Shown one piece after another: positions 1-64,000 of a stretch of 64,000 nucleotides of DNA (its first letter is position 1; every line of letters begins with the position of its first letter). A program made the translations under genes and the position numbers. Source of the stretch: Prochlorococcus sp. AG-355-B18 (GTDB taxonomy: Bacteria > Cyanobacteriota > Cyanobacteriia > PCC-6307 > Cyanobiaceae); NCBI GenBank assembly GCA_003280965.1, contig QCDI01000005.1, positions 1 through 64,000 on the forward strand, given 5' to 3'. The notes beneath the pieces are model-generated. The model made no database searches. It worked only from the letters and a program-made list of their open reading frames with translations, and had not been told where the DNA came from.

Positions 1-1262
1 TGAGTTAAGGTGAGAGACTCTGCTGCACTAAGGGTTGCATTGTTAACCGCAACAGATGTTAAACCGCTACCATTACTAAATTGTCCGGCATTAATATTCG
101 TTGCTAAAGTTGATAGAGCAGAAAGAGTACCTGCGGTTATTGTATTGACATTGGTAAGGTCTATATTGGTTGCCGATGAATTTAAGCTATTTAAATCTGA
201 AGCAGATTGTGAGGCAGCGGTGGGCTTAAAGGTGTAGACAGACTCTGCCTTCGCTCCTCCAGAACCATCACGAAAATCTGTAATATTAGAGATAAAGGTT
301 GACATCGCACTGACTGCGCCAGTAATGCTTGTGATTGCATTAGCTTGTCCAGCTGTACCTGTCTTAATATTGAGAGTAGTAGCATCATTTATAGTATTCA
401 TGTTCTCAGCTGATGCAGTATTTGTACCATCAGCAACTGTTATGGTTAATTGATGAACAGTAGTTGGGCCTGCTGCTTGAGGAAGCGTAGCGAAATCGGT
501 GGCGAGAACGGTAGGGGAAGTAGTTGATATCTCAGCGAATAAATAATTGTCAGCAGTAATAGAAGAAATTTTTCCTACGAGAGAAGCTGCTTGAGCAGAT
601 GTTATTGTTCCGGATACAGAAATTTGATCTGAAACTGAACTATTAGGAGTAGCTCCTATATAAGTGTCGACATCTTCGTCATTAAGGTTAACAGTAAGAG
701 TATGATTCCATTCATTTAAAGCGCTTTGAGAAAATGGGATAATGTTGTTTTGAGCATCAGTTATTCCGCTCTCAATACTATATTTTTTTAAGTTCCAATT
801 AGCGCCTAAATTAGAGTGTCCCACAACTGTATCGGAATAAAATATATCAGCGCCTGAAACATTATTGAATGATTTAATAAAATCTAAATCCTGGCCAACA
901 TTACAAGAGAGAATTTTGATACTTGTAATGCTTAATTTATTAAAAATATGCTCATTTTCTTCTATAAAATCTTTATTGATAAGATCATTCCCAATACAGA
1001 TATGACCTGCATACCCGTGGAATAGTAAATTTATATCTTCGAGAGATTCTCCCTCTAGCTTGGTCAAATTATTTAAAAACTCACTTTTTGATTTAACACC
1101 TATCAATTTGTAGTCGGATGAAAGACAACCAAAAAGAGAATCTAAATCCTGAAGATTAGGATCAAAAAACAATATATGTTTCCCCTTAGAATTAAATGAT
1201 TCTAAGGAGTTTGAAAGAATTGGGGATTTGATTGCAATGCCACCAAGAGGTTTAGGCACCAT
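1..1262 (-). CDS. 5' part of a giant secreted surface protein: N-terminal DUF4347-type domain followed by Ser/Thr/Ala/Asn-rich repeats; runs off the left edge
   Basis: Hand translation from ATG 1262 is stop-free to base 1 (MVPKPLGG...ILFFDPNLQD...LLFHGYAG...ILSCNVGQ...VVGHSNLGANWNL...EWNHTL, then SASDLNSLNSSATNIDLTNVNTIT-type repeats). Adjacent to hlyD/hlyB-type genes. Absent from the ORF track, presumably because it is incomplete. Confidence 0.85.
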   Translation of the reverse strand, partial: MVPKPLGGIAIKSPILSNSLESFNSKGKHILFFDPNLQDLDSLFGCLSSDYKLIGVKSKSEFLNNLTKLEGESLEDINLLFHGYAGHICIGNDLINKDFIEENEHIFNKLSITSIKILSCNVGQDLDFIKSFNNVSGADIFYSDTVVGHSNLGANWNLKKYSIESGITDAQNNIIPFSQSALNEWNHTLTVNLNDEDVDTYIGATPNSSVSDQISVSGTITSAQAASLVGKISSITADNYLFAEISTTSPTVLATDFATLPQAAGPTTVHQLTITVADGTNTASAENMNTINDATTLNIKTGTAGQANAITSITGAVSAMSTFISNITDFRDGSGGAKAESVYTFKPTAASQSASDLNSLNSSATNIDLTNVNTITAGTLSALSTLATNINAGQFSNGSGLTSVAVNNATLSAAESLTLT

Positions 1263-1371
1263 ATTCACACACTAATTATGTTTATATTAACATCACTATT
1301 TGGCTGTAGACAAGTATATTTTGATCTATTGACAAAGAATTATACTAGTAATTTCAACGGAAAACTTAAGA

Positions 1372-1408
1372 ATTTGTCATTGTAATAAGGTTTTACAATA
1401 TGACAAAT
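1372..1408. promoter_or_regulatory. Imperfect inverted repeat upstream of the giant-protein gene
   Basis: ATTTGTCATTGTAA...TTACAATATGACAAAT. Confidence 0.3.
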
Positions 1409-1578
1409 AAAAATCTGTCACTATGTATTTCTAAAATTCCAATTGCAAAAATTTATAAATAAATTTTTCATACAGAATGTAGATTTCTACTTACGTCTCA
1501 AAAATTATTTATTGATATTTTTTTAAAATAATTTATAAAAATATTAATAAATTGATATTTCAAAAGAATCAAAAAAAT

Positions 1579-2931
1579 TTAAAAACTTTTTAAAGAATCA
1601 ATTTTTTGTGTAAGTCCACCTAATAATAACTTTAGGTAGCTAACTTTTCTCAATTTAATATTAGCTTGAAGAGACATTCCAACCTGAAGTGCAAGAGATT
1701 CTCCATTACTTAAGTTTAATTTTTGTTCGTCAAGCTGTACTACAGCAGGGAATCTATATTCTGGTCTTTGTTCAATTTGAGAAGGGACTAATGCATCAGA
1801 ACCAATTGATTTAATTGTTCCATTTAAGACTCCAAAATCTGTAGAGGGGAAGGAATCAATACTTATTTCTACAGGAGCTCCAACTTTGACAAATCCTATT
1901 TTATTACTTGGAATTTCAATATCAGCTTCCAAATCATCAAAAGGAACAATTTTCATAATCGGCTCACTGGATTGAGCAACGTATCCTTCTGTAGTGGGTT
2001 TTAAATCAAAAACAATCCCGCTAACAGGAGACTCAATTGATTGATATTTTAGAGTCACTTTTGCACTCGTTAATTCAGAATTTAATGAGCCAATCTCAGT
2101 TCTCATCCTAGCCTCTTCAGATTCAAGCTTTTCAATATCCTGTGATATTACATTTGTTGCTTTATCCTTCTCAATATTTAATCTTGATAATTCACTTTTC
2201 AATTCATTAAGTTCCATTTTCTTTTCGATGTATTGCAATTTTGAGATGGCACCTTGTTCATATAGAAATTTAATGTCTTTAAGAATTGGAGAATTTATCT
2301 TTATTTTTTCAGATGTATTGCTAATTAATTCATCAATAATTTCTGACTCCTGCAAAAGTTCAGCCTTTTTTAATTTTAGAATTGAGGCTATTTTTTCTAA
2401 TTGAAATTGTTTTTCAAAAATTGCAATTTCCAGAGATCTAAATTTTTCGAATGAAGCCTCTTTATCTAATTGAACCAAGATTTGACCACTTTCTACATTT
2501 TCTCCAGATTTAACTAAGATTTCATCAATAACACCTCCTAAAGGAATTTGTATGTCTTTAACATCTCCTTTTGGGTCAAGCTTTCCAGTTGTCATTACCA
2601 CTTCATCAGTTTTAGCGAAACACAGCCAGAGGAATGCAAAAGATGATGTTCCAATTAGAGCCCAAGTTACAGATTTGAACCAAAAACTGCTTTGTTTTAA
2701 CAGTGATTCATCGAAAGATATTTTCTTAAAGCTAACTTCTACCTTATCTTGTAGTTTATTAAATTGATCTTGGCTTAACTCCAAATACTCTTTAAAAGAC
2801 TTTTCTTTAAGGAATTTAAGAGTCTTTAATTTTTGATTTAATTTAAATTTAACTTTTCTTATTTTGTATAAATTATCTTGAGAGAGAAATTTCTTGATTT
2901 TATTCAGATTCAAATTAATTTTGTCTTTCAT
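1579..2931 (-). CDS. HlyD-family type I secretion membrane fusion protein
   Basis: Single TM segment, GKLDPKGDVKDIQIPLGGVIDEILVKSGE, coiled coil, IESPVSGIVFDL, LQVGMSLQANIKLR. Confidence 0.92.
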   Translation of the reverse strand: MKDKINLNLNKIKKFLSQDNLYKIRKVKFKLNQKLKTLKFLKEKSFKEYLELSQDQFNKLQDKVEVSFKKISFDESLLKQSSFWFKSVTWALIGTSSFAFLWLCFAKTDEVVMTTGKLDPKGDVKDIQIPLGGVIDEILVKSGENVESGQILVQLDKEASFEKFRSLEIAIFEKQFQLEKIASILKLKKAELLQESEIIDELISNTSEKIKINSPILKDIKFLYEQGAISKLQYIEKKMELNELKSELSRLNIEKDKATNVISQDIEKLESEEARMRTEIGSLNSELTSAKVTLKYQSIESPVSGIVFDLKPTTEGYVAQSSEPIMKIVPFDDLEADIEIPSNKIGFVKVGAPVEISIDSFPSTDFGVLNGTIKSIGSDALVPSQIEQRPEYRFPAVVQLDEQKLNLSNGESLALQVGMSLQANIKLRKVSYLKLLLGGLTQKIDSLKSF

Positions 2932-5855
2932 TAAATATTCCCTTTTTGACTTTCAAGTGCAAAATATCTTCCTTTATTTTTTATTAATTGATCATGAGAT
3001 CCAATTTCATCCAACTTACCTTCGTGCATAACCAGAATTAAATCAGAATTTCTTATTGTTGATAATCTATGAGTAATGAAGAAAACTGTATTTTCTTCCA
3101 AATTTTTAATCAAGTTATTACAGACTTTAGATTCTGTATTGTAGTCCAATGCACTGGTTGCCTCATCTAAAATAAGAATTTTTGGTTTACTCAGTAGAGT
3201 TCTAGCAAGTGCTATTCTTTGTCTCTGTCCACCACTAAGAGAAGATCCTCTTTCCCCAACATTAGTACTATAACCATTGGGTAGTTTCATTATAAAATCA
3301 TGAGCCTCTGCTAATTTAGCGGCTCTTACAATATCATCATTATTAGCTTCAGCTTGAGTAAGGGAAATATTGTCAAGAACTGTGCCTGAAAATAAAATTG
3401 GTTCTTGCGGTACTATACCAATTTGCCTTCGAAGAGAATATAGTTCGACCTTATCAATATCATATCCATCAATCTTAATACACCCTTGGCTCGGAGAATA
3501 TAATCTTGAAAGTAATTTCATTAGTGTACTCTTACCACTGCCGCTTTCTCCCACAATTCCAACGAATTGGCCTTTCTCGATAGTAAAACTAACGCTATTA
3601 AGTACGTTAGAATTATTTTTAGTAAAAGTAAAAATTACATCTTCAAAAGAAACATTCCCCTTAACAGGAGGCATTGTTATTTTCTTCTTATCTAATTCAG
3701 TTGACTCTTGTGGGGTATCAATAACATCTCCAAGCCTTTCAAAACTGACCTTAAGTTCTTGTATATTTTGCCATATAGAAGAAAGTCTCAATAAAGGCTG
3801 TGTCACATAACTAGAAATTATTCTAAATGCAATTAGTTGTCCCAAAGTCAATTGTCCTTTCAATACCAAAGTTGCCCCTATCCATAAAACAAGTAATTGA
3901 GATATTTTTTGGAGTACTTGACTTAATTGACCAATAAGAGTTCCACTTATAGTTCTTTCAAAAGTTCGTGTGATATATTTTGAATATAATTGTTGCCATT
4001 TCCACCTACTAATTGTCTCAATATTTTGAGATTTAACAGTTTGTATGGAAGTAATTACTTCTACCAAATGACTTTTGGTTTTGGCATTTTCTTCTGCAGT
4101 TTGTCTATATTGCCTTCTAAAAAGAGGTGCTCCTAATAAAGTTATAAATATCTGAATTGGTACCACTAATAAAGCAACAATTGTCAGTAAAGAGCTATAA
4201 ATGAACATTACAAGAATGTAAATTACAGAAAAAATCGCATCTAAAATAGTTGTTAAAGTCTGTCCAGTAAGGAATTCTCTTATCTTTTCTAGTTCATCAA
4301 TCCTTGATCCCAATTCTCCAACTGGCCTTTTATCAAAATAATTAAGAGGCAATCTTAAAAGGTGATCAATTACCTCAGAACCTAAACGCTGATCTATTCT
4401 GTTAGTTGTTTCTGCGAATAAGAATGTTTTTAAACTCCCCAATATCCCTTCTAATAAAGTAACGAAAAGTAGTGCAATTCCTAAGACTTGAAGAGTGTCT
4501 AAACTTCTTTGGGAAATTACTTTATCGATAATAACCTGAATTAAAAGAGGATTACCTAAAGTAAATAATTGAACTATAAAACTAGCAACTAAAACTTGAA
4601 CCAAAACAAGCTTGTATTTTTTAATTGCAGACCAAAACCAATTTAGACTAAAGACAACTTGAGGCGTCTCTGTTGTCTTTTCAATTAATAAAATCGATAT
4701 CCCTTCTTCGAAGAAAGACTCAATTTTTTCACTAGAAACGCTTATAAAGCCATCAACTGGTGAAGCAATTAAAATTCCCTCTTGGCTACTTTTTATAATT
4801 AAAGCAAAGCTATTTTTCCATTTAATTACACATGGTGTTTGGAGCCTGAATGCCATATTAGAGGGTATCTGCCCCTTGGAAACATGTAATCCAAGATTGG
4901 AAAGAATTTCAGCTATTAATTGAATATCAATTTTTGCACCTCTCGAAATAAAATCTCTTAAGATCTTTTCGATCGAGTCTTTTCTAATTGGAACATTAAG
5001 TATTTTCGAAATCATTTGAAAACAAGCTAATGTTTCTCTTAGTTTTCCATTTCCCTTCACTAATATATTTTCAGGGATTTCTAAATTGTTAAAAATACTA
5101 ACTGGCGCATTTTGAGGAGCATTTTTTATGTCTTTTTTCCCCTCATTATTACCATTAGAAATTAAGAATTCATTATTGTTATTTAATTCATTTATCAATA
5201 AATTATCAAAGAAATTTCGTTCTATACTAAGAAATCGATTACTAAGAAAGTTTTTTGAGTTCTTTAGATTCAAATACTCTGAAAAAGTCTTGACTTCTTT
5301 AAAATTTTGAGAAATTAGACTTGAGGATGTAGAGCTTGAGAAAATCTTAATGTTTTTACCTTTTAATAACTTTTTAATTTCATCATCATTTTTATTTAAA
5401 CAAGAGGCTTTTTTTTCTAGTATTTGAATTAATTCATGAATTTTAAATTTAATATTTGGAACTTCATTTATGACAAATTCTGCAAATTCAATAATTTCAG
5501 CAAGATAATTAATTGAATCAAAATAATTTTTAAACTTTGGATCAATTTCATAATATTTTTTAAATGTTTTATCACTAATCGAAATGACAATTAATTCTGA
5601 TGAAGACCTGACATTTTCACAGGCTTTCTGTTTCAAAATTGAAAAAGCGCCAACAACATCGCCAACTGAAATTTTTTTAACTGCCTTAGGTTGTTCATTA
5701 TCTTCAACAATAATTCTTGCTGTACCTTTTTCAATTAATAGAACTGATCCAGAGATATATTTATCACTTGATATTGATTGCCCAACTTTATATTTAACTT
5801 TTTCTCCATACTTTAAGAAAATTTCCTTAATATAGGTTTTTAAAGATTCCTTCAT
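2931..5855 (-). CDS. HlyB-family T1SS ABC transporter (cNMP-like domain, C39-like domain, TMD, ATPase)
   Basis: Walker A GESGSGKST, signature LSGGQRQR, Walker B LILDEATSALD; LLIQVIIDKVISQRSLDTL transmembrane region. Confidence 0.93.
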   Translation of the reverse strand: MKESLKTYIKEIFLKYGEKVKYKVGQSISSDKYISGSVLLIEKGTARIIVEDNEQPKAVKKISVGDVVGAFSILKQKACENVRSSSELIVISISDKTFKKYYEIDPKFKNYFDSINYLAEIIEFAEFVINEVPNIKFKIHELIQILEKKASCLNKNDDEIKKLLKGKNIKIFSSSTSSSLISQNFKEVKTFSEYLNLKNSKNFLSNRFLSIERNFFDNLLINELNNNNEFLISNGNNEGKKDIKNAPQNAPVSIFNNLEIPENILVKGNGKLRETLACFQMISKILNVPIRKDSIEKILRDFISRGAKIDIQLIAEILSNLGLHVSKGQIPSNMAFRLQTPCVIKWKNSFALIIKSSQEGILIASPVDGFISVSSEKIESFFEEGISILLIEKTTETPQVVFSLNWFWSAIKKYKLVLVQVLVASFIVQLFTLGNPLLIQVIIDKVISQRSLDTLQVLGIALLFVTLLEGILGSLKTFLFAETTNRIDQRLGSEVIDHLLRLPLNYFDKRPVGELGSRIDELEKIREFLTGQTLTTILDAIFSVIYILVMFIYSSLLTIVALLVVPIQIFITLLGAPLFRRQYRQTAEENAKTKSHLVEVITSIQTVKSQNIETISRWKWQQLYSKYITRTFERTISGTLIGQLSQVLQKISQLLVLWIGATLVLKGQLTLGQLIAFRIISSYVTQPLLRLSSIWQNIQELKVSFERLGDVIDTPQESTELDKKKITMPPVKGNVSFEDVIFTFTKNNSNVLNSVSFTIEKGQFVGIVGESGSGKSTLMKLLSRLYSPSQGCIKIDGYDIDKVELYSLRRQIGIVPQEPILFSGTVLDNISLTQAEANNDDIVRAAKLAEAHDFIMKLPNGYSTNVGERGSSLSGGQRQRIALARTLLSKPKILILDEATSALDYNTESKVCNNLIKNLEENTVFFITHRLSTIRNSDLILVMHEGKLDEIGSHDQLIKNKGRYFALESQKGNI

Positions 5856-5875
5856 GAAATAAAAATATGGGAAAT

Positions 5876-6619
5876 TCAGTTAGGTAAAAGAAATTTTTGA
5901 ATAGAATCGACCGCAAGCAAGTTAATCCATTCGTCAAATAAAGATAGCACCATTTTTGTTTTGGTTAACTCATCAAACTTAGCTTCTTTTTTTGCTTCTA
6001 ACATTATCAATAACCAAATATCTCCAACTTTAAAGGGAGCAATAACTTTATTCAAATTTATTTTCAATATTTTCTCCTTAACGGTAAGATTAATCTTAGC
6101 TAAATCTAACGGTCCAACGGTACCATAAGATTTTACATTTCCAATAGCTTTCAAGTTTTCGGAAAATAATTTATCAAAGGAAGTTTCACCAGAATCCAAT
6201 TGAAAAAAGATCTCATAAGCAAAATCAGAATCAAAAAATTCTATATATTTATAGGTATACATATCCAATAGATTTTTATTTTTTATAAAGTTACTTTTTG
6301 CTTTTTCAGCAAATATATCTCCTGCAATAATTAAAACCTTCTTACTATTTAATAAATTTCTTTCATGATCATTCATTAGCATGCCCTTTAGTTTAAGATA
6401 TTTTGATAATTGAGATTCATCTTTAATTTTGTTATTTTTGCAAAATTGTTTATTTGATTCTTTAAAACTAAATTCTATATCTCCTTTCCTTTCGCATAAG
6501 ATATTAATTATGAATTTTTTAACAAAGTGAACAAGAGAGTCATTTTCTCTAAGACAAATAATAAAAAGATCTGGCAAAGATTTTAATCTTAAATTTATAT
6601 CTTCTAAGAGATCATTCAT
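5876..6619 (-). CDS. Divergent PPIC/parvulin-like protein of the kind found with cyanobacterial T1SS loci
   Basis: AYEIFFQLDSGETSFDKL, GTVGPLDL, IAPFKVGDIWLLIMLE, LFDEWI; immediately upstream of the HlyB-type gene. Confidence 0.6.
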   Translation of the reverse strand: MNDLLEDINLRLKSLPDLFIICLRENDSLVHFVKKFIINILCERKGDIEFSFKESNKQFCKNNKIKDESQLSKYLKLKGMLMNDHERNLLNSKKVLIIAGDIFAEKAKSNFIKNKNLLDMYTYKYIEFFDSDFAYEIFFQLDSGETSFDKLFSENLKAIGNVKSYGTVGPLDLAKINLTVKEKILKINLNKVIAPFKVGDIWLLIMLEAKKEAKFDELTKTKMVLSLFDEWINLLAVDSIQKFLLPN

Positions 6620-6855
6620 TATTTTTAGAGTTAACTGAAAAAGTTAAACAATATCAAACTAATACTAACTAATAATTAACTTATATAAATTGGTAGATTA
6701 ATTTTCTGAATTAATTGAATAAGAATGATTTTTTAAAGATTTTAAAAGTGAATTATTTACGTGTTAATATTTTCTGCATTTGCGAACAATGCTAAAGTTC
6801 TTATGAAATTAATTGGTTTAGAAGTAAAAATAAAAAGTTATTGATCTAACTCTAT

Positions 6856-7017
6856 TTAAAAATCTCTTTCTTCATTAAACCCAAAAACAGCATATTGCTC
6901 TGTTGCCCCGCTTAAATCAGATCCATATGCTGCCTGCATGTCACTATAAGCAGAAATATATTTTGAAGCATTAAAAGAACTAATATTTATACCTTCTGAA
7001 TGACCAAACTCCACCAT
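6856..7017 (-). pseudogene. C-terminal remnant (53 aa) of an RTX-like secreted protein repeat
   Basis: MVEFGHSEGINISSFNASKYISAYSDMQAAYGSDLSGATEQYAVFGFNEERDF resembles the FxxxxYxxxYxDLxxAFGxDxxxATxHYxxxGxxEGR repeat. Confidence 0.55.
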
Positions 7018-7075
7018 TACCAACTTGGCTTTTTAAGTAGGTACGGAATTGCTTTAGAACAGAGCCAGAAAGCAT
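6980..7075 (-). pseudogene. Putative N-terminal stub of a tyrosine integrase pointing away from the tRNA 5' end
   Basis: MLSGSVLKQFRTYLKSQVGNG...; its upstream ~130 bp is homologous to the leader of the integrase remnant at 9984. Confidence 0.4.
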
Positions 7076-7210
7076 GCTACAACTTGTAAATCTCTAGGTG
7101 CATTTTAAGGCGCAGATTTCAATAATCAAACGCTATAAAGTACTATAGGAATTACGGACGTCGCAAAAGAAATCTTTAAATTGATTGATATGACTGACGT
7201 TTTTAGATTT

Positions 7211-7283
7211 GGGGCCATAGCTCAGCTGGTAGAGCACCTGCATGGCATGCAGGGGGTCAGCGGTTCGAGTCCGCTTGGCTCCA
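7211..7283 (+). tRNA. tRNA-Ala (GGC)
   Basis: GGGGCCATAGCTCAGCTGGTAGAGCACCTGCATGGCATGCAGGGGGTCAGCGGTTCGAGTCCGCTTGGCTCCA; anticodon arm CCTGC-ATGGCAT-GCAGG. Confidence 0.97.
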
Positions 7284-7322
7284 TTAGGTTTTAGGGATTT
7301 GAGGATAATAATTTAATACAAT

Positions 7323-7343
7323 TAGTGCAAAATCTAGTGCAAA
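7323..7343 (+). repeat. Direct repeat TAGTGCAAA x2 with 12-bp period; candidate integrase arm-type site
   Basis: TAGTGCAAAATCTAGTGCAAA, 40 bp after the tRNA. Confidence 0.45.
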
Positions 7344-7446
7344 TTAAAATGTAATTAGAAGAGTATCAATTGAAGAGAATAGCTCTAGAGATTAAATATC
7401 CAAGTGTTCATTGTTTTTATGAGATCATGAAGTTTAATACATTTAT

Positions 7447-8526
7447 TTAATATCCAAATTTTTTATTTAGCTCTAATAAATTTTCTTTTTTTAAAAATGT
7501 AAGTATTAATTCTTCGAGAATTATTTGATCATCTTTCTCAAACGATTGGGAATTAGTTCTTAGAGTTGAAGTTTTTTTAAATAAATTATTTTTAATTGAA
7601 CCTAATAAATTATCTGTAAAAAGATTGTCATTAAATGAACTATTAATTTTTTTTGATTCAATCTCATTAATATTCAAATTAATCACATCTTCATACCTTA
7701 AAGTAATGCAATCTTCTTTATTTTCATAAAAAATATTTAACTGGTTTTTTATATGTTTTATGTCATTCGCATAGTTTAATGTAAATTGTGTAAACATATC
7801 AGTTAAATTTATTTCATTTCTCCAGTTTGGGAAATTTTCTGAACCATCAAAATTTGTACCAACCTTAAAATACTTGAATTGAAAAAGTGACTTAATAATT
7901 GATTTCATATCTCTAACTACGTTTATAAGAACTATGTTTTGTGATTTAATATTGTCCAATTCATCAAAATGAGAGACGCTTACCGATTGCTTAGGGAGCT
8001 TATTTATTACCAATTCGGTGGGTAAGAATGATCTTCTTCGCCATGGTTCGAAATGTATCCCTTTTTCATCCTTAAAATTTCTATTATCGTCTACATGTCC
8101 ATTTCCAAAATGAAGATCTGTAGGGGTGAAACTCATTTCCTTAAAACAATTTCTCAACAGATATGTACCTGATTTAGGTACGGAATTAATTAATACAGGT
8201 GAAAATTTTGAATTATTATTGATTTTTAATGACTTAAAACAAAATTTTTCAACCAAGTAGAGCAATATATAATTTGAATTTAAGGGGTTGCCGACTAAAA
8301 TCAAAGGGTTAGTAGAAATAATTTTAAAAATTGAAGAAACTTCATTTTTATTATTTAAAAAACAAAGTTTATTATCTTTAACCTCCCATTTTTTTTCATT
8401 ATAGTGTTGATACCCTTTTACACTATTATCATTTTCTAAAATTAAATCAGAAAAATTGGGTCCATTGAAATCTCCATAGGTAAAAATGTAATTTGATAAA
8501 TCAATTTGATTGTCCAAAAAAAACAT
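7447..8526 (-). CDS. Sulfotransferase-domain protein with an uncharacterised N-terminal domain
   Basis: 5'-PSB-like INSVPKSGTYLL, 3'-PB-like VVRDMKSIIKSLF, LRYEDV. Confidence 0.7.
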   Translation of the reverse strand: MFFLDNQIDLSNYIFTYGDFNGPNFSDLILENDNSVKGYQHYNEKKWEVKDNKLCFLNNKNEVSSIFKIISTNPLILVGNPLNSNYILLYLVEKFCFKSLKINNNSKFSPVLINSVPKSGTYLLRNCFKEMSFTPTDLHFGNGHVDDNRNFKDEKGIHFEPWRRRSFLPTELVINKLPKQSVSVSHFDELDNIKSQNIVLINVVRDMKSIIKSLFQFKYFKVGTNFDGSENFPNWRNEINLTDMFTQFTLNYANDIKHIKNQLNIFYENKEDCITLRYEDVINLNINEIESKKINSSFNDNLFTDNLLGSIKNNLFKKTSTLRTNSQSFEKDDQIILEELILTFLKKENLLELNKKFGY

Positions 8527-8772
8527 CTTTAATCTTTGATGAAATCCAAAATCTAGAAATAGTACTTTCTAAATATGTTATTTTATTTGATTCGAATTTT
8601 ATTCAAAATTAAAAATTTTTTGATTTTAGATAAATACGAAGGCAACAAATAGATTCTACAATAAAAGATAATAATTTTTTAAGGTATTTTTTATAACGCT
8701 AATTCCGTGAGAAATTCTGCGAGCTAATCAGCGAAAACAGTTCAAAACCTATCACAGATAGATCAATGATCA

Positions 8773-8817
8773 GCATTGCATTAAGGGGTTAAACAGTTCG
8801 ATTCCAATCGGCTCCAT
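8773..8817 (+). repeat. Degenerate copy of the tRNA-Ala 3' half (att-like remnant 1)
   Basis: GCATTGCATTAAGGGGTTAAACAGTTCGATTCCAATCGGCTCCAT vs 7240-7284: 34/45 identical, ungapped, counted by hand. Confidence 0.75.
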
Positions 8818-9040
8818 GACGATTTTCGCTAGATATTACGAAAGTATGTACAAGAATCCTTAAATATAGGATAGGGATATTAATGTATAAACACTAGCAA
8901 TTATGTTTCTCTTAGAAGATTGGTAACTCAATTAATTTAAATTGAACTAATGTTTTTAAATCGTTGATATTTCCAAATATATACTATTGTAATTATTTTT
9001 TTAACAGAAGAATTAAAATTAAAAAAAATTCTGATTTTAT

Positions 9041-9699
9041 ATGAATTTAAAAAAATCTGATAAGTTTTTATTATTAATTTTATCTATTGATATTCTATTT
9101 ATTTTATTAAGCCTTATTGATTATTTTTCTGATTTTAACTTTAGAGATTTTAATGTAGCTATTGAAAATCAATTTGCTGAGCAATTCCAATATTTAAAAT
9201 TTATTGGAATAGCAATCATAAGTTTTCTTCTTGCAATAAAAAAAGATCTTCTCAATTCATAGTTTTTATGATTATTCCTATATATCTTTATTGGGATGAT
9301 TCAAGACAATTGCATGAAAGATTAGGCACTGAAATAGCATCTTTTCTCTATGATGGTAACCCTAACGATACCTTAATTAGGGAATTTCGATATCAAGATA
9401 TTGGAGAAATTCTATATATGTCCATAATTGGATTTATTCTTCTATTTACGTTCCTCATTTGCTATAGATTATCCAATTCCTTTGATAGATATTTTCTAAA
9501 AAATATATTAAAACTATTTATTGTTTATGGAATTTTCGCTTTATTTGTAGATTCTATACATCAGTTATCCGAGGGATTTATGTGGTATTTACTAGCAGTA
9601 TATGAAGATGGTGGAGAAATGATCCCTATAAGTTTTATAACTGCATATTTTTTTGAATATCTAATTTGCAATAAAAAAAATATGAAATTTAAATTTTAA
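9041..9699 (+). pseudogene. Multi-pass membrane protein split by a 1-nt frameshift in an A7 run (~219 aa if fused)
   Basis: ORFs 9041-9262 and 9268-9699 join if A7 (9238-9244) is read as A8: ...AIKKRSSQFIVFMIIP... Confidence 0.7.
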
Positions 9700-9805
9700 T
9701 GATATTTGAATTAATTTTTTTTAAAAATTGAATTTTTGCGAGGTTTCCTTATAGCAAGATGTAAAAAAACTTCAAACCCTTACAACAGCTTATTTGTGGG
9801 TCTAT

Positions 9806-9847
9806 ATGACATGAAGGAGGTCAGTGGTTCGAATCCGCTTGACTCAA
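9806..9847 (+). repeat. Degenerate copy of the tRNA-Ala 3' half (att-like remnant 2)
   Basis: ATGACATGAAGGAGGTCAGTGGTTCGAATCCGCTTGACTCAA vs 7242-7283: 35/42 identical, ungapped, counted by hand. Confidence 0.85.
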
Positions 9848-9983
9848 CTTATTTTTGCTAGTCATATCAGGGGTTTTGAGGGCGTTTTCGTAAAAGCATA
9901 ACTTTTGTACATACTTGTCCAAGCTTGTTTAGTCAATTCTGCACCCTAAAATGCATTTAAGGACATTCTTAAGTTGCTACAAA

Positions 9984-10381
9984 ATGAAACCTTTAAATTG
10001 GGTCGAACTTACAAGGCAAAAATCAAAGCCAGAAATGGTTTTGGTTTGTCAATAAAAGGAATAGAAAACAAAATAAGGTAATAATAAAAATTGTTTATAG
10101 ATTTTCTACTGGTCAAAGATCAACAGTTATTACTGACATCGAATGGAATACTAATAACTGAAAAAAGATTCAAGATTTAATAATAGAATTTGAGACTTTG
10201 ATGTATGAAAGGCATGTTTTTTTAAAAAAAGCATATGAATTAATTGGGAAGCATTAGTAGATGAATTTGTTAATAAAGAGGTAATAGAAGAGAAACAACT
10301 TAGTGAGATTTGAGGTTAAGAATGAAGCGAGCTTTACAAGCGCTAAATAATAAACCACTTCCAAGAAGACGAGGTAAATGA
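9984..10381 (+). pseudogene. Decayed N-terminal part of a picocyanobacterial tRNA-targeting tyrosine integrase
   Basis: Frameshifted or stopped pieces: MKPLNWVELTRQ/IKARNGFGLSIKG/VYRFSTGQRSTVITDIEWNTNN*/NWEALVDEFVNKE/RGNRRETT**DLRLRMKRALQALNNKPLPR. Lies ~135 bp after an att-like copy. Family recognised from memory only. Confidence 0.55.
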
Positions 10382-10602
10382 TTTTAAATATGATCGTAAA
10401 TCATAAATTGCTCGTAGGGCATTAAGAGAAGATGATATGGAAGCTAAAGAACCGGTGGATATAAGAATTTAAAGCTATAGTTATTATCAAAATTAATATC
10501 TTTTGACAAATAATTGTAAATAAAAATATAGAAGTGATAAAAAATCTATGATAAAGTGTGTAACTAAATATAAATATTATTTAATTAATAATTCTAAAAA
10601 AG

Positions 10603-11814
10603 ATGGAGAGAGAGAAAGCGCAAGTGTTTGAAAAAATAACCTATCAAAGTAAGATCTTAATTAGTGGTGATCACCTATTAACTTTTATAGTTCCTGTTTA
10701 TAATACTAGTGAATATCTTTTGATGACTCTTAATTCTATAGGAAATTTTTTAAGTGATTACATTGAATTGATAATAGTAGATGATGGTAGCAAGGATAAT
10801 AGTTCAGAAGTAATTTTAAATTGGATTAAAAGTTCCAAGACCAAAACCAAAACTATATTTATTCAACAAAATAATAGAGGATTATCTGAAGCCAGAATGA
10901 CGGGAATAAAATATTCATCAGGCAAATATATAGGCTTTTGTGATAGTGATGATTTCCTCAACTTAAACACTTATCTAAAAATGGCACAAATTGCACAAGA
11001 ACAAAATTTAGATATTGCAATGTGTAGATCAAACGTTTTTGATCATAATTCAGGAGAATCATATGATTTCTACGATACACATTATTGGTACAAAGTTTTA
11101 GGAGAAAAAGATTTTATGGTGACTAATACTTTAAGTGATCCTGAAATTCTCATGATGGAACCAAACGCTAACACCAGAATAATTAAAAAAGAATTTTTAA
11201 TCAAAAATAATATTTCTTTTCCAAGTAATCTATATTTTGAGGATGTACCGGTACATTTTATCTCTTACACAAAAGCATCAAAAATATTGCTATTTAATTC
11301 TACGGGTTATTTTTATAGAGTTGGCAGACCTGGTAAAATTACAGACTCTAAAAGTAGTAAAAGGTTTGATGTTTTGAATTCTATAAAATTAGCAACTGAA
11401 TACTCTAATAAAAGTTCAATAACCCTTGAACAAAAATCATCATTACTTTTTTATTCTTTGAGGGTCATATTTTGGTGTGGAAGTAATACATTAAATAATG
11501 AAAAAGTTAAGTTTTTTAATGAGGCATGCAAATTATTCCAGAATGAATTTGAACTTGATTGTTATTTATATTGTTGTGAAAATCTTTTAGAAAATAGTGA
11601 GAAATTAATTCTTTCAGCATTCTTTACTGGTAATATAAATTACTTATTAAAAACATCAGTATTTCTTAAAAAGAGTAAGCTTGATATTATAAAACTTATG
11701 ATGGAAAAACAATTTGGCATTTACCCCCGCAAAATTGCCAAAACTGTTTTCAAAGATTGGATAAAAGATAAGATTTGGAATATGCGAAATAAATTAAGAT
11801 GGAGATCTAGATAA
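10603..11814 (+). CDS. GT2 glycosyltransferase
   Basis: FIVPVYN, IIVDDGSKD, GLSEARMTG, FCDSDD, FEDVP. Confidence 0.9.
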   Translation: MEREKAQVFEKITYQSKILISGDHLLTFIVPVYNTSEYLLMTLNSIGNFLSDYIELIIVDDGSKDNSSEVILNWIKSSKTKTKTIFIQQNNRGLSEARMTGIKYSSGKYIGFCDSDDFLNLNTYLKMAQIAQEQNLDIAMCRSNVFDHNSGESYDFYDTHYWYKVLGEKDFMVTNTLSDPEILMMEPNANTRIIKKEFLIKNNISFPSNLYFEDVPVHFISYTKASKILLFNSTGYFYRVGRPGKITDSKSSKRFDVLNSIKLATEYSNKSSITLEQKSSLLFYSLRVIFWCGSNTLNNEKVKFFNEACKLFQNEFELDCYLYCCENLLENSEKLILSAFFTGNINYLLKTSVFLKKSKLDIIKLMMEKQFGIYPRKIAKTVFKDWIKDKIWNMRNKLRWRSR

Positions 11815-13409
11815 TGTTAAGAATCGCTGAAGCAAAAAAATTAACTGATTATCTAAGTGGTGATTTGATATCTCAATTTTTGGAAGAAGATATTCATAGA
11901 CTCACTAATAACTTTTTTGGATATCAACAAATACCTTTTTATGCCGATAGTAATGTTCTTATCTTAGGAGCTCGCTCAGGATTAGAAATTGTAAGATTTG
12001 CTTTAGAGCCTAATGTTAAAAAGATTTTTGTCGTCGAATCTAATAAGGCACTTCAAGAAGAAATATTATTATGTTTAAGTATGTTTGACGATAAAATCGA
12101 ATTTTTTTCAAATTTATACAATATAAATTCTCTTAATTCATATTCAAGTAAGGAAAAATTTAAATTTGATTATGTGAGACTAGATATTGGCTTTTTATAT
12201 ACAAAATCATATTGTTATTATCCTTTAGATCAATATAATATGAATATTTTTGATCTTTTAAAGAGTTTTGAAATTTCACATTTAGCGGGAGAAATCGATG
12301 AAAAACTTGTAAATCCAATTCAATTAATAAGGCTTCTAAAAAAGGATTCGGAATCCTATTTTTTAAGGAGTAATTCTCGAAAATCAATAATGTCAGGTAC
12401 TCGAAGTAATTTTAAGTATGAAGTTTCTATAGTAGTCCCTTGCTATAAAGTCCTCCCTTGGGTTGATAGATGCATAAATAGTCTTCTTAATCAGACAATT
12501 AAGTCGATAGAAATAATTGCGGTTAATGATGGCTCTCCAGATAATACTGGTATTCATCTGGATAATCTTGCCAAAGAAAATCCAGAAAAACTAAAAGTTA
12601 TTCACAAAACAAATGGAGGATGTGCCTCAGCCAGGAATGCAGGAATAAAAGCTGCGAATGGAGAATTTATTGGCTTTGTAGATGCAGATGATTGGGCAGA
12701 TTCCGCAATGTTTGAGGAACTCTACAAAGCTGCAGTCCTTAATTCTACTCTTATTTCTCAATGTGGATATAAGGAGGTTTTTGAAGGAAGCAATAAGACA
12801 ATTTTTTATAATGATTCTTTTGGAGGAGATCTTGATAATGGTCAAAGAGGTGTAGTAAAAGAACCAAGCTCTTTAATATTACTAAGACCGACTATATGGA
12901 GAAGAATTTATTCTCAAGGTTTTTTAAAGGATAACAAATTATTTTTTGCAGAAGAAATAAAACGCTTTGATGATATGCCTTTTCAGTTTCAAGTATTTAG
13001 CTTAGCTAGAGAAATTTCAGTTATACCTGATTGTTTTTATAACTACAGGCAAGAAAGAGTTGGACAAGATATTTCTGTAAGAGATGAAAGATTATTTGTG
13101 CATTTTCAGATCTTTGAAAATATTAATAAGAATATTATTTCTTGGGCTGATAGTAATATTGAGAGAGAATTAATAAAACAAAAATTAAATACTTATCTTT
13201 GGACACTAAAAATCATTAGAAAAAAATATTTTTGGAAATACTTTAAAATGGCTGCTTTTGATTTAATTAAAAAAAGACAAAATATAAAAATTTTTGAAAT
13301 CATTAAGATTGCAAGAATTAACAAATCAAGACTCTTTGTAACCCTTGCGTTTGTTTTAATAGTAATTTTTGATTCATTAAGAAGATTTTTATTTAAATTA
13401 CCAAAGTAA
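11814..13409 (+). CDS. GT2 glycosyltransferase with an N-terminal methyltransferase-like region
   Basis: VSIVVPCYK, VNDGSPD, GCASARNAG, FVDADD; N-terminal VLILGARSG...FVVESN. Confidence 0.85.
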   Translation: MLRIAEAKKLTDYLSGDLISQFLEEDIHRLTNNFFGYQQIPFYADSNVLILGARSGLEIVRFALEPNVKKIFVVESNKALQEEILLCLSMFDDKIEFFSNLYNINSLNSYSSKEKFKFDYVRLDIGFLYTKSYCYYPLDQYNMNIFDLLKSFEISHLAGEIDEKLVNPIQLIRLLKKDSESYFLRSNSRKSIMSGTRSNFKYEVSIVVPCYKVLPWVDRCINSLLNQTIKSIEIIAVNDGSPDNTGIHLDNLAKENPEKLKVIHKTNGGCASARNAGIKAANGEFIGFVDADDWADSAMFEELYKAAVLNSTLISQCGYKEVFEGSNKTIFYNDSFGGDLDNGQRGVVKEPSSLILLRPTIWRRIYSQGFLKDNKLFFAEEIKRFDDMPFQFQVFSLAREISVIPDCFYNYRQERVGQDISVRDERLFVHFQIFENINKNIISWADSNIERELIKQKLNTYLWTLKIIRKKYFWKYFKMAAFDLIKKRQNIKIFEIIKIARINKSRLFVTLAFVLIVIFDSLRRFLFKLPK

Positions 13410-13444
13410 ATATATATAGATTAACTGCAAATATCTATATTTCT

Positions 13445-13790
13445 TTATCTACATCCGTTTGGATTTTTTTTCTTGCCAATTCCAAATGTCTCTACACATA
13501 TCATCTATATTTAATTTAGCTTTCCAATTAAGTATTTTTTCCGCTTTAGAGGGGTCTGCATAATTTGCATCAATATAACCCTCCCGTCTCTTTTTAAATT
13601 CAAATTTAATTTTTTTTCTGCTCTAATTTTTAAATGATTTGATTATTTCAAGAACTGAATAACCTCTACCGGTTCCTAAGTTTATTTCAGAACAATTAAG
13701 TTCATTAATTTTTCAATGGCTTTTATATGACCCTTTGAGATATCGATTACATGTATACAGTCTCTTATTCCTGTTCCATCTTTTGTCTCC
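13445..13790 (-). pseudogene. galE: Decayed 3' third of a second galE
   Basis: [24 protein letters not shown]/(frameshift)/[23 protein letters not shown]...RREG...YADPSKAEKILNWKAKLNIDDMCRDIWNWQEKNPNG, colinear with the C-terminus of 16158-17177. Confidence 0.9.
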
Positions 13791-13862
13791 AATCCTCTTT
13801 AAACATGATAAAGGAAATATTTTTAAAGCAATTACTAAATAAGTTTTTAAATTATAAATTCT

Positions 13863-14741
13863 TCATATTTTAAATAAGCCGTCAAAAATAGCTTTAAAGT
13901 ATAATCTTAAACTTTGAACATTAAATTTGTTTTTTGATATTTGGAGAATTTTAAGTGATCTTATTAAAGAAAAAATTATTGCAATTAATTTAATAAAAGA
14001 ATATTTTTTTACAACGAATAGATGATTCCTAATATCTAGATAATGCCTCTTACCAAAATCAGAAGCAAGACGAGGCTCCAGTTTGTTAGGGTGCTTAATC
14101 TTGCTGCTTGGGACTAAAAAAATGGAGTAATTTGATGATCTTAACCTCAATGAATATTCCATATCATCATGGGATATAAAAAATTTTTTTATTGGAACTC
14201 CAACATCTAACACAGCGTTGCTGTTAATTAATAGTCCAACAAATGATGCAATATCAATATTTAGAGATTTTCCAGTATGATTTTTATTTAAATTAATGGT
14301 CTTGGTTGTGCCTATTCTCCAGTTGAAATTTTTTTGATGATAGCTTGCTGTTTTTCCGCCCTCTATTACAGAGCTACAAAAAGCTCCAATTGTAGAAGTT
14401 TCTTTGATCTTTCTCCTTACCTTCATTATATTTTCGAGTGCATTTTTGTACGGACAAGCATCATCATCCATTATCCATATCCAATCAGGCTTATATTTCA
14501 GAGAAGTTGTAATGCCTTTGGCAAAACCTCCGCTACCTCCTTGATTTTTTGAAAATCTAAATATGTGAATTTTTTTCGTAATATTTATTAGAGTTTTTAC
14601 TGGGGTATCTGAGGCATTATCTATAACAATAATTTTTTTTAGAGGATAAGTCTGATTTGTAAGGGATTTTATTAATTTAACAAAGAGTTTTGGCCTGTTA
14701 TGAGTAACTAGTACAGCTATACATTTATCTTCCCTTATCAT
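13863..14741 (-). CDS. GT2 glycosyltransferase (galactofuranosyl/rhamnosyl-transferase-like)
   Basis: VLVTHNR, VIDNASD, NQGGSGGF, WIWIMDDDA, DDMEYSLR; directly downstream of glf. Confidence 0.85.
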   Translation of the reverse strand: MIREDKCIAVLVTHNRPKLFVKLIKSLTNQTYPLKKIIVIDNASDTPVKTLINITKKIHIFRFSKNQGGSGGFAKGITTSLKYKPDWIWIMDDDACPYKNALENIMKVRRKIKETSTIGAFCSSVIEGGKTASYHQKNFNWRIGTTKTINLNKNHTGKSLNIDIASFVGLLINSNAVLDVGVPIKKFFISHDDMEYSLRLRSSNYSIFLVPSSKIKHPNKLEPRLASDFGKRHYLDIRNHLFVVKKYSFIKLIAIIFSLIRSLKILQISKNKFNVQSLRLYFKAIFDGLFKI

Positions 14742-14743
14742 GT

Positions 14744-16053
<1,310 letters not shown>

Positions 16054-16157
16054 TATTTAAAAGAATTTTAAATAATGTATCATATCAAGTTACGAATAAT
16101 AAAATAAAAAGATAAAAATTTAAGTTATAAATAATAAAAAATATTAAATTTCAAAAT

Positions 16158-17177
16158 TTAAATATTACCTAGACCCTCAGGATTTAATCTTTGCCAATTC
16201 CAAGTGTCTATGCACATTTTATTAATATCAAGTTTCGCTTCCCAATTAAGTAATTTTTTTGCTTTGGATGGATCGGCATAATTTTCTGCTATGTCTCCTT
16301 CACGTCTTTCTTTGAACTTAACTTTTATTTCTCTCTCAGTTACTTCCTGAAATGACTTTATTATTTCAAGCACTGAATAACCTTGACCTGTCCCTAAATT
16401 AATTTCTGCACAATTTAATTTATCCAATTTTTCAATTGCTTTTATATGACCTTTTGCCAGATCAATTACATGTATATAATCCCTAACCCCAGTGCCATCA
16501 TTAGTTTTATAGTCATTACCAAATACATTCAAATGTGTTCTTTTCCCTACTGCTACTTGGGACAAGAAAGGCATTAAGTTATTAGGAATACCTTTAGGGT
16601 CATCGCCTATTTGACCACTTTTATGAGCTCCAACAGGATTGAAGTATCGCAAAATACAAATTCTCCATTCTGAGTCTGCCCTATATTGATCTCTCAAGAT
16701 ATTTTCAAACATTAATTTGGTCTTTCCATAATTATTATGTGGGCTTAAAGGATGATTTTCTGTTAAAGGTAAAAATTTGGGAGATCCATAAACTGTAGCG
16801 GAAGAGCTGAATACAATTTTTTTTAATCCAGTTTCTTGCATAGCTTCTAAAAGGGATATACCTCCACTTAAATTATTTGAAAAGTACTTTAGAGGGTTGC
16901 TTTCTGATTCGCCAACAGCTTTGAAACCAGCAAAATGAATGACTGATTCACATTTAAACTTTTCGATGGTTTTTTTTACTTTATCCTTATCTTTTATATC
17001 GCATTCTACAGCTTCTATTCTTTGTTTAGAAATTTTTTCTAGTCGACTAATTACTTTTCTATTGCTGTTGGAGAAATTATCTAAGAGAATTGGATTGTAT
17101 CCTGAATTTATAAGTTCAAGAGATGTGTGACTTCCAATATAACCGGCACCACCAGTAACTAATATATTTTTCACCAT
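16158..17177 (-). CDS. galE: UDP-glucose 4-epimerase
   Basis: TGGAGYIGSH, FSSSATVYG, YGKTK, LRYFNPVGAH, DGTGVRDYIHV. Confidence 0.96.
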   Translation of the reverse strand: MVKNILVTGGAGYIGSHTSLELINSGYNPILLDNFSNSNRKVISRLEKISKQRIEAVECDIKDKDKVKKTIEKFKCESVIHFAGFKAVGESESNPLKYFSNNLSGGISLLEAMQETGLKKIVFSSSATVYGSPKFLPLTENHPLSPHNNYGKTKLMFENILRDQYRADSEWRICILRYFNPVGAHKSGQIGDDPKGIPNNLMPFLSQVAVGKRTHLNVFGNDYKTNDGTGVRDYIHVIDLAKGHIKAIEKLDKLNCAEINLGTGQGYSVLEIIKSFQEVTEREIKVKFKERREGDIAENYADPSKAKKLLNWEAKLDINKMCIDTWNWQRLNPEGLGNI

Positions 17178-17375
17178 AAATACTAATTTAATATCAATTA
17201 TGTTAATACACTAAATTGCTCATATATTAGTTAAACATAATTGTAAGTAAAAAAATTAAATAATTTTGAAACTAACTCTATATCACTTTTATGTACTAAG
17301 TTTTAATTCCTCAAAAAAACTTTATGGATTGAGTTAAAATAGAAATGATTTTAAGTAGTCTTAAGCTAGGCTTTT

Positions 17376-18110
17376 ATGATTTCATTAGAAAATATATCTT
17401 TATCTATTCCAATTTTTACTAATGAGACACGTCAATTTAAGAAAACTTTATTGAAATCTGTAACGGGTGGTTTATTACAGAGAGATTCAGCTGAAGTTAC
17501 ATATATTAAGGCTCTCTCTAATGTTAATTGCAAAATTAATAGAGGGGATAAGATAGCTCTAATTGGTCATAATGGTTCTGGGAAAACAAGTTTTTTAAAA
17601 TTAATTTCAGGAATTTATGCTCCAACATCTGGAAACATTCTTGCAGATATTAAAGTATATCCCATGATTAATAAAAGCTTCATTACTAGTGAAGAATTAA
17701 GTGGATATGTCGCTGCAAGATCTTTTTATATGATGACTCATGGTTCTTATAGTGGTTTTGGAGAATATCTTGAAAAAGTTGTTGATTTTTCAGGTATTGG
17801 TGATTTCATCTACTTACCAATCAAGACATATAGTCAAGGAATGGCATCAAGATTATTATTTACAATTCTCACCTCCTTTGATCACGAATGTTTAGCTTTA
17901 GATGAAGGTTTTGGTGCTGGTGATAGTAGTTTTACAAAACAAGCTGAAATTAGAATGAGTGAGTTTATAGATAAAGCAGGTACTTTGATATTTGCAAGTC
18001 ATTCTGAGGAGTTACTAGGCAGATTTTGTAACAGAGGACTAGTTTTTGAAAAGGGTAGTATTATTTTTGATGGTTCTCTTAATGAAGCTTTAAAATTATA
18101 TAAAAAATGA
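17376..18110 (+). CDS. wzt: Polysaccharide export ABC ATPase (Wzt-like, no C-terminal carbohydrate-binding domain)
   Basis: GHNGSGKT, PIKTYSQGMASRL, LALDEG; 244 aa. Confidence 0.85.
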   Translation: MISLENISLSIPIFTNETRQFKKTLLKSVTGGLLQRDSAEVTYIKALSNVNCKINRGDKIALIGHNGSGKTSFLKLISGIYAPTSGNILADIKVYPMINKSFITSEELSGYVAARSFYMMTHGSYSGFGEYLEKVVDFSGIGDFIYLPIKTYSQGMASRLLFTILTSFDHECLALDEGFGAGDSSFTKQAEIRMSEFIDKAGTLIFASHSEELLGRFCNRGLVFEKGSIIFDGSLNEALKLYKK

Positions 18111-18892
18111 AAGAAATAATTTATTCATTAACTTATGCTTGGAATACCAGGAATACGTGGTGGTATACCGCCACTGCAAGAACTAAAGCTAGATTTGCCA
18201 GAACCACCTTGGGAGGGTTTTGGTTGGGTTTATCAAATATTTTGTATATTGCTCTGCTTTCAGCAGTTTATGGAGCTGTATTTAAGGTGGATAATTTTAG
18301 TAATTATGTAGTTTATCTAGGAGTAGGGTTAGTAGCTTGGAATTCTATAGCAAGTAGTTTTTTATCTGCGCCAACTTTATTCGAAGCAAATTCTCAGAAA
18401 ATATTAAATACAAATACTAAACATATTTTTTATCCCTTAGAGGAATGGGCTTTCCAAATTCAAACATTCTTTCAATCTTTATTTTTAGTACTAATTGCTT
18501 TAAGCTTTTATCAATCAAATATTTTTTTCAATCTTATTAAAGTTGGATTTTTACCCTTAATCAATATTCTATTACTCATATTTTGGTTGCCAATCTTTAT
18601 ATCTATTATAGGGCTTAGATATAAAGATTTTTTTCAACTTGTGCCAATTATTGTTCAATTGATTTTTTTATTATCCCCTTTTCTTTATGAAAAGAAGACA
18701 CTTGGATCAATAGGTTGGATAGCAGATTTTAACCCCATATATCAGGTGGTTAATAGTTTCAGATCTTCAATAATATCTGGTGAACTTTCCATTTTGTTGT
18801 ATATATCAATAACAATATTCAATATTTTAGGGATATTGTTTTCCCTATTTATACTAAATAAATCAAAAAAGATTCTTCCTTTTTTAGTTTAA
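18107..18892 (+). CDS. wzm: Polysaccharide export ABC-2 permease (Wzm-like)
   Basis: RFARTTLGGFW, RYKDFFQLVP, FNPIYQ; ATGA overlap with wzt. Confidence 0.85.
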   Translation: MKEIIYSLTYAWNTRNTWWYTATARTKARFARTTLGGFWLGLSNILYIALLSAVYGAVFKVDNFSNYVVYLGVGLVAWNSIASSFLSAPTLFEANSQKILNTNTKHIFYPLEEWAFQIQTFFQSLFLVLIALSFYQSNIFFNLIKVGFLPLINILLLIFWLPIFISIIGLRYKDFFQLVPIIVQLIFLLSPFLYEKKTLGSIGWIADFNPIYQVVNSFRSSIISGELSILLYISITIFNILGILFSLFILNKSKKILPFLV

Positions 18893-19045
18893 TAATTCCA
18901 TTATTGATTTATTCAAAAACTTCTGAATACTTTAAGTCATTAGCCATTTGATCTTTCGAAGATTTTATTGGTTTTCTATTTGTAAAGATGCTGAAAAAGA
19001 GAAATATTTCAAAAATTTTATTCATTTATTTATCCAATTTTTTAT

Positions 19046-20044
19046 TTATAATTTTTTTAAAATTAAAGCAGCAAAGAGTTCTATGTTACCTGTTAACTTT
19101 TGACTATAAATTCCTGATTTATAAAATAAAAAAAATCTCTTAAAAATTGACTTTTTCCTTAGTTCTGAGAACTTTTTTAAAGTTAATAAATTCTCATTTG
19201 TGAGTAAATATTTTTTTTTATTTAAAGAGTTTAAATTTATTTCATTCCAATTTTTATATTGATTTTGAAATAAATTCCTAATACGTTTCATCCTATCCTT
19301 CAAAGAATTATTTGAACCCAAAAAGTTATTTTTATGTTGCCTATATTTTATAGATGGTTCTAAGTCATAGTATATATCTCCCCCGGAACCCGATATTATA
19401 AGATAACACCACCAATCATGTGAAACAAAATAAATATTTTCAATTGATTCACAAATTATATTTTTTGCATTTTGGTTAAAAACAATTGTATTTCCAGCAG
19501 CTATATTTTGCACTATGGCATTCTTAAAAGAAGGTTTTTTGGAGTAAGGATGTGATTTTCCTAATTCTAAAGAGCAATCTTCATTAAAATAAGTGGTTCT
19601 TGAAAAGTATAGATTAGAGCTGGTGGATTTTTTATCTTTTAAAACTTTTATTGCCTTCTCAATTTTATTTTTTTCCCAAATATCATCTTGATCTGAAAAA
19701 CAGTAAAAATCATATTCGGGGACAATAGACTTTAAAGCGTAAAGAAAATTCTTTTCATAGCCTATATTTTTTTTTAACTTCCTATAAAAAATATAAATAC
19801 CATTTGAAATTTTAAAATTTAATCTTTCAAGCGAAGGAAAATCTTCATCACTATTGTCGTCAGATATATAAATACTTAAAGTCATATTCTCAATTTCTTG
19901 ATCAATTATTGATTGTAATTGTTCTAATATATATTTTGAACCATTAAAATATGCCAACACACAAGCTATTTTTTTTTTAGAAGGATATATTTTATCTCCA
20001 TTTAAATTATTTTTCTTATTTAATATTATCCATTCTTCTTTCAT
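19046..20044 (-). CDS. GT2 glycosyltransferase (rhamnosyltransferase-like)
   Basis: YFNGSKYILEQLQSI, SDDNS, FSDQDDIW, SHDWW, YRQH. Confidence 0.9.
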   Translation of the reverse strand: MKEEWIILNKKNNLNGDKIYPSKKKIACVLAYFNGSKYILEQLQSIIDQEIENMTLSIYISDDNSDEDFPSLERLNFKISNGIYIFYRKLKKNIGYEKNFLYALKSIVPEYDFYCFSDQDDIWEKNKIEKAIKVLKDKKSTSSNLYFSRTTYFNEDCSLELGKSHPYSKKPSFKNAIVQNIAAGNTIVFNQNAKNIICESIENIYFVSHDWWCYLIISGSGGDIYYDLEPSIKYRQHKNNFLGSNNSLKDRMKRIRNLFQNQYKNWNEINLNSLNKKKYLLTNENLLTLKKFSELRKKSIFKRFFLFYKSGIYSQKLTGNIELFAALILKKL

Positions 20045-20279
20045 ATTTCTTTAAATAAATCAACTTTATTATAGGCTTATTGAATATATTTAAGGAAATA
20101 AAAAACTTTTTCTATATACCTATGATATGAATTTTATAGTTTTGGTTATTAAAAGATAATTTAGAAAAAACCTTCTTTGTGTTTCTGTTTTGCATCATAA
20201 AACTTGTTAATTAAGAAAAAGGTACATAACAATCTTAAGATTAAAAGAATTTAGAAAAAAACAATAATGATTAAAATAT

Positions 20280-22370
20280 TTAGTTAGAAAAATCCCCATA
20301 ACCATCGAAATTAAAGCTATGTATTTTAAAGTTTATTCCACCAGTTTTTGATTCATTATTATAAAAGAGACCTATTGAATAAGCTCTTCTATTCCATGTT
20401 AAATCAAATTTAGTATTAAAAAAATTTTTATAATTAGGAGAATCTAAATCCAAGTTATATTCAGTTTTATAATCTAATGTAATAGGACCAATCAATTGTT
20501 GTTTAAGATTAAATTCAATTGAAGTATTATCTGTCGCTTGATCGAAACCAAAAGGACTTTTGCCTTCTGCTAATGTTATTTTAGGATAGACACTTATCTT
20601 CGTATAATCTAATAAAATGTTTTTGAAGTTTCCTAGAGTTAATTCTGGTCCAACTCTAAAAGTAAATAAATCTTGGTAATTATAATCACTATATCTATAG
20701 AGATCAATTTTTGCTTGAGCATTTATATTTAATCCCGAAGGGATTTCTATTGGACTATACCTATAACCCTTATCTATGAAAGTATTTTTTTGAGGTTTCC
20801 ATATTGAATAAGAATGAGTTCTATCAAAAAAAATATTTAACCTTTTTCTACTAAGCATTTTTAAAGGATCAACCCTATCTGAAGACTTATAATCTCCATA
20901 GCTAGCTGCTATAGTTGAAGATTTGTTTACATTATTTATTATCCAGTCGTTTGATTTAATAATTTTCATACCATACGCGCTTATTATTTCCTTTTCACCA
21001 AGAGATCCATTCCAAATCTTATCTCTGTAATTACCAAATAATGATAGTTTAGTCTCTTTTTTTGAATTAATTCTATTTTTCGAATATAAAATCTTAGAAA
21101 TTTCAGATTTATTTCTAAAACTTTTTTTAAACTTTTCAAAATCAAGAGAATTCAATGAAAATTCAGAATTAAGATTTAGATTACTAAAGTTTGTATTAAA
21201 AAAACCTCTTAAGCCAAATGAATCTAAAAAAGTTATATCTCGTTCTGATTTTGAAGCAAGTAATGATTCATTTTTATTACTAAAACTCTCTGTTTTTCCA
21301 GACTTTATTCTCTGTAAATAAAATTCTTTTTGCAGATTTAAGCTTGATTTTTTTTCATTGCCAAAATATATTGGATCAAAATTCCTCGTTAGAAAAAATC
21401 CATCTTTCGACTCTTTGTCATAACCAAAACCCCATCTGAACAAGTTATCTTGATCAATTTTATATCTTCTTGGCCCAGTTGGAATATAAATTTTATTATC
21501 TAAAACTATGGTGCTCCAATTAGATTTAAAAGTTATTTCTCCATCAATATCTATAGACTTGAATCCTCTATTATTTATTATTAATTGAGGTTTATTAAAT
21601 GGGTCATTAGTTAAGACAAGTTTGTTTGCAAACCATTTATTATCTTTTATATCTATCCTGCTGGTTTTAAATCTCCATTTTTGTAGATCATTCAATTCTA
21701 AAATGAATTTTTTTGGGGAAACTTTTTTTAGGAATGTCCCTTTTTCATCCAGATCGAGTTCTTCAAAACCTAAAGTACTTGTACTATTAAGGCTTACATT
21801 TTTAACTTTATTATCTAAAAAAATTCTTTCATCAACTTTTTTGTCAATTTCTTTTTCTATCTTTATAAATCCAAGGTTATTAAAATTAATTGATCCATAA
21901 ATATCGTTAATAAATCCAGTTGAATTTTTAAAGTCATACTTCAACTCTGAAGCTAAAAGAAATTGGTCTTTTGAATTAAATCTTATGTCTCCATTGAGTA
22001 ATAATATTTTTGTTTTAAAGTTATATTGAAGTTTTTCCGCAACTATTATAGAACTACCATTTTGAAAAACTACATCTCCCTCGGCTGTAAAAATTTCTCC
22101 AGTGCGTAATTGCTTATTTGAAAGTATTCTAATATTATTTTGCGTTGAATTTTCATATCTAATATCTTCTAAATTATTTGCTATTAGATAAATAAACTTA
22201 TTGATTTCGATTTGTGGATATAAATTCAAATATGAAGATAATTGGGAGCTTTTCTTTTCAGCTTTTTCATCTAAAATATTATGATTCACATAACTAATTT
22301 TTCCAAAAACACTGAGTGGTAAGAAATTTAATGCTAAAAAACTTATAACAGTTGCATGTCTAATTTTCAA
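20280..22370 (-). CDS. Cyanobacterial LptD/OstA-like outer-membrane protein
   Basis: Signal peptide, AEGDV OstA-like region, TNDPFNKPQL, QQLIGP, WNRRAYSIGLFYN. Confidence 0.7.
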   Translation of the reverse strand: MKIRHATVISFLALNFLPLSVFGKISYVNHNILDEKAEKKSSQLSSYLNLYPQIEINKFIYLIANNLEDIRYENSTQNNIRILSNKQLRTGEIFTAEGDVVFQNGSSIIVAEKLQYNFKTKILLLNGDIRFNSKDQFLLASELKYDFKNSTGFINDIYGSINFNNLGFIKIEKEIDKKVDERIFLDNKVKNVSLNSTSTLGFEELDLDEKGTFLKKVSPKKFILELNDLQKWRFKTSRIDIKDNKWFANKLVLTNDPFNKPQLIINNRGFKSIDIDGEITFKSNWSTIVLDNKIYIPTGPRRYKIDQDNLFRWGFGYDKESKDGFFLTRNFDPIYFGNEKKSSLNLQKEFYLQRIKSGKTESFSNKNESLLASKSERDITFLDSFGLRGFFNTNFSNLNLNSEFSLNSLDFEKFKKSFRNKSEISKILYSKNRINSKKETKLSLFGNYRDKIWNGSLGEKEIISAYGMKIIKSNDWIINNVNKSSTIAASYGDYKSSDRVDPLKMLSRKRLNIFFDRTHSYSIWKPQKNTFIDKGYRYSPIEIPSGLNINAQAKIDLYRYSDYNYQDLFTFRVGPELTLGNFKNILLDYTKISVYPKITLAEGKSPFGFDQATDNTSIEFNLKQQLIGPITLDYKTEYNLDLDSPNYKNFFNTKFDLTWNRRAYSIGLFYNNESKTGGINFKIHSFNFDGYGDFSN

Positions 22371-23390
22371 AAATGCATACCCAATAGTTTTTTAATTATT
22401 ATATGAAAAAAACTAAAAGTAAACAAATAATTTCAGTTAAAGATTAAAAGCTTAATTTCGTTTTTTATCTATCCCACTTTTTGAAATTGAATGCAAAGTC
22501 ATTTTTATTTGTTATTAAAAACAATTCATTACCTTTCAGACTATTAATTAAGATATTTTCAAACTCTTAATAATCAATTCAAATGTTTTCTTTAGAGTAT
22601 ATTTCGATTGATTTTTTTCGTAAATGTGCTTATTTGATTTTGCACTGAAATTAAGTTCGATTTTAATTTTTTAGATTCCCAAAAGCTTGAAATTTAGTAT
22701 TTTTTTATAAATCAAAACTAATAGAATAGTTTTAAATAGTAGGACTTGCTATTAATAAAAATACTAAAAAATTTTTTTGTTTAATCAATTTAAACTATTA
22801 TATTCTTATTATAGTTATCTGTTTAAGTAAGATATTTTTATAAAATTTATTAATATAATTTTTATAAAACTTTTAAAAAAATTTTAAAGCTTTTCTTTAT
22901 TTCTAGGTTCAAGAAAAATTCTTCATTTTAAAGTTCATAAAGAACACTATTCTCTTCAGATTATCTCTTAGCAAGATTTTATCGAGAGGTTTAAAAAAAG
23001 GAATTAAAATTTAAGAATTATATTCAAAAATCTTCTCAATAAATTTAAAGGATTTATTTATTTATTAATAAAAATATTACATCTTTAGCTTCAATTATCT
23101 TGATAAATAAATTATCTAAAATGGTTAAATGGTAATTTTTTCAATAAGCTCTAATCAATTTTGAGAGCGTATAAATCCAAACCTCAAGTTACGAGAATTT
23201 TCTTTTTCAAATCTTTTAACAAATCAATTTTAATTACCCAAGATTTATTTAAAGAAACTTTTTAAGAGAAAGTTTTTAATTTAAATATAGATTTTTTAAT
23301 CCTTCAAGGATTTCAAATACAAGCTTAATTTAGTTTCAATAATTCAAAAATAATGGAATTAGGATAATTATAATTTTTTGAAGAGTTAAA

Positions 23391-24008
23391 TTAAACCTTC
23401 CTCCAGACTGCCAGTAACTTGCCCTGAAGAACAACTTCATCCAAACCTAACTCTATTGGTTCATAAGCTGGATTAGCAGCTTCTAAGAAAATTTTTTGTC
23501 CTTTTTTATTGAAATATTTCAAGGTCGTACCTAGTCCTGGGACCATAGCACTCACAATCATTCCATTTTTAAGAGAATAAGAATCTTTAATAGGTTCCAT
23601 CAACACCATATCCCCATGCGCGATACATGCATCTATCATTGAATCACCATTTACGGTTAAGGCGAAAACATCCTTTTTCTGTAAGACTTCAGATAAATCT
23701 AAATTTTCATTAACATCAGAATAAGTTTCAATTAAACCACCTGCCGCGACAGAACCCATAATTGGAACTCCACCTGTGATTTCATCTACTATTTGCATAG
23801 TTCTAGCTTTGCCTTCTTGCCACGATATGTATCCTTTTTCCTGTAAATGTTTTAAACGACTTTGAATTGGAGCAGGGGATTTAAGACCCATGGCTTGCAT
23901 CATTTGCCTAATCGAAGGACTATGTTGGAAGTCCCTCATATAGTCCTTTATCCATGCATAAAGCTCATTCTGAGCATCTGTAAGATTATTACCTTCAGAG
24001 GTTTTCAT
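23391..24008 (-). CDS. lexA: SOS repressor LexA
   Basis: SPSIRQMMQAMGLKSPAPIQSRL, GSVAAG, VNGDSM, TTLK. Confidence 0.96.
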   Translation of the reverse strand: MKTSEGNNLTDAQNELYAWIKDYMRDFQHSPSIRQMMQAMGLKSPAPIQSRLKHLQEKGYISWQEGKARTMQIVDEITGGVPIMGSVAAGGLIETYSDVNENLDLSEVLQKKDVFALTVNGDSMIDACIAHGDMVLMEPIKDSYSLKNGMIVSAMVPGLGTTLKYFNKKGQKIFLEAANPAYEPIELGLDEVVLQGKLLAVWRKV

Positions 24009-24009
24009 T

Positions 24010-24039
24010 AAAACATTTGTACGCTAATACATTTGTACC
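24010..24039 (-). promoter_or_regulatory. Two tandem LexA-box-like sites immediately upstream of lexA
   Basis: Minus strand GGTACAAATGTATT-AG-CGTACAAATGTTTT-A-ATG. Confidence 0.7.
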
Positions 24040-24065
24040 TCTTTTAGAGGTAAATAGCAATATTT

Positions 24066-24992
24066 TCATGAAAGAAGACATGTTAAAAGAGCTTGTTGAG
24101 CATGCATTCTATTTTCTGCCTGTTCAAAGATTCTACTTTTTTCACTTTCAATTACTTCATCAGTTATTTCTTTAGCCCTATAGGCAGGAAGACAATGAAG
24201 AATAATTGCATCTTTATCAGCATTTTTTACTAAATTCTGATCAATAGTAAATCCCAAAAAGTCCTTATCTTTCTCTTCTTTTTGGTTTTCTTCACCCATA
24301 GACGACCAAACATCTGTATACAAAACATTTGCGCCCTCTACTGCAGCAACGGGATCATTAGTGATTTTTAATAAATTTTTATTCTTATATATTTTTCTTG
24401 CTTTATTTATGACCAAATCATTCGGTTCATAACCTTTAGGACATGCAATTCTAACTTCAACCCCTAGTAAAGCTCCACACAAAATGAGAGAGTTAGCGAC
24501 GTTGTTGCCATCACCTATAAATGTCAAAACCACGTTTTTAAAATCAATAAATTCCTCTTTAATTGTCATAAAATCTGCCAAAGCCTGACAGGGATGTTCT
24601 AGATCTGTGAGAGCATTTATCACTGGCTTAGAAGACCATTTTGCATACTCTTCCAAATCAGATTGTTTAAAAGTTCTTATCGCAATAACATCGCAGTATC
24701 TACTTAGGACTCTTGCTGTATCTCTAATTGGCTCTCCCCTACCAATTTGTGAAGTATTAGGATTTAGATCAACTGTAGTGCCCCCAAGTCTTGACATTGC
24801 AACCTGAAAACTAACTCTGGTACGAGTTGATGACTTATCAAAAATTAAACCTAAAACTTTATCTTTGAGTTTTATGTTTAGATCTTTATTTTTAAAATTT
24901 TTTGCTATCTCTAAAATTTGAAGAAATTCTTTACATGAGATATCCAAGCTTGATAAAAAATTTTTACTTTCAAGCTTGATCGTGTTTAGCAT
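24066..24992 (-). CDS. argF: Ornithine carbamoyltransferase
   Basis: SSTRTR, HPCQALAD, HCLP. Confidence 0.96.
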   Translation of the reverse strand: MLNTIKLESKNFLSSLDISCKEFLQILEIAKNFKNKDLNIKLKDKVLGLIFDKSSTRTRVSFQVAMSRLGGTTVDLNPNTSQIGRGEPIRDTARVLSRYCDVIAIRTFKQSDLEEYAKWSSKPVINALTDLEHPCQALADFMTIKEEFIDFKNVVLTFIGDGNNVANSLILCGALLGVEVRIACPKGYEPNDLVINKARKIYKNKNLLKITNDPVAAVEGANVLYTDVWSSMGEENQKEEKDKDFLGFTIDQNLVKNADKDAIILHCLPAYRAKEITDEVIESEKSRIFEQAENRMHAQQALLTCLLS

Positions 24993-25020
24993 CTAACTTT
25001 ATACGAAAACCTAAATTCTA

Positions 25021-26883
25021 CTATGCAGGCATCTTACTCTCTGCTAGGAGGTTTTTAAGATCCTCACCCTCTATAACCTCTTCTTTGAGAATTTTTTGAG
25101 AAATCGATTCTAGAAGAGGTAGATTATTCCTCAAAATATTAAGTGCTGTTTCGTGTGCATCATCAACTAAATCTCTCACCTCTTTGTCTATTGCTTGAGC
25201 GGTAGCATCACTAACAGATCTCCTTGGATTGTTTCCATTCCCTAAGAACTGGCCACCACCTTGTTTGTCATAAGCAAGGGGGCCAAGAATATCACTCATT
25301 CCGAATGTACCAACCATTTGTTCTGCTATATCAGTTGCTCTTTGCAAGTCATTTGAGGCTCCCGTTGTAATCTTCCCAAAAACTACCTCTTCTGCTGATC
25401 TTCCTCCAAGAAGTGTAGCTATTTGTCCTTTTAATTCATCTTTAGAATTCAAAAATCTTTCTTCTGTTGGCAATTGAAGAGTATAACCAAGTGCACTCAT
25501 ACCTCTTGGTACAATTGAAATCTTAGCAACTTTTGAACCTCCAGGCATAAGATGTCCAACTATAGCATGACCAACTTCGTGGTAAGCAACAACTTTCTTC
25601 TCATCATCTTGTAAAACACGACTCTTCTTTTCCAAACCAGCTACTACTCTCTCTATAGCTTCACTTAAATCTTGTTGTTCTACACTTTTCCTTTTAGCTC
25701 TAGCGGCGAGCAAAGCAGCCTCATTTACCATATTAGCCAAATCGGCTCCGGCGAACCCGCTAGTGGCTTGGGCAATAGAGTCTAAGTCAATTGAATCAGC
25801 TAATTTAACTTTCTTGGTATATATCTCCAATATAGTTTTTCTACCAGACAAATCCGGTCTATCAACCAATACCTGCCTATCAAATCTTCCAGGCCTTAAC
25901 AATGCCGCATCTAGAACTTCAGGTTGGTTAGTAGCCGCAAGTACTATAACGGGCTTATCTGTGGAGGCAAAACCATCCATTTCAGTGAGAAGTTGATTTA
26001 AAGTTTGTTCTCTTTCGTCATTACCACCAACTACTCCCATTGATCCTGAACGGCTTTTACCTATCGCGTCTAATTCATCAATAAAAATAATACATGGAGC
26101 TTTCTTTTTGGCTTGTTCAAATAAATCTCTGACCCTTGCCGCACCTGCACCTACAAAAAGCTCAACAAATTCGGAACCTGAAATAATGAAAAATGGAACT
26201 TCCGCCTCTCCTGCAACTGCTTTTGATAAAAGTGTTTTACCTGTTCCTGGAGGGCCTACAAGAAGTACTCCTTTAGGTATTCTTGCTCCTATGTCTGTAT
26301 ACCTTTCAGGTCTCTTTAAAAAATCAACTATTTCTGTTAATTCATCTTTAGCTTCATCAACTCCTGCAACATCAGCAAAAGTAACTTTAGATTCATCATC
26401 AGGGACATAAACTTTAGCTTTACTTTTGGTAAAACTCAGAGCTCCCTGAGCACCACCTCCCCCCATACTTCTTCTAGCGAAGAATTGTAAAACAAGTATA
26501 AAAATTAAAGGGGGAACAACCCAACTCAATATAGTTGAGAAAAAATTAGGTTTTTTGGGAGGAGCGGCAGCGAATTCCACTCCTTTACTTTCTAACCTTT
26601 GGGGTAGGTCCATATCAAAAATTGGGGTTGTTGCTAGAACAGAAGGGGCTCCTTCTTCAGCTCCATTTAACTCATACCTAATCTGTTCTTGAGTTATATA
26701 TGCACGCTTAACTTCTCCATCATTAACCTGATCTATAAATAAAGAATAAGGTACCCTAGGGATTTGCATATTTTGATTAGGGAAAAGGCTGCTAAATAGA
26801 AGCAAAGCTCCCACTCCTATCAAAATGATATTTACAATTCCAAATCTTCTATTAGGTTGATTATCGTCTTGTCTTATTGGCAT
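25021..26883 (-). CDS. ftsH: ATP-dependent zinc metalloprotease FtsH
   Basis: GPPGTGKT, LLRPGRFDRQ, HEVGH. Confidence 0.97.
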   Translation of the reverse strand: MPIRQDDNQPNRRFGIVNIILIGVGALLLFSSLFPNQNMQIPRVPYSLFIDQVNDGEVKRAYITQEQIRYELNGAEEGAPSVLATTPIFDMDLPQRLESKGVEFAAAPPKKPNFFSTILSWVVPPLIFILVLQFFARRSMGGGGAQGALSFTKSKAKVYVPDDESKVTFADVAGVDEAKDELTEIVDFLKRPERYTDIGARIPKGVLLVGPPGTGKTLLSKAVAGEAEVPFFIISGSEFVELFVGAGAARVRDLFEQAKKKAPCIIFIDELDAIGKSRSGSMGVVGGNDEREQTLNQLLTEMDGFASTDKPVIVLAATNQPEVLDAALLRPGRFDRQVLVDRPDLSGRKTILEIYTKKVKLADSIDLDSIAQATSGFAGADLANMVNEAALLAARAKRKSVEQQDLSEAIERVVAGLEKKSRVLQDDEKKVVAYHEVGHAIVGHLMPGGSKVAKISIVPRGMSALGYTLQLPTEERFLNSKDELKGQIATLLGGRSAEEVVFGKITTGASNDLQRATDIAEQMVGTFGMSDILGPLAYDKQGGGQFLGNGNNPRRSVSDATAQAIDKEVRDLVDDAHETALNILRNNLPLLESISQKILKEEVIEGEDLKNLLAESKMPA

Positions 26884-26996
26884 AGTTATAAAAAATTTTG
26901 AACTTATTATAAACTAAACTAAGAGTTTCCGTATCTGTATTGTTTTTTTTGGGTAAGAACCGTACGGTACTTTGACCCATAAAATTAGTTTAAAAA

Positions 26997-28097
26997 TTAA
27001 TTTTTTAATGAACTCCTAATAGATATATCATTTCCAATCAAACTAAACTGAGGATCACTTAATTTAATAATTTCGTGCATTTCTCTAAATTCAAAATCGC
27101 TTAGAGGATTCATACTATTTTCTCCACCTAAAATTTTTGGGGCAATAAAAGTAATAAGTTCCTGAATACAATTAGATTGAATAGCTGCAGTAGCCAATCC
27201 TGGGCCACATTCCCAAAGGACTTTATTACATCCTCTTTTTGCAAGTATTTTTGAAATTAACTCTGGATTATCTGATAATACCTTTTCAACCTCCACGCAT
27301 TTCGGAATCCTTGAGAGGTGGCTTTCATTTGCTGTAGAAGAATCATAAATAACTAAAGTTTTTGCCTTACTACAATCCCAAAGATTAGATTTTGAAGGGA
27401 GATCTAAACTTTTTGTGAAAACAACTCGCAATGGCTCTGGATTTTTGGCACCTCTAGTAGTCAAAAGTGGGTTGTCTCTTCTTAATGTGTTTCCCCCAAT
27501 GATTATTGCATCAAATTCTGCTCTTAAAGAATGAACTAATGACCTTGATTCATCATTAGTAATCCATTTACTTTTTCCATTTTTTAAAGCTATTCTTCCA
27601 TCTACACTCATCGCCCATTTAAGAACACCAAATGCCTTATTAGTAACATTTCTATGAATGAAAGCCTTATTTAGATCTAAGGATTCTTTTTTACATAATC
27701 CTAAGTGAACTTGTATTCCAGCTTCTTTTAGTAGCTTAATGCCTTTACCAGAGACTCTTTTATCAGGGTCTTCAATAGAAATATATACCTTTTTTAATCC
27801 AGATGATATCACCTTATCTACACATGGAGGTGTTTTACCTTGATGGCAACAAGGTTCAAGATTTACATACATTGTTCCACCTCTAGCATCCTTTTCTAAA
27901 TTATTAAAAGCCATTGCCTCTGCATGAGGCATACCTGCCTTGAAATGAAATCCTTCTGAAATAAGATTTCCTCTCTTATCAAGTATTACTGCACCAACAC
28001 TAGGGTTAGGACTTGTTGTATTTTTGCCTAAGGAAGCTAAAAAAATTGCTCTCTTCATCCATTTTGTATGGCTCACATTTTTTTCAAACATCTCCAA
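26997..28097 (-). CDS. ribD: Riboflavin biosynthesis deaminase/reductase
   Basis: PNPSVG, HAE, LEPCCHQGKTPPC, ECGPGLA. Confidence 0.95.
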   Translation of the reverse strand: MEMFEKNVSHTKWMKRAIFLASLGKNTTSPNPSVGAVILDKRGNLISEGFHFKAGMPHAEAMAFNNLEKDARGGTMYVNLEPCCHQGKTPPCVDKVISSGLKKVYISIEDPDKRVSGKGIKLLKEAGIQVHLGLCKKESLDLNKAFIHRNVTNKAFGVLKWAMSVDGRIALKNGKSKWITNDESRSLVHSLRAEFDAIIIGGNTLRRDNPLLTTRGAKNPEPLRVVFTKSLDLPSKSNLWDCSKAKTLVIYDSSTANESHLSRIPKCVEVEKVLSDNPELISKILAKRGCNKVLWECGPGLATAAIQSNCIQELITFIAPKILGGENSMNPLSDFEFREMHEIIKLSDPQFSLIGNDISIRSSLKN

Positions 28098-28106
28098 TAA
28101 TCAAAT

Positions 28107-28607
28107 TCATTTTATTGATCTCCACTCTTTAACAACAAAGGGCGGAACAGGTAACTCAGAAAAAACTCCTGACAAAGATAATCTTAATGGTCTATTTTTA
28201 TCTAAATTTTTAATCAATTCATAAAGATCGAATTCTGCTGCAGCTTGTCTTCCATCATTTGCCAATTCCACATTAAGTAATGTTTTATCATCTAAAAGCC
28301 ACTGTTTTCTTCCTGACTCAACCCTCAAGTTAGTGGGATGATCAATTCTGAGATTTCCTGGATATCCTATTACTCTCAAGATCAATTTATCTTCAAAAAG
28401 AGGTGATTTATAAGCTACTAGTTGCCAAGTTTCAAAGTCCAAGTCCCTTAAGAACTCACTACTAGCATTCATTAATTCCCCATTAATTTCTGTTTCTGCA
28501 ACTTCTGCAGATACTTTTAATGGATTAAAAATAAAGGATAGTAATAAAAGTAAAAGTAATATACCTTTTGAAAAAATATTTTTATTTGATTTTGTAATTT
28601 TCTTCAT
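28107..28607 (-). CDS. Conserved cyanobacterial exported protein (DUF3122-like)
   Basis: Signal peptide, LRDLDFETWQLV, LRVIGYPG, VVKEW; start taken at MKKITK. Confidence 0.6.
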   Translation of the reverse strand: MKKITKSNKNIFSKGILLLLLLLSFIFNPLKVSAEVAETEINGELMNASSEFLRDLDFETWQLVAYKSPLFEDKLILRVIGYPGNLRIDHPTNLRVESGRKQWLLDDKTLLNVELANDGRQAAAEFDLYELIKNLDKNRPLRLSLSGVFSELPVPPFVVKEWRSIK

Positions 28608-28833
28608 TTTCAGAATCCATAAGGGCATCTAAAGTTACAGCTGTTCTTACAATAGCTTGAAACCTTTTGATTATTTTACGATTTTTTTCTATAACTCGAG
28701 ATAAATTCAAAGTGTCTTTTTCAGAATAGCTAGATGTTAAATCGCTAGAATCTTCTTCAATAAACTCAAATTCACTATCTTTATTAATTAGAGTTAACAA
28801 TAAATCATGTAATCTCTTTCTCCTTTCAGACAA
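28582..28833 (-). CDS. Small hypothetical protein
   Basis: 83-aa ORF in the ribD operon orientation. Confidence 0.6.
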   Translation of the reverse strand: MSERRKRLHDLLLTLINKDSEFEFIEEDSSDLTSSYSEKDTLNLSRVIEKNRKIIKRFQAIVRTAVTLDALMDSENEENYKIK

Positions 28834-28913
28834 TTAATTTACTATGATAACTCGCATAATAATAAGATAATTTAATAAAACATTCAAACAATTTAGTTCC
28901 ATTTTCTTAAATA

Positions 28914-30197
28914 TTGATGACTGAAGTTTATAGAATGATTCATGTAATTGGGATTAATTCTTACAAATTTGAAGATCTATCTTTCAAATTACAAAATCTA
29001 TTTTTAAATACAGATAATATTGCTGTTCCCAATTCATATTTTGAAGAAATTAAATCATGGAGCGATAATGATTTAGAAAAAAAGAAGTCATATTTTTCGA
29101 GCAACAGTAATAAGGAACTTGTTGAATGGCTTAGATCTCAAGAGAATGACGTTATCTTAATTTCAAGAGGAGATCCACTTTGGTTTGGAATTGGAAGAAT
29201 ACTACTAGAAAATTTTTCAAAAGATGAATTAATTTTCTACCCTTCAAATACTTGTATTCAATTAGCATTTAATAAGTTAAAGATCCCATGGCAAGAAACT
29301 GTTAATGTAAGTATTCACGGCAGGGATTCGACTAGGTTAATTGAGGCTCTTAAAGCAAGGCCTTCAAGTTTGGCTATTATTACAGATTCAAATTACAAAA
29401 GTTTCAAAATAATCAAAAAAAACTTATCAGAATTAAATCTAATTGAATACTATGATTTTTGGCTCTGTGAAGAGATAGGCTTTGACAATGAAAATATAAG
29501 AAAATTAAATCTTAAAGAGTCATTTCCCTCTGACATATCAAGTTTAAACATTGTTGTTCTTACAAAAACAAAGAAAAATTACTCAAATAATAATCTCCCT
29601 CTTTTCGGAATAAATGATATTGTTTTTAAAACTTTTGATGATAGACCAAATTTATTAACCAAAAGGGAAGTTCGCGTTCAAATTTTAGCTGATCTAGAGC
29701 TCCCAAAAAATGGAGTCTTGTGGGACATAGGAGCAGGTTGTGGGTCAATCGGTTTAGAAGCATTAAAATTAAGGCCTAATTTAGATTTGTTTTGTATTGA
29801 TAAAAGGATTGGCTCAAAATCATTAATACTAGAAAACTCAAAAAGACTTGGCGTTAAACCAAAATTTATTTATGAGGAAGACGTTAATAATACCTTGAAT
29901 TCGATAAAATTGAATTCTTTTGAAAAACCTTATAGATGTGTAATTGGAGGATGTGATAAAAAGACTAAACTTCAAATTATTGATAAATTCTCTCAGGTTA
30001 TGAGTATTGGAGATATCATCATTATCCCAATAATTGACATTCAAACTATTAAAGAATTGAAAGAGGAATTAAAATATAAAAATTTCAAAACAAATATAAA
30101 TTTAATTCAGACCTATAAAGGCTTAAGTATCGCTGAGGGAATGAGATTAGAACCTAATAATCCTGTTTTTTTATTAAAAGGGAAAAAACAAATTTAA
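28914..30197 (+). CDS. cobL: Bifunctional precorrin-6Y/cobalt-precorrin methyltransferase (CbiE/CbiT)
   Basis: SRGDPLWFGIG, SIHGR, TKREVR, WDIGAGCGSI. Confidence 0.9.
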   Translation: MMTEVYRMIHVIGINSYKFEDLSFKLQNLFLNTDNIAVPNSYFEEIKSWSDNDLEKKKSYFSSNSNKELVEWLRSQENDVILISRGDPLWFGIGRILLENFSKDELIFYPSNTCIQLAFNKLKIPWQETVNVSIHGRDSTRLIEALKARPSSLAIITDSNYKSFKIIKKNLSELNLIEYYDFWLCEEIGFDNENIRKLNLKESFPSDISSLNIVVLTKTKKNYSNNNLPLFGINDIVFKTFDDRPNLLTKREVRVQILADLELPKNGVLWDIGAGCGSIGLEALKLRPNLDLFCIDKRIGSKSLILENSKRLGVKPKFIYEEDVNNTLNSIKLNSFEKPYRCVIGGCDKKTKLQIIDKFSQVMSIGDIIIIPIIDIQTIKELKEELKYKNFKTNINLIQTYKGLSIAEGMRLEPNNPVFLLKGKKQI

Positions 30198-30204
30198 TTA
30201 GTTG

Positions 30205-31113
30205 TTATTTGTTAGGTTTAGCCACATGGGGCAACCCCCAGCCAAGTTTATTTCTTAAAACCTGGAAAAATTCATGATCTTCAAGTCTTATAAACTTTAC
30301 TGAGTGTTTGCTTTTTCTTATTAACACTCTATCTTCAGGCCAAACATAACAACCAGCATTTCCATCAACAACCATTACCAACCTTTCAGGAGTTGCAGGG
30401 AACACCGTTACTGGCTCCGAATCATTAAAAACCAATGCCCTAGATGCCAATGAATGTGGAGCAATTGGAGTTAATTGCACTACTGGGCAATCAGGAGTAA
30501 TAACTGGCCCTCCAGCACTTAGAGAATAAGCTGTAGATCCAGTTGGAGTAGATAAAATTACTCCATCAGCTGAAATGTCCACTGGAGCATGTCGCCCTAT
30601 AGAAATCTCAAAATGACACATACTTGTAAGAGGTTCTCTATGAAGAGCCATCTCATTAAGGCAGAGAGACTCCCATCTCCTCTGATCATTCCTCATTACA
30701 CTAATAATTAAGCAAGTTCTTTCTTCAATATCCCAATTTCCAGCAATGATTTTATCTAATGCCACATCAAGATTAGATAAATAAGCTTCTGCAAGAAAAC
30801 CTAAATGACCAGTATTTATTGTAAGGATTGGAATTTCAGCAGGTGCTGTTTGTCTTGCTGAAGAAAGTACGGTTCCATCTCCGCCAAGAACAATTGCAAA
30901 TTCCATTGACGAGTCAAACCCCTCGGGGACGCAATTTGTATATCCCAAAGGACGAACATGTTGATCAGGATTGGCGAATCCAATCATTCCGCCAGAGCTA
31001 CTAACTCTTACAACTTCATAATTAGAATTTTCCAATTTTTTCTGAACAGAACCTGCAGTTTGAACAGCAAGTTCTTTCCCATCATTAACGATTAGCCCTG
31101 CTCTACGTACCAA
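30205..31113 (-). CDS. nadK: NAD kinase
   Basis: [28 protein letters not shown]. Confidence 0.95.
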
Positions 31114-31183
31114 TCAAAAAAATAAAACTATGACTATCTTAAACTAATTTGCTGGACAATCCTAATTTAAAATTTCAATTTTA

Positions 31184-32191
31184 TCAGAACTGTTCTAAGA
31201 ATCTAAGATCATTAGTATAAAATTTTCTAATGTCGTCAATTTGGTGCCTTACCATACAAAACCTTTCAACACCTAATCCAGCTGCGAATCCAGTCCATTT
31301 CTCAGAGTCTATTCCTAATTTTTCTAAGACCATCGGATCTACCATTCCACAACCCATTACCTCTAACCATTTACCTTTCCATTGCACATCTACTTCTGCA
31401 GAAGGCTCAGTAAATGGGAAATAACTAGCTCTAAATCTTACAGGAATATCTCCAAAAAAGGTCTTTAAAAAAGTAAGAACTGTTCCTCTTAGATGACTAA
31501 AATTAATATCTTGATCGATACATAAAACCTCAACCTGATTAAATACAGGGGAATGAGTAGCATCTACAGCATCTCTCCTATAAACTCTTCCAGGAGCAAT
31601 AATTCTTACTGGAGGGGGATTGTTCTCTAAGTATCTAATCTGAACAGGAGAAGTATGGGTCCTTAAAAGTCGATTTTCATCTAAGTAGAAAGTATCCTGC
31701 ATATCTCTTGCGGGATGATTTTTGGGTATATTGAGAGACTCAAAATTATAAAAATCAGTTTCTATTTCAGGACCACTTTCAACTGAGTATCCTAAACCAC
31801 AAAAAATATCAATTATTTCGTCTTGAGTTGAAATTAAAGGATGTTTATTTCCAGGAGGTATTCCAATTGAAGGGATAGTTACATCAATTTTTTCTTTTTT
31901 AATCTTTTGGTTTAGGGCTTGATTATTAAGTTGATTTTTTCTTTCAGTTATTAGTTCTTGTAAATTTATCTTTATTAAATTTGCCTTCTGGCCAACAATT
32001 GGTCTATCTGTAGCAGATAATTGACCCATTGTTTTCAAGATAATTGACAACTCACCTTTTTTTCCCAATAAAGAGACTCTCAGTTTATCCAATTCTTCAT
32101 GAGTATTAGAATTATCTATATTATTTTTTGCTTTTAGAGAAAGATTATTTAGTTTTTCCTCAATTTGACTTAATGATTCAATTTGACTCAC
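31184..32191 (-). CDS. pheS: Phenylalanine-tRNA ligase alpha subunit
   Basis: [26 protein letters not shown]. Confidence 0.97.
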
Positions 32192-32259
32192 TGATATAGT
32201 AAAAATAAGTATTGCCTTATCTTACTTAAATATCGTCCATAAATAAAATGTATTGATTA

Positions 32260-33069
32260 ATGAAACCGTTAAATATACTAATAAGCAATGATGATGGTGT
32301 TTTTGCAGCGGGGATAAGAGCGTTAGCAAAATCAGCTCAAAAAAGAGGTCATAAGGTAAAGGTGGTATGTCCTGACCAAGAAAGATCAGCTACTGGTCAT
32401 GGCCTTACTTTACAATCTCCATTGAGAGTGGAAAAAGCTGACGAATTATTTGGGGAAGGAATTGAAGCTTGGGGATGTTCTGGCACACCTGCTGATTGCG
32501 TCAAATTAGCACTATCTGAACTCTTGGATCATAAACCTGATCTAGTACTATCTGGAATTAATCACGGGCCCAATTTAGGGACAGATATTTTTTGTTCAGG
32601 TACTGTCGCTGCAGCGATGGAAGGCACTTTAGAAAATGTTCCCTCAATGGCAATAAGTGTTGCTAGTTTTAAATGGAAGAATTTCGAATTTGCTGGAGAA
32701 ATTGCAATGAATATTGCCGAACAAGCAATTAATGATAGTTGGCCAGCTTCACTTCTATTGAATTTGAATATACCCCCTTGCGAGAAAAGCAAAATTAAAG
32801 AATTATCCTGGACAAGATTATCAATCAGAAAATATAAAAATCAATTTTCCAAAAGAGAAGATCCAAGGGGTGACGATTATTATTGGCTTGCCGGTGAGGT
32901 TGTTTTAGATCTTAAATCAAAAGGTTATGGTCCAAAGAAATGGCCAAGTGACGTATCACAAATACAAGAAAATAAAATATCTCTTACGCCCGTTGAGCCA
33001 GATTTATTTTGGAGGGGTAATTTAGACAAATTACCTAAAATTAATACTTCACTTATAAATCCTTCTTAA
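32260..33069 (+). CDS. surE: 5'/3'-nucleotidase SurE
   Basis: [29 protein letters not shown]. Confidence 0.96.
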
Positions 33070-33582
33070 AAGCCATAAAGAAAAGCACAGTCCAAAAAAA
33101 TGAGCAGCAATAACTTGTGTGTTACTAAGGACTGATAATATCTCAAGTCCAGTAATTGGAATATCAGATGTCGCCGTTATCAATTGTCCAGTTGTTTGAG
33201 AAGATGCTTGTATAAATAAAGCACCCATAAGAGCTTGATATCCAATTAAACCAAACAAAATTCCTAATAAATCAACTATTAGTCCTCGTTTTATCAATTT
33301 ACTGGTTTGTCCCCTTGAAGGTCTTGCGTTACTTGCGATTGCTCTTCCTGTTCTAACTATTAACCAACCCTGCCAAAGACTAAAAAGTAGTAAAATCAAG
33401 GATATTGTCGTAAGCGATAGACCAGGTGCTAAGCCAAGCTGCCCCTCGCTATTATTTACAACATTTGAAAAAAGCAAAACAGCTGCAACAACAACACCTA
33501 AAATGGATTGAACCCAAAAACGTATCCATCCAATGCGCCGCATTCCAAATGAAAGGGACTGAAAATCAATTTTGTCAGACAT
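33049..33582 (-). CDS. Conserved membrane protein (DUF3611/Tic21-like)
   Basis: [15 protein letters not shown]; several TM segments. Confidence 0.7.
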
Positions 33583-33650
33583 TCATTTGATTGAATAAAC
33601 TATAATCTATTCAAATTTGCCATCAAAATCATAAAATTGCACGTAATCTT

Positions 33651-34574
33651 TTGATCTCTTTAATATCGCCATCTGAAGTTAAGAATCCTACTTCAATAGC
33701 TATTGGAAGTTTTGATGGCCTACATGCTGGCCACAGAAAATTAATTAAAAGTGTAGTTGAAGAAAATCAATACACCCCAACAATTGCAAGCTTCTGGCCT
33801 CATCCCAGAGAAGTTTTATACAAAGAGACACGTCTTAGACTTGATCTCCCTTATGAAAAACTACCTATCCTGGAAGATCTTGGGATTGAACAATTAGTTC
33901 TGATTCCTTTTGATAAAGAATTATCTAAATTGAGTGCAGAAAAATTTGTAAAAGATATTTTGATAAATCAATTACAAGCAAAAAACATTTCTGTAGGTGC
34001 TAATTTTAAATTTGGTTTCAGAAGAAGTGGAGACATAAATACTATAAAAAATACAATTAAAGATACTGATATTAAACTAAAAATTACTCCAATTTTAGAA
34101 GACAACGAAGGTAGAATCAGCAGCAGCAGGATAAGAGATTTACTTGAGAAAAGTGACCTGAAAAATGCTTTCAAAATTCTTAATAGGCCTTATAGTTTTA
34201 ATGGAAAGGTTGTTAAAGGTAAAGGGATTGGAAAAAGTATAGGATGGCCCACAGCAAATCTTGAAATAGATGGCAGAAAATTTTTACCTGGAGAAGGAGT
34301 CTACGCATCTTGGGCAACCATAGAAAATTCTAACCAAAAAATTGAATCTGTTATGAATCTTGGCTCTCAACCAACAATAAATCCTTTACTGCCATCTGCA
34401 GTTGAAGTTCATTTAATAAATAAAGAGATTGATCTATATGGTTTAAACCTATCTGTAGAGCCAGTTGAAAAGCTTAGATCTCAAATTAAGTTTAAGAATA
34501 TAGATCAACTTTCTAATCAAATTAAAAAAGATAGAGATAATGCTATAAGAATTTTTAAAAACTATAAAAAATAA
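33651..34574 (+). CDS. ribF: Riboflavin kinase/FAD synthetase
   Basis: GSFDGLHAGH, ISSSRIR, GWPTAN. Confidence 0.95.
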   Translation: MISLISPSEVKNPTSIAIGSFDGLHAGHRKLIKSVVEENQYTPTIASFWPHPREVLYKETRLRLDLPYEKLPILEDLGIEQLVLIPFDKELSKLSAEKFVKDILINQLQAKNISVGANFKFGFRRSGDINTIKNTIKDTDIKLKITPILEDNEGRISSSRIRDLLEKSDLKNAFKILNRPYSFNGKVVKGKGIGKSIGWPTANLEIDGRKFLPGEGVYASWATIENSNQKIESVMNLGSQPTINPLLPSAVEVHLINKEIDLYGLNLSVEPVEKLRSQIKFKNIDQLSNQIKKDRDNAIRIFKNYKK

Positions 34575-34581
34575 ATTACAA

Positions 34582-35637
34582 ATGCTTAATTCCAATACTA
34601 CAAATGCTGATAATTTAAGAATTTATCAAATTATTGACGCTAATCTGGATAGAGCTAGAGAGGGCCTAAGAGTATTAGAGGATTGGGCTAGATTTGGTCT
34701 AGGTAAAGAAAAATATGTTGCAAGGATAAAAAATTTTAGACAAATTTTAGGAAAAAATCATTTAGAAGTTTATAAACAATCTAGAAATCACATAGAGGAC
34801 AAATGTAAAGGATTGACCCATGAAGAGCAACTCAACAGAAAAACCTCTGAGCAAATAATAAGTTCTAATTCAGGCAGAGTTCAAGAAGCATTGAGAGTCA
34901 TAGAAGAATTCTCAAGGTTACATAATAATGCGCTTTCAAAAATCGCTTCAGAAATTAGATATGAAATTTATACTATAGAAATTGACTTATTAAGTTTAAG
35001 CAAGCGTAAAAATTCGGAAGAAATATTAAAAGAAAATGATTTATATGTAATCACAGATCAAACGGATAATTTATTAAAAATAATAGAAGAGATTTTAATT
35101 GCGGGAGTAAGAATTATTCAACATAGATTTAAGACGGGAACTGATAAAGATCATCTTCAAGAAGCAATTAAGATTAAAAATCTATGTAAAAAATATAGTT
35201 CTTTGTTCATCGTTAACGACAGAATTGATATAGCTTTAGCATCAAATGCAGATGGCATTCATCTAGGTCAAGATGATTTAGACTTAAAAACCGCAAGAAA
35301 ATTATTAGGTCATTCAAAATTAATTGGTGTAAGTGCAAATAATGAAATTGATATTTCTAATGCTCTTAAAGAAGGTTGTGATTACATAGGAATTGGCCCA
35401 GTATTTGAAACTGCAACGAAAAAAAATAAAAAACCTATAGGTATTGAAAGGATCAAAAAATTAACAAAAGATTTAAATATTCCTTGGTTTGCTATTGGAG
35501 GAATTAAAACAAATAATATTTCATATTTAAAAAGCAATGGTTTCAAAAAAGTTGCCTTAATTTCGCAAATAATGAATTCTGAAGATCCCAAAGAAGACGC
35601 TATTATGATCCTAAAAGAATTGTCTCATGAAAATTAA
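34582..35637 (+). CDS. thiE: Thiamine-phosphate synthase (cyanobacterial form with N-terminal extension)
   Basis: IIDANLDRAREGLRVLED, NDRID, GIHLGQDD, AIGGI. Confidence 0.93.
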   Translation: MLNSNTTNADNLRIYQIIDANLDRAREGLRVLEDWARFGLGKEKYVARIKNFRQILGKNHLEVYKQSRNHIEDKCKGLTHEEQLNRKTSEQIISSNSGRVQEALRVIEEFSRLHNNALSKIASEIRYEIYTIEIDLLSLSKRKNSEEILKENDLYVITDQTDNLLKIIEEILIAGVRIIQHRFKTGTDKDHLQEAIKIKNLCKKYSSLFIVNDRIDIALASNADGIHLGQDDLDLKTARKLLGHSKLIGVSANNEIDISNALKEGCDYIGIGPVFETATKKNKKPIGIERIKKLTKDLNIPWFAIGGIKTNNISYLKSNGFKKVALISQIMNSEDPKEDAIMILKELSHEN

Positions 35638-35836
35638 TGTAAATGGTGAGGAAAAAAAAATAGAACTTGATCAAGAAAATGCTCTATTGTCTACAGCGCT
35701 TAATTCCATGGGATATAAACCCAACACAATTGTTGTGGAGTTAAATAATTTAATTGTCAATTCAATGAAATGGGAAAAAGTGAAACTTAAAGATGGGGAT
35801 AATCTAGAAATCGTTTCAATAGTTGGTGGTGGTTAA
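35627..35836 (+). CDS. thiS: Sulfur carrier ThiS
   Basis: 69 aa ending EIVSIVGGG. Confidence 0.93.
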   Translation: MKINVNGEEKKIELDQENALLSTALNSMGYKPNTIVVELNNLIVNSMKWEKVKLKDGDNLEIVSIVGGG

Positions 35837-35947
35837 AAGAAAAGATCTTTTATATTCAAAATCTTCATAATTTTTTAAGTTTAGGCTTGAAACAATAACC
35901 AAATTTTTTCAATTTTCGTTTTATATTCTTAATACTTAAATAAAAAA

Positions 35948-36115
35948 ATGAAAGATAAAATTGATAATAATTCAAGATCTCTAAAATGGGAGCAAAATGG
36001 AGAGTTAGCTCATAAAGATCTCTCTGAATTAATAGAAAGATTAAAAAATGTAGAAAGTGAACATGCCTCTTCTGAGTTATCTAGATTAGGTACAAAATCA
36101 AACATAAAAGATTAA
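35948..36115 (+). CDS. Small hypothetical protein (55 aa)
   Basis: MKDKIDNNSRSLKWEQNGELAHKDLSELIERLKNVESEHASSELSRLGTKSNIKD; not in the ORF track. Confidence 0.6.
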   Translation: MKDKIDNNSRSLKWEQNGELAHKDLSELIERLKNVESEHASSELSRLGTKSNIKD

Positions 36116-36182
36116 ATTTGTTACTTAGATCTTGTTTTTATAAAAATTTGTACCAAATTATAATTACTGAATACAAATGTAA

Positions 36183-36314
36183 ATGCCGAAAAGATTTCCA
36201 GAGTGGGTTAACACTGAAGTAGTGATTAAAGCAATCAAAATGCGAGAGGAAGGAATGCTTTCTAAACAACTTAATTTATGGATAGAAAATCTATTAGAAA
36301 TAGAAAAAAAGTAA
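36183..36314 (+). CDS. Small hypothetical protein (43 aa)
   Basis: MPKRFPEWVNTEVVIKAIKMREEGMLSKQLNLWIENLLEIEKK; not in the ORF track. Confidence 0.55.
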   Translation: MPKRFPEWVNTEVVIKAIKMREEGMLSKQLNLWIENLLEIEKK

Positions 36315-36318
36315 GTAT

Positions 36319-36975
36319 TTAGGAGATACTTTTAATAATTCTTAGAGCCGCCATTGCAGCTCCAAATCCATTATCTATATTCATAACTGCGATACCTGGA
36401 GAACAACTTGACAACATACTATTTAAAGCAGTTTCTCCATTTTTGCTGACTCCGTAGCCAACTGAAACAGGCACTGCGATTATTGGTTGGGGTAATAATC
36501 CTCCCACAACTGTTGCCAAAGCTCCTTCCATTCCAGCACAAACTATTAGTACATCATATTTATCAATTTCTTCTAACTGACTCATTAATCGATGAAGTCC
36601 TGCTACGCCAACATCTATAAAAGATTGACAATTCAACCCATAAATTTCAAGCGCTAATTGTGCTTCAAGTGTTACGGCCAAATCACTTGAACCCCCTGAA
36701 ATTATGGCAACTTTTTTATTTGTGTTTATTTTTTTATGATTTTTTCCAATTATTAGGCAATTTGCTTCTTCATAAAAGCGTGCATCATCATGCAAATCTA
36801 AAAGATAATTAGCCTTTTCACTATTAATCCTAGTAATGAAAACAACCTCATTTTGACTTAATACACTTTCAGATACTCTCTTTAATTGGTCGATACTCTT
36901 GTCTTGACCCCAAATTGCTTCAATAAGTCCAAGCCTCTCTCTTCTTTGAAAATCAAATCTAATATCAAAATTCAT
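36319..36975 (-). CDS. larB: LarB/CpmA (PurE-like) family protein
   Basis: GGSSDL, DVGVAGLHR, AGMEGAL, PVSVGYG, NIDNGFGAA. Confidence 0.85.
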   Translation of the reverse strand: MNFDIRFDFQRRERLGLIEAIWGQDKSIDQLKRVSESVLSQNEVVFITRINSEKANYLLDLHDDARFYEEANCLIIGKNHKKINTNKKVAIISGGSSDLAVTLEAQLALEIYGLNCQSFIDVGVAGLHRLMSQLEEIDKYDVLIVCAGMEGALATVVGGLLPQPIIAVPVSVGYGVSKNGETALNSMLSSCSPGIAVMNIDNGFGAAMAALRIIKSIS

Positions 36976-37418
36976 CCTTGCTTATCTAACTCTCCTTCAT
37001 AAATTAATTCAAAAGGATTTTCTTCTAACTTTAGAGCTGTTTTTACATTATCTTCAAATTTTTCTTGGACTACATTTACCTCTGACATTGGTATACTTTT
37101 CCATAATTTTTTACTTTCCCAATTTACCAATATTAAAGCTTCTTCCTTTTCTTTATCCCAATATAATTGTCTCCCCAAAAAACCCTTTTGAGAAGATAAC
37201 CATGGATCCCAGACTTCTTTTTCAGCAGTCAACCATGCTGCTTTTGAAGCCGCTGGGACTTTAAGTCTTAATTCCTCTATAACAATTTCACCTTGATAAT
37301 TATCCATAGGAAGAGCTTGTAAATTAGGAAAATCAGATTGAAAATTTAAAACTACGATGCAAATCAATAATAAACAAAATTGTTGAAATTTTCTTCTCAA
37401 ATTTAAATTTAATTTCAT
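36972..37418 (-). CDS. Conserved cyanobacterial protein (TIGR03792/ABM-like)
   Basis: [26 protein letters not shown]. Confidence 0.7.
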
Positions 37419-38635
37419 TTTTTCTCAAGTAGCACTACTGAATGGCAACTAATTCCCTCTTCTCTTCCTTCTGGACCCAATTTTTCATTAGTAGTCGCTT
37501 TAATCCCAATTAAATTTTCATCTATATTTAAGGTCTCAGAAATATTTTTTTTCATTAGCTTTATATGTGGCATTATTTTTGGCCTTTCAGCAACAAGAAC
37601 ACTATCAATATTATTTATTTCCCAACCATCTTTTCTTATCAAGTCAATTACTTTTGATAACAAAAACAAGCTATCAGCATTTTTCCATTTTTCATCAGAT
37701 GGGGGGAAATACTTTCCTATGTCGCCCAACGAAAGTGCTCCCAATAATGCATCCATTATTGAGTGACTTAAAACATCAGCATCACTATGACCATCCAATC
37801 CTAAATTTTCAGGATGATGCAATTTCACACCTCCAATAATTAAATCTCTATCCTCTACTAGTCTGTGAATATCGTATCCATTACCTATTCTAAATTTCAT
37901 GAATTGATTATTTTCTTTTATTATTCTCTTACTTTGTGAGGATTTTTTGTAGTTTTCATTTGAAATTAAGTCACTTCTTCTCTCCAATGTTCTTTCAAAA
38001 CTTTTTCTTCTTCTCCACGATTTAATCTCTTCATGATTACCGCTCACTAGAATATCTGGTACTTTCATATCTTTAAACGTTAACGGCCTCGTGTATTGAG
38101 GATATTCTAATAAAGAAGCATTATGACTCTCATCGACTAAGGAGTCTGGATCACCAAGAGTTCCTGGTAATAATCTAGTCAAACCATTAATTATTGATAT
38201 AGCGGGTATTTCACCTCCAGAGAGTACATAATCTCCTATGGATATCTCTTCATCAGCTAAACATCTAATCCTTTCATCAAAACCTTCATATTGACCACAA
38301 ATAATTATTATTTGATCCAAAGAGGACCATCTCGCAAGATCCTTTTGCTTTAGGACTTTACCCTGTGGGGTCATCAGCAAAGTTTTACTTTTAGGTAGTT
38401 TTCTAATTGATTCATATGCCTTATAAATAGGTTCAGGTTTCAATACCATACCTGCTCCTCCTCCATACGGCTTATCGTCTACTTGTCTGTAAGAACCTTC
38501 TCCATATTCTCTCAAATCATGTAAATTCACATTGATCAAATTCTTATCTAATGCTTTTGTTATGACCCCTAAATTATTTATTAATTCAAAAGCTTTAGGG
38601 AACAACGTAATTACATCAAAATTAAAACCACTCAT
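37415..38635 (-). CDS. trmD/ispF: TrmD-IspF fusion (tRNA m1G37 methyltransferase plus MEcPP synthase)
   Basis: N-terminal [32 protein letters not shown]-terminal [29 protein letters not shown]. Confidence 0.93.
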
Positions 38636-39547
38636 CTAGAAATCTTCCTCATAACCAAACTCAATTAATCTTGATTCTTTTTTTCTCCAATTTGGAACCA
38701 CTTTCACAAACAACTCTAGGTGAACTGGACCATCAATTAATTTTGACATATTTGATCTTGCTGACTGACCAATCATTTTTAACATTGAACCTTTCTTTCC
38801 AATAAGAATGCCTTTTTGAGTTGATCTTTCAACAATAATAGTAGCCAAAATAGCTGTAAAAACTTTGCCATTTTTTCTTTTAATTTCCTCTCTCTTTTCT
38901 ATCTTTACTGCGACACTATGAGGTACCTCTTCTCTTGTATTTTTTAATACCTGCTCTCTTACTAAATCAGATAATAAGTTATCTAATGGTTGGTCGCAAA
39001 TCGTCTCTTCACCATAAAGTTTTGGTCCCTCTGGAAGAAAATTAAGTGCCATATCGACTAGTTCAGAACATCCCTCTCCTTGAGAAGCACTTACAATTTG
39101 AAAGTTTCTATTAATTCCAAAAAATCTCCTATATTGATCTAATCGTAAATTCCTAAATTCTTTATTAACCAAATCCCACTTATTCAATGCCACAATAAAC
39201 TCAGTTTTATTTGCGATTAGAAAATTCAAAATATATTCATCACCTCTACCAGGTTCTTCACTTGAATCAATTACAAAAATTACCATATCAACTCCATTAA
39301 TTGCAGATTTTGCGTTTTTTACTAATATCTCTCCAAGTCGATGATGAGGTTTATGAACGCCTGGCGTATCAACAAAAATTATTTGCCCACTGTCTGTAGT
39401 AAGTATTCCTTTTAATTTATTTCTAGTAGTTTGCGCTATTGGAGAAGTAATTGTTATTTTTTCTCCAATCAATTTATTTATTAAAGTAGATTTACCCACA
39501 TTTGGCCTTCCTAGTAAAGTTACAAACCCAGATCTATAATTGGCCAA
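38636..39547 (-). CDS. era: GTPase Era
   Basis: GRPNVGKST, DTPG, NKWD, KH domain. Confidence 0.96.
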   Translation of the reverse strand: MANYRSGFVTLLGRPNVGKSTLINKLIGEKITITSPIAQTTRNKLKGILTTDSGQIIFVDTPGVHKPHHRLGEILVKNAKSAINGVDMVIFVIDSSEEPGRGDEYILNFLIANKTEFIVALNKWDLVNKEFRNLRLDQYRRFFGINRNFQIVSASQGEGCSELVDMALNFLPEGPKLYGEETICDQPLDNLLSDLVREQVLKNTREEVPHSVAVKIEKREEIKRKNGKVFTAILATIIVERSTQKGILIGKKGSMLKMIGQSARSNMSKLIDGPVHLELFVKVVPNWRKKESRLIEFGYEEDF

Positions 39548-39585
39548 AGACTTTTAATGCATCAATAATAAAATTCTGATCAAAA

Positions 39586-40113
39586 ATGGAAAAAAAAACC
39601 ATAAATTTAAAAGAAGCTTCATTCACGCAAGCAATAAATATATCCGCACAATGGTGCAAAGAGTGGGGTGAAGATTTACTCAGCGAAGAGGTTTTAGCAG
39701 ATAGAATCGCAGAGCTAACTAAAACAAAAAATGGACTCAGAGGATTTTTTGCATACGCTTTATCAGATAACGATTGTTTTTTGTTAGATAAACTTCCTTT
39801 TTCACTAATTTACAAACTGAACGAAGGTGGTGATGCTGTAACTGACGTAGTAGTAAAAAATTTAATAATGAGTTCCGCTCAAATTATTATTCATCGAAGA
39901 GATAATAATCGTGAATATGAGATAACATCAGAAAACATTTCAGATAGATGTAAGGCTATTCTAAGACTGCTAGAAACTAAGTCAGTTACAAAGTCTGTCA
40001 ACCAAGTCCTTAGAGACTTAGATGATATGGGCAATAGTTTTGATAATTCAGTTAAATATGACTCCGAGCAAAAGGAATTCATAAAAAAACAAATTCTTGA
40101 TATCGCCCAATAA
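39586..40113 (+). CDS. Conserved hypothetical protein
   Basis: 175-aa ORF with NGLRGFF and VKNLIMS. Confidence 0.7.
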   Translation: MEKKTINLKEASFTQAINISAQWCKEWGEDLLSEEVLADRIAELTKTKNGLRGFFAYALSDNDCFLLDKLPFSLIYKLNEGGDAVTDVVVKNLIMSSAQIIIHRRDNNREYEITSENISDRCKAILRLLETKSVTKSVNQVLRDLDDMGNSFDNSVKYDSEQKEFIKKQILDIAQ

Positions 40114-40140
40114 AAAAGCGTAGAAATAAATCTACGCTTT
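40112..40140 (-). terminator. Intrinsic terminator between convergent genes
   Basis: Stem AAAGCGTAGA / TCTACGCTTT with T-tract on the minus strand. Confidence 0.7.
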
Positions 40141-40164
40141 GGATTAGTTTTTTACTTAATTTGT

Positions 40165-40902
40165 TTAGTCTCTTCTTCCGCCGCCTTGAAGTGCAATCAT
40201 TAATCTTAATATGAAAACGAAAAGATTAATGTAGGTTAAATACATACCTAAAGCCCCTGCCAAGTATTGATCGTCACTATATCTTCTTGGCATTGTATAA
40301 AAATCCACAAAAGACATTGCGACAAATAAAACTGTTCCAAATCCTGCGATAATCAACTCAAGCCCTGAACCTCCAAAAACACCTGGGGCAAAGAATCCTC
40401 CGATTAATTGAACGAACATTGCTATAAGAAGTCCTATTAACCCAAGACCGACAACACCACTTAGTGCTTGACCAACACTATCACTCATCCTCTGACCGGT
40501 ATAAGAGGCAATAACAAAAGTTATACCTGTAGCTAAAGCAGCAGTTCCGACCGAACCAATACCAATTGTTCCTATTGCTAAAGCAACTATTCCACTTAAG
40601 GTGAATCCAGTAAGCAAACTAAATCCTGTAAGTAAAGGCAAGGCCTTTGCATTATTTGCATTATTTGCAGCGCTTGTGGCTATAAAAAACAAAACCAATT
40701 CTGCAATTAAAGCAACTATTGAGAGAGGCTGAAAAAGCGCTGGGTTCGTTGCTATGAGTGAGACACCTGCTAAAACACCTAAAGAAGTTAGAACCATACC
40801 TCCGCCTACGTAAGGTAGAGCTTTTTGAACAACATTAGGTCCAACAATTGAACTTGTTTGTGCTTCACGAATAGCTTGATTAAAATTACTACTTGCTGGC
40901 AT
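40165..40902 (-). CDS. Bax inhibitor-1/YccA family membrane protein
   Basis: About seven TM segments, ALGMYLTYINLF. Confidence 0.88.
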   Translation of the reverse strand: MPASSNFNQAIREAQTSSIVGPNVVQKALPYVGGGMVLTSLGVLAGVSLIATNPALFQPLSIVALIAELVLFFIATSAANNANNAKALPLLTGFSLLTGFTLSGIVALAIGTIGIGSVGTAALATGITFVIASYTGQRMSDSVGQALSGVVGLGLIGLLIAMFVQLIGGFFAPGVFGGSGLELIIAGFGTVLFVAMSFVDFYTMPRRYSDDQYLAGALGMYLTYINLFVFILRLMIALQGGGRRD

Positions 40903-40974
40903 TTTTTTTTAATATATTTTTTATTCTACTTGATTTTTAAAATTTCAGGGTACGGATCTCCAGAGTTATTATGG

Positions 40975-41931
40975 TTATTGATAAGCCTCAATTATTTTCT
41001 GAACTAAAGGATGACGAACTACATCTTCAACAGTTAAAAAACAAAATTTTATTCCTTCAGTTTTAGAGAAAATTCTTGATGCTTCAATGAGGCCGCTTTC
41101 CTGATCTTTTTTCAAATCAATTTGTGTAATATCTCCGTTTACTACCATTTTTGATCTCTCACCTAATCTGGTTAAAAACATTCTCATTTGAGAGCAGGTT
41201 GTGTTTTGAGCTTCATCTAAAATAACCATGGAGTTATCCAAGGTTCTGCCTCTCATAAATGCTAGGGGTGCTACTTCAATAATTCCTTTATCGATTAGAG
41301 AATTTGTTCTATCAAAACCGAAAATACTATGTAAAGAGTCAAAAAGGGGTCTTAAATATGGATCTACTTTCTGTTGTAAATCACCGGGCAGAAATCCCAA
41401 ACTTTCTCCAGCTTCTACTGCTGGTCTAGTTAGAACAATTTTTTCTATCTTTTTCTCGTTTAATAGTCTTGCTGCACATACAGTTGCCAAAAATGTCTTT
41501 CCTGTGCCAGCTGGACCAATTGCGAAAGTAAGATCAAAGTTTTCAATTGATTCAACATATTCTTTTTGCCTTATAGTTCTAGGTCTTAAATATCTTCCTT
41601 CTTTTGAACGCGCTAGGACTTTCTTCCCAAGTTCTGCATGTGAAGATGACTCTCCCATATTTAAGGAACTTAAAGCCGCTTTTAGATCTACCTCTGGGAC
41701 TTCTAACCCTTGTTCCCAAATTGGTCTTGTCAGCTCTACTAATGCTGAAGCTTTCTCAATTTTAGATATGACGCCGTTCATCTCAAGTTGCAAGCCTCTT
41801 ATAGTTAAAGAAACTCCAGTAAGAGACTCAAATTTTTTTAAGAAAGAATTACCGGGACCTGACAATGCTGTAGCTGCATCAGAGCTTGGCAAATCTATTT
41901 TGAAGTGACCAGTTTTGGAAACTTCCGTCAT
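40975..41931 (-). CDS. phoH: PhoH-family ATPase
   Basis: GPAGTGKT, LGFLPGDL, FMRGRT, DEAQN. Confidence 0.93.
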   Translation of the reverse strand: MTEVSKTGHFKIDLPSSDAATALSGPGNSFLKKFESLTGVSLTIRGLQLEMNGVISKIEKASALVELTRPIWEQGLEVPEVDLKAALSSLNMGESSSHAELGKKVLARSKEGRYLRPRTIRQKEYVESIENFDLTFAIGPAGTGKTFLATVCAARLLNEKKIEKIVLTRPAVEAGESLGFLPGDLQQKVDPYLRPLFDSLHSIFGFDRTNSLIDKGIIEVAPLAFMRGRTLDNSMVILDEAQNTTCSQMRMFLTRLGERSKMVVNGDITQIDLKKDQESGLIEASRIFSKTEGIKFCFLTVEDVVRHPLVQKIIEAYQ

Positions 41932-41967
41932 CTAGTTATTGAATAAGAATAAAAATTTATCAAATCA

Positions 41968-42333
41968 CTAGCTTTCAGCTTCATTACTCTCGCTTTCAGC
42001 TTTACTAATATCATTTTCTTCATCTTTAGTTTTAGCTTTAGCTAATTTTTCCTTCTCTATCTTTGCTTTACCAATAGCGATGGAGGGTCTTTCTTTTTTT
42101 TCTAATAACCCTCCCTTTTCTAATAAAGTTCTTACAACATCAGTTGGCTGAGCACCTTGAGTAAGTCTTGTTCTTAAAGCTTCTGTATCAAGCCTGGTTT
42201 CCTTAGTTCTTGGATTATAAAAACCTAGTTCCTGTAGGGGTCTACCATCTCTTCTGGAAGTACTATTGCATGCAACAATTCTGAAACTTGCCTCTTTTTT
42301 CTTTCCAAAGCGCTTAAGGCGCAATTTAATCAT
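41968..42333 (-). CDS. rpsP: 30S ribosomal protein S16
   Basis: [21 protein letters not shown]. Confidence 0.97.
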
Positions 42334-42387
42334 CTTAAATTAATGTATTTTTAATAATAATATCATTTAAAGGTAGAAATATAGAAA

Positions 42388-43812
42388 CTATAAATCGGCA
42401 AAACCTTTTTTCTTTTTATTATTTTTTTGTTTTTTCATTGGCTTATTACCACTCATCCCTCCCATTCCTGGCATTCCTCCCATTCCTGGCATTCCTCCCA
42501 TTCCTGGCATTCCTCCGTTAGACATTTGTTTCATAAAACCTCTCATTCTTTGAAAATCAGCTAATACTTTATCTACATCTTTTGCTTCATAACCGCTACC
42601 CTGAGCTATTCTTTGTCTTCTTGAAGGCTGAGCAGCAAGAACCTCAGGTTTTTGTTTTTCCTCAAGAGTCATTGAAGAGATCATTGATTCTATTTTCTTA
42701 AGTTGATCTTCTCCATCTTTTATCATCCCATCATCGATTTTATTCATTCCAGGAATCAATTTAATCAATCCACCAAGTGATCCCATCCTTTTAATTAATC
42801 TCATCTGCTTAACGAAATCATTAAAATCGAAAGTTGCTTCCTGAAGTTTCTTTTGCATTGCCTCTGCATCAGCAAGTTCAACTTCTTTTTGAGCTTTTTC
42901 AACAAGTGTCAACACATCACCCATGCCTAAAATTCTGCTCGCCATTCTCTCTGGATGAAATGGTTGCAGTGCCTCTATTTTTTCACCTACTCCAATAAAT
43001 TTGATGGGTTTACCACTAATTTTTCTTATTGATAAAGCAGCCCCTCCTCTTGAATCCCCATCCAATTTAGTTAGTATCGCTCCTGTAATTCCTACTTTTT
43101 CATGAAATGATTTTGTCAAGTCAGCAGCTTCTTGACCAATCATAGAATCAACAACAAGCAAGACTTCATCAGGGTTAGAAATTTCTTTTATTCGAACCAT
43201 TTCACTCATCATAGAATCATCAATTTGCAATCTTCCTGCGGTGTCAATAATTATCGAATTAAAATCGTTCTCACTAGCAAAATTTAATGCCTCTTTAGTT
43301 ATCTCTTCTGGTTTACTATTTTTATCTTTTGCTGAAAAAACTTCCAATTCATATTGACTTCCCAATGTTTTAAGCTGTTCTACAGCTGCTGGTCGATAAA
43401 TATCTGCAGCAACCAAAAGAACTTTTTTTTCTTTTTCCTTCAAATAAAGGCCTAATTTTCCAGTTGCAGTTGTTTTACCCGCCCCCTGAAGTCCAGCCAT
43501 TAAAATAACTGTGGGACTATTTTCATTCTCGTTTAATGGAGAATTTTCATTCCCCATAATATTAATCAATTCTTTGTTCACTACTTCTACAAATTTTTGA
43601 CCCGGGTTTACACCCCTAACTACTTCTTCACCAATAGCTTTATCTTTGACATCTGATATAAACTCTTTGACTACTGACAAACTAACATCTGCATCAAGGA
43701 GTGCTCTTTTTACCTCTTTCAATGCGTCGTTAATATTACTTTCACTAATTTTTGCTTCGCCTCTTAAACCCTTTACTGCGTCTTCAAAGCGTGACGAAAG
43801 TTCATCAAACAT
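42388..43812 (-). CDS. ffh: Signal recognition particle protein
   Basis: GLQGAGKTT, DTAGR, TKLDGD, M domain. Confidence 0.97.
   Translation of the reverse strand: MFDELSSRFEDAVKGLRGEAKISESNINDALKEVKRALLDADVSLSVVKEFISDVKDKAIGEEVVRGVNPGQKFVEVVNKELINIMGNENSPLNENENSPTVILMAGLQGAGKTTATGKLGLYLKEKEKKVLLVAADIYRPAAVEQLKTLGSQYELEVFSAKDKNSKPEEITKEALNFASENDFNSIIIDTAGRLQIDDSMMSEMVRIKEISNPDEVLLVVDSMIGQEAADLTKSFHEKVGITGAILTKLDGDSRGGAALSIRKISGKPIKFIGVGEKIEALQPFHPERMASRILGMGDVLTLVEKAQKEVELADAEAMQKKLQEATFDFNDFVKQMRLIKRMGSLGGLIKLIPGMNKIDDGMIKDGEDQLKKIESMISSMTLEEKQKPEVLAAQPSRRQRIAQGSGYEAKDVDKVLADFQRMRGFMKQMSNGGMPGMGGMPGMGGMPGMGGMSGNKPMKKQKNNKKKKGFADL
42458..42516. repeat. 18-bp tandem repeat (~3.3 copies) encoding the GGMPGM tail of Ffh
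   Basis: CCTCCCATTCCTGGCATT x3 + CCTCC. Confidence 0.9.
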
Positions 43813-43859
43813 TATTAAAAAGTAATTTTAATTATTATAGATGATCTTGAAGTTAGTAA

Positions 43860-45965
43860 TTACAAACCACTAACGAAATCAACTAATTTCCATGATTTAT
43901 TTGAAAAACCCAAAATATATTTAACTTTTAGAGGAGTAAATGATGTTTCATTAACAAATTCTCCAGAATTCTTTAGTATCCTCTCTAAATAATTTAATTC
44001 TACTAATACAACTATCCTGGAGGAAGTTTGTGATTCGATATCTATCCTCTGGATTTGGGAATTAATTTCTTTAACAATACCTTTTTTCATATCATTTTGT
44101 CTTTCTTCGATTGTTCTATCAATCAAACCTTTACTGACAATGTTGGAAAGATTAATTTCACTTTTTCCAGCCAAATAATTACTTTTACTAAAAAGCCAAG
44201 CATTAATTAAATTTTTTATCTCTGCGATAGAAGGTGATGCTTTAGTAATTTTTTCGACTTTAAAGGAATTATTTACGGCAGAGTTCGCAACAGTAGAATT
44301 CAATTTATTAGAAGGTTTTTTTTTAATTTCTTGAGTGATATCTTTTTTACTAATATTTTGAATTTTTTCAACTGCTATTAAAGGTTTATCTGAAACAACT
44401 TCATTTTGAATTGATTTTTTAAAATTATTTCTTAGAAATCCAATCCCAATGCCAAATGTAAATAGAATCATAAATGCATATAGGTAAATTAAATAAGGTG
44501 ACCGGCTTAAAATTTCTTTACTATTCAAAAATTCCCCAAAACTAAATTTTAATTCAGCAATTTTTTCAATTAAGTACTTATAAACCTCTATTGGTTTATT
44601 CTTAAATATTTCCTCACTGAATTTGTTTTCATAGATATCAAGCTTCTCGAATTCTTGTTTAATACCACCTGGCCAAGGTAACCTCCTTTCATCAACATTT
44701 GCCGATGAGCTATCAAAATCTTCAGTGATGCTTGTTGAGGATTCTTTTTTTGTGAGTTGGTTTTGAAGATTTGGTTTAATTGTAATTTTTTTTGATTTCT
44801 TTTCTAATTTTTCTATAAATTCTTGTATTTCCCTATCTTCAAACCAAGAGTCCAAATCTACCTCTGTTGAGTCAATATCCCTATAACAAACTAAAACATC
44901 ATTCTCTAACCAATTTTTACAAAAATTGCATATCGCTTCTAACTTATTTCCTGGATAATTATTAAGCCAATCCCGCAAATTCTCATCAAAACTGCTAGAA
45001 AACCTTGCAGAAGCTTGATCAATATCCGCCAAAAGCAGATCTAAACAACCAACAAGAGGCATTGAATCAAGACCTGATATGTTTAGTTTCTTTAGAATTT
45101 TCCTAGCTTCAAATAATTTTTCTGGCTTTCTTCGTGAGAAGCCAATCGCTGTTAAGGATAAAAAAGCTAAGAATCCTGCTTCTAAAGATCCTCTTTTTTG
45201 TAATTCAAGGAACAAATCTATCTGTTCTTGAACGGTCAAAAATGGCCTTATTTGTTGAAAAAAAGCTTCAAATTCTTGCTGATTTAAATAATCTCCATAT
45301 TCAGACTTATTATTACCTTCCAAACCACCTCTTTTAATTATTAAAGTTTCCAACATACTCAAGCCTTTTTTATGAGACTCCTGATCATTTAAATCCCTAC
45401 TAAGTAGATCTAGAATCCGATAAGGAAGTAGAGCAACTAAATCTTCTTCAAGTTCTTTTCTTATTTCTAAAAGCTTTCCCATTCTTTGAAGAAGTTTTAT
45501 ACCCTCAGATAAAAAGTCCGCTGCGGTTGAATAGGATCTAAGCTGTTGTTCTTGAATTGCTGAATCTCTAGCTGTTAAAGCAGCTAATAAAGTTAGATCG
45601 GCTTCTCTACCACTTCCTAAAGCTGGAGTTTGTGGAGGCTGCAAAGCTTTCCTTGTGATTCTAAAAGCTTCTTTTGGGGAACCCGATTCCCAAAGAAGTA
45701 TTAATCCTGCCACTTCTCTATTTGAGGAAAAGTCTAGTCCAGATCTACCATTTAATAGCAAATTTTCGTACTCTCTCCTGCTTTCTGGATCTGTAAGTAA
45801 ATCAGCAGTCAGGCGAAGCAACTCTGATCTTTGGGTTAAAACTTCATATGTAAAACCTTCATCAGGCGTTTTATCCAACCTCAATTGAAACGCCCTTAAT
45901 ATTTCCTCAGAAGATGCAGAGGGGCTTACGCCAATTAAACGAAAATGGTCTAAAGGAAGTTCCAA
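43860..45965 (-). CDS. ftn2: Cell division protein Ftn2/ZipN (ARC6 family)
   Basis: MELPLDHFRLIGV J-like domain, LLPYRILDLL, TM segment, C-terminal periplasmic domain. Confidence 0.88.
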   Translation of the reverse strand: MELPLDHFRLIGVSPSASSEEILRAFQLRLDKTPDEGFTYEVLTQRSELLRLTADLLTDPESRREYENLLLNGRSGLDFSSNREVAGLILLWESGSPKEAFRITRKALQPPQTPALGSGREADLTLLAALTARDSAIQEQQLRSYSTAADFLSEGIKLLQRMGKLLEIRKELEEDLVALLPYRILDLLSRDLNDQESHKKGLSMLETLIIKRGGLEGNNKSEYGDYLNQQEFEAFFQQIRPFLTVQEQIDLFLELQKRGSLEAGFLAFLSLTAIGFSRRKPEKLFEARKILKKLNISGLDSMPLVGCLDLLLADIDQASARFSSSFDENLRDWLNNYPGNKLEAICNFCKNWLENDVLVCYRDIDSTEVDLDSWFEDREIQEFIEKLEKKSKKITIKPNLQNQLTKKESSTSITEDFDSSSANVDERRLPWPGGIKQEFEKLDIYENKFSEEIFKNKPIEVYKYLIEKIAELKFSFGEFLNSKEILSRSPYLIYLYAFMILFTFGIGIGFLRNNFKKSIQNEVVSDKPLIAVEKIQNISKKDITQEIKKKPSNKLNSTVANSAVNNSFKVEKITKASPSIAEIKNLINAWLFSKSNYLAGKSEINLSNIVSKGLIDRTIEERQNDMKKGIVKEINSQIQRIDIESQTSSRIVVLVELNYLERILKNSGEFVNETSFTPLKVKYILGFSNKSWKLVDFVSGL

Positions 45966-46113
45966 ACAAATATCCTATTGAAAATTCTTAGACAAATTTT
46001 ATCAAGTTAAAATTTTTTTTCATAAGGTCTTACAGAGTTATTAAAAAAAAACATAAAAATCGACCTTCACAGCTTAGAATGTTAACAAATCAAAACTTCA
46101 TTAAGGTATTTTC

Positions 46114-47151
46114 TTGGAAACACACGTAGAGAGAATCTCAAACCTTCAAGACATAAAAAAAGCCGAATTAGATCGAGAGACCGGATTATTTCTTTATGAA
46201 GATATGATACTTGGTCGAAGATTCGAAGATAAGTGTGCAGAAATGTACTACAGGGGGAAAATGTTTGGTTTCGTTCATTTATATAACGGTCAAGAGGCCA
46301 TAAGTACTGGAATAATTGGTGCTATGAAAAAGAAACATGATTGGTTTTGTAGCACTTACCGCGATCATGTCCATGCACTAAGTGCTGGCGTTCCTTCTTT
46401 TGAAGTAATGAGTGAGCTTTTTGGAAAAGCTACAGGCTGTAGTAAAGGCCGAGGGGGGTCCATGCACTTATTTTCAAGAGAGCATCACTTATTGGGAGGA
46501 TATGCTTTTATTGGGGAAGGAATTCCAGTTGCTCTAGGAGCAGCCTTTTCAAGTAAATATAAAAAAGAAGTTGCTGGCAATAATAATAGTGATGCTGTAA
46601 CTGCAGCATTCTTTGGAGATGGGACTTGCAATAATGGACAATTTTTTGAATGCTTAAATATGGCCCAATTATGGAAATTACCCATAATTTTTGTTGTTGA
46701 GAATAATAAATGGGCTATTGGTATGGCACACGATAGAGCAACCAGTAATCCTGAAATCTGGAGAAAAGCTTCTGCTTTTGGGATGCATGGTGAAGAAGTT
46801 GATGGAATGGATGTATTAGCAGTACGAGGCGCAGCACAAAGAGCAATTGAGCGAGCAAGAGCAGGAGAAGGGCCTACTCTTTTAGAATGCTTGACTTATA
46901 GATACAGAGGACATTCTCTTGCTGATCCTGATGAATTAAGGTCTGAAAAAGAGAAGGAGTTTTGGGGGAAAAGAGATCCTATTAAGAAATTAGCTCAAGA
47001 AATTATTGATGGTAAATTCGCAACTGAAGAAGAATTAAAAGATATTGAAAAGAAAATAGATTCAGAGATATCAGAGTCTGTTAAAAATGCCTTAGAAGCT
47101 CCTGAACCACCTTCACAAGAATTAACTAAATATATCTGGGCAGAAGATTAG
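46114..47151 (+). CDS. pdhA: Pyruvate dehydrogenase E1 alpha
   Basis: [28 protein letters not shown]. Confidence 0.96.
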
Positions 47152-47152
47152 A

Positions 47153-48094
47153 TTAAATACCGCTTGGTAATTTTCTGGTTAAATTTCTTAATTTTCTTAA
47201 TGCCTTAAGTTCGACTTGTCTCACTCTTTCCCTAGAAACTTCTAATAATCTTCCTATTTCAGCAAGTGTATGTCTCTCGTTCCCATCAAGTCCGAACCTT
47301 AATTTAAGAACATGTTGCTCTTGCTCGCTTAGATGACTTAACCACTTACCTAGTTGCTCTTGATGCATTTTTTGCTCAACTTGGTCTAAAGGCTCTTCAT
47401 TATTACTATCTGCTATTAAATCACCTAAAAAGCTCCTACCATCATCACCATTGACTGGAGCATCTAAACTACTTGTTGATAAAGCTTGTCTTAAAACAGA
47501 ATCTAATTCTTCTACATCAATTTCCATTGCTTCTGCAATTTCAATTCTGCTTGGCATAGCGCCAAGTTTATGTGCTAAATCCCTACTGACTTTTCTTATA
47601 GATGCTAATCTTTCGCTTAAATGAACTGGTAAACGTATCGTTCGTGATTGGCAAGCTATTGCTCTTGTCATACTTTGTCTAATCCACCAAAAAGCATAAG
47701 TTGAGAACTTATATCCTCTTGTAGGATCAAATTTTTCAACAGCTCTCTCTAAACCAAGAGAACCCTCTTGAACTAAATCAAGGAGTTCGAGTCCTTTACC
47801 TTGGTATTTTTTTGCCACACTTACGACTAGTCTTAAATTAGCTTTCATCATTCTCTCCTTTGCTCTTCTGCCAATTTTTATTGTTCTTTTTTGCTGTGTT
47901 GTAAATTCTTTATTATTTTCATTTAATTGGCCATCTTCTGTGAGAATCATCATTCGCTGAACTTGATTACCAAGTTCAATCTCTTCAGCAGGTGTAAGCA
48001 ATGGTACTCTACCGATGTTCTGCAAATACCAACTTATAGGATCATTGCCCCTTCTTTTCTGTGGTTCTGCTTGTGCTGGTATTGATGAAACCAT
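47153..48094 (-). CDS. Group 2 RpoD-family sigma factor
   Basis: ANLRLVV, DLVQEGSLGL, GYKFSTYAFWWIRQ, SRERVRQ. Confidence 0.93.
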   Translation of the reverse strand: MVSSIPAQAEPQKRRGNDPISWYLQNIGRVPLLTPAEEIELGNQVQRMMILTEDGQLNENNKEFTTQQKRTIKIGRRAKERMMKANLRLVVSVAKKYQGKGLELLDLVQEGSLGLERAVEKFDPTRGYKFSTYAFWWIRQSMTRAIACQSRTIRLPVHLSERLASIRKVSRDLAHKLGAMPSRIEIAEAMEIDVEELDSVLRQALSTSSLDAPVNGDDGRSFLGDLIADSNNEEPLDQVEQKMHQEQLGKWLSHLSEQEQHVLKLRFGLDGNERHTLAEIGRLLEVSRERVRQVELKALRKLRNLTRKLPSGI

Positions 48095-48234
48095 TATTTT
48101 GACCCAATAAGGTATTAAAACTCTCCTACACTTTTAGGAAAATAGCCCAATATTTAATGCGCGCTTCAGATTTCAAGTAATATTTGTATATTTATGTGTT
48201 AAAAACTATAAATATCTCTCTTAAATTGTTTCTT

Positions 48235-49797
48235 TCAAGATATTTGTCTCGTTTTTCTTTTTCTCATAATTTTCGATAATTCATCACCAATAGCAGATGC
48301 ATTAGAGCCACTTTTGCATTTTGATGCAGCAAATGAATGCAAAAGTACGTACTTAGCAAAAAAATCGGTTGTTATATTTCTACAAAAGGTTAGATCTATC
48401 GCAGAACTTCCAGCTACAAATCCAGATAAAAGATCACCCAATCCAGCTCTAGCTGTCTGAGAATCTGTCCCAAAAAGTTGCCATGCATTTTTATTGTCAG
48501 CAATTATGCTATTAGCTCCTTTCAACAAAATACTAATATTAAAATTTTTTGCTGCTTTAAGTGCTAATCCAACATTCGTTTCACATTTGATATTAGGAAA
48601 TAACCTTTGAAATTCTTTAGGATGAGGTGTGATCCATGTTTTAAATTTTCTCTCCAAAAAGAAATTTGCCCCTAACTTAGATTCGGAAATTCTATTAAGT
48701 GCATCTGCATCCAAGATCAATAATCCTTCAAAACCAATAAGATAGTCTTTTGTTTTTTGCCAATCATCATTATCAATTCCTATTCCTGGGCCGACAACTA
48801 CTGAATCAAATGAACTTAAATCAATATTTTTTAATGCGCTAAATAAAGATGCATTTCCATTTTGATTAGATTGCATAGTTTCTTTTAAAACTATTTCTGG
48901 AGCTACTTGCCAAATAGATTCAGAAACTAACTCAGGCAGGACAGCCGAAATATAGCCTGCTCCACTTGATATGGCCCCTTTTACTGCTAAGTATGCAGCA
49001 CCAGGATATTTTTCACTTCCGGCTATTAATAATGTTCTGCCTCTTTTATATTTGTTGGAATTTTTTGGTAAAGAAGGTAAATCAATATTTTTAAAATCTT
49101 TGTAAGTAACCTTAAAAACTTTTTTTTCAATCTTAAGTAACTTATAAATAGGCACCCCAATATCGATATGGTGCAATTCTCCAATAAATGGCAAAGCAGA
49201 ATCTTCGGTCAGCCCCATCTTATTAAGACCAATGGTCAAGGTATAGTCTGCCTTTACTGCGTCTAAAAAAGGCTCTCCTGAATTTGGACATAATCCTGTT
49301 GGAATATCAATACTTATTACCTTGCCATATTTGTTATGAAATTTTTGATTAAATAGTTTAATTAATTTATTATCAACTTTTCTTGATTGATTATTACCAA
49401 AAACTGCATCAATCCAAAGGTCTTTCCCATTTGCATCAGGGGGCTCTAGTAATTTTGTGACACCAAGAGATGTAAGATAATTAAGGTGGTTATTTGTTAA
49501 CGTTTTTTTTATCGGGAATGGACACCATACCTGAACATAAAAACCTTTCAAAAAAAGCTCTCTAGCTATTACGGCACCATCCCCACCATTATTGCCCGGG
49601 CCTACCAAAACAGTTATTCCATTCTTGAGAAGAGGTTTCTTTTTTAAGAGCCATTTACTAATTTGGATACCAGCTTTTTCCATCAATGCTTCTTGTGGCA
49701 TTCCATCAGAAAACATTTCTTTCTCTAATATCAACATTTGCTTTGAATCAACAATTAAATGTTCAGAGTCAATTGTTGGCCATACAATTTCGTTCAT
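48235..49797 (-). CDS. nnr: NAD(P)HX epimerase/dehydratase
   Basis: GPGNNGGDG, GPGIG, LDADAL, TPHPKEF. Confidence 0.92.
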   Translation of the reverse strand: MNEIVWPTIDSEHLIVDSKQMLILEKEMFSDGMPQEALMEKAGIQISKWLLKKKPLLKNGITVLVGPGNNGGDGAVIARELFLKGFYVQVWCPFPIKKTLTNNHLNYLTSLGVTKLLEPPDANGKDLWIDAVFGNNQSRKVDNKLIKLFNQKFHNKYGKVISIDIPTGLCPNSGEPFLDAVKADYTLTIGLNKMGLTEDSALPFIGELHHIDIGVPIYKLLKIEKKVFKVTYKDFKNIDLPSLPKNSNKYKRGRTLLIAGSEKYPGAAYLAVKGAISSGAGYISAVLPELVSESIWQVAPEIVLKETMQSNQNGNASLFSALKNIDLSSFDSVVVGPGIGIDNDDWQKTKDYLIGFEGLLILDADALNRISESKLGANFFLERKFKTWITPHPKEFQRLFPNIKCETNVGLALKAAKNFNISILLKGANSIIADNKNAWQLFGTDSQTARAGLGDLLSGFVAGSSAIDLTFCRNITTDFFAKYVLLHSFAASKCKSGSNASAIGDELSKIMRKRKTRQIS

Positions 49798-49843
49798 AAT
49801 GAGTACAAAGCAATTGAATTCCCGTTTAAAAATTTAAACTTTC

Positions 49844-51001
49844 ATGTTAAAGACACAAAAGGATAAAAAATTAGACAACTTTTTTTCTTCTAATAATAAA
49901 ACTAAAAAGAAGAAAAATATCATTGTAGGTCTTTCTGGTGGGGTAGATAGTTCCCTTTCTGCTGCTCTTCTTGTTGAGAGAGGCTGGAATGTTGAAGGAC
50001 TGACTCTTTGGCTAATGAAAGGACAAGGCTCCTGTTGTTCTGAAGGATTAGTAGATGCTGCCGGCCTTTGTGAAGATTTGGGAATTAATCATAAAATAAT
50101 TGACTCAAGAGAAATTTTCGAAAGAGAGGTAATTAAAAAAACTACTGAAAGCTATGAGAAAGGATTTACTCCACTTCCATGTTCTATGTGCAACAAGAAT
50201 GTGAAGTTTGAAGAGATGCTTAATTACGCAATAAACAAAAAAGACTTTACTCATATTGCGACCGGACATTACGCAAGGATAAAAAAATCATCTTATGCTG
50301 AAACTCTTGATTGCAAGAGCTTTGTATTTAAGGACTTCCTTCTTCTCAGAGGTGCTGACGAAAACAAAGACCAAAGTTATTTTCTTTATTCTCTTCGACA
50401 AGAATTACTAAGCAGATTGATATTCCCTCTTGGTGAAATGAAAAAAGAAGAAACAAGAAAGGAAGCCCTGAGATTAGGCCTTAGAACTGCTCAAAAACCA
50501 GAAAGTCAAGATTTATGTTTAGTTGAGCATTATGGATCAATGCAGAGATTTATCGACAAACATATTGAACCCAAAGAAGGAGAAATTGTGCATGTGAATG
50601 GGAAAATCCTAGGAACGCACAATGGTATACAGCACTTTACGGTAGGTCAAAGAAAAGGTTTGGGCATTGCTTGGCCAGAACCATTGTATGTAAAAAGTTT
50701 AGACAGGGTAAAAAACATAGTTTATGTAGCAGATAAAAGTGATCTTTTTAAGAAAGAAGCAACCATAAATAAGGTTAACTGGGTTTCAATCGAAGAACCT
50801 AAGCAAGAGATAGAAGTAGAAGCACAAATCAGATATAGAAGTCATCCAGTAAAAGGAACTTTAATACCTCTGAAAAATTTAGATAATCCAACTAGAACAT
50901 TTAAATTAATTTTTGAAGAAAATCAAAGTTCAGTAACGCCAGGACAAGCTGCAGTTTTTTATAAAGGAGAAATTTTATTAGGTGGCGGATTAATTAATTA
51001 A
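49844..51001 (+). CDS. mnmA: tRNA 2-thiouridylase
   Basis: [30 protein letters not shown]. Confidence 0.96.
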
Positions 51002-52481
51002 TTTTCCAAAAGAAATTTAATCCCATAAAAAATATAAACAATAACAAAAGAGGTTTATCTCCAAATTTTGTATATAAGGTCTTTTCGGATGAAAAATTAG
51101 GGAACACAATTTTATTTTGCTCCACATTTAAATCTAGAAGTTGAATAATTCTTCCATCATCTTTTACTAAACCCGAAGGACCGGTGTTTGATACAAGAAG
51201 ATTATCTTTTCTATTTTCAATACTTCTCAATCTTGCCAAAGAAAGGAATTGATCATAAAGCTTAGTTGGATAGGGATCTAAGTTTGCTGCAGTTAATATT
51301 AGTTTTGCACCGCTATTAATAGCCTTTCTTATTTCCAATCCATCACTAATTTCATAACAGATAGCCACTGCTAAAGGTTCTGTAAATTTAGGATCAAAAA
51401 ATCTTGAATCAGAGCCTGGTTGAATTCCTCCTACTGCAGATAATCCTCTTGAAAAACTATCTAAAAATCTAGGTATTTTTTCACCTAATGGAACAAGTCT
51501 ATTTTTATCTATAAATGAGGTAAAAAATTGATCTCCAATTTGAAATCCTAGTAAAGAACTTCTTAACTCATTATTAGAATTTCTGAAACCTCCTGCCAAG
51601 GTATTAACCTTAGAGCCTTTAGACAAATAAAAATTATTGTATAGAGTTCCTTCAGGAGCAACAAGAAGTTTCGCTTGATTGTCTAAAGCATACTTTTGAG
51701 CGATAGATTGTTTTTCTTTAATAAATTCATCATCTATTTTTAATTTTTCTCTTGTTGATATATTAGTTTGCCAAATTGCTACAGGATTTTCATAATTTCT
51801 TTTAATTGGAGTTGCTAAACCACCAAATAAATGTAAGAAAAAAATAATAAGAAGTCCTAAAAGAAATATTTTTTTAAAGTGAAGTTTTCTTTTCAATCTA
51901 CCGTGACTAAAAAAAATCCAAAATCCAATCAATATTTGTATTACGCATAAACCACTTGCGCCAATCCATCTTGCCAAACCAGCAAGATAAATATCAGCTG
52001 GGACAAGACTTTCGCCTAAACCTATCCAAAAAAAAGGTGTTTGAGAAAGTATTAATTCACCAATCCCCCAAGTCAAAGATAAAAAAGTTACTTTTACAGT
52101 TAAAGGTAATATTTTCATTTTAAAAACATCCTCTTTCCAGAGAATAATTTCAGCTAACAATCCCCATAAATAAACTAATATCCCACCCAAAAAAGCACAA
52201 AATAATAATATTGAAATGGCGATTATTAAACTTGCAAGCCATGAAAAACCAAGCCATGTTAAAGGATGAAGATCATATAACCATGAATGACTGATCAAAA
52301 CGAAGAAAAAACCCCACCAAAAATTTGCTATTTTTCTCTCACTTGCCTTCCATAAAATAAATAAAGAAATCGGCATAAAAATCAGCCAAAAATGAGTTGA
52401 AACAGAAATTCCTCCTAAAATTCCACCTACACAAGGGTAAAAATATTGTCTTAAACTTTTAATCTGAGTCGGGATTAACAA
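50994..52481 (-). CDS. lnt: Apolipoprotein N-acyltransferase
   Basis: [16 protein letters not shown]. Confidence 0.9.
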
Positions 52482-52566
52482 TCTAAAATTACGAAATTAA
52501 ATATATAATCACCCATACATTGTACCTTTATTCTGTAGTATTAGTTTTAGTACTTTTAAAATTTAG

Positions 52567-53139
52567 GTGAAAGAAGTCTTTATCAGTTTTGCAGTTTTTG
52601 TTATTTGTGTTTCATTAACTATTTTCAGTCAATTTAATTCTCCCCAAGTTGTTAATGCTGCTGAAACAGAACCTCAATTAGTTCAACAAACACCTCTAGC
52701 AAAACCAACAAATGTTTCAAATAACAACTTATTTGAATTAGACCCATCAGATCCAAATCCTATACTTTTCGCTATGGCAGAAGAAACACAATCAGATACT
52801 AATTCAAGGACTACAGAAAGTGGTCTAATTATTGCGGACATCCTGAATGGGGAAGGAGATGAGGCCAGCGCTGGACAAACAGTTACAGTAAATTACACTG
52901 GAACCTTAGAAGACGGAACACAATTCGATACAAGTATAGGTAGAGCTCCATTCAGCTTTCCCTTGGGCGCCGGACGAGTAATAAAAGGTTGGGACGAAGG
53001 TGTTGCAGGTATGAAAGTTGGAGGGAAAAGAAAATTAACAATTCCTCCTGAACTTGGTTACGGATCAAGAGGAGCAGGAAATGTAATACCTGCTAATGCG
53101 ACCTTGATATTTGAAGTTGAATTATTAAAAGTCAATTAA
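52567..53139 (+). CDS. FKBP-type peptidyl-prolyl isomerase
   Basis: [29 protein letters not shown]. Confidence 0.95.
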
Positions 53140-53217
53140 ATTAAGTAAGAAAAGTATTTAAGACTTTTCAATTTAGTTAATCTCCAAGTAATATATATAC
53201 AACACAAATTATTTGAA

Positions 53218-53691
53218 ATGTTAATTAAATTCATCAATTCTCTTCTAGATAAAAAATCCCCAATGATCGTCAATGCTCACTGCGATGGTCCTTGTGGTGT
53301 TTATGATCCAGCATCTACAAGAGTTGCAGCAGAAGCAGTTTTATCAATGACAAAAAAGCTTATTGCACTAGAAGCTCCTTCTAGCACTGATTCAGCGGAG
53401 TGGGCTACATACAGCAATACATTTTCTAGATATGTTGCAGTTAAAGAAGAGCAAGCAAAAGAAACAAAGAAAGAAATTCTAATTCTGTGGACAGATTACT
53501 TTAAACCAGTTCACTTAGAAACTTATCCAGACTTACATGAAACAATTTGGAAGGCAGCCAAATTATGCAGTGCATGCAAAGTTAATATTGATTTAGCTCA
53601 AGCTGAAGAACTCATGACTTATGTTGAAAAGATTCATAATATTTTCTGGGCATCAAAAGGAAGATCAGACGCTTTCGTAAAAGCTAGTTAA
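53218..53691 (+). CDS. sodN: Nickel superoxide dismutase precursor
   Basis: Leader followed by Ni-hook HCDGPCGVYDP. Confidence 0.97.
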   Translation: MLIKFINSLLDKKSPMIVNAHCDGPCGVYDPASTRVAAEAVLSMTKKLIALEAPSSTDSAEWATYSNTFSRYVAVKEEQAKETKKEILILWTDYFKPVHLETYPDLHETIWKAAKLCSACKVNIDLAQAEELMTYVEKIHNIFWASKGRSDAFVKAS

Positions 53692-53735
53692 TCAGAATTA
53701 TTTTCAAAAGTATTTTTGATTTTATTTTATTTTTC

Positions 53736-54092
53736 TTGGGTTTAAGAAAAACCGCTTTTGTTTATGGTGACTCTATGTTACCAACCCTAAAAGCGGGAGA
53801 TATTGTATTTTTTAAAAAATATAAAAAGCATAAATCAATACTTAAAAATCGACAAATAGTTATTTTTAATCATCCACTAAAAAATAAAAAACTTATAAAA
53901 AGGATAAATTCAGTGAATCAAAATGATATTGAGGTTCTTGGCGACAATATTGAATTTAGCGAAGATAGTAATAAATTTGGATTAATCAATAACGAAAAAA
54001 TAATTGGGATTGTCACTTCTAAATTAATTTTTCCTAAATTAAAAAATTTTTTAATTCAAAAAAACAGAAGCACTTCTTTGAATCCAAAATAA
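53736..54092 (+). CDS. sodX: NiSOD maturation protease
   Basis: GDSMLPTL, IKRI, GDN...DS; follows sodN. Confidence 0.88.
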   Translation: MGLRKTAFVYGDSMLPTLKAGDIVFFKKYKKHKSILKNRQIVIFNHPLKNKKLIKRINSVNQNDIEVLGDNIEFSEDSNKFGLINNEKIIGIVTSKLIFPKLKNFLIQKNRSTSLNPK

Positions 54093-54722
54093 TCCCACAG
54101 AAAAGGAAAGCCCTCCTGCTACAGCTATTAATCTTTTAATAAATTTGTGACTTGCTTTAAAGGTGGTAAAAGATATTAAACAAGTAAAAAGATTCATACT
54201 AATTAGTGAACCAAACAAATATGAAATCAAATATAAGCAAGCGTTTGTTAAAGGTAGTGCTAAAGCAGGAAGAACTGCAAGAAAATGCGAACCGCCAGCT
54301 ATACCGTGCAGCAAGCCTAAACCTGTCAAGGCATGTGAGTGCTTATTATTATTTTTTTGTTCCTTAACATGAAAGTGAAAGTGACTATGGGCAATCCCAT
54401 TCTCATGCTTATGGGAATGCGAGTGGATTTTTAGTTTAAAAGAATTTTTTATTGCAAATACTCCAACAATTAGAAGAGAAATTCCAACTAGGAATTCGGC
54501 TATACTGGAAAATTTGTTTAATGGCGTAATATCCTTTATGAAAATCGCTAGGAAAGCTAAGAAGAGGATACCTGAAGAGTGTCCTAAGCCCCATGAGAAA
54601 CTATTTTTAAGAGCTTTTTGGGGATTATTAATCGCTGCTGGTACCATTGCAATTAGATGATCAGCGCCACTAACAACATGTACAAATCCTGCAACTACAC
54701 CGGTTAAAATTACAGCCTGCAT
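54051..54722 (-). CDS. High-affinity nickel permease (UreH/SodT-like)
   Basis: HVVSGADH, WGLGH, His-rich loop, GLLHGIAG; next to sodNX. Confidence 0.85.
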   Translation of the reverse strand: MQAVILTGVVAGFVHVVSGADHLIAMVPAAINNPQKALKNSFSWGLGHSSGILFLAFLAIFIKDITPLNKFSSIAEFLVGISLLIVGVFAIKNSFKLKIHSHSHKHENGIAHSHFHFHVKEQKNNNKHSHALTGLGLLHGIAGGSHFLAVLPALALPLTNACLYLISYLFGSLISMNLFTCLISFTTFKASHKFIKRLIAVAGGLSFSVGLFWIQRSASVFLN

Positions 54723-54777
54723 ATATATTCAGTCCAACTCTGTTTATTAAATTTTATAGCACGATTTGAAGTCAAAA

Positions 54778-55665
54778 TTAAAGTGAGTTAAATAATTTCT
54801 TGAAAGATTGTTCAATATCACTTTCTCTCATAAAAGTTTCACCAATTAATACTCCCTTGATTCCAATAGAATTGAGCAATTCTAAATCTTCAGCAAAATT
54901 AATTCCGGATTCACTAATGGGAAGAATATTTTGTTTTAAAAATATTTCAGCATATGTGTGCATCAATTCTATTGATGTTTTTAAATCCGTTTTAAAAGTC
55001 TTTAAGTCCCTATTATTTATTCCAATTAAATTAAAAGATTTTAACTTAAGTATCCTTTCTAATTCATTATCGTTATGGACTTCAACAAGAACACTCATCT
55101 TTAAATTATCAGCTATTTTCTTTAGATAAATTAAATCGTCATCACTTAAAATCGCAGCGATTAATAATATTGCATCAGCACCAGATACCCTTGCTTTATA
55201 AATCTGATAAGCAGAAATAATAAAATCTTTGCAGAGTAGGGGGAGATTAGTTGATTTCCTTACAGTTTCGAGTATTTCATAACTACCTTGAAAAAACCTT
55301 TTATCGGTAAGTACTGAGATACATGATGCTCCTAATCCTTCATAACAAATTGCTATTTCTTCAGGGTTAAAATCTTTTCTAATAACTCCTTTGCTCGGAC
55401 TAGCTTTTTTTATTTCAGCAATTACTCCTGGTTTTATTTTTGACTCCAAGATATTTTTATAAAAATCTTTGGGGGCAGGAAGTTTTTCAATCTTTTTTAT
55501 TAGATCTTCTAAAGAAAATATTTTTTTAAAATTTTTAATTTCAATGTCCTTGTGCCATACAATTTCTTCCAGTATATTTTTTGCTTGTGATTCCCTATGA
55601 GGCACAGCATATTCTAAATTTTCTACCCTTACTGTTGGATTTGGTGGCCTGCGTCTTATCTCCAT
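54778..55665 (-). CDS. trpC: Indole-3-glycerol phosphate synthase
   Basis: [27 protein letters not shown]. Confidence 0.96.
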
Positions 55666-55676
55666 TATTTTAGATA

Positions 55677-57116
55677 TTATTTTATTTGAGAAGCAGCTTG
55701 TTTATACGCGACTTCAACTACTTCACTAAGAGTGGGATGAGTATGAACTTCTTTAGATAATTCAATTACGCCTTGGTTCCTTGAAATAGCATTAGAAATT
55801 TCTTGAATCAAATCAGCTGCATGTAACCCAAAAATATGAGCACCTAATACTTTCCCATTATCTTTATTGAAAATCAACTTTAGTAATCCATCACTCTCCA
55901 ATTCAGCTAATGCTTTTGAATTGGCTTTAAAGAAACTTTTGACAACCCCCAAAGTAAAATTTTCTTTTGCAGATATCTCTTTGGCCTCTGCTTCAGAGAG
56001 ACCAACTGAACTTATCTCAGGGTGAGTAAAGGTTGCTGCTGGGATACTTTTATAATTAATTTCGACGTTGCCACCGCAAATATTATCAACAGCAATAGTA
56101 CCTTGAGCAGCAGCTGTATGTGCAAGCATCAGTTTTCCTGTTACATCTCCAACAGCCCAAATATTGGGAACTATTTCACCACCATTCTTAACCCTCATTT
56201 GATCATCTATAGGAATGAAACCTCTTACTGTTTCGATACCAACCGACTCAAGATTTAAGTTATTACTATTAGGACTTCTGCCAGTTGCAACTAATACAGC
56301 GTCAACTTCTAAAGTTTCAACAACTTCTTTAGATTTTGCATCTGTCAATTCTATTTTTACAGGACATCCAGGCGTTATTTTTGTCGCAAAGACATTTGAT
56401 TTTGTATCTATATCTCTTGCTTGAATAAGGTTCTTTTTAGCAATTTTTGTAATATCTGGATCGAATGTTGGCATAATATTTTCCAAAGCCTCGATCATGG
56501 TAACTTCACAACCTAGCGCGGTATAAACATCAGCAAATTCCAACCCTATATATCCGCTTCCAATAATAGCTATCCATCTTGGAAGCCACTCAAGTTTAAC
56601 CGCATCATCACTAGTAAATACCGTCCTATTATCCAAAGTTATTCCACGGGGGACAAATGGGGAAGAACCAGTTGCTATAACAATATTCTTGCATGTGAAG
56701 ATTTTATCAATTCCGTTTTTATCTCTTACACCTACTTTTTGATTTCCTTCTATTCTGCCAATACCCAAAATAATTTCAACTCCACTCCTTATCAGAGTTT
56801 TTGTTAAATTTTCTCTAACATTTAACACTAAATTATTTGCATGATCTGCAATTTTTGATCTCTCGAACCTTACTGGGGAAGCATGAATTCCAAATTTAGC
56901 TAAATGTTCATAATCAGCTATTTCTCTGACTTTTCCACTTGCAGCCAAAAGAGCTTTAGAGGGGACACAACCCTTGTTAACACATGTGCCTCCCATATCA
57001 GAAGATTCTACTATTGCTACTTTCAGTCCCTTACCAGCAGCATGTTTAGCGGCATCAAAACCTCCATATCCTGCTCCTATAACGATTAAATCAAAATCAA
57101 AACTTGAATCAGTCAC
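55677..57116 (-). CDS. lpdA: Dihydrolipoamide dehydrogenase
   Basis: [21 protein letters not shown]. Confidence 0.96.
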
Positions 57117-57124
57117 TTTTTTAT

Positions 57125-58000
57125 TTACTTATTAGAGGTGTATGCGACTCTTTTTCGTTCTAGTAATAATGGAACTGCAACGCAAGCCACATTCAATGAT
57201 TCTACAAGCTCACTATGCGGAATTGTAATTGTTTCATTAAAAGCTTCTTGAATTTTTTTATGAATACCTTGACCTTCATTACCCAAAATTAATGCGGTAC
57301 GTTTGGACCAATCAATTTCCCAGTAAGGTTTTGAAGGTTTTTTTGAACTCTCATTATGGCTACTAGTAGAGAAAACCTTAAAGCCTGCATTTGATAATTC
57401 AGACAAAGACTTAAGTAAAGAATTTAATATTTCTTCTTCAATTCCATCAAATCTTAAAAATGGCAGATGAAAAACTGCACCTGAGGATGCTCTTAATACC
57501 TTTTGGCCTAGTGGGTGCGCACCTCCAGCTAAAAAAATTGCATTAACACCCGCAGCTAAAGCGGTTCTAAATAGATTACCCATATTCCCAGGATCTTGAA
57601 TTCTGTCGAGAACAAGAACAAAATCATCTTTCCTATTGAATTGATAATCAGGTATTGCTGAAATCTCAACTAAAGCTGCTATCCCATCTGGATTAATTGT
57701 TGAAATCGCAGATGCTAAGACTTCCTCTGAGACAATATTTATTAATGACTCATGAAATTTTTTGCTTAGATTTTGATTCTTTCTTAGCCATTTTTCGGTA
57801 ACTAAAATCCTAGAGGGATTTTTTCCAGATTTCAGCAATTCTTCAATAAGATGTGTACCTTCTATGCAAAAAAAGTCTTGATCTTTTGGAGATGATCCTC
57901 TTTTAAATGATCTAAATCTTTTAACTAGATTATTGTTTTTACTAGTTATTTTTAAAAAAGTATTTTCTATGAGTAAGTTTGAAAATTTGTTATCAACTAT
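57125..58000 (-). CDS. TrmH/SpoU RNA methyltransferase; frame open to an ATA at 58000 (first canonical start is TTG 57838)
   Basis: QDPGNMG, GNEGQG, ESLNVA; the upstream frame encodes ITSKNNNLVKRFR and IEGTHLIEE. Confidence 0.85.
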   Translation of the reverse strand: MVDNKFSNLLIENTFLKITSKNNNLVKRFRSFKRGSSPKDQDFFCIEGTHLIEELLKSGKNPSRILVTEKWLRKNQNLSKKFHESLINIVSEEVLASAISTINPDGIAALVEISAIPDYQFNRKDDFVLVLDRIQDPGNMGNLFRTALAAGVNAIFLAGGAHPLGQKVLRASSGAVFHLPFLRFDGIEEEILNSLLKSLSELSNAGFKVFSTSSHNESSKKPSKPYWEIDWSKRTALILGNEGQGIHKKIQEAFNETITIPHSELVESLNVACVAVPLLLERKRVAYTSNK

Positions 58001-58158
58001 ATTTTAATTACATAAAAATTTTGATCAATTATTTATTAAATTTTTATTTCCCAAGAAATCAAAAATACATTTTCACTTTTAATTAATATTCATGACGTTA
58101 CATAGGGTGGACTTAATATTATTAGTTTGTCATGATGAATCTAATAAATTAAGTCTTA

Positions 58159-59529
58159 ATGATTTGCGGAAGCAAAACAAAGTCATATCTTAAATCGCAA
58201 AATTTAAAGATTCTTGGCCAAGGCAAGTTAAATGGAATAGTTGAAATAAGTGGTGCGAAGAATTCCGCCTTAGTTTTATTAGCCTCATCATTGCTAACTA
58301 ATGAAAAAATAATTCTTGAAAATGTACCTTTTCTCACTGATATTGAAAAGATGGGGAATATCTTAAAGAATTTAGGAGGTAATTTAGTTCGTAAAAACAA
58401 CCAACTAGAAATAGATCCAACAACTATTTCGATTAAAGAACTTCCATATGAACTTGTTAAAGGATTAAGAGCCAGTTTCTTTTGTATAGGTGCACTATTA
58501 ACTAAATTTGGAGAAGCTCAAGTACCCTTACCAGGTGGATGCAATATTGGCTCAAGGCCAATAGACGAGCACATTAATGGACTAATCGCATTAGGAGCAG
58601 ACATTATTATTGAAGAGGGAATTGTCAAGGCAAAAATAAGGGGAAACAAAAATAGACTTCATGGCACTCATATTAAATTAAATTGTCCAAGTGTAGGTGC
58701 TACTGAAACTTTAATAATGGCAGCCTCTTTAGCTAAAGGAAGAACTACTATTGAAAATGCTGCTAGAGAGCCTGAAGTTCAAGATTTATGCCAAATGCTT
58801 AATAAAATGGGGGCAAAAATTTATGACTCTGGTAAAGAAACAATTATTATTGATGGTGTTAATAAGCTTGGCGGATGTACCCATAAAGTAATTCCAGACC
58901 GAATAGAAGCTGGAACTTTTCTAATAGCTGCTGCTGCAACTTCCTCTTCAATAACAATCTCTCCAGTAATCCCTCATCATCTTGAAGCTGTTACTAATAA
59001 GCTTCAAGAGAGTGGGAGTAAAATTACGATTAAAGGTAATTCGATTTCTATCAAGAGTAATGAGATTAAAGGAGTAGATATTGAAACAGCTCCTTTTCCA
59101 GGCTTTCCTACTGATTTGCAGGCACCATTTACTACTCTAATGACAATCGCAAATGGTGAATCAAAGGTAACTGAAACAATTTTCGAAAACAGAATGAATC
59201 ACATTTATTTACTTAATGAAATGGGCGCCCGTATAAAATTAAACAAAAACGTAGCTCACATCAAAGGTGTTAAAACAATTAATGGGATGAATCTAGTTGG
59301 CTCAGATTTAAGGTCATCAGCTGCATTAATAATTGCAGGAATCATCGCAAAAGGTATTAGCAAGATCTATGGATTAGAACATTTAGATAGAGGTTATGAA
59401 AATTTTGAATTAAAACTAAAAAATTTAGGTGTAAAAATAACTAGGGAGATTAGTAAAAATACCTTTGAGGAGAATGAATATAAAATTGAACCTAAATCTG
59501 AGAATCCTTCAAAACTCGAAGCAGCTTAG
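58159..59529 (+). CDS. murA: UDP-N-acetylglucosamine 1-carboxyvinyltransferase
   Basis: SGAKNS, LPGGCNIGSRP, PGFPTDLQ, HLDRGYE. Confidence 0.96.
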   Translation: MICGSKTKSYLKSQNLKILGQGKLNGIVEISGAKNSALVLLASSLLTNEKIILENVPFLTDIEKMGNILKNLGGNLVRKNNQLEIDPTTISIKELPYELVKGLRASFFCIGALLTKFGEAQVPLPGGCNIGSRPIDEHINGLIALGADIIIEEGIVKAKIRGNKNRLHGTHIKLNCPSVGATETLIMAASLAKGRTTIENAAREPEVQDLCQMLNKMGAKIYDSGKETIIIDGVNKLGGCTHKVIPDRIEAGTFLIAAAATSSSITISPVIPHHLEAVTNKLQESGSKITIKGNSISIKSNEIKGVDIETAPFPGFPTDLQAPFTTLMTIANGESKVTETIFENRMNHIYLLNEMGARIKLNKNVAHIKGVKTINGMNLVGSDLRSSAALIIAGIIAKGISKIYGLEHLDRGYENFELKLKNLGVKITREISKNTFEENEYKIEPKSENPSKLEAA

Positions 59530-59567
59530 TCCTTTAAACAAATATTTTCAGAACTAAGAAAATTGAT

Positions 59568-59678
59568 TTAAAAGTAAGCAATATTGATTAGTGAAATACA
59601 ACCCAAAAATAATATAAACAAAACTAGAAAGCGGTTAGACCAAATTTTATTTAAACCATTAAATTTGAATTCATTCAT
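59568..59678 (-). CDS. Putative 36-aa hydrophobic micro-protein
   Basis: MNEFKFNGLNKIWSNRFLVLFILFLGCISLINIAYF; ATG overlaps the upstream TGA (ATGA). Confidence 0.45.
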   Translation of the reverse strand: MNEFKFNGLNKIWSNRFLVLFILFLGCISLINIAYF

Positions 59679-59782
59679 GCCCAAGTTCCGTTATTAGATC
59701 CAAATGTTGTCAGTATAGTCACTGCAATAAATAGATAAGGAACAAATTTAAAAGATAATTTTTTAGCTTGTGTTTTAGACAT
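59675..59782 (-). CDS. Putative 35-aa hydrophobic micro-protein
   Basis: MSKTQAKKLSFKFVPYLFIAVTILTTFGSNNGTWA. Confidence 0.5.
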   Translation of the reverse strand: MSKTQAKKLSFKFVPYLFIAVTILTTFGSNNGTWA

Positions 59783-60060
59783 TTGTTTTTTTATTAAATA
59801 TAACATAATATTACTAATCATGAAGCTATCCCCTCAGAAAAAGACTTTTAAGCGCAATTAATCACAAAAATGTATCATAAATGTTTAAATTTTCTTTTTT
59901 TACCTTATTTCTTGTCAGCAAATGCAATAAATAATTCTATGTTTTTATCGAAAAGATTAACTATTTACAAACGTTATCTTGATAACTTTTCCTTGACCTA
60001 AAGAATAGTCAATAAGTTGATTTTTGTTATAATAAAAAAGTTCATTTTTGCAAAAGCCTT

Positions 60061-60142
60061 GGGAGCGTGGTGGAATTGGTAGACGCACCGCACTCAAAAT
60101 GCGGCACCTTCGGGTATGTCGGTTCAAGTCCGACCGCTCCCA
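60061..60142 (+). tRNA. tRNA-Leu (CAA)
   Basis: GGGAGCG acceptor, D-arm TGGAATTGGTAGAC, CCGCA-CTCAAAA-TGCGG, long variable arm, GTTCAAGTC. Confidence 0.96.
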
Positions 60143-60147
60143 CTTTG

Positions 60148-61323
60148 ATGAATACCTATAGTCGATTCGATATATCTTTCAAAAAAGGAAAAGGTTGTTG
60201 GCTATGGGACAAAACAGGTAAACGGTATCTTGATGCAGTCGCTGGTATAGCAACTTGTAGTCTTGGACATAGCGATAGAGTTTTAAGAAGAAGGTTATCA
60301 ACTCAACTAAAAAAGATTCAGCACATTTCTAATCTCTACAACATTGAAGAACAAGAACAATTAAGCAGAACTTTAACGAATATGAGTTGTGCTAAAAGCG
60401 TCTTCTTCTGCAATAGTGGTGCGGAAGCAAATGAATCAGCAATTAAATTAATTAAAAAATATGGTAATACAACAAATAAAGGAAAAGAATCAATTATTCT
60501 CGCAGCAGAATCCAGCTTTCATGGAAGGACGCTTGCAGCCTTGAGTGCCACTGGACAGCCCAAATATCAAAAAGGTTTTGAACCAATGATTCAAGGGTTC
60601 AAATTTTTTAAATTTAACAATTTTGATTCGGTAAAAAAATTATTTGAAGAGTGTGAAAATAATGATCAAAAAATTTCCGGCGTTTTAGTTGAACCAATAC
60701 AAGGAGAAGGCGGCGTAATTCCTGGAAGTAAAATATTTTTTAAAAGCTTAAGAGATATATGTGATAAATATAATTCTCTTCTCATTTTAGATGAGGTCCA
60801 AAGTGGAGTAGGTCGAACTGGGAAAATGTGGGGTTATGAGAATTTAGGAATTGAACCTGATGGATTCACACTAGCTAAAGGATTAGGAGGAGGTCATGCA
60901 ATTGGAGCATTATTGGTAAAAGAAAAAGCCAACATTTTTTCTCCAGGAGATCATGCAAGCACTTTTGGAGGGAACCCATTCGCCTGTAAAGCTGCCCTAA
61001 CTGTATTAGAAGAAATAAATAGAAGAAATATTATCAATAATGTTTATCAAAGAGGGGAACAATTAAGTGCTGGGTTTGAAGAATTGTCAAAAAAATTTCC
61101 AAATATTATTAGAGGGAAAAGAGGTTTAGGTTTAATACAAGGTCTTGTGATCAATGATGGATATGCTGATGCAAAAGAAATTACATTAAAAGCTTTTGAT
61201 AAAGGATTGCTGGTAGTTCCTGCAGGAGGAAATGTTGTAAGGATTGTCCCACCATTAGTTATATCTCGAAGAGAAATTAATATTCTTTTGGAAAAGCTAA
61301 ATTCAATTTTTGAAGAGTTATAG
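60148..61323 (+). CDS. argD: Acetylornithine aminotransferase (start corrected to the ATG after the tRNA)
   Basis: MNTYSRF, NSGAEANE, SFHGRT, DEVQSGVGRTG, AKGLGGG. Confidence 0.93.
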   Translation: MNTYSRFDISFKKGKGCWLWDKTGKRYLDAVAGIATCSLGHSDRVLRRRLSTQLKKIQHISNLYNIEEQEQLSRTLTNMSCAKSVFFCNSGAEANESAIKLIKKYGNTTNKGKESIILAAESSFHGRTLAALSATGQPKYQKGFEPMIQGFKFFKFNNFDSVKKLFEECENNDQKISGVLVEPIQGEGGVIPGSKIFFKSLRDICDKYNSLLILDEVQSGVGRTGKMWGYENLGIEPDGFTLAKGLGGGHAIGALLVKEKANIFSPGDHASTFGGNPFACKAALTVLEEINRRNIINNVYQRGEQLSAGFEELSKKFPNIIRGKRGLGLIQGLVINDGYADAKEITLKAFDKGLLVVPAGGNVVRIVPPLVISRREINILLEKLNSIFEEL

Positions 61324-61334
61324 CAATTTAAATT

Positions 61335-62567
61335 TTGAAAAATGCAAATTTAAAAATTTTTGAATTATTATCTCCTAAATATGAAAGGGATAATATCAAG
61401 TTAGGTTTATCAAGAATTAAAAAAGCACTTCAAGAACTTGGTAATCCTTGCAAGAGTATCCCTGCAATACAGATTATTGGAACCAATGGGAAAGGATCAA
61501 TCGCAGCATATTTAGAAAGTATACTTTTTGAAGCTAAAAGGAATTTCGGTGTAACGACATCTCCTCATCTTTTTGATATATGCGAGAGGATCAGAGTCAA
61601 TAAAAAAAATATTAATAAAACTGATTTTGAAAAAATCTATAGATTAATAGAAAAAAAATTTTCAACATTTGAATTAACTCCTTTTGAAAAAATCATTTGT
61701 TGCGCACTAAATTTTTTTGACCATAAAAAAGTTGAATTACTCATTCTTGAAGCTGGCTTAGGGGGACGATTAGACGCGACAACAGCCCATAAATCTAGAC
61801 CAATTATTGCTATTGGGAATATTGGCTTAGACCATACAGAATTTCTTGGAGATACGATTGAAAAAATTGCCGAAGAAAAATTAGCAGTTATTGAAAAAAA
61901 CTCAATTGTCATCTCATGTAATCAAAATAGTCAAGTTGAAAATTTAATAACCAAAAAAGTTAAAGAGGTAGGAGCAGAAATTATCTGGAAAGATTCAATT
62001 TCAAACAGCTATGAGCTTGGATTAAAAGGAATTTTTCAAAAGCAAAATGCTTCAGTAGCTATTGGAGCAATTGAAGCGCTGAATAATTTAGGATTTAACA
62101 TAAATGAAAAACACATATCTGAAGGTCTTAAAAACACAACTTGGAAGGGAAGGCTAGAAATAATAAATTATTTCAACAAAGAAATTCTTGTAGATTGTGC
62201 GCATAATTATCCTGCTGCCAAAGCACTCTCTTATGAGCGAAGCAATTGGGAGAATGAAGATAAAGGAATTTATTGGATTTTAGGGGTCCAAAGACAAAAA
62301 GATATTTACGCAATATTAAAAACACTTTTAAAGAAAAATGATCGCTTATTACTTGTGCCAGTTCCAAACCAACCTAGTTGGCAATTAAATGATCTCTCTC
62401 AGATTAAAGAAATTGACTTTCAAAAAACAATTGAATTTAAAACATTTGAACTTGCCATTGAGTATTTATTTTCCCTAGAAAAATGGCCACCTAATCATCC
62501 TGTTCTAACAGGTTCTATTTTTTTAGTTGCTGAATTTATTAAATTTGCGAATAAACAGAAATATTAG
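61335..62567 (+). CDS. folC: Folylpolyglutamate/dihydrofolate synthase
   Basis: GTNGKGS, SPHL, EAGLGGRLDAT, DCAHN. Confidence 0.95.
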   Translation: MKNANLKIFELLSPKYERDNIKLGLSRIKKALQELGNPCKSIPAIQIIGTNGKGSIAAYLESILFEAKRNFGVTTSPHLFDICERIRVNKKNINKTDFEKIYRLIEKKFSTFELTPFEKIICCALNFFDHKKVELLILEAGLGGRLDATTAHKSRPIIAIGNIGLDHTEFLGDTIEKIAEEKLAVIEKNSIVISCNQNSQVENLITKKVKEVGAEIIWKDSISNSYELGLKGIFQKQNASVAIGAIEALNNLGFNINEKHISEGLKNTTWKGRLEIINYFNKEILVDCAHNYPAAKALSYERSNWENEDKGIYWILGVQRQKDIYAILKTLLKKNDRLLLVPVPNQPSWQLNDLSQIKEIDFQKTIEFKTFELAIEYLFSLEKWPPNHPVLTGSIFLVAEFIKFANKQKY

Positions 62568-63916
62568 ATTTGAAATTGTTCTTTTACTTCCCAACCTTCC
62601 AATTTTCCTGGATTTAATAACCCTTTAGGATCAAATCTTAATTTCGCTTTTACTTGATCTGCATCCACCACTCCAAGGCCTCCGCCTTCAACAGTTAAAA
62701 CATGAGGATTAAAAATAAACGCACCAAGTTTCTTGCAATCTTCAATTATTTCATGTAATTCTTCTTCACCATTCCACATTAAAACAGGCAAAGCCGCTAA
62801 TCGAGGTGATCCTTGTTGAGAAACTGCCTCTAAATGCCAAAGAACTTTTTTACCCCATTTTTTTCTCATAAAATTAATTAATGTTAGTTCATTATTAAGT
62901 GGCAAAAGCATCTGTAAATACGTCCAATTTTTATCCCTAGACCTCATATGAAGAGTTGTATGATTCCATACGACATCAGAAATTCCATTCACGAGCTTTT
63001 CTTCTTCCCCAAGTAGGGTATATTCAACTTTAAATTTTTTACAAATTAGCTCGATGGTTTTTATTCCTCCAAGAGTAGATTGAATTAATATCTTGTGACT
63101 TCTAGATTTACTTTTAAACCATTTTGGCATTTGATCTACAATTTCTTCTTCAAGAATTGCTCCTAATTTCAGATTAATTGCTGCGCTAGTAAGAGTTTTC
63201 AATATTTCTATTGTTTTTTCAAATTCAATACAGTCGATAACTAATGAGTACCACTTACGTTTGATATCAGTAGAAAGTAATAAAGAAGTAATTATTCCAT
63301 TCGTCCCATAAGCATGATTTAGAGGTTCGGATTCTTCAGCATCAAATTTTAATAATACAGGTTTTTCATTCATCGTTACTGCCTCTAAACCTATAAGATT
63401 TCCTGGATCTCTTAAAAATCCCCACCTAATGGAACCAATACCTCCTGATCCACCTGCAATAAAACCTCCAATTGTTGCAGTTTTCCAAGTACTAGGAAGT
63501 AACCTCAATTCCCTCCCATATTTCTCTAGTTGTTTATTCAAATCTCCCATAACACAGCCAGACTGTACTTTTACAAAGCCTGTATCTGGATCAAATTCTT
63601 CTAACTTATTAAATTGGCTCATCTGCATTACAACTCCTTTAAATAATGGGACAGCTTGTCCATAATTACCTGTACCTGAACCCCTTAAAGTAAGTGGGAT
63701 AGATAATTCCCAACAAATTTCTGCTACTTCCTTTACCGCTTTGTGATCACTAGGTCTTACCACCAAATCAGCAATACATTCGTCTAATTTTTCAGTAAGG
63801 ATTGGAGAGTAGTTATAAAAATCTTTTGAAAGTCTTTTGACATCGGATTTATTTTCAATGATCTCTAAGTTTTTGACTTCTCTAAATTTGTCTATAAATT
63901 TAAGTTTTGATATCAT
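62564..63916 (-). CDS. FAD-binding oxidoreductase (GlcD-like)
   Basis: RGSGTGNYG, ATIGGF, FDPKGLLNPGK. Confidence 0.85.
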   Translation of the reverse strand: MISKLKFIDKFREVKNLEIIENKSDVKRLSKDFYNYSPILTEKLDECIADLVVRPSDHKAVKEVAEICWELSIPLTLRGSGTGNYGQAVPLFKGVVMQMSQFNKLEEFDPDTGFVKVQSGCVMGDLNKQLEKYGRELRLLPSTWKTATIGGFIAGGSGGIGSIRWGFLRDPGNLIGLEAVTMNEKPVLLKFDAEESEPLNHAYGTNGIITSLLLSTDIKRKWYSLVIDCIEFEKTIEILKTLTSAAINLKLGAILEEEIVDQMPKWFKSKSRSHKILIQSTLGGIKTIELICKKFKVEYTLLGEEEKLVNGISDVVWNHTTLHMRSRDKNWTYLQMLLPLNNELTLINFMRKKWGKKVLWHLEAVSQQGSPRLAALPVLMWNGEEELHEIIEDCKKLGAFIFNPHVLTVEGGGLGVVDADQVKAKLRFDPKGLLNPGKLEGWEVKEQFQI

Positions 63917-64000
63917 TAATAAAAATTTTTATGCTTTGTATATAAATTAGCCAATTAGCAGTATAAATCGCCGTTTATAAAAACTTTTCTCTTTAAATTG

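Follow-up and report, generated by a model that had tools for sequence, protein, structure and literature searches.

In the published model of Prochlorococcus genomic islands, as far as the text consulted here presents it, growth proceeds one way from a fixed tRNA and one type of integrase is involved (10.1101/2020.12.28.424599). Phosphite-assimilation cargo is on record for tycheposons, the elements described there (10.1101/2020.12.28.424599). In Fig. 6b of the same paper (Hackl et al.), 5' and 3' tRNA segments are analysed separately and the Ala tRNA is among the most skewed, so the authors may know of 5'-half usage. Islander treats crossover centred on the anticodon as a recognised class (2083 of 3919 islands), and islands with a 5' fragment are rare (159 of 3919; PMC4383910). 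Tycheposons at tRNA-Ala(GGC) and 5'-fragment islands are already known. In tRNA-dependent lysogeny, phages destroy the host gene and make up for it with a complete tRNA of their own, and related integrases vary in the amount of tRNA carried by attP (PMC10865867). In tycheposon-like insertions at the Synechococcus tRNA-Phe, the integrase may be proximal or distal (PMC8995045).

The locus described here lies in the window, i.e. the whole stretch of 64,000 nucleotides of Prochlorococcus sp. AG-355-B18 that was analysed and that starts at a contig start. With tycheposons it shares the tRNA-Ala(GGC) target, an inward-facing terminal tyrosine integrase, partial tRNA repeats, tandem arrays and decayed remnants; it differs from the published account, in the part considered, by several integrase lineages at one tRNA in both orientations and by upstream entry that shifts the tRNA into the island (10.1101/2020.12.28.424599). 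As in Islander islands, the island can be upstream and the 5' fragment of the gene displaced, whereas the Islander text consulted describes neither sister integrases entering one site both ways nor relocation of a tRNA (PMC4383910). Similarly to tRNA-dependent lysogeny, a tyrosine integrase at a tRNA attB would make the host rely on element DNA (PMC10865867). In contrast to it, the gene is rebuilt at the junction and the element gives only the 5' half and the upstream region; the lysogeny pattern itself does not apply, as the elements carry only a half and the tRNA is rebuilt. The Synechococcus insertions likewise show iterated integration at one tRNA and remnants, but they are one-sided and use another tRNA (PMC8995045). 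In a literature search that covered the preprint text of Hackl et al., neither entry from two sides nor a relocated tRNA was found described, and the passages considered of PMC13626063 contain nothing relevant.

Two homologous modules, A (7076..7210, minus strand) and B (9848..9983, plus strand), are found on both sides of an intact, single-copy tRNA-Ala(GGC) (7211..7284, plus strand). The original prediction that 7073-7195 is homologous to the reverse complement of 9860-9986 is confirmed: The reverse complement of 7060-7209 aligned with 9849-9990 yields a local score of 22, dinucleotide shuffles yield a mean of 9.3 (sd 1.4, maximum 17), and none of 5000 reaches 22. Under stricter scoring the value is 33, equalled by one of 5000 shuffles. 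Three of 20000 random genome segments score at least 22, with a maximum of 133 that must overlap the modules themselves, as all three possibly do. Each module of the window is also detected by a profile of the other module built from relatives, with E 8e-6 for the B profile and E 1.5e-4 for the A profile. The predicted coordinates hold, with the start codon of B now placed at 9984. The spacing matches as well. Measured from the centre of the anticodon loop, the motif TGATATGACT in A (7186..7195) and AGTCATATCA in B (9860-9869) lie at 50 and 51 bp, the first base of a repeat pair (from 9940 in B) at 131 bp in both, and the start codon at 170 and 175 bp. Divergence between A and B far exceeds that of each module from its own kin elsewhere, to which they are 94.7% and 97% identical, respectively.

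On the upstream side, module A is followed by the stub of an A1 (upstream-type) tyrosine integrase (7008..7075, minus strand, about 22 codons), whose homology to the intact gene ends near 7008. Together, tRNA, arm and stub are 94.7% identical over 281 nt to contig L002, where the reading frame is an intact 439-aa integrase. The direct-repeat pair TGCGCCTTAAA / TGCACCTAGAG (7092..7114, minus strand) has a resembling counterpart at the distal end of complete A1 elements; by the att anatomy of the lambda family, we take it to be likely Int arm-type sites. Since the TGATATGACT motif is common to A and B arms, it is probably a site for an accessory protein, a putative function. The stub is abutted by a 55-codon fragment of giant-protein C-terminal repeats (6856..7023, minus strand; 68% identical over 47 aa to the repeats with which contig C1 begins), which marks a deletion or inversion junction. 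Farther left is a type I secretion (T1SS) block (1..6619, minus strand) with an ORF without assignment, HlyB-like and HlyD-like genes and the start of a DUF4347 giant protein.

On the downstream side, several layers are found. The tRNA is directly followed by the arm of a further downstream-type element (7285..7350, plus strand) with a TAGTGCAAAA repeat pair, which is unrelated to module B; nearly identical arms follow the tRNA in G019 and a 3' half in G234. Between the tRNA and the first 3'-half copy, a sulfotransferase-domain gene is located (7447..8526, minus strand; PF00685, E 4e-8). Two CTGCGAGC-type arms with 3'-half copies follow on the plus strand. The first (8700..8817, arm score 38 against L083) ends in a decayed half at about 8773-8817 (76% over 45 nt), which the original prediction of one 3'-half copy had overlooked. 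The second (9740..9847) has a decayed arm with a weak score of 21 and the copy that had been predicted, present from 9806 to 9845 (85% over 40 nt, loop centre 9809). Between both copies lie two short hydrophobic-looking ORFs without family assignment (9041..9699, plus strand), of which the one at 9268-9699 has no match in Pfam or NCBIfam. Module B is 97% identical to the arm before an intact integrase in L039/L077 and runs into a B-type integrase pseudogene (9984..10367, plus strand). This retains the 5' third only and carries frameshifts and a 40-nt deletion; it is 87% identical to L077 over 609 columns and matches the protein in pieces. In Rfam, only the tRNA passes the gathering threshold in the window. 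No intact delimited element is present there, as both integrases are broken, and no replication or cargo module adjoins either stub; 3' halves are present and a 5' half was not found. The integrase-alignment search of this genome (G000) gave no match at E<=1e-40.

Relatives contain what the window has lost. Upstream of tRNA-Ala(GGC), module A leads into intact integrases (L002, L003 and L194), and a repeat of the 5' half lies at the distal end; downstream of the tRNA, module B leads into sister integrases, with 3'-half repeats. Complete upstream elements bounded by a 40-42-nt direct repeat of the 5' half were found in G112 (12.9 kb), G073 (16.6 kb), G087, G091, G052 and G280 (11.9 kb); the integrase is intact in G112, G091 and G052 and shortened in G073, G280 and G087. 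All six display the Islander layout of a 5' fragment upstream in the same orientation with the integrase in between, a layout not found in the window. Complete downstream elements with 3'-half repeats are present in G018 and G126, and in G126 the tRNA is flanked on each side by an intact integrase. The elements of relatives combine a tyrosine recombinase with an island-tRNA target and a partial tRNA repeat, whether upstream or downstream of the tRNA; the A1 elements also have a replication module and cargo. Modules A and B are thus integrase-side att arms of tycheposon-type tyrosine-integrase elements, which bears out the proposal that they are integrase leaders of tRNA-targeting elements. Entry of related elements into the same tRNA-Ala from both sides, also proposed originally, is confirmed by the repeat-bounded elements and by 21 of 142 genomes in which the tRNA has an A-family arm upstream and is immediately followed by a B arm.

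A-family arms precede the tRNA in 94 of 142 genomes (A1 arm in 71 of 142), and full-length A-type integrases are found in only 7 of 285 genomes. Among 204 genomes, 13 have a further match to the Ala 5' half, compared with none of 223 genomes for Gly(GCC). Each of the 21 distinct proximal Ala integrases faces away from the tRNA or half next to it. Homology between distal arms is weak (0-3 of 2000 shuffles). On metagenome contigs, the distal arm is joined to core, half and integrase (3' half in L196, L197, L199 and L201-L205; 5' half in L210 and L211), as expected of an excised circle or of a tandem, which look alike. The A1 elements of relatives carry an AAA_25/DnaB-like gene, ACR3, a phosphonate/phosphite ABC transporter, or restriction-modification-like genes. 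In one, the transporter is accompanied by a dehydrogenase, which resembles the listed phosphite-assimilation cargo, so that an A1 element is probably already catalogued (10.1101/2020.12.28.424599). A viral collection contained no 5'-half match and no integrase relative; six 3'-half matches were found there with other arms.

The A and B integrases are 53-57% identical. Among the aligned integrase members, 14 of 18 match PF00589 at E<=0.01, and the L002 integrase matches a PHROG integrase family (E 6e-13); L002 itself has no match in Pfam or NCBIfam, and a sequence search of PDB with the integrase alignment returned none. A1, A2 and B form one clade with 100% UFBoot (17 of 35 sequences plus 3 unplaced proteins). 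For their branching order, FastTree and IQ-TREE disagree and the AU test rejects none of three orders. Parsimony leans towards B as the derived type, with outgroup branches at 43-51% support. A single clade of all upstream-type integrases is rejected by the AU test (p 7e-6; 13 of 35 sequences used). The Ala integrases are homologous to other Prochlorococcus integrases adjacent to tRNAs for Gly, Tyr, Thr and Pro.

The att core corresponds to the anticodon arm CCTGC-ATGGCAT-GCAGG (7237..7253), a palindrome but for the central base 7245. Since only the centre breaks the symmetry, one att design could be used in both directions. In the direction of the integrase, the core reads ATGCCAT in A and ATGGCAT in B, with the central base as sole difference. 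The 5'-half copies end at tRNA nt 40-42 and the 3'-half copies start at nt 28-31. In the 19 of 21 proximal Ala integrases with enough flank, the start codon is 170-176 bp from the loop centre, or 161 bp in one arm with a deletion. These repeat ends and distances suggest that crossover takes place in one and the same anticodon loop for A and B elements, which would face opposite ways and bring different halves for gene repair. The original prediction had regarded the 5' and 3' halves as separate targets; entry on both sides stands, and one crossover site would serve both. In this genome, 2 of 37 tRNAs have an anticodon arm palindromic except for the central base. The anticodon arm of tRNA-Gly(GCC) is equally palindromic and related integrases lie downstream of it. 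No second 5'-half match was found among 223 genomes and the upstream region is conserved in the 8 loci inspected. A rule that any tRNA with such an arm is entered from both sides fails for Gly(GCC), so the palindrome is not sufficient.

Most probably, A and B are the integrase-proximal arms of two sister tycheposon-type lineages that recombine at one 7-bp overlap in the anticodon loop of tRNA-Ala(GGC). A B-type element would insert downstream, with the tRNA 3' half situated between its core and its arm, and a 3' half would remain at its far end. An A-type element would carry the 5' half and insert upstream, while the host 5' half and the native promoter would stay beside lexA. The repaired tRNA would then be placed behind the element's own arm, and this arm would have to drive tRNA transcription, which would explain why the arm outlives the integrase. 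In this genome, both elements are dead relics, the segment has been inverted, and at least two later insertions would have pushed module B 2.6 kb from the tRNA.

The position of the tRNA in relatives agrees with displacement by upstream entrants. Of 90 scorable genomes, 11 have it in the native place behind lexA, in 63 it is displaced and in 16, this genome included, inverted. The native upstream region is a 67-69-bp spacer after lexA (11 genomes), unlike module A, and in other genera lexA is located at most 110 bp from the tRNA in 16 of 27 loci. The ancestral position is directly behind lexA. In the window, lexA (23391..24008, minus strand) is 16 kb off on the opposite strand. A arms are found in none of the 11 native-position genomes, in 41 of 61 scored displaced genomes (the other 20 lack a recognisable arm) and in 13 of 16 inverted ones. 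An orphan 5' half persists at the native spot in G091, G280 and G142. Upstream entrants displaced the tRNA from its original position in most genomes examined. Within decaying A1 arms, the block 7133..7149 is conserved best (mean column conservation 0.92 in a 15-nt bin versus 0.75-0.87 in other bins, 71 arms). It contains -10-like hexamers on both strands, which makes it a candidate element-borne tRNA promoter. A consensus promoter scan of module A yielded no plus-strand site and one minus-strand site at chance level.

A more far-reaching reading is put forward tentatively, as about as doubtful as it is plausible. An integrase family may have reversed its direction by a change of the central overlap base and a swapped tRNA half, with occasional wrong-way joining; the near-perfect palindrome of the tRNA-Ala(GGC) anticodon arm would make such a switch possible. 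Most genomes of the group would transcribe this tRNA from a selected fossil att arm instead of the ancestral promoter, and the tRNA would migrate and flip inside a cell-surface island that grows and reshuffles on both sides. In G234, a downstream core is fused to a reversed 5' half and module A, a snapshot of wrong-way joining; G040 is similar but degenerate.

For the inversion in the window, a route compatible with the best explanation can be drawn as a sub-scenario, to which we give a minor share of belief. An A element would have entered a distal downstream core in the wrong orientation. Later, Int would have inverted the DNA between the two facing cores, so that the tRNA was restored on the other strand and module A came to point away from lexA. 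This predicts the layout of the window, its required intermediate is seen in G234 and G040, A arms are frequent among inverted genomes, and the close lexA relatives G051, G052 and G021 (92-95%) are not inverted. However, A arms are common in non-inverted genomes, too, and an identical layout arises if island DNA is simply inverted or is replaced through homologous recombination. Furthermore, the route predicts a reversed 5' half within 10.4-23.3 kb, and neither this nor a native promoter was detected near lexA in the eight inverted loci scanned, i.e. the window and seven others. Searches of the 24 contigs of this assembly with blastn and with nhmmer (6-sequence profile) found no 5'-half copy and no distal A arm. 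As the assembly is fragmented, with a break of the island inside the giant-protein gene, the missing half is no proof of absence; the far end of the A element and the inversion breakpoints are thus unseen.

The original prediction also held that the T1SS/giant-protein block and the glycan block arrived independently on opposite sides, as cargo or flank of the upstream and downstream element, respectively. This is unlikely. The T1SS block directly adjoins the A stub, a distant T1SS in G117 begins 1.2 kb upstream of the tRNA, facing away from it, and flanking material brought by elements was proposed by Hackl et al. (10.1101/2020.12.28.424599). Against this, no distal 5' half or arm was found in the assembly, and, as the tRNA is inverted, the T1SS on the side away from lexA lies on the originally downstream side. 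Among the four closest homologues of the 5876-6619 gene, the one sharing a contig with its tRNA (G129, 44%) is on the 3' side, as are the T1SS homologues of G139 and G018; in relatives, T1SS homologues lie 5' or 3' of the tRNA or at a great distance. No T1SS was recognised in the ORF lists of the complete A elements surveyed (G112/G069-type, G073, G280, G091, G052). Glycan genes are probably located on both sides of the tRNA segment, since rml-like and other glycan genes lie beyond the C-terminus of the giant protein on C1, if the contig joins there.

That module A is merely the tRNA's own conserved promoter region, resembling B by chance or by a local inverted duplication, is highly improbable: although it is the commonest sequence upstream of the tRNA (71 of 142 genomes), the native lexA-adjacent region differs from it, it runs into intact integrases, A-B divergence is far above that from kin, and G280 and G091 contain the native promoter with a 5' half as well as the arm with an intact tRNA.

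The tRNA-Ala(GGC) site breaks the one-way model: Sister integrases enter in both directions, and the tRNA has moved in 79 of 90 scorable genomes. The age and origin of genes along the variable glycan island would then have to be read differently. The 55%-identical integrases with their mirror att sites are a natural pair for studying how overlap asymmetry sets direction. Furthermore, the locus is a population-wide candidate case of a host gene that depends on the promoter of a mobile element.

The two mirror modules beside tRNA-Ala(GGC) (7211-7284) are a real feature of the window and remnants of tycheposon-type elements. Module A (7076..7210, - strand) and module B (9848..9983, + strand) lie where the original prediction had placed them. 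Their homology was confirmed in a shuffle test (local score 22 versus a shuffle mean of 9.3 and a maximum of 17, 0/5000); under stricter scoring, 1/5000 shuffles reaches the observed score. A 3'-half copy of the tRNA is located at 9806-9845 and a further, decayed 3' half at 8773-8817. The sequence 3' of the tRNA bears traces of three or more insertions, whose arms belong to three different kinds. A TAGTGCAAAA repeat pair marks a short arm at 7285-7350, at L400:1830-1925 and in the relative G019. It suggests a cargo-free mini-element, because in another relative, G234, the next core (the 7-bp anticodon loop) follows the 3' half after only ~100 bp. The genome itself comprises 1.58 Mb with 31% GC, and its contig C5 begins where the window begins.

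Both modules are tied to integrases in relatives. About 22 codons behind module A match the start of an intact 439-aa ORF at locus L002 (94.7% DNA identity over 281 nt including arm and tRNA). This ORF matches a PHROG integrase family (E 6e-13); a Pfam search with it yielded no match, and PF00589 is matched by 14 of 18 aligned relatives at E<=0.01. The broken integrase behind module B (9984-10367) is 87% identical to the intact gene at L077. A-type and B-type integrases share 53-57% identity. Of 35 distinct integrases collected across all loci, 22 lie next to tRNA-Ala(GGC) or one of its halves, so the predicted association holds beyond the window. Ten are located upstream and point away (types A1, A2 and A3), eleven downstream and also point away (type B), and the remaining one is distal, at the opposite end of its downstream element. 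Full-length genes are rare among the 285 genomes of the genus (A1 in 2, A2 in 4, A3 in 1, B in 4). The integrase tree unites A1, A2 and B in a single clade (100% UFBoot). Within it, FastTree pairs A1 with B, and IQ-TREE prefers A2 with B (59%). All three possible orders survive the AU test, which does reject monophyly of the upstream types as a whole (p 7e-6). On branches with 43-51% support, the parsimonious reading would be that B is the derived type. Integrases were also seen 3' of tRNA-Gly(GCC) and tRNA-Tyr(GTA) (L245-L249, L322), both outside the seven island tRNAs in the accessible text of the Hackl et al. preprint. In G259, a Gly 3' half is flanked on both sides by divergent integrases.

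Complete repeat-bounded elements upstream and downstream of tRNA-Ala(GGC) in relatives bear out the proposal that related elements enter this tRNA from both sides. Upstream elements, with tRNA nt 1 to 40-42 as a direct repeat at either end, were found in the genomes G112 (12.9 kb), G073 (16.6 kb), G087, G091 (6.4 kb), G052 (31 kb) and G280 (11.9 kb). Downstream elements (G018, G126) end in 3'-half repeats starting at nt 28-31, and G126 carries intact integrases on both sides. The two kinds of repeats overlap on the anticodon arm only. In the search of all 285 genomes, a second Ala 5'-half match occurred in 13 of 204 genomes having any match; ten were inspected and include two reversed copies (G040, G234) and one second, hybrid tRNA (G170).

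In this hybrid (L044/L398, G170:C21), the bases immediately preceding the anticodon stem mirror those on the 3' side, and A2 and B integrase stubs flank it, one on either side. A normal copy on contig C4 is inverted relative to lexA. Across 143 genomes, tRNA-Ala(GGC) has >30 sequence variants, which differ mostly in the T arm and show paired changes, as expected if element-borne copies repeatedly replace halves. The 31-kb stretch of G052 (G052:C1:1276333-1307804; L326, L327) encloses three tRNA-Pro 3' halves and genes which we take to be for nitrate assimilation; here, one tRNA's elements are nested within another tRNA's element. An A1 element (L401:3084-10464, G280:C16) encodes an Eco57I-type methylase and a PLD/SNF2 helicase, probable defence cargo. 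The genome under study has an apparently intact 7.6-kb element at tRNA-Pro(TGG) (G000:C1:99108-106766; L319) with a perfect 46-nt 3'-half repeat, a VapE-like gene and, at the far end, an inward-facing 416-aa integrase. It also has a perfect 45-nt orphan 3' half of tRNA-Thr(GGT) (G000:C16:2097-2141).

Towards the integrase, proximal sites share one order (19/21 sites with enough flank): distal arm or host, core, tRNA half, AGTCATATCA-type motif, TGCACC-type repeat pair, start codon. Measured from the centre of the anticodon loop in the window, the motif is 50 bp away in A and 51 bp in B, the first repeat 131 bp in both, and the ATG 170 bp in A and 175 bp in B. A and B elements also resemble each other, weakly, in their distal arms (0-3/2000 shuffles). 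Read in the same direction, the core is ATGCCAT in A and ATGGCAT in B. In lambda-family integrases, the direction of recombination is set by the 7-bp overlap. At Ala(GGC), the asymmetry of this overlap is one base: The 17-bp anticodon arm is a palindrome except for the central base, a property shared by only two of the 37 tRNAs in the genome, Ala(GGC) and Gly(GCC). A single ancestral att site may thus have reversed direction and exchanged the tRNA half it carries. The near-palindrome permits such a switch without causing it, as the Gly(GCC) control shows, since this equally palindromic tRNA yielded no second 5'-half match in the same search (0/223 genomes).

The ancestral place of the tRNA is directly behind lexA (23391..24008, - strand), because 11 genomes, in which lexA ends 67-69 bp before the tRNA, and 16 of 27 loci from other genera, in which it lies within 110 bp, share this neighbour. 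In the other genera, lexA is also found at 278-488 bp (four loci, one with an intervening integrase remnant) or at >1.5 kb (six, one with a near-full-length upstream integrase match); one locus meets a contig end. Among the matches listed, 90 genomes with lexA and tRNA on one contig, a sample biased to short distances, fall into 11 with the tRNA in its native place, 63 where it is displaced but keeps its orientation (median 5.4 kb) and 16 where it is inverted, the genome under study being one of these last. A arms accompany 0/11 native, 41/61 scored displaced and 13/16 inverted tRNAs. The tRNA was found in 84 of 92 near-complete genomes. Three genomes (G091, G142, G280) retain the native promoter together with an orphan 5' half behind lexA, and their intact tRNA is elsewhere. 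Upstream entry would sever the tRNA from its own promoter, so that the element's arm should supply one. The best-conserved block of 71 A1 arms (7133-7149; 0.92 versus 0.75-0.87 in the remaining bins) holds -10-like hexamers on both strands and is, by its sequence, a candidate arm-borne promoter; a consensus promoter scan of module A found no + strand site. Flanks were taken for 145 of 201 matching genomes, among the matches listed, whose ranking somewhat favours module A; 143 have an intact tRNA and 142 sufficient flank. At a call threshold of 22 (background 99.9th percentile 16-18), the upstream arm in these 142 is A1 in 71, A2 in 12, A3 in 11 and none of these types in 48. A B arm lies directly downstream in 29, and A and B occur together in 21.

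The layout of the window could also have arisen if an A element was joined the wrong way and the site facing the tRNA was then inverted by the integrase. Such a junction is seen in G234, where a downstream core leads into a reversed 5' half (in its own sense, with the central base flipped), module A and an integrase stub; in front of this core is the arm that the window has behind its tRNA. G040 has a degenerate version of the junction. However, the reversed 5' half predicted on the lexA side was found neither in the window nor in seven other inverted loci, so this route is at present tentative and rather doubtful. Independent arrival of the T1SS/giant-protein block (1..6619, - strand) and the glycan block on opposite sides, as originally predicted, is unproven and, in its simple form, unlikely. 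Neither an Ala 5' half nor a distal A arm was found in the assembly. Next to the integrase stub comes a piece of the C-terminal repeat of the giant protein (68% identity to C1), and this contact is a junction, not the interior of an element. Contig C1 opens with such repeats and runs on to tRNA-Arg(TCT); between them lie what are presumably rml-like and other glycan genes. If C1 joins C5, glycan genes are present on both sides of the tRNA. Relative to the tRNA, homologues of the 5876-6619 gene are on the 5' side in G117 and on the 3' side in G129, G139 and G018. The T1SS side faces away from lexA because the tRNA segment is inverted. Contig C23 has an 814-codon open frame, and the DUF4347 giant protein probably spans the start of C5, C23 and the start of C1, a putative join.

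The accessible text of Hackl et al. (bioRxiv 10.1101/2020.12.28.424599) lists Ala(GGC) as a target, describes partial repeats, tandem arrays and remnants, and places the tRNA at the proximal end with one integrase per tRNA. Since it compares 5' with 3' tRNA segments and lists phosphite cargo resembling that of the A1 element in relatives, the upstream element is probably already in that catalogue. In the Islander text consulted (PMC4383910), 159 of 3919 islands have a 5' fragment. tRNA-dependent lysogeny, as far as PMC10865867 was available, is a different solution. Our literature search found no account of sister integrases entering one tRNA both ways, which the supplements or journal version of Hackl et al. 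may show, nor of the relocation of tRNA-Ala(GGC).

A one-base switch of direction joined with promoter capture is a plausible reading of these loci, to which we give slightly less than an even chance. Upstream entry is not confined to Prochlorococcus, since an upstream integrase or remnant at tRNA-Ala(GGC) is also seen in other genera of the family (L378, L382).
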